IMG/VR virus record: IMGVR_UViG_3300042347_000998
Direction: 5' to 3' (one strand)
Source: an uncultured virus (IMG/VR IMGVR_UViG_3300042347_000998)
Taxonomy: Duplodnaviria; Heunggongvirae; Uroviricota; Caudoviricetes
DNA length: 20,000 nucleotides
Shown here: one piece after another, positions 1 through 20,000 of the stretch
Layout: every line of letters begins with the position of its first letter
Position numbering within the stretch: position 1 is the first letter of the stretch
Notes under the pieces: generated by a model
Databases searched by the model: none
What the model saw: the letters and a program-made list of their open reading frames with translations, nothing else
Told to the model about the DNA's origin: nothing
Program-made: the position numbers and the translations under genes

Positions 1-300
1 CTGATGTTAGATTGTCCTGTCACTATGGAAACAATTGTAGTTCGTCATTTGGGAATGACTACAATTAAAGTAAGTCCTTGGATTAAAATGAGTGATGAAG
101 ATTTATTCATTGTAAATATGGATAAAATCCTAACAGTTACAGAAGTGTCTGATAAGGATTTGATTAAAATGCATACAAAATATGTAAAAGATAAAAATAG
201 AAAATCTAATAAAACAAAGTTATCAGAGAAAATGGGATACTTATCAAGCATTGCTGATGCCAGAATATCTTTAGAGAAATTATATAAATCCAATAACTAA
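1..300 (+). CDS. Conserved hypothetical phage protein, 5'-truncated by the window edge
   Basis: Open frame from the window start to TAA at 298-300. The PW...D..FIVNMDKILTVTE motif resembles small proteins upstream of gp55 in T4-like cyanophages. Confidence 0.7.
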   Translation: MMLDCPVTMETIVVRHLGMTTIKVSPWIKMSDEDLFIVNMDKILTVTEVSDKDLIKMHTKYVKDKNRKSNKTKLSEKMGYLSSIADARISLEKLYKSNN

Positions 301-333
301 AAGATATAATTTATCTTCAAACCCAACAGAGTG

Positions 334-362
334 ATTCTAGTCATATTAAATTTATTTGTCAA
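334..362 (-). promoter_or_regulatory. Sigma70-like promoter on the minus strand
   Basis: Minus strand reads TTGACA (362-357), 17 nt spacer, TAGAAT (339-334). Confidence 0.6.
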
Positions 363-384
363 GTCTTGGTTGATGTGCTAAAAT
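356..384 (+). promoter_or_regulatory. Sigma70-like promoter for gp55
   Basis: TTGTCA (356-361), 17 nt spacer, TAAAAT (379-384), with extended -10 TG at 376-377. Confidence 0.7.
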
Positions 385-396
385 GATGAGTAATTA

Positions 397-894
397 ATGG
401 CAGTTTTACTTTCTCCTCTACAAATGAATAAAATCAAAAAGAACCCACATTACGTAAATAATAAAGATTTTTATGATGCTTTAATTGTTTATAAAAACAA
501 AGTTAAAAATGCAAAGGAATCTGGATCTCCTGTTCCACCAATTTCAAATTATCTTGGTGATTGTTTCCTTAAGATTGCTACACACTTATCATATCGTCCA
601 AATTTTGTAAATTATATCTTTCGTGAGGATATGATTAGTGATGGTGTTGAAAATTGTGTTCAATATATTAATAACTTTGATATAAACAGAACAAATCCAT
701 TTGCTTATTTTACTCAAATTGTATATTATGCTTTTTTGCGTCGTATTCAAAAAGAGAAAAAGCAAATGGAAATAAAGGAAAAAATTATAGAAAGAAGTGG
801 ATACGAGCAACTTTTTTATGTGGATGATGACTCACCAAATTCTTCTGACTATAATACAATTAAAGAAAATATTCAAATGAAATCATATCAATGA
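397..894 (+). CDS. gp55: Late-transcription sigma factor (T4 gp55 family)
   Basis: Motifs HYVNNKDF, IATHLSYRPNFVNY, EDMISDGVENC and NPFAYFTQIVYYAFLRRIQKEKKQ. Lies upstream of gp47/gp46. Alternative start at 424. Confidence 0.95.
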   Translation: MAVLLSPLQMNKIKKNPHYVNNKDFYDALIVYKNKVKNAKESGSPVPPISNYLGDCFLKIATHLSYRPNFVNYIFREDMISDGVENCVQYINNFDINRTNPFAYFTQIVYYAFLRRIQKEKKQMEIKEKIIERSGYEQLFYVDDDSPNSSDYNTIKENIQMKSYQ

Positions 895-1931
895 AAATTG
901 GACTTATAACTGATACTCATTATAATTTTCGTAAAGCTAATAAGGCATTTCACGAATACTTTGAAAGATTTTATAATGATATATTTTTTCCAAACTTAAA
1001 GAAAAATAAAATTAAAACGGTTGTTCATCTTGGAGATGCCTTTGATAATCGTAAAGGAGTAGATTATTGGGCATTACAATGGGCAAAACGGAACGTATAC
1101 GATAAGTTTGAACAACTTGGAATCACTGTATACAGTATTGTTGGAAATCACGATGCATATTATAAAAATACTAATGAAGTAAATGCAATTGATGTTTTAT
1201 TAAACGAGTACTCAAACATTGTAAAAATATCAAGTCCAACTGAAATTTTTATTGATGACACTGAATGTGTTTTTTTGCCCTGGATTTGCACTGACAATGA
1301 GAAGGACACATTCTCACTATTAGAAGAATCAACTGCAAAAATTGTATTTGGTCACCTTGAACTGTCTGGATTTTCTGTTTATCCTGGACACGTTCAGGAA
1401 AACGGACTGAATAAAAATGTATTCAAAAAGTTTGATAGAGTTTTTTCTGGGCACTATCATACTTCCAGTAATGATGGCAAGATTTTTTATCTTGGGAATC
1501 CATATCAAATGTTTTGGTGTGATGTAAACGATAAAAGGGGATTTCATATTTTTGATACTGATGATTATGCATTAGAAAAAATTGAAAATCCTTACACTAT
1601 GTTTGAAAAAGTTTATTATGATGACGATAGTGAGGATATTGATTTTTCCTCACTATCAAACAAGATGATTAAACTTTTTGTACAGAAAAAAGAAAATCAT
1701 TTAAAGTTTGATAAGTTTGTAAGTCAAATTGTAAATGTAAATCCATTAGAATTTAAAATTGTTGAGAATTTTGATGTTTATGATGATGATGTGAATTCTG
1801 ATGAATTTTGTACGGAAGATACACTTAGTATTCTGGATAAATACGTTGAAGAGTCTGAATTTAATTTAAATAAAACAGTCATCAAAAATCTTTTAAGAGA
1901 TGTTTACAAAGAAGCATTAGAGATAGAGTAA
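891..1931 (+). CDS. gp47: Recombination endonuclease subunit (Mre11/SbcD-like)
   Basis: Metallophosphoesterase motifs DTH, GDAFD, GNHD, GHLE and SGHYH; synteny with gp46. Confidence 0.95.
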   Translation: MKIGLITDTHYNFRKANKAFHEYFERFYNDIFFPNLKKNKIKTVVHLGDAFDNRKGVDYWALQWAKRNVYDKFEQLGITVYSIVGNHDAYYKNTNEVNAIDVLLNEYSNIVKISSPTEIFIDDTECVFLPWICTDNEKDTFSLLEESTAKIVFGHLELSGFSVYPGHVQENGLNKNVFKKFDRVFSGHYHTSSNDGKIFYLGNPYQMFWCDVNDKRGFHIFDTDDYALEKIENPYTMFEKVYYDDDSEDIDFSSLSNKMIKLFVQKKENHLKFDKFVSQIVNVNPLEFKIVENFDVYDDDVNSDEFCTEDTLSILDKYVEESEFNLNKTVIKNLLRDVYKEALEIE

Positions 1932-2218
1932 TGTACATACTATCAATTAAAGAACAAGAAGATGAAGGTGCATATGCAGTAATGAATGAAGATGGTGATA
2001 AAACTTTGTATATATTTGAAGAAGAAGACGATGCAGAAAGATATGCTGGTCTCTTAGAAGCAGAAGACTATCCAGAGATGTCTGTGGTTGAAGTAGAAGA
2101 CGAAGTAGCAATAAAAACCTGTGAAGTATATGGATATAGTTATGCTATAATTACCCCTAATGACTTTGTAATACCCCCACGAGATTATGATTCTGTTCAA
2201 GAAAATTTCATATCGTAA
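1931..2218 (+). CDS. DUF3110-like acidic protein
   Basis: FEEEDDAERYAGLLEAEDYP...C...GY...VIPP resembles cyanobacterial DUF3110 proteins. Position between gp47 and gp46 is typical of cyanophages. Confidence 0.7.
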   Translation: MYILSIKEQEDEGAYAVMNEDGDKTLYIFEEEDDAERYAGLLEAEDYPEMSVVEVEDEVAIKTCEVYGYSYAIITPNDFVIPPRDYDSVQENFIS

Positions 2219-3902
2219 TTTTTTATCATCTGGCAATCAACCAACACAAATTAATCTCTCAGAGAATCAAACAACATTAATTGTGGGGTCTAACGGGTCT
2301 GGGAAAAGTACCTTGTTGGATGCTTTGTGTTTTGTGTTATTTAATAAAGCATTTAGAAAAATTACGAAACCTCAACTCATAAACTCAACTAACACAAAGG
2401 ATTGTTTAGTTGAGATTGAGTTTAGTATTGGAACAAAGGAATATAAAGTAGTAAGAGGAATTAAACCAAATGTTTTTGAGATTTGGGTGGATGGAATCTT
2501 ACAAAATCAGTCTTCTGCTACGGTAGACCAACAAAAACAATTGGAAGAAAGTATTCTTAAATTGAATTATAAGTCATTTACTCAAATTGTTATTTTGGGA
2601 AGTGCATCTTTTGTTCCTTTTATGCAACTTTCTGCTTCAACAAGAAGAGAAATTGTCGAAGATTTGTTGGACATAAAAATATTTTCCTCTATGAATTCTG
2701 TAATTAAAGATAAAATTCGTAAAATTAATGAAGAAATAAAGGACTCGTCTTTTCTTGAAAAGACAACAGAAGAAAAGATTGATATGCAAAAAGGTTTTAT
2801 TGAAGAACTTGAAAATCGTGGAAATAATACTATAGTTGCCAATAAAGAAAAAATTACCAATTTGGATAAAGAAATTGGTAATTATATGAAGGATAATTCT
2901 TCTATTGAAGAGAAAATTGAAAAACTTCAAAAAGAGCAGGAGGAAGTCATTGGTGCTGACGATAAATTAGAAAAACTAAACAACCTTAAGGGAAAAATCT
3001 CACAGAAAGTATCTGTCATTACTAAAGAGCATAAGTTCTTTAGTGAAAATACGGTCTGCCCCACTTGTACTCAGAATATAGAAGAAGAGTTTAGGTTAAA
3101 TAGAATTACAGACGTTCAAAATAAAGCAAAGGAACTCCAAAAGGGATTTCGTGAGATTGAAGATACAATTAAATTTGAGCAAGAACGAGAGCGTCAATTT
3201 GTTGTTCTTTCTAAGGAGATCACTAAACTTACATATGAAATTTCTCAAAACAATACTCGGATCAGTTTCAATCAAAGACAAATCCGAGAACTTGAATATG
3301 AAATTCAAACTATTACCGACAAAAGTAAAAACAGAACTTCTGAGAGAGATGAATTAAAAAAGTTAGAAAAACAACTTATTGAAATAACGAAGAATAAAGT
3401 TAAACATAAAGAAAATATTTCTTATTATGATTTTTTGCATTTATTGATGAAAGATGGTGGAATTAAGGCAAAAATTATACAAAAATATTTGCCTTCTATG
3501 AATCAACTTATCAACAAATATTTGCAATTGATGGACTTTTACATCAATTTTACTTTTGATGAAGAATTTAAAGAAATAATCAAATCCCCAATTTATGAGG
3601 ACTTTAGTTATGATTCCTTCAGTGAAGGAGAAAAGATGAGAATTAATCTTGCAATTTTGTTTACTTGGAGAGAAATTGCAAGACTTAAAAATTCTGTAAA
3701 CACTAATCTTCTTATCTTAGATGAAGTCTTTGATAGTTCTTTGGATTTTGCAGGAACTGATTACTTTACTAGAATTATTAAATTTATAATTAGTAATACT
3801 AATGTATTTGTCATATCACATAAGACAGATGAATTAGTAGATAAATTTGACAAAGTAGTTAAATTTGAGAAAGTTAAAGGATTCAGTAAAATGGTTGACT
3901 GA
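2187..3902 (+). CDS. gp46: Recombination ATPase subunit (Rad50/SbcC-like)
   Basis: Walker A GSNGSGKS, coiled coil with zinc-hook CPTC, signature FSEGEK, Walker B LLILDEVFD, and ISH. Confidence 0.96.
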   Translation: MILFKKISYRNFLSSGNQPTQINLSENQTTLIVGSNGSGKSTLLDALCFVLFNKAFRKITKPQLINSTNTKDCLVEIEFSIGTKEYKVVRGIKPNVFEIWVDGILQNQSSATVDQQKQLEESILKLNYKSFTQIVILGSASFVPFMQLSASTRREIVEDLLDIKIFSSMNSVIKDKIRKINEEIKDSSFLEKTTEEKIDMQKGFIEELENRGNNTIVANKEKITNLDKEIGNYMKDNSSIEEKIEKLQKEQEEVIGADDKLEKLNNLKGKISQKVSVITKEHKFFSENTVCPTCTQNIEEEFRLNRITDVQNKAKELQKGFREIEDTIKFEQERERQFVVLSKEITKLTYEISQNNTRISFNQRQIRELEYEIQTITDKSKNRTSERDELKKLEKQLIEITKNKVKHKENISYYDFLHLLMKDGGIKAKIIQKYLPSMNQLINKYLQLMDFYINFTFDEEFKEIIKSPIYEDFSYDSFSEGEKMRINLAILFTWREIARLKNSVNTNLLILDEVFDSSLDFAGTDYFTRIIKFIISNTNVFVISHKTDELVDKFDKVVKFEKVKGFSKMVD

Positions 3903-3923
3903 CTTTTGGTTCTTTGGTATGAT
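3895..3923 (+). promoter_or_regulatory. Sigma70-like promoter
   Basis: TTGACT (3895-3900), 17 nt spacer, TATGAT (3918-3923), with extended -10 TG. Confidence 0.7.
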
Positions 3924-3952
3924 TGATGAAGGTTACTATTGCTTTCTTTACT

Positions 3953-4348
3953 ATGTTTGGACCTGAGGACGAGAGAAATTTAAATGAGTTTACAATAAAA
4001 CTTAATGAAAAAAATGGTTTAATTGACATCAACAAAACTTCTGTGAATATGCCTGAAAATACAAATGCTAATGGTTTCTGGAAATATAATGAAGATAAAA
4101 TCCTGAAACAACTTGAACAGTACATTGCCAGTACTTATAGTCAGCACTATGTTGATAGAACTGGTGGTGGAACGGAACAAACACTAGACAAAATCAAACA
4201 CAATCGTCGTGAAGGATTTTGTGCTGGTAATGTGACCAAGTATATTGACCGTTATGATACCAAAGGAACACCAAGAGCAGACTTGTTTAAAGTTTTGCAT
4301 TATACTATTCTTTTGATTAATCATCTCAATCTCGTTGAAAACAAGTGA
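3953..4348 (+). CDS. DUF3310-like (T7 gp1.7-like) conserved phage protein
   Basis: Pattern YSQHY...EGFCAGNVTKYIDRY..K....DLFKVLHY. The start at 3953 is preferred over 3923 because the promoter -10 overlaps 3923; 4049 is also possible. Confidence 0.65.
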   Translation: MFGPEDERNLNEFTIKLNEKNGLIDINKTSVNMPENTNANGFWKYNEDKILKQLEQYIASTYSQHYVDRTGGGTEQTLDKIKHNRREGFCAGNVTKYIDRYDTKGTPRADLFKVLHYTILLINHLNLVENK

Positions 4349-4422
4349 AATTTAAATCTCAAACTATGAAACTTTCTGAAAAGACCACTAACATAAATAT
4401 TTTTCTAAATACTATTAGATGA
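4345..4422 (+). pseudogene. Orphan 5' stub of gp45, now a 25-codon upstream ORF
   Basis: GTG at 4345 overlaps the upstream stop and reads (M)KFKSQT-MKLSEKT-TNINIFLNTIR*. MKLSEKT (4366-4386) matches the gp45 start MKLSEQT at 4876 in 6 of 7 residues. Confidence 0.7.
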
Positions 4423-4434
4423 AAAATATTTATG
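4392..4434 (+). promoter_or_regulatory. 14-bp hairpin sequestering the HNH start codon and overlapping late-promoter motifs
   Basis: CATAAATATTTTTC (4392-4405) is the exact reverse complement of GAAAAATATTTATG (4421-4434). CATAAATA is at 4392-4399 and CTAAATA at 4405-4411. Confidence 0.8.
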
Positions 4435-4872
4435 CCCAAAAACGAATATAAAGACAAAACTAAAAAAGAATATCAACAAGAATGGAAATCTCAAAATAGA
4501 GAAAGGCAAAGGCAACTACAAAGAGATCACTACTACAAAAAAAAGGAATATTTGCTTGAAAACGTTGGGAGAGTATGTGTGTCCTGCGGATCAACCAAAA
4601 ATATTGAATTTGATCATATTATGCCAAGAACTTCTTCCGAAAAAGAAAAACAAACAAAACTTAGAACTGGGAATACTAGTGGTAATATAATTTGGAATAA
4701 AAGACCATCCTCCATGAGTTGGGAATGTATAAAAAAAGAAATTACAGATTTACAACCACTATGTAACGATTGCCATAGAAAAAAATCAAATGCTCAACTT
4801 TCCGCTGCTTGGGAACTTTTTTGCTCCTTATCATTGGAAGAACAAACTAAACTTACCTATTTACAATATTAA
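4432..4872 (+). CDS. Free-standing HNH endonuclease, putative homing endonuclease
   Basis: CVSCG..KNIEFDHIMP and LQPLCNDCHRKKS form a zinc-binding HNH signature. Basic N-terminal helix; very A-rich. Confidence 0.88.
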   Translation: MPKNEYKDKTKKEYQQEWKSQNRERQRQLQRDHYYKKKEYLLENVGRVCVSCGSTKNIEFDHIMPRTSSEKEKQTKLRTGNTSGNIIWNKRPSSMSWECIKKEITDLQPLCNDCHRKKSNAQLSAAWELFCSLSLEEQTKLTYLQY

Positions 4873-4875
4873 AAA

Positions 4876-5541
4876 ATGAAATTATCTGAACAAACTTTGG
4901 CAATTTTAAAAAATTTTTCTTCCATTAACCAAAGTATCCTTATCAAAAAAGGAAATAAATTGCGTAGTATTTCTGTGATGAAGAACATTCTTGCGGAAGC
5001 AGAAATTAAGGAAGAATTCCCAAAAAACTTTGCGATTTATGACCTTAACCAATTTCTAAATGGATTGGGACTACACCAAGACCCTGATCTTGACTTTGGG
5101 AATGATTCGCACGTTATTATTCGTGAAGGAAAACGTCGAGTAAAATATTTCTTTGCTGACCCTGAAGTAATTGTCTCACCACCAGAAAAAGAAATTTCAC
5201 TTCCTTCTGAAGATGTTTGTTTTCAACTAGAACATTCGCAACTTGATAAACTAATCAAAGCATCATCAGTTTATCAACTCCCAGATCTTTCTGCTGTTGG
5301 TGAATCAGGTGTAATCCGTTTGGTTGTTCGTGATAAGAAGAATGATACTTCCAACGAGTACTCTATTGTAGTTGGTGAGACTGATAAAGAATTCACTTTT
5401 AACTTCAAGGTAGAAAACATTAAGATTATTCCTGGTTCTTATGATGTAGTTGTGTCAGAAAAACTTCTGTCTAAATTCACAAACGAACGTTATAATTTGA
5501 CTTATTATATTGCTTTGGAACCTGACTCCAATTTTTCTTGA
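4876..5541 (+). CDS. gp45: DNA polymerase sliding clamp
   Basis: MKLSEQTLAILKNFSSINQSI, FAIYDLNQFL and C-terminal YYIALEPDS; synteny with gp44/gp62. Confidence 0.95.
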   Translation: MKLSEQTLAILKNFSSINQSILIKKGNKLRSISVMKNILAEAEIKEEFPKNFAIYDLNQFLNGLGLHQDPDLDFGNDSHVIIREGKRRVKYFFADPEVIVSPPEKEISLPSEDVCFQLEHSQLDKLIKASSVYQLPDLSAVGESGVIRLVVRDKKNDTSNEYSIVVGETDKEFTFNFKVENIKIIPGSYDVVVSEKLLSKFTNERYNLTYYIALEPDSNFS

Positions 5542-5557
5542 TTTTTAATTTTATATT

Positions 5558-6097
5558 ATGAATATTTTTGTCGTCGATGAATGTCCTGTAATTTCTGCTG
5601 CGGCACTTCCTGATAAACACGTAGTTAAAATGCCCCTGGAGACCTGTCAGATGGTCTCTGTCATCTTCTCCAAGTGGTACTATAATTGGGGATACATTCC
5701 CAAAAAAGACGGTCTGCCGTACAGTACAGAGAAGGGTGCGTTCCGTAATCATCCTTGTACTCAATGGGCAGCAAAATCCCACGAAAACCTTGCTTGGTTG
5801 ATTCGGCACGGATTTGCCCTTTGTAATGAGTATCGGCATCGTTATGGTAAAGACCACGCTTGTATGAAAGGACTTGAAGTAGCAGAGAATATTTTTGCTA
5901 CTAAAAGTGGAAAGGAAATTTCTATCTATAAAAATGTGGTAGAATTCACAAGGGCAATGCCCGACGAATACAAATTTGATGAAAGTATTGATACCCCAAC
6001 AGCATATCAAAAGTATGTTGCGTCTAAACCTTGGGTAAAGGACAATTACCTAAAAATTCCTGATAGAATGCCAAATTGGATTTATAATTATGCGTGA
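5558..6097 (+). CDS. Putative pyrimidine-dimer DNA glycosylase-like (DenV-related) protein
   Basis: Family pattern MNIFV.D..P...A..LPDKHVVKMPLETCQM, NHPCTQWA, LCNEYRHRYGKDH and AMPDEYK. Activity is not demonstrated. Confidence 0.65.
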   Translation: MNIFVVDECPVISAAALPDKHVVKMPLETCQMVSVIFSKWYYNWGYIPKKDGLPYSTEKGAFRNHPCTQWAAKSHENLAWLIRHGFALCNEYRHRYGKDHACMKGLEVAENIFATKSGKEISIYKNVVEFTRAMPDEYKFDESIDTPTAYQKYVASKPWVKDNYLKIPDRMPNWIYNYA

Positions 6098-7034
6098 AGA
6101 TTTTTTGTGGGTGGAAAAATGGCGACCAAAGACAATTGAAGATTGTATTTTACCAGATAATATTAAGAAGACCTTTATTGATTTTCTAAATAAGGGTGAA
6201 ATTCCAAATTTGCTTCTTGCTGGTCCTCCTGGTGTTGGTAAGACTACAGTAGCAAAGGCACTATGTAATGAGTTAGGAGTAGATTTTTATGTCATTAACG
6301 GATCTGACGAAGGACGTTTCCTGGATACTGTACGAAACCAAGCAAAGAACTTTGCTTCGACCGTCTCACTTCAAGGAACTGGTAAACACAAAGTCATCAT
6401 CATCGATGAGGCTGATAACACAGGCAACGACGTACAACTCTTACTACGGGCGAATATTGAGGCATTTTATAGCAACTGCCGATTCATCTTCACCTGTAAC
6501 TACAAGAACAAAATCATTGAACCCCTCCATTCCCGATGTGCTGTGGTCGAGTTCAGCATCAAAGGAAGAGAAAAGGCCCAGTTGGCAGGATCCTTCTTCA
6601 AGCGTCTTCAAAACATCTTGGATGAAGAGAGCATCAAATATGATCCGAAAGTACTTGCCCAACTGATAAATTCTCATTTCCCTGATTGGAGGAGAATTCT
6701 TAATGAATGTCAGAGGTATTCTACTGGAGGAAAAATAGACTCTGGCATTCTTGTATCTTTTTCGGACGTTACTGTAAATGAACTTGTTAAACATCTTAAA
6801 GAAAAAAATTTCTCAGAAGTCCGAAAGTGGGTGGTCTCCAACTTGGATAACGATTCTTCTATCATTCTTCGCAGGGTTTATGACTCTCTTTGCAGTGTTC
6901 TGCTTCCCCAATCTATTCCAGCTGCCGTTCTTATTATTGCTAAGTATCAATACCAATGTGCGTTCGTGGCTGATCAAGAAATTAACCTCCTAGCAGCATT
7001 AACTGAAATTATGTGTGAGTGTGAATTTAAATGA
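6090..7034 (+). CDS. gp44: Clamp loader large subunit (AAA+)
   Basis: LWVEKWRP, Walker A GPPGVGKTT, Walker B IIIDEAD and the SRC motif. Confidence 0.96.
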   Translation: MREDFLWVEKWRPKTIEDCILPDNIKKTFIDFLNKGEIPNLLLAGPPGVGKTTVAKALCNELGVDFYVINGSDEGRFLDTVRNQAKNFASTVSLQGTGKHKVIIIDEADNTGNDVQLLLRANIEAFYSNCRFIFTCNYKNKIIEPLHSRCAVVEFSIKGREKAQLAGSFFKRLQNILDEESIKYDPKVLAQLINSHFPDWRRILNECQRYSTGGKIDSGILVSFSDVTVNELVKHLKEKNFSEVRKWVVSNLDNDSSIILRRVYDSLCSVLLPQSIPAAVLIIAKYQYQCAFVADQEINLLAALTEIMCECEFK

Positions 7035-7237
7035 GTTTTTATAAAATTAATAAGACATCTTTTCATGAGATTCCAGCAAAAACAACACCACAGAATGTTC
7101 AAGAAGCAAATGAAGGTTTGTTTCGGGCAAAGATGACTCTTCCTGCTGCCGCAAACCATTGTGGCATGACGCAAAAAGAAATGAAATTAACCTTTTGGGA
7201 ATACTTGAAGTATCACAAACCTGATTATGAAAATTGA
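7031..7237 (+). CDS. Small conserved hypothetical protein, possibly helix-turn-helix
   Basis: 68-aa ORF overlapping both neighbours. MTLPAAANHCGMTQKEMK is HTH-like. Confidence 0.7.
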   Translation: MSFYKINKTSFHEIPAKTTPQNVQEANEGLFRAKMTLPAAANHCGMTQKEMKLTFWEYLKYHKPDYEN

Positions 7238-7613
7238 ACTTAAGGATTGGTTAAACTCAATAAATCAAACAAAAATTAATTTAATGGATGAAAATCCAGA
7301 TTCAGAAAAAGAATATCCACCCTATATCATTAATCGGTGTTTTTCTGGTCATATTGATACAGTAATGTTCTCAAATGAAATGAATATGTTTCATTCTCTT
7401 CCCAAAAAGATGCAGTATGATTTTTATATAAATAGTTTAAGGAAGAGAAAAAGATTTTCTCCTTGGATTCGTAAAGACACAATTAAAGATATTAATTGTA
7501 TTAAACTTTATTATGGATATAGTGATGAAAAGGCAAAACAAGTCTTGAGAATTTTAACACAAGAGCAAATTAATTTTATAAAATCAAAATTTGAAACTGG
7601 AGGAATGAAATGA
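7227..7613 (+). CDS. gp62: Clamp loader small subunit
   Basis: LKDWLNSINQTK, YPPYIINRC, LRKRKRFSPW and YYGYS; located between gp44 and regA. Confidence 0.93.
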   Translation: MKIELKDWLNSINQTKINLMDENPDSEKEYPPYIINRCFSGHIDTVMFSNEMNMFHSLPKKMQYDFYINSLRKRKRFSPWIRKDTIKDINCIKLYYGYSDEKAKQVLRILTQEQINFIKSKFETGGMK

Positions 7614-8050
7614 GTACTATTGTTGAACCTGTTGTGAATTGGTCACCTGATCATATGATTGAGGTGGTTCTGAATGAACCCGATGATTTTCTTAAAGTTC
7701 GTGAAACCTTGACTCGTATTGGAGTTGCATCACGGAAAGAAAAGAAAATATACCAATCTTGTCATATTCTCCATAAACAAGGTCGTTATTATATTGTTCA
7801 TTTTAAGGAACTTTTTGCCTTAGATGGTAAATATGCTAATCTGACTTTGAATGATATTCAAAGAAGAAACAGAATTATTCAATTGTTGTCGGATTGGGGT
7901 CTTATAACAGTTGTAAAAGTTGAAAAAATTGTAGATATCGCTCCTTTAAATCAAATTAAGGTTATTTCATATAAGGACAAAGGGGACTGGATTTTGGAAA
8001 CTAAATACAATATTGGTGCTAAAAAGAAAAAGGTAGAGGATGCCGAATAA
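7610..8050 (+). CDS. regA: Translational repressor RegA
   Basis: PDDFLKVRETLTRIGVAS and QSCHILHKQGRYYIVHFKELFALDG. Confidence 0.96.
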   Translation: MSTIVEPVVNWSPDHMIEVVLNEPDDFLKVRETLTRIGVASRKEKKIYQSCHILHKQGRYYIVHFKELFALDGKYANLTLNDIQRRNRIIQLLSDWGLITVVKVEKIVDIAPLNQIKVISYKDKGDWILETKYNIGAKKKKVEDAE

Positions 8051-8082
8051 AAAAAGGACGGGTTTCTTGCCCGTCTTTTTTT
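8051..8082 (+). terminator. Intrinsic terminator, possibly bidirectional
   Basis: A-tract, stem GACGGG (8057-8062) / CCCGTC (8070-8075), then T7. Confidence 0.85.
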
Positions 8083-8157
8083 ATAAACTCTTATAATTAT
8101 ATAAGGATGCCGAAAGGATCCACAAAACACAAACTCGCTTTTAAAGGAGCTACAATA

Positions 8158-8598
8158 ATGACTAACCTTCCAACATCACGGTTTACTGCGTCCGATCTTC
8201 CTGCTTTGATGGAAAGAATCACTCGCAATAGTATTGGAATGGACGAATACTTTGATCGCATCTTCAGTCTTCACGAAACTACAGCAAACTATCCTCCTTA
8301 TAATTTAGTTCAAGTCAGCAACGTAGAATCGAGACTTGAATTGGCACTTGCTGGATTTAGAAAAAAAGAAGTTTTTGTCTATACGCAAGATGGAAAACTC
8401 TTTATTGAAGGTCAAAAAGAAGATAAGGAAACTGACACCAGGTATGTCCACAAAGGTCTGGCTCAACGATCATTTACACGTTCTTGGACACTCTCTGACG
8501 ATACGGAAGTTAGATCAGTTGATTTTGAGGATGGGCTTCTGACTGTTACTCTTGGTAGAATTGTTCCTGAACATCATAAGAGAAAAGATTATCTCTAA
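8158..8598 (+). CDS. hsp20: Small heat shock protein (Hsp20/IbpA family)
   Basis: NYPPYNL, LELALAGF, HKGLAQRSFTRSWTL and FEDGLLTVTL. SD AAGGAG precedes ATG 8158. Confidence 0.94.
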   Translation: MTNLPTSRFTASDLPALMERITRNSIGMDEYFDRIFSLHETTANYPPYNLVQVSNVESRLELALAGFRKKEVFVYTQDGKLFIEGQKEDKETDTRYVHKGLAQRSFTRSWTLSDDTEVRSVDFEDGLLTVTLGRIVPEHHKRKDYL

Positions 8599-8601
8599 AT
8601 A
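8595..8601 (+). promoter_or_regulatory. Late-promoter-like motif
   Basis: CTAAATA overlaps the hsp20 stop codon. Confidence 0.4.
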
Positions 8602-8629
8602 TAATTGAATATCGTCGTCGCTATGCCAC

Positions 8630-8670
8630 GGGAGGTAACTGGCAAAATCCAGTTGACACCTCCCCTTTTT
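8630..8670 (+). terminator. Long bulged stem-loop with U-tract
   Basis: GGGAGGT-AACTGG (8630-8642) pairs with CCAGTT-[GAC]-ACCTCCC (8649-8664), followed by CTTTTT. Confidence 0.75.
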
Positions 8671-8681
8671 ATTGCTAAAAT
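8653..8681 (+). promoter_or_regulatory. Sigma70-like promoter for the gp43 operon
   Basis: TTGACA (8653-8658), 17 nt spacer, TAAAAT (8676-8681), with extended -10 TG. Confidence 0.8.
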
Positions 8682-8701
8682 TTTAAAAAAGGTATGAACA
8701 A

Positions 8702-9073
8702 ATGACTATAAAACTTGCAATATTGAAATCCGGAGAAGATGTAATTGCAGATATTAAAGAGTTGGTTTCTGAAGAGGAAAAGGTAGTTTCTTATGTCTTT
8801 TCAAATCCATTTGTAGTTAAATTGATTGAACCAGAAATATTAACAAATGATGAAGTGACAACAGAAAATAGGCAATATAGTCTGTCTGTTTATCCTTGGA
8901 TTCCACTTACAGAACAGGAAGATATTGTAGTAAATCCAGACTGGGTTGTTTCTATTGTAGAACCAGCAGCAACATTAAAAAAATCTTATGAGGTAAAAGT
9001 TTATGGAAGAGGAAACAAAGAGTCGAGTGATTCAAGTCTTGATACTCCAGAATCAGTTGAATTTAATAACTGA
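8702..9073 (+). CDS. Conserved hypothetical phage protein
   Basis: MTIKLAILKSGEDVIADIKE...PWIPL...DWVVSIVEP is typical of the gene between hsp20 and gp43 in cyanomyoviruses. Confidence 0.8.
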   Translation: MTIKLAILKSGEDVIADIKELVSEEEKVVSYVFSNPFVVKLIEPEILTNDEVTTENRQYSLSVYPWIPLTEQEDIVVNPDWVVSIVEPAATLKKSYEVKVYGRGNKESSDSSLDTPESVEFNN

Positions 9074-9275
9074 GATTGAAGAAGTTCTTGTTGATTTTGG
9101 TGAACCAAACTGCAAATTAAAAAAACCATATTTAATTTCTGAAGATGGGAATCTTTCTCCTTGGTTAAAGACATTTACAAATGATACAGAAATCATGATG
9201 AGTTCAGATAAGATTTTGACTCTTGTTGAACCAAATGGAAAATTACTTGACGATTATACTGAACTTACAAAATGA
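9003..9275 (+). CDS. Conserved hypothetical phage protein
   Basis: GEPNCKLKKPY...PWL...SDKILTLVEP. Stop overlaps the gp43 start (ATGA); the start position is uncertain. Confidence 0.75.
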   Translation: MEEETKSRVIQVLILQNQLNLITEIEEVLVDFGEPNCKLKKPYLISEDGNLSPWLKTFTNDTEIMMSSDKILTLVEPNGKLLDDYTELTK

Positions 9276-11764
9276 GATTTTATACCAACGTCTATGAAAA
9301 ATTTAATAAAATGTTGGTTCGTGGTTATGATAATGGGGAGTATTTTCAAATAGAGGAAGAGTATCAACCGACTCTTTTTGTTTCTTCAAAGAAAAAATCA
9401 AAGTATAGAACACTTGATGGATATGCAGTAGAACCTATTCAACCTGGGAAAATTTCTGACTGTAGGGAATTTCTTGAAAAATATTCAAAGGTTGATGGGT
9501 TTACTGTTTATGGAAATGATAACTATAAAGCACAATATATTTCCGATAAGTATCCAGAAGAAGAAATTAAGTTTGATATTACTAAAATTAGGTTAGTAAC
9601 GATTGATATTGAGGTTGCTGCAGAAGGTGGATTCCCGAATGTTTTTGATTGTGCAGAAGAAATACTAACAATATCTATTCAGAATTATTCGACAAAAAAA
9701 ATTATTTGTTTTGCGAATGGAAGATCGTATAACAATACACGTAAAGATGTATCTTATGTTCACTGCACTGATGAGATTGATTTGATTAATCATTTTCTTG
9801 CATTTTGGGAACAAAATACTCCAGATGCAGTTACTGGATGGAATTGTGAATTATATGATATTCCCTATATTGCGGGACGTATTGAAAGAATTCTTGGGGA
9901 AAAAGAAGCACGTCGTCTTTCTCCTTGGGGAAATATTCGTAGAAAAGAATTGGTAATTCAGGGAAGAGAGCAAATTTCCTACGAAGTTGCTGGAGTTTCA
10001 ATCATTGATTATCTTGATTTGTATAAGAAATTTACTTATACAAATCAAGAATCATATCGTCTTGACCATATTGCTTTTGTTGAATTGGGGCAAAAGAAAC
10101 TTGACCACTCAGAATTTGATACTTTCCGAGAATTTTATACAAAAGATTGGCAAAAGTTTGTTGATTATAACATTAAAGACGTTGAGCTTGTTGACCAGTT
10201 AGAAGATAAGATGAAACTTATTGAATTGTGTTTGACTATGGCATATGATGCCAAAGTTAATTATAATGATGTGTTTTATCAAGTAAGAACTTGGGATGCT
10301 ATTATTTACAACTATCTTAAGAAACGTAACATTGTTATTCCCCCAAAAGATAAATCATCAAAAGATGATAAATTTGCTGGAGCATATGTCAAAGAACCGA
10401 TTCCTGGGATTTATAATTGGGTGGTCAGTTTTGACCTTAATAGCCTTTATCCCCATCTTATTATGCAATACAATATTTCTCCAGAAACACTCGTTGAGAC
10501 CAGACACTCATCAGCTTCAGTTGAGAGAATACTTGGAAAGCAAATAAGTATTAATGGTGATTTTTGTGTTTGTGCAAATGGGGCACAATACCGAAAAGAT
10601 ATTCGGGGGTTTCTACCTGAATTAATGGAGAAAATGTATAATGACAGAGTAGTTTTTAAAAAGAAAATGCTTACTGCTAAACAGCAGTACGAAAAAACTC
10701 CTACTAAAGAATTGGAAAAAGAAATTGCTCGTTGCAACAACATTCAGATGGCAAAGAAGATTTCTTTGAACTCTGCTTATGGTGCTATCGGTAATCAGTA
10801 TTTCCGTTATTATAAACTAGCAAATGCTGAGGCAATCACTTTGTCTGGACAAGTATCAATTCGTTGGATTGAAAGTAAAATGAATCAATATCTAAATAGG
10901 ATATTAAAATCCAAAGACATTGATTATGTTATTGCTTCTGATACCGACTCCATTTATCTTAATATGGGTCCTTTGGTTGAAAATGTATACAAGGGAAGAG
11001 AGACGACTCGTGAAAAAGTTGTTGGGTTCCTTGATAAGATCTGCAAAATGGAACTTGAACCTTATATTGAAAGTTCTTACCAAGAATTGGCAGAGTATGT
11101 AAATGCTTACGACCAAAAAATGCAAATGAAACGAGAGAATATTGCTGATCGTGGAATCTGGACTGCAAAGAAAAGATATATTCTTAATGTTTGGGATTCT
11201 GAAGGAGTTAGATATGAGCAACCAAAACTTAAGATTATGGGACTTGAGGCAGTCAAATCATCAACACCAGCACCTTGTCGTCAAATGATTAAGGATGGTC
11301 TTAAACTTATTATGACAAAGACTGAAGACGATTTGATTGATTATATTGATCAATCAAGAAAAAAATTTAATAGTCTTTCGGTGGAAGAGATTTCTTTTCC
11401 AAGAACTGTAAACGATGTCGTAAAACATAAAGCAGTTAATACCATCTATGGAAAAGGAACACCAATTCACGTTAGAGGTGCTCTTCTTTACAACCATATA
11501 ATTAAGGAGAAAAAACTAGATAAAAAATATGCAACAATCCAAAATGGTGAAAAAATAAAATTTTGTTATCTTAAACTTCCTAATCCAATTCGTGAGAATG
11601 TAATATCTTATGTTCAAGAATTTCCCAGAGAATTGGGATTGGACAAATATATTGATTATGAGTTACAATTTAATAAAGCATTTTTGGAACCGATGAGAGT
11701 TATTCTTGACGCAATTGGTTGGAGAATAGAAAAAACTTTAACTTTAGAATCATTTTTTGCTTAA
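9272..11764 (+). CDS. gp43: Family B DNA polymerase
   Basis: Exonuclease motifs DIEV, TGWNCELYDIPY and YNIKDV; polymerase motifs SFDLNSLYPH, KISLNSAYG and ASDTDS. No intein-sized insertion. Confidence 0.98.
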   Translation: MRFYTNVYEKFNKMLVRGYDNGEYFQIEEEYQPTLFVSSKKKSKYRTLDGYAVEPIQPGKISDCREFLEKYSKVDGFTVYGNDNYKAQYISDKYPEEEIKFDITKIRLVTIDIEVAAEGGFPNVFDCAEEILTISIQNYSTKKIICFANGRSYNNTRKDVSYVHCTDEIDLINHFLAFWEQNTPDAVTGWNCELYDIPYIAGRIERILGEKEARRLSPWGNIRRKELVIQGREQISYEVAGVSIIDYLDLYKKFTYTNQESYRLDHIAFVELGQKKLDHSEFDTFREFYTKDWQKFVDYNIKDVELVDQLEDKMKLIELCLTMAYDAKVNYNDVFYQVRTWDAIIYNYLKKRNIVIPPKDKSSKDDKFAGAYVKEPIPGIYNWVVSFDLNSLYPHLIMQYNISPETLVETRHSSASVERILGKQISINGDFCVCANGAQYRKDIRGFLPELMEKMYNDRVVFKKKMLTAKQQYEKTPTKELEKEIARCNNIQMAKKISLNSAYGAIGNQYFRYYKLANAEAITLSGQVSIRWIESKMNQYLNRILKSKDIDYVIASDTDSIYLNMGPLVENVYKGRETTREKVVGFLDKICKMELEPYIESSYQELAEYVNAYDQKMQMKRENIADRGIWTAKKRYILNVWDSEGVRYEQPKLKIMGLEAVKSSTPAPCRQMIKDGLKLIMTKTEDDLIDYIDQSRKKFNSLSVEEISFPRTVNDVVKHKAVNTIYGKGTPIHVRGALLYNHIIKEKKLDKKYATIQNGEKIKFCYLKLPNPIRENVISYVQEFPRELGLDKYIDYELQFNKAFLEPMRVILDAIGWRIEKTLTLESFFA

Positions 11765-11880
11765 TGGATTTGCCGATTACTGAACGTGAATTTAAAAAAA
11801 TTTTAGAATTACTTAAAAGAACTGATGAAAAGCAGTTGTATAATAAATTATGGACATTTAATTTTAATAGGAAAAAATAA
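11764..11880 (+). CDS. Small hypothetical protein (38 aa), absent from the ORF track
   Basis: [43 protein letters not shown] coupling to gp43, and it fills the gap to uvsX exactly. Confidence 0.65.
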
Positions 11881-11882
11881 TT

Positions 11883-12887
11883 ATGGACTTTTTAAAAGAC
11901 ATCGTAAAAGAAATCGGAGGAGAGTATACACAACTTGCTTCTGATATTGATGAGACTGAGACTTATGTTGACACGGGTTCTTACATCTTTAATGCACTGG
12001 TTTCAGGTAGCATATTTGGTGGTGTATCTGGGAATAAGATTACTGCTATTGCTGGAGAGTCTTCTACTGGAAAGACTTTCTTCTCTCTCGCTGTGGTTAA
12101 GAATTTTCTTAATAATAATCCCGATGGTTATTGTCTCTACTTTGATACTGAGGCTGCTGTAAGTAAATCATTACTCCAAAGTCGTGGTCTTGATATCAAT
12201 AGAATTGTTGTAGTTAATGTTGTTACTATTGAAGAGTTTAGAAGTAAAGCACTTAAGGCAGTAGATTTATATCTAAAGAAAAAAGAAGGTGAACGTAAAC
12301 CTTGTATGTTTGTTCTTGATTCTTTGGGAATGCTTTCTACTGAGAAAGAAATTGAAGATGCACTAAATGATAAACAAGTTAGGGATATGACTAAATCTCA
12401 ACTTGTAAAGGGTGCATTTAGAATGCTTACTCTTAAATTAGGACAAGCAAAGATTCCTATGATTGTTACCAATCATACATATGACGTTGTAGGATCATAT
12501 GTTCCTACAAAAGAAATGAGTGGTGGTTCTGGTCTTAAATATGCAGCATCTTCTATTATCTATCTTTCTAAGAAAAAAGAAAAGGATGGAACAGAAGTTG
12601 TTGGTAATATCATCAAATGTAAGACACAAAAGTCTCGTTTGAGTAAAGAAAATAAAGAAGTGGAGGTGCGTTTGTATTATGATGAACGTGGTCTTGATAA
12701 GTATTATGGTCTTCTTGATCTTGCTGAAAAGTATGAAATCTTTAAGAAGGTGGGAACTCGTTATGATATTGGAGATGGTACAACTCAATTTGGAAAAACT
12801 ATTAATGAAAATCCAGAGAAGTACTTCACGCCAGAAATAATGCAGGCATTAGATGAAGCAGCAAAAAAAGAATTTTCTTATGGGTGA
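11883..12887 (+). CDS. uvsX: RecA-like recombinase
   Basis: Walker [26 protein letters not shown] and [11 protein letters not shown]. Confidence 0.95.
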
Positions 12888-13438
12888 TGAGAAACATTCG
12901 GGTCATAAAAACTGGAATTGATGTATCTAAAATTTTAGAACAAATAAAACAATATCCAGAAGATTGGGGTTCACAAAAAAATATTAAAGATAAAAAAATA
13001 AAACAACTTGACCCAACAAAATATACTGTTACAGTAGACGTTCTTCAATTAATAATGGGAGGAATAGAAAAGGAAGGTCAGTATGTTGGTGATACTGAAA
13101 TTTGCATTCAAACACCAGCATACGAAAAACACACAGAAATTCTTAAATTCTTAAAGACATATTTTAAGAAAATACGTCGTTGTGCTTTTCTTTCTTTGCC
13201 TATTGGTGAAATAGTAGGTTCTCATATTGATGAAGGAACTTATTATCTTACGAAAGATAGATATCACCTTTCCATTCAGGGAAAATACAGGTATAGTGTA
13301 GGTGATGAAACTATGATTGTTGAACCTGGAACTTTCTTTTGGTTCAATAATAAACTTCCCCATAGTGCTGAAAATATTGGTGATGAAGTTAGAATTACTT
13401 TTGTATTTGATGTGCCTCATCATAAAAAAAATCCATAG
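12884..13438 (+). CDS. Aspartyl/asparaginyl beta-hydroxylase-like 2OG-Fe(II) oxygenase
   Basis: Facial-triad pattern HID...PHSAEN and RITFVFD; also RYHLSIQG and FWFNNK. Confidence 0.8.
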
Positions 13439-13449
13439 TTAGAGGAGAA

Positions 13450-14826
13450 ATGGAAAAAGTTGAAACTACGATTCTTAGAAATCTCTTATTTAATAATGAT
13501 TATTGTAGAAAGGTATTACCTTTTATAAAAAATGAATACTTTGAGAATCTTCACGAGAAAGTAGTTTTTGAGGAGATTTGTAAATTTATTGTTGCTTACG
13601 AACAACTAGCAACAAAAGAAGTTCTTTTGATTGAAACAGAAAAAAGAACTGATATTACAGAAGATACTTACAAAATTATTTGTGATTATATTTCTAAACT
13701 TGATGATGCTCCAGCAGATAAACAATGGTTGGTAGATACTACTGAAAAGTGGTGTAAAGACCGAGCAATTTATCTTGCTCTTATGGAAAGTATTAAAATT
13801 GCTGACGGGCAAGATGAAAAGAAATCTAGAGATTCCATTCCAACAATTTTACAAGAAGCACTTGCTATTGGATTTGATAGCCACATTGGACACGATTACC
13901 TAAAAGATTACCAAGAACGATATGACTCTTATCACAGGAAAGAAGACAAAATTCCATTTGATTTGGAATATTTTAACAAAATTACCAAAGGGGGCATCCC
14001 TAACAAAACTCTTAATATCGCACTTGCTGGTACAGGTGTCGGGAAATCTCTATTCATGTGCCATGTGGCTAGCTCCGTGTTGCTCCAAGGACGGAACGTA
14101 TTGTACATTACGCTTGAAATGGCAGAGGAGAAAATTGCTGAACGAATTGACGCAAATCTCTTAAATGTTAATATCAAAGATATTGAAACATTGCCAAAAG
14201 TAATGTTTGATACGAAAGTAAATAATATTGCGAAGAAAACACAAGGAACTCTGATTATCAAAGAGTATCCAACTGCTTCGGCACACGCAGGTCATTTTAG
14301 AGCACTTCTTAATGAACTCTCTCTTAAGAAATCATTTAAGCCTGATATTATTTTCATTGACTACCTTAATATTTGTGGGTCCTCAAGATATAAGAGTAAT
14401 TTTTCAGTCAATTCTTACTCTTATGTTAAAGCAATTGCGGAAGAACTTCGTGGTCTTGCAGTTGAGGCAAATGTTCCAATTGTTTCCGCTACCCAAACTA
14501 CTCGTAGTGGATTTTCTAGCTCCGATCCTGATCTTACTGATACTAGTGAATCCTTTGGTCTTCCTGCTACTGCTGACCTTATGTTTGCCCTTATTAGCAC
14601 AGAAGAGTTGGAACAACTTGGGCAGATTATGGTAAAACAATTGAAGAATAGATATAATGACCCAACAATGAATAAAAGATTTGTAGTTGGAATTGATAGA
14701 GCAAAAATGCGTCTTTATGATGTGGAACAAAGTGCTCAAAAGGATATACTTGACTCTGGACAAGAGGAAGAGTATAATTATGAAGAAAAGAAACCTAAAA
14801 AGTCGTTTGAAGGATTTAAATTTTAA
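13450..14826 (+). CDS. gp41: Replicative DnaB-like helicase
   Basis: Walker A AGTGVGKS, ITLEMAEE, IFIDYLNI, SATQTTR and QLKNRY. SD GAGGAG. Confidence 0.96.
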   Translation: MEKVETTILRNLLFNNDYCRKVLPFIKNEYFENLHEKVVFEEICKFIVAYEQLATKEVLLIETEKRTDITEDTYKIICDYISKLDDAPADKQWLVDTTEKWCKDRAIYLALMESIKIADGQDEKKSRDSIPTILQEALAIGFDSHIGHDYLKDYQERYDSYHRKEDKIPFDLEYFNKITKGGIPNKTLNIALAGTGVGKSLFMCHVASSVLLQGRNVLYITLEMAEEKIAERIDANLLNVNIKDIETLPKVMFDTKVNNIAKKTQGTLIIKEYPTASAHAGHFRALLNELSLKKSFKPDIIFIDYLNICGSSRYKSNFSVNSYSYVKAIAEELRGLAVEANVPIVSATQTTRSGFSSSDPDLTDTSESFGLPATADLMFALISTEELEQLGQIMVKQLKNRYNDPTMNKRFVVGIDRAKMRLYDVEQSAQKDILDSGQEEEYNYEEKKPKKSFEGFKF

Positions 14827-15242
14827 TGGAAACTGCTAAACACGTAGATTTTGATAAGTATGCTGAGTTTGTGGATGCTGTAACTTCTGATGCATCTAAA
14901 GACTTTCTTTCTTTGTCTGATAGGCTTGTTGCACTGGATGAAAAGGGTGCAAATATTGAACGACTCCTGACTGCTGGTGTTGGTATTAATGCCGAGGGTG
15001 GGGAGTTTCTTGAAATCATTAAAAAAATGATTTTCCAAGGAAAACCTTTCAATGAAGATAACCGAGAACATCTGATTATTGAACTTGGAGACATTATGTG
15101 GTATGTTGCTCAAGCTTGTATGTCACTTGGTGTCAGTATTGATGACGTAGTTGCTCGTAACGTTCAAAAACTTCTCAAGCGTTATCCTGAAGGTGCTTTT
15201 GATGTTTATTTCTCTGAAAACCGTGCTGCTGACGACCGATGA
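14826..15242 (+). CDS. mazG: MazG-like nucleotide pyrophosphohydrolase
   Basis: AEGGEFLEIIKK, ELGDIMWYVAQ and NVQKLLKRYP; follows gp41. Confidence 0.9.
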   Translation: METAKHVDFDKYAEFVDAVTSDASKDFLSLSDRLVALDEKGANIERLLTAGVGINAEGGEFLEIIKKMIFQGKPFNEDNREHLIIELGDIMWYVAQACMSLGVSIDDVVARNVQKLLKRYPEGAFDVYFSENRAADDR

Positions 15243-15424
15243 CTAAAGAAAAACAAGTAACAGTTAAAATGAATGTTCGTGCTGCTGCTGCAGTTCGTCA
15301 AATTTTATATGAAGCACAAAAAGGATACACGACAGACATAAACAATGTCCCTCCACGTATTTTTGAAATTCGTGAAGTTATTGCAGATTTTGACGATGCA
15401 ATCACCCAAGTATTAGAAACCTGA
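15239..15424 (+). CDS. Small hypothetical protein
   Basis: 61-aa ORF with ATGA overlap on mazG and codon style like its neighbours. Confidence 0.7.
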   Translation: MTKEKQVTVKMNVRAAAAVRQILYEAQKGYTTDINNVPPRIFEIREVIADFDDAITQVLET

Positions 15425-15434
15425 ACTATATTAT

Positions 15435-15474
15435 AAATCCCTAATTTCTAAATAAAAGAAACTAGGGATTTTTT
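15435..15474 (+). promoter_or_regulatory. Hairpin covering the ribosome-binding region of ORF 15476, with a late-promoter-like motif at the loop; may also act as a terminator
   Basis: AAATCCCTAATTTCT (15435-15449) pairs 14/15 with AGAAACTAGGGATTT (15457-15471). CTAAATA at 15448-15454; T6 at 15469-15474. Confidence 0.7.
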
Positions 15475-15475
15475 A

Positions 15476-16618
15476 ATGGCAATTATTAATAGTAGTGGAT
15501 ACAAATTACTAAATGCCACAACAGTAATTAATATTTTAAAATCTAGTGCGGTTCAAAATCAAAATTATCCTCATGTAAGGTCTAGATTTTATGATTTAAA
15601 GAGAACAAGTGATAGTAAAATTTTATTAACTGTGAAGTCTCAGTATTCTTCTAATTTGGAAAGAATATATGATGATATAACTAAATTATTTTCTACTGAC
15701 GTTTTATTAAATGGAAAAAGTATTTTTGTTACTGGAAGACAATCCAATGTTTTGGGTGTAGATTTTATATTAACTTTACAAAAAGCAACCTCTAAATTTG
15801 AAATATTTTTTAAAAGTCAAAAATCAATAAAACCAAAAGTTCCAGAATTATTAAGGCCAGGTATTTTGAATGAAGAATATTTTGTTTCAAAAATTAATGA
15901 TCAGGTAAAAAAAATTAATGAGGCAAAAAATACGATTGCTTTGCCAAATTTATTTGACCCGAATTTGAATTTAGTTTTATATGAAAATAATCAGCAAAAA
16001 TATACAATAAATGGAATAAAATCAATTGAGAGGGTTGGACAACTTTTAGGGAAAGAGGATGTTTCAATTAAAACTAAAAATAATAAAAAAATTAAAATTT
16101 CTTTAAAAAAGGAAAATTTTTCTTTTTGGGGAAGTGCGAGTCAATATTCTGCAGCAAATGATATTTTGTATTATCTGATAAAATCTAATTTGATTTCAGT
16201 GTCAAATTCTTCCGGAAGGGGGGTTTTGACTGATATTTCTACTGGAAAACCATTAATTGGCATTAGATTAAAAGCAACAATTGGAGAAATTAAAAAATAT
16301 TGTTTTGGTGAAGGTATGAATAAAGTTGATTATATTTTAATACAATCATTTAATGTTGGAGATTTCAGGGATATTAGAAAAGTTGGAGGTGGTCAAGATT
16401 ATAAGTTGGAACTAAATTCTTCAATAATATATAAAGAGACTTCAAATGACATAATAAGAATGAGAGATAATGTTTATTTGACAATTGTTCCTAGTTCTAG
16501 CAATTCTTCTGCCTTGATGCCAAATTATCCTGGTTTTAGAATACAATTTGCCACTAAAGGAGCATCAAAGGGTTATTATGAACCATCACTTGCTAATATT
16601 TCGTTAGGAAGATTGTAA
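15476..16618 (+). CDS. Hypothetical protein, putative PD-(D/E)XK-type endonuclease
   Basis: 380 aa, very AT-rich. NEEYF...GKEDVSIKTKNNKKIKISLKK resembles the E...K.D...ISLK active-site variant of restriction-like nucleases. Confidence 0.5.
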   Translation: MAIINSSGYKLLNATTVINILKSSAVQNQNYPHVRSRFYDLKRTSDSKILLTVKSQYSSNLERIYDDITKLFSTDVLLNGKSIFVTGRQSNVLGVDFILTLQKATSKFEIFFKSQKSIKPKVPELLRPGILNEEYFVSKINDQVKKINEAKNTIALPNLFDPNLNLVLYENNQQKYTINGIKSIERVGQLLGKEDVSIKTKNNKKIKISLKKENFSFWGSASQYSAANDILYYLIKSNLISVSNSSGRGVLTDISTGKPLIGIRLKATIGEIKKYCFGEGMNKVDYILIQSFNVGDFRDIRKVGGGQDYKLELNSSIIYKETSNDIIRMRDNVYLTIVPSSSNSSALMPNYPGFRIQFATKGASKGYYEPSLANISLGRL

Positions 16619-16619
16619 T

Positions 16620-16627
16620 TATAAATA
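16620..16627 (+). promoter_or_regulatory. T4-type late promoter
   Basis: Exact TATAAATA, 18 nt before ATG 16646. Confidence 0.8.
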
Positions 16628-16645
16628 TTTAAAAAACAAGTAATA

Positions 16646-17845
16646 ATGAAGAGTTTTACTCAATTTGTAAGAGAAGCAGTAGAAACCCTTGCATCTACCG
16701 AAGCAAAAAACCGAGGTCTCGTCGGAAACGGGCACGGGGATTGGTATGATAAGCAAGGAAATTTTGTTGCGAAAACAGTAAATGGTAAATTGAAGTTTTT
16801 TGGACAAGGTGATACTAAGTCACAAGATGGCATTCCTGGGGAAGAAGTAAAAGGACAAAAAGGTAATTCCCAAATAACAAAACAGACAACTTCAGCAGAA
16901 CCTTCTCCAACAGAACAACCTGCAAATGGTATTGCAATTGTTCTTGGTAGATTCAATCCTCCATCTAAAAATCACGAACAATTATTGAAAGCAGGATATA
17001 ATACTGCCAATAGAATGGGATATGAATATAGAATATACCCAAGTAGAATTCAAGACGGTCAATCAAATCCATTGAGTCCCAAAACAAAAATTTCTCTTAT
17101 GAGAATGATGTTTAAAAAATATTCTGATTATATTGTTGACAGTGAAGAAACCAAAACCGTTTTTGATTCATTAGTCTCAATTTATAATGATGGTTATACT
17201 GATGTTGTGATTGTTGTTGGTCAAGATAGACTGGGTGAATTTCAAAGTTTAGTTCATAAAGGGGAAGGACAGGACTATCAATTTAATAGCATTCAAGTTA
17301 TATCTGCTGGCATTAAAGACCCTGACAGTGAAATTGAAGACCCTGGTTCTTCTGCAAAAATGAGAACTTCTGCAGCAGTAGGAGATTTTGCTGGATTTGT
17401 TCAGGGAATTCCTTCTGGAGTAAGTCGGGCAGATAAAGAGAAAATATTTAATATTGTATCAAAATCTATGAATGTTACTGAAGATACAGAGGTATGGAAG
17501 ATAGTCCCAGAACTTGATTATGATGGATTAAGATGGAATTATAAAAATAATGGTCTTTTTGAAGTTGGTACATTTGTGGAAAGTTTGAGTAGTGGTCTTG
17601 TTGGAAAAATATTTCGTAGAGGTTCTAATTACTTGATTTGTGTGACTGAAGATGGAAAGATGTTTAAAAATTGGTTGAAAGATGTTCGTGAAGTTTATGA
17701 GGTTGGAACCTGCAATTACAGAGAGCACGCACAAAAAACAACTCCAAAACATCCAGTAGTTTCTTATACTGATGTTGAGGTAAAAGAAACTATACCAAAG
17801 AAAAACATAAATATCAGTAGGAAAAAATTATCCAGAAAGAAATGA
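16646..17845 (+). CDS. Cytidyltransferase-like (HIGH-superfamily nucleotidyltransferase) protein
   Basis: VLGRFNPPSKNH, NPLS...K, VVGQDR and SSAKMR. Extra N-terminal and C-terminal domains. Confidence 0.8.
   Translation: MKSFTQFVREAVETLASTEAKNRGLVGNGHGDWYDKQGNFVAKTVNGKLKFFGQGDTKSQDGIPGEEVKGQKGNSQITKQTTSAEPSPTEQPANGIAIVLGRFNPPSKNHEQLLKAGYNTANRMGYEYRIYPSRIQDGQSNPLSPKTKISLMRMMFKKYSDYIVDSEETKTVFDSLVSIYNDGYTDVVIVVGQDRLGEFQSLVHKGEGQDYQFNSIQVISAGIKDPDSEIEDPGSSAKMRTSAAVGDFAGFVQGIPSGVSRADKEKIFNIVSKSMNVTEDTEVWKIVPELDYDGLRWNYKNNGLFEVGTFVESLSSGLVGKIFRRGSNYLICVTEDGKMFKNWLKDVREVYEVGTCNYREHAQKTTPKHPVVSYTDVEVKETIPKKNINISRKKLSRKK
17806..17813 (+). promoter_or_regulatory. Late promoter
   Basis: CATAAATA, 28 nt before ATG 17842. 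Confidence 0.55.
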
Positions 17846-19368
17846 AGGATTGGGAAGAGATTATTTCTGAAGCAAAAAGCAGAGATGAAAGAGAGGCAGA
17901 AAAACAGAGAAGATTGAAGATTGTCAAAACGGCACTGAAAGGTTCTGCTGCTTTAGGTAAAGGAACTTCACAAAAGAAAGGAGATAAAAAAGATTCTAGA
18001 TATTTGGATTATCTTGAGCGTCGTCAAGCAACAAGAGAACAGGAAATTGAAAAGCAGAGAAAACAGGAGGAAGAAAATAAAAAACAAAAATTAGTAAGAC
18101 AAAAAGAAAAAAATCTTCAAGCATCTAAAGAAAGAATTAAATCTGCAGTTCAAGGTGTTAAAACACAAGAAATTGGTTCGGAGGAAGGTGGAGCAACTGC
18201 TACTATGAAAGCACTTGGTAATTTGGGTTCTCTTGCCGGTGGATTAACAAAGGCTGCAATTAATACTCCTGGTTATCTTAAAGCAAAGAAAGAATATAAA
18301 AAAGCATTAGAGACCAAATTTACTTCAAATCAACCAGAAAAACCAAGAGAAAGAAAAAAACCAGGAAGAATTCCAGCACCAAAAACATCAGAACCAAAAT
18401 CACAAGAAACAGTAAGTTCTGAGAGCAATCCAGAACAAAAAAGACTTCTTCCTGCAACTAAAAGACTTGTTCCTGCAACTAAAAGACTTCCACCTTCTGG
18501 TGGTGTGCCTGAAAGTTCTGCTGGGCAGAAGGCAAAAACTTTGGGACAAAGAGCAAGAAAGAACCCAAAAATTAAAGCAGGTTTGATACAGCAAAGAATG
18601 GCAGAAGAGTATTCTAATTGGAGAGAAGAATTTTTATTTGAAATTGATGAGTTAAAGAATGATAAGAGTTCAAAAAAAGAAAATAAAAAAGATAAAATTG
18701 ATGTAATGAAAGGGACTAACTCAAAAGTCATTGAGATTAATCCGAACATTTCTGAAGACCATAAAGAAATTGAAAGTGGCAAGAGAAAAGACGATGAAGG
18801 TTATATGGCAAATGTTGAACTTGACCAAATGGAGAGAGCAATTAAAGCACTTCGTAAAAAAGTAAAAAAATCTGACTCACAACTTCCTGCTTGGGTTCAA
18901 TCTAAAATTACAAGAGCAGCAGATTATATTGATACTGCTTCTGACTATTTGCAAAGTGATGAGGGGTTGGATGAATCAGCAGAAAAATTTGGTAGTGAAG
19001 ATGATAAAAAAAAAGTTCTTGTGATGATGATTCTTAAAAAAGCAGTAGATGCAAAAAAGAAAAAGAATTTTCAACTGAATTCTGGAATTATTGGTGAGGA
19101 AAAAACTGCTGCTTGGCAAAGAAAGGAAGGTAAGAATCCAGAAGGTGGTTTAAACAAAAAGGGAATTGCTTCATATAGAAGAGAAAATCCTGGTTCAAAA
19201 CTTTCAATGGCAGTGACAACTCCACCTTCAAAATTAGACCCAGATTCAAAAGCAGCAAAACGTAGAAAATCGTTTTGTGCTCGTATGGGGGGAATGCCTG
19301 GTCCTATGAAAGATGAAAAAGGAAGACCAACAAGAAAAGCACTTTCCTTAAGAAAGTGGAATTGTTGA
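17842..19368 (+). CDS. Modular, highly charged late protein, probably a virion or internal protein
   Basis: K/E-rich. Modules EEYSNWREE, DDEGYMA...LPAWVQSKITRAADY and C-terminal AAWQRKEGKNPEGGLN...SFCARM...LRKWNC resemble modules of cyanomyovirus late proteins. Confidence 0.7.
   Translation: MKDWEEIISEAKSRDEREAEKQRRLKIVKTALKGSAALGKGTSQKKGDKKDSRYLDYLERRQATREQEIEKQRKQEEENKKQKLVRQKEKNLQASKERIKSAVQGVKTQEIGSEEGGATATMKALGNLGSLAGGLTKAAINTPGYLKAKKEYKKALETKFTSNQPEKPRERKKPGRIPAPKTSEPKSQETVSSESNPEQKRLLPATKRLVPATKRLPPSGGVPESSAGQKAKTLGQRARKNPKIKAGLIQQRMAEEYSNWREEFLFEIDELKNDKSSKKENKKDKIDVMKGTNSKVIEINPNISEDHKEIESGKRKDDEGYMANVELDQMERAIKALRKKVKKSDSQLPAWVQSKITRAADYIDTASDYLQSDEGLDESAEKFGSEDDKKKVLVMMILKKAVDAKKKKNFQLNSGIIGEEKTAAWQRKEGKNPEGGLNKKGIASYRRENPGSKLSMAVTTPPSKLDPDSKAAKRRKSFCARMGGMPGPMKDEKGRPTRKALSLRKWNC
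18439..18489 (+). repeat. 21-bp in-frame tandem repeat, about 2.4 copies
   Basis: AAAAGACTTCTTCCTGCAACT / AAAAGACTTGTTCCTGCAACT / AAAAGACTT encodes KRLLPAT-KRLVPAT-KRL. Confidence 0.9.
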
Positions 19369-19374
19369 TAAATA
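19367..19374 (+). promoter_or_regulatory. Late promoter
   Basis: GATAAATA overlaps the upstream stop codon. Confidence 0.6.
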
Positions 19375-19401
19375 GTTGAAGACCATTATGGAGGAGTTAT
19401 T

Positions 19402-19581
19402 ATGTCAGCAGTAATCGCTTGGTGTTTAGCAAATCAGGCTCTTATCGCAACTGTTCTTTTTGCAGTTTCTGAAGCACTTGGAGCAAACCCAAAGGTAAAA
19501 TCAAACGGCATTCTTTCACTCATTCTTTTACAAGTCCAAGGACAACTGAAAAATAAGGGTGCTAAGGATTTAACTCCTTGA
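19402..19581 (+). CDS. Small hydrophobic, putative membrane protein (59 aa), absent from the ORF track
   Basis: MSAVIAWCLANQALIATVLFAVSEALGANPKVKSNGILSLILLQVQGQLKNKGAKDLTP. Strong SD GGAGGAG. Confidence 0.8.
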   Translation: MSAVIAWCLANQALIATVLFAVSEALGANPKVKSNGILSLILLQVQGQLKNKGAKDLTP

Positions 19582-19600
19582 ATAATAAAATTTTTATTTT

Positions 19601-19627
19601 GGGGGAGTTTCGCACTCCCCCATTTTT
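19601..19627 (+). terminator. Intrinsic terminator
   Basis: GGGGGAGT-ttcgc-ACTCCCCC followed by ATTTTT. Confidence 0.85.
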
Positions 19628-19634
19628 ATAAATA
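19627..19634 (+). promoter_or_regulatory. T4-type late promoter
   Basis: Exact TATAAATA upstream of ATG 19665. Confidence 0.8.
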
Positions 19635-19664
19635 AAATTAGGAAAAACTTACGGAAAAAAAGAC

Positions 19665-20000
19665 ATGGCACTTTGGGGTAAGGCAGACGGTGTATTTTCA
19701 CCAGGAACAGTTACTGTCAACTATACAAATAAAACAATTACTGGTGCTGGAACATCATTTAGAGCAGTAGGTGTCACTACTGGTGCAGTAATTACCATCG
19801 GTGCTGGAGGAACTTTTGGAAATGCGGTAATTTCTGGAATTACTTCAGAGACTCAAATTTCAATTGCAACAACTCAATATTTAAGTGGTGCTGCTATTGC
19901 TGGAATTGCATATTCAATATCTCAAAAACCAGTTTATACATTAGAAGATACAAACTTTGCTACTATAACTGGAACTGGCAATTCTGCATCAACTAATAGA
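19665..20000 (+). CDS. Putative virion structural protein, 3'-truncated by the window edge
   Basis: MALWGKADGVFSPGTVTVNYTNKTITGAGTSF...; G/T/A-rich beta-type composition, open to the window end, with a late promoter upstream. Confidence 0.75.
   Translation, partial: MALWGKADGVFSPGTVTVNYTNKTITGAGTSFRAVGVTTGAVITIGAGGTFGNAVISGITSETQISIATTQYLSGAAIAGIAYSISQKPVYTLEDTNFATITGTGNSASTNR

Follow-up and report, generated by a model that had tools for sequence, protein, structure and literature searches.

A probable HNH homing-endonuclease cassette at the start of the sliding-clamp gene of a T4-like cyanophage

Homing endonuclease genes normally spare essential genes by one of two routes: concealment within an intron or intein, or a position between genes. 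Intronless homing is described in bacteriophage T4 for SegF (by gene 56), SegG (by gene 32) and MobE (between nrdA and nrdB) (PMC2988022; PMC2790892). The target lies in a neighboring gene of genomes that lack the endonuclease, and repair of the break transfers the endonuclease gene along with markers at its flanks, which entails co-conversion and marker exclusion (PMC2988022). The locus presented here, at the start of the essential sliding-clamp gene gp45, resembles these systems in that an intronless endonuclease gene lies beside an essential gene. It differs from them in that the cassette sits within the coding frame of the empty allele, after nt 15, with direct-repeat copies of the gene's start on either side; in that it bears a replacement start codon; and in that its HNH endonuclease is known from metagenome sequence alone.

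Endonuclease genes are also described within essential genes with neither an intron nor an intein: mobA in the T4 topoisomerase gene (39/60), Aeh1 mobE in nrdA and seg43(25) in gene 43 (PMC2988022). mobA and the gene 60 bypass together are reported as one mobile cassette (bioRxiv 10.1101/2022.08.31.505936). Insertions of that kind divide the host gene's product into two polypeptides, which then reassemble. At the present locus gp45 is still a single polypeptide, as the cassette provides an entire new 5' end and the old start falls out of use. In Allomyces atp6, an endonuclease ORF reportedly brings a replacement end and leaves the old one stranded as a dead fragment. Partial C-terminal duplications of atp6 and cob beside free-standing endonuclease ORFs are described from fungal mitochondria (PMC6279837). 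As at gp45, a duplicated end of the host gene lies beside an endonuclease ORF; the fungal cases, however, involve the 3' end, organelles and GIY-YIG or LAGLIDADG enzymes, whereas the present case involves the 5' end, a phage, an HNH enzyme and a fragment of 8–21 nt.

Among T4-like cyanophages, F-CphI of S-PM2 is a precedent for a free-standing homing endonuclease (PMC3037559; PMC6083498). That enzyme differs in having an Endo VII-type catalytic motif, in adjoining psbA and in targeting an intron insertion site; its sequence and locus are unrelated to ours. The literature covered, which included few subscription papers, contained no account of an endonuclease situated at the start of gp45 or of that start being duplicated.

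Here, we demonstrate the anatomy of the gp45 locus and its empty site, its horizontal spread, the linkage of a diverged gp45 tract to the HNH gene, purifying selection and the existence of decayed copies. The locus likely harbors a free-standing HNH homing-endonuclease cassette lodged at the start of gp45. Such a cassette would use a third way of sparing an essential gene, in a phage: it inserts into the coding frame and carries a substitute gene start in which the presumed target has silent changes. The locus would thus be a natural example of a selfish element that spreads without breaking its host gene.

Anatomy of the locus and its empty site

The window (the whole 20-kb stretch of DNA that was analyzed) contains a T4-like cyanophage replication module, and a regA gene lies at 7610–8050. 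The gp45 junction is organized as follows:

3923..4348, plus strand: DUF3310 gene, the left neighbor (ORF; Pfam DUF3310, E 7.3e-8); its stop, TGA at 4346–4348, is the left end of the junction
4345..4365, plus strand: spacer or "pseudo-start" of 21 nt; the GTG at its 5' end, which shares the frame of the stub, overlaps the stop codon of DUF3310
4366..4386, plus strand: stub, which occupies the position of the native start and is both a relic gp45 start and the mobile block's left junction
4392..4434, plus strand: leader hairpin (RNA fold)
4432..4872, plus strand: free-standing HNH endonuclease gene, 146 aa (Pfam PF01844; PHROGs)
4876..4970, plus strand: replacement gp45 5' end, comprising the start codon and about 31 codons (delimited by divergence from the HNH-less allele L019 and by the signature below)
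4971..5541, plus strand: native-type remainder of gp45 (92% nt identity to L019)

The homologue of the DUF3310 gene in the cultured phage S-SRM01 is 83% identical at the amino-acid level. Only 3 nt separate the HNH stop from the gp45 ATG, and the gp45 ORF (4876–5541) is complete: it encodes 221 aa and matches gp45-slide_C with 42.8 bits. Re-examination of the ORFs confirmed all of the coordinates originally given for the HNH/gp45 junction. The predicted insertion without splicing was upheld as well, in that the HNH gene has its own start and stop, gp45 is complete downstream, and no Rfam family matched 4200–5100 at E up to 1. A group I intron and an intein were rejected on these same grounds.

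The stub ATG (4366) opens an 18-codon ORF (MKLSEKTTNINIFLNTIR) that stops at 4420–4422, and it is in frame with the GTG at 4345. The stub and the working gp45 start share 16 of 21 nucleotides and 6 of 7 residues; no other 21-mer on either strand of the 20-kb window has 16 or more matches to the gp45 start. A match at least this good was obtained in 60 of 5000 mononucleotide shuffles of 4349–4875, which, taken alone, makes it only moderately unlikely. The stub is nonetheless genuine, because HNH-less relatives have their gp45 ATG exactly at the position of the stub ATG. In these relatives, the DUF3310 stop is followed by a 17-nt spacer and then by gp45, the start of which is identical to stub nt 1–15 and equally distant from the stop. 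The start duplication proposed in the original prediction is thereby borne out. The accompanying proposal that the stub is the orphaned native start is subject to a caveat, in that nt 16–21 are closer to the start of another lineage than to the local native one. Among group-1 copies the stub sequence is invariant but for a single SNP (4383 in L007); the stub now belongs to the mobile block.

By sequence comparison, the spacer at 4345–4365 is native and lies outside the cassette. It is also found in the HNH-less relatives L019–L025 and L028, and it varies from one cassette-bearing background to another, the last differences falling at 4351, 4357 and 4359. A gp45-start-like 21-nt unit directly 5' of the ATG occurs in 73 of 148 HNH-less loci (54/78 and 19/70 in the two sets). 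Thus, although the GTG originally noted in frame 5' of the stub is present, the unit that contains it was not made by the HNH element, and a duplicated start at this locus does not require the HNH gene.

When S-SRM01, which is HNH-less and has the native signature in gp45, was aligned with the window, one gap was observed, at about 4340–4870. The closest HNH-less IMG/VR relatives have gp45 proteins 89–94% identical to that of the window. In comparison with one of them, L019, gp45 is 63% identical over nt 16–96 and 92% identical over nt 97–666, a jump that places a break near window position 4970. Differences number 32 in the 96 nt of the 5' end and 44 in the remaining 567 (Fisher 2e-10); the tract also alters residues (7 of 32 vs. 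L019). As had been anticipated for an empty allele, the relatives run from stub nt 1–15 straight into gp45, with identity resuming near 4970. By contrast, the idea that the gp45 start is AT-rich in the manner of the HNH gene fared poorly: the first 96 nt of gp45 have a GC content of 24.0% (35.3% in the rest), but the same part of the native allele is at 28.1%, and the HNH gene (31.7%) is close to the window as a whole (32.7%).

Linkage of the diverged tract to the HNH gene and horizontal spread

Seven positions in the diverged tract—4882, 4933–4934, 4948, 4960, 4962 and 4967 (gp45 nt 7, 58–59, 73, 85, 87 and 92)—form a signature that sets all cassette alleles apart from both native sets. It is fixed in 11 of 11 unique loci with an intact HNH gene and has a frequency of at most 10% in the native sets. 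Five of the seven fixed changes are synonymous, and the seven differences are, at the sequence level, consistent with target protection in carriers. In the gp45-seeded sets, the signature tract was present in 10/10 HNH-bearing loci and in 1/148 HNH-less loci; the exception, L042, has a single native-like start. A stub together with a changed gp45 5' end was found in none of these 148 HNH-less loci (0/148), and in the sequences compared the outcomes named beforehand as refuting the original reading were not encountered.

Group-2 phages, whose gp45 is about 73% identical to that of the window at the nucleotide level, provide a parallel case. They have an HNH gene that is 84–86% identical, at the same site and with the same signature. 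Their stub comprises 8 nt, identical to the first 8 nt of the native start and at the native distance from the upstream stop. HNH homologs flanked by both a stub and a recoded start, carrying the same changed gp45 codons, had been predicted and do exist in this group. Together, the empty alleles, the break near 4970 and the group-2 parallel support the original reading of a mobile cassette that replaces a gene start.

Where did the tract originate? Borrowing from a source lineage in which the changed codons are native was considered. An exact 26-nt tract search returned 8 loci, all group 1 plus L042 and L185; of the 24 stretches returned by a degenerate 20-nt search, 22 lie at gp45 and the other 2 are unrelated. 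With L193 as its seed, a gp45 search turned up the signature in 3 of 80 loci, the relatives of which do not have it. Since no lineage has the signature throughout, an origin by borrowing could not be demonstrated.

The HNH gene is sporadic. It was present at the same junction in 2/80 and 8/80 gp45-seeded loci, with close relatives that lack it. The arrangement of stub, HNH gene and gp45 recurs in record G001, whose HNH gene is identical to that of the window, as well as in 6 IMG/VR loci that are independent of one another; the copies in the 6 loci are 99–100% identical despite diverged flanks. Specifically, a block from 4360 to at least 4992 is 98.5–100% identical in L004, L007, L008 and L009, which represent at least 3 different left flanks and have DUF3310 genes 86–88% identical to that of the window. 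The left edge of the block is sharp, the last difference being at 4359 in all four, whereas the first right-hand difference falls at 4993 (L009), 5046 (L008), 5100 (L007) or 5142 (L004). The most recently co-converted flank, as read from these sequences, would end between 4992 and 5141, depending on the background. In metagenome contigs, chimerism across an identical block could blur the pairing of left and right flanks, but not the presence of the block in multiple backgrounds.

Decayed copies were also encountered: the HNH gene is truncated in L017 (= L153) and internally deleted in L190, L202 and L203. HNH-less alleles that retain the tract include L185, L042, L251 and L315. All stages of the cycle can thus be seen at one site in metagenome contigs: empty, freshly invaded (in several backgrounds), decayed, lost and tract-only.

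The HNH protein and its leader

The HNH ORF matched PF01844 with 27.5 bits (cut-off 21.4), and 11 HNH families in PHROGs matched the protein (best E 2.8e-14). Residues C49, C52, D61, H62, C111, C114 and H115 are invariant in 7 sequences from three clades (with as little as 34% identity to the window's HNH). Both CxxC pairs, which serve as zinc ligands, are present, as is the beta-beta-alpha-metal motif's catalytic His; at the central position of the H-N-H, before "LQPLC," groups 1 and 2 apparently have Asp and the L158 clade has Asn. An AF2 model had a moderate pLDDT of 73.9, and the top Foldseek ranks in the PDB were HNH nucleases, albeit weak ones (best E 0.13); a sequence search of the PDB returned no match. 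The dN/dS relative to group 2 was 0.03–0.06, and by this comparison the gene is under purifying selection.

No record of a sequenced phage spans the HNH region at the nucleotide level. At the protein level, sequenced phages yielded 16 weak matches (at most 34% identity), with no cyanophage among them. The protein is a member of a small clade known only from metagenomes. A more distant HNH clade, of 169 aa, sits one gene upstream; for a 64%-identical cluster (P0009), no locus was found in metagenome_contigs or viral_contigs.

The leader folds into a hairpin with a 14-bp stem (4392–4405 with 4421–4434) and a 15-nt loop, and its 3' arm takes in the HNH AUG (4432–4434). The predicted fold (−12.7 kcal/mol, z −5.8) was equaled by 0 of 200 shuffles. 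In 7 distinct leaders, 96% of cells were paired, compared with 52–64% in slid controls, and 3 of 11 pairs had changed on both sides; this covariation derives from 7 sequences, and the observed values were reached by 20–30 of 500 shuffles. The group-2 leader L010 folds poorly (z +0.66). The 169-aa clade has a homologous hairpin with TATAAATA in its loop; in the window, this exact motif occurs 3 times vs. 2.15 expected, with no occurrence inside the cassette. The window's own loop holds a late-promoter-like motif, TCTAAATA, at 4404–4411. It matches the T4 late-promoter consensus at 7 of 8 positions.

Hairpins that bury the translation start on read-through transcripts are described for I-TevI, I-TevII, I-TevIII, segB and Aeh1 mobE, in which a late promoter is sited such that late transcripts cannot fold the hairpin (PMC2988022). 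The hairpin at 4392–4434 has the same layout, with a putative late promoter in its loop. It differs in that no clear Shine-Dalgarno sequence was seen at the HNH leader and in that the loop carries TCTAAATA rather than the consensus. Between 4153 and 5658, a sigma-70 scan found no promoter-like site on the plus strand, a result that is uninformative for T4-type middle and late promoters, and a terminator scan of the same region found none. The AUG-burying hairpin and the late-promoter-like motif in its loop probably limit HNH expression to late infection, as happens with T4 endonuclease genes.

A homing model and its alternatives

Intronless homing with co-conversion accounts for the locus as the sequences present it, with cleavage and immunity as the steps that we infer. 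The mobile unit would run from the stub through the leader with its hairpin and the HNH gene to a replacement start for gp45 that includes about 31 diverged codons; relative to the empty allele it would be inserted after gp45 nt 15. The HNH enzyme may cut or nick HNH-less gp45 alleles within the first ~95 nt. The likeliest target is ~nt 58–92, where every cassette allele has fixed, mostly synonymous changes; if so, the target is a stretch of roughly 35 nt, and the seven named positions should decide sensitivity. During repair of the break, an HNH-bearing genome present in the same infected cell would serve as the template from which the cassette is copied. Pairing of the recipient's left end at the stub would give the sharp left junction, and pairing of its right end only past the diverged tract would give the variable right junction. 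Because the cassette supplies a new 5' end, gp45 would stay whole with no need for splicing, and the diverged tract would render carriers immune. Annotators should be aware that, in phages of this type, the history of the first ~95 nt of gp45 would differ from that of the rest of the gene, and that gene-start calls near the 21-nt pseudo-starts are uncertain.

Could the duplicated start have preceded the endonuclease gene? If gp45 is prone to in-frame 21-nt tandem duplications, the HNH gene might have landed between existing copies, in which case it would have orphaned no native start. This order of events draws on the start-like units 5' of the ATG in 54/78 and 19/70 HNH-less loci, on the tandem start copy in L171 and L173 (20/21 identical) and on the observation that stub and leader together are longer in group 1 than in group 2 by exactly 21 nt. 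However, group-1 carriers own the native 21-nt unit plus the stub, one copy more than their HNH-less relatives; the group-2 stub is no more than the native start's initial 8 nt, placed at the native distance; and the HNH-linked diverged tract is left unexplained. We thus consider a prior duplication unlikely. Chance similarity or faulty assembly as the source of the stub has a nearly negligible probability: while the 16/21 match was attained in 60/5000 shuffles, the stub ATG is exactly at the native start position, its first 15 nt match the native start, and the arrangement recurs in 6 independent IMG/VR loci and record G001.

A role for the HNH protein outside of homing (in defense, repair or packaging) would make the mosaic a product of ordinary recombination, or of selection that acts on the N-terminus of gp45 or on its translation start; the HNH gene would then be hitch-hiking. 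The tract does change residues (7/32 vs. L019) and replaces the translation-initiation region of gp45, regA lies in the window (7610–8050), and 5 distinct alleles have the tract without the HNH gene. Yet the gene occurs sporadically at one site, in near-identical copies among diverged flanks, and of its two edges one is sharp and the other variable; decayed copies exist, and 5/7 fixed signature changes are synonymous. Sporadic presence, edges, decay and synonymous changes are marks of a homing element that a housekeeping role does not predict, and we judge such a role to be quite improbable.

Within the homing model, we tentatively raise a further reading, possible though doubtful: the duplicated start functions within the element, with the stub as its left homology arm, and records a protracted contest rather than the accident of a single insertion, the pseudo-starts are footprints of cassette loss, and the gp45 5' end is repeatedly rewritten. 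On this reading, the 21-nt pseudo-starts, found in about half of HNH-less genomes, would have been left behind by deletion of earlier endonuclease cassettes between flanking "ATGAAA" repeats, a possibility suggested by the arrangement in the L158 clade. If it is true, the first ~30 codons of gp45 are rewritten by recurrent invasion, immunity and loss, and HNH-less alleles with only the nt 58–92 signature are survivors of attack that became immune without gaining the gene. The ORF that begins at the stub enters the hairpin and ends 9 nt before the HNH AUG; it may couple translation of the HNH gene to gp45's own initiation site.

The gp45 junction and its empty counterparts

The 20-kb window is a replication and recombination module of a T4-like cyanophage, and its nearest sequenced relative is the freshwater Synechococcus phage S-SRM01 (78.7% nucleotide identity, aligning parts only). 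The genes run in the order gp47, DUF3110, gp46, DUF3310, HNH, gp45, Pyr_excise protein, gp44, a small ORF, gp62, RegA, Hsp20, DUF6561, gp43, UvsX, cupin hydroxylase, gp41 and MazG. The original prediction held that the HNH gene had invaded the 5' end of gp45, orphaning the native start (hereafter the stub) and supplying a recoded one. Its coordinates for the elements of this junction were exact on checking:

4346-4348: stop codon of DUF3310, overlapped by a GTG at 4345
4366: ATG of the stub (4366-4386), opening an 18-codon ORF with its stop at 4420-4422
4432-4872: HNH ORF
4876-5541: gp45 ORF

The arrangement of stub, HNH gene and second gp45 start is confirmed. The stub matches the gp45 start at 16 of 21 nucleotides, which, taken alone, is only moderately unusual (equalled by 60 of 5000 shuffled versions of the region in between); it is the sole other 21-mer in the window to match at this level. 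At its 3' end (4839-4853), the HNH gene encodes EEQTKLT from DNA that includes nine nucleotides matching gp45 nt 13-21 and, directly after them, the AAACTT of the stub. The HNH frame may have absorbed a former start fragment here, or the match may be chance.

Relatives without the HNH gene were expected to run straight into gp45, and such empty alleles were indeed seen. Aligned with the window, S-SRM01 has one ~530-nt gap spanning the stub, leader and HNH gene, and its gp45 ATG is overlapped by the DUF3310 stop. An IMG/VR search seeded with gp45 gave 80 loci (L-numbers below denote IMG/VR loci), among which the closest HNH-less ones were L019-L025 and L028 (gp45 89-94% identical in amino acids). 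In all of these, the DUF3310 stop is followed by a 17-nt spacer and then by the gp45 ATG, where the window has the stub ATG, and gp45 nt 1-15 are the same as stub nt 1-15. Given this shared position and sequence, the insertion point lies after gp45 nt 15 of the empty allele.

A replacement 5' end that travels with the HNH gene

Identity between gp45 of the window and that of L019 is 87% in nt 1-15, falls to 63% in nt 16-96 and recovers to 92% in nt 97-666 (32 differences in the 96 nt of the 5' end vs. 44 in the remaining 567; Fisher 2e-10). The break in identity, expected near 4970, falls at about 4965-4970; we call the diverged stretch before it the tract. The argument that the gp45 5' end resembles the HNH gene in being AT-rich fails, as the native 5' end is also AT-rich and the HNH gene has the average composition of the window.

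Searching IMG/VR for the HNH gene yielded 14 loci: six copies 99-100% identical (group 1), seven 84-86% identical (group 2) and one truncated. The group-2 background is quite unlike that of the window (gp45 ~73% identical in nucleotides, the DUF3310 homologue ~40% in amino acids). There, the HNH gene occupies the same junction, behind a stub of 8 nt that stands where natives have the gp45 start, and the changed codons of the gp45 5' end are those of the window; the expectation that HNH homologues would be flanked by a stub and a recoded start was thus borne out. Between the window and group 2, the tract is 80% identical and the remainder of gp45 73%; for natives (HNH-less loci) of the two backgrounds, the corresponding values are 68% and 73%.

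We then set 11 unique intact-HNH loci against close natives, 7 from group 1 and 52 from group 2. At seven gp45 positions (nt 7, 58, 59, 73, 85, 87 and 92), the 11 carriers were fixed for one base that at most 10% of either native set had. Five of the changes are silent: CTN to TTN in a Leu codon (nt 7), TCN to AGT in a Ser codon (nt 58-59) and CTT to TTG in a Leu codon (nt 85 and 87). The other two replace a residue, Glu by Lys (nt 73) and Thr by Ser (nt 92). Two gp45-seeded samples were picked for neither HNH nor tract. In these, every locus whose HNH gene is intact or cut by the contig end (10 of 10) had the tract, as did one HNH-less locus, L042, out of 148; it was missing from the single truncated HNH copy. 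Exact and degenerate sequence searches and a further gp45-seeded search found no lineage having the signature as its general state.

Group-1 copies occur in at least three different left flanks (window, L004/L009 and L007/L008). Left-hand differences from the window extend no further than 4359 in L004, L007, L008 and L009, whose DUF3310 genes are 86-88% identical to the window's. From 4360 rightward they are 98.5-100% identical to the window, and the first differences past the tract come at 5142, 5100, 5046 and 4993, respectively. The spacer variants of carriers are those of HNH-less natives, indicating that the spacer is the recipient's and the stub the block's. By eye, stub nt 16-21 are nearer to the group-2-type native start than to the local group-1 one. 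The stub is thus a relic start now travelling with the cassette, and recombination joins it somewhere in the 15-21 nt held in common. Strand-invasion repair of a break would yield a sharp edge at the stub and a variable edge past the diverged tract: the recipient's left end could pair only at the stub and upstream, and its right end only beyond the poorly matching tract. Chimeric assembly over the identical block could swap flanks within a contig; several backgrounds would still need the block.

Decayed HNH copies exist at the site. L017 (= L153) is without the leader and the first 83 HNH codons, retaining residues 84-146, and its gp45 5' end is native-type; L190 and L202 keep leader and tract, with the HNH gene down to a few codons of each end; in L203, a different stretch is missing from inside the gene. 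In HNH-less L185, the complete tract stands straight after the spacer and the stub is absent. Upstream, this locus is 98-100% identical to HNH-less L028, and past nt 100 the two are 88-98% identical; the allele fits a deletion between the two start repeats. HNH-less L042, L251 and L315 are native-type at nt 7 (L042 is native-like over its first ~33 nt) and have the nt 58-92 signature, which their relatives lack and which occurred in just 3 of 80 loci of the background searched. Because these tract-only alleles share that core, the enzyme's likely target would be around gp45 nt 58-92, a prediction open to direct experimental test.

The HNH family and its leader

The HNH protein gave an above-threshold match to Pfam HNH and matches to several PHROGs HNH families. 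Three clades share two invariant CxxC pairs and an invariant Asp-His; in the window's clade, the central residue of the motif appears to be Asp. Foldseek ranked HNH nucleases at the top, as weak matches, for an AF2 model of moderate confidence. The dN/dS of group 1 vs. group 2 is 0.03-0.06, at nearly saturated synonymous sites, and points to strong purifying selection on the protein. The family is small, with 10 clusters in a 5.8-billion-protein collection. A third clade (L158, 914-1400; 37% identical) occupies the same DUF3310-gp45 junction, where its stub reads 'ATGAAAA' and its leader is homologous. One gene upstream of the window's site, between a cobS-like gene and DUF3310, many contigs (L227-L249; e.g. 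L227 1432-1473) have an HNH gene of a 169-aa clade (tblastn identity 27-35%).

In the window, the leader forms a predicted 14-bp hairpin (4392-4405 with 4421-4434; -12.7 kcal/mol, z -5.8) with the HNH AUG in its 3' arm and TCTAAATA in its loop. Across seven distinct leaders, 96% of cells were paired, vs. 52-64% in slid controls, and 3 of 11 pairs were altered on both sides; because 20-30 of 500 shuffles reached these values, covariation support is modest. The group-2 leader of L010 folds poorly. The 169-aa clade gene is preceded by a 15-bp hairpin (z -5.4) with TATAAATA, the T4 late-promoter consensus, in its loop; a second, GC-rich hairpin comes after the gene. Rfam gave no match at the locus, and so no indication of a group I intron. 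A hairpin and late-promoter layout such as that predicted for the window's leader is described for I-TevI, I-TevII, I-TevIII, segB and Aeh1 mobE (PMC2988022); by analogy, HNH expression would probably be limited to late infection.

Origin of the duplicated start

Could duplication of the gp45 start have preceded the arrival of the HNH gene? We regard this as a minor rival. In its favour, a loose pattern picked out an in-frame 21-nt unit similar to the first seven gp45 codons before the ATG of many HNH-less loci (54 of 78 and 19 of 70), and L171 and L173 have a tandem copy of the gp45 start, 20/21 identical. Such units stand directly upstream of the ATG in L110, L171, L173, L019 and others, and at 4345-4365 in the window. 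Being common in HNH-less loci, they discount the GTG unit that precedes the stub in frame as an insertion product, and they weaken the claim that a duplicated start at this site requires this HNH gene. They may be N-terminal extensions, relics or footprints of past endonuclease cassettes, and gp45 gene-start calls around them are uncertain. The HNH ORF of L158 runs through such a pseudo-start at its 3' end and stops inside the first codons of gp45; were the stretch between its flanking 'ATGAAA' repeats deleted, what remained would be exactly the pseudo-start of HNH-less genomes. We assign a low probability to the footprint idea.

Together, the data support a cassette that invaded gp45 without splicing and brought a replacement start, with putative cleavage and resistance. 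It behaves as do the T4 seg and mob genes, for which PMC2988022 describes intronless homing with co-conversion and marker exclusion. The cassette is a variant of such homing, differing in that the replacement start keeps the host gene whole, whereas the in-gene insertions of mobA, Aeh1 mobE and seg43 covered there split theirs. Gene-end duplications beside endonuclease ORFs in fungal mitochondria, as outlined in PMC6279837, concern the opposite gene end and another kind of genome. In the mainly open-access literature searched, we found no report of an endonuclease at the cyanophage gp45 start.

Other features of the module bear mention. The window encodes a RegA translational repressor (7610-8050; Pfam Translat_reg, E 2.5e-44), and T4 RegA acts on gene 45 mRNA. 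As the cassette swaps the translation-initiation region of gp45, its control by RegA may differ between carriers and non-carriers. The gp45-Pyr_excise interval is a further variable spot: the group-1 carrier L009 has ~600 nt there (about 4105-4747) that are absent from the window. Finally, the annotation of L002 (KJ019103.1, Synechococcus phage ACG-2014f isolate Syn7803US44) divides gp45 into two adjacent CDS (1502-1975 and 1975-2265), and the gp45 match (1502-2265) is ~100 nt longer than in sister isolates, which could reflect a frameshift or a small insertion.
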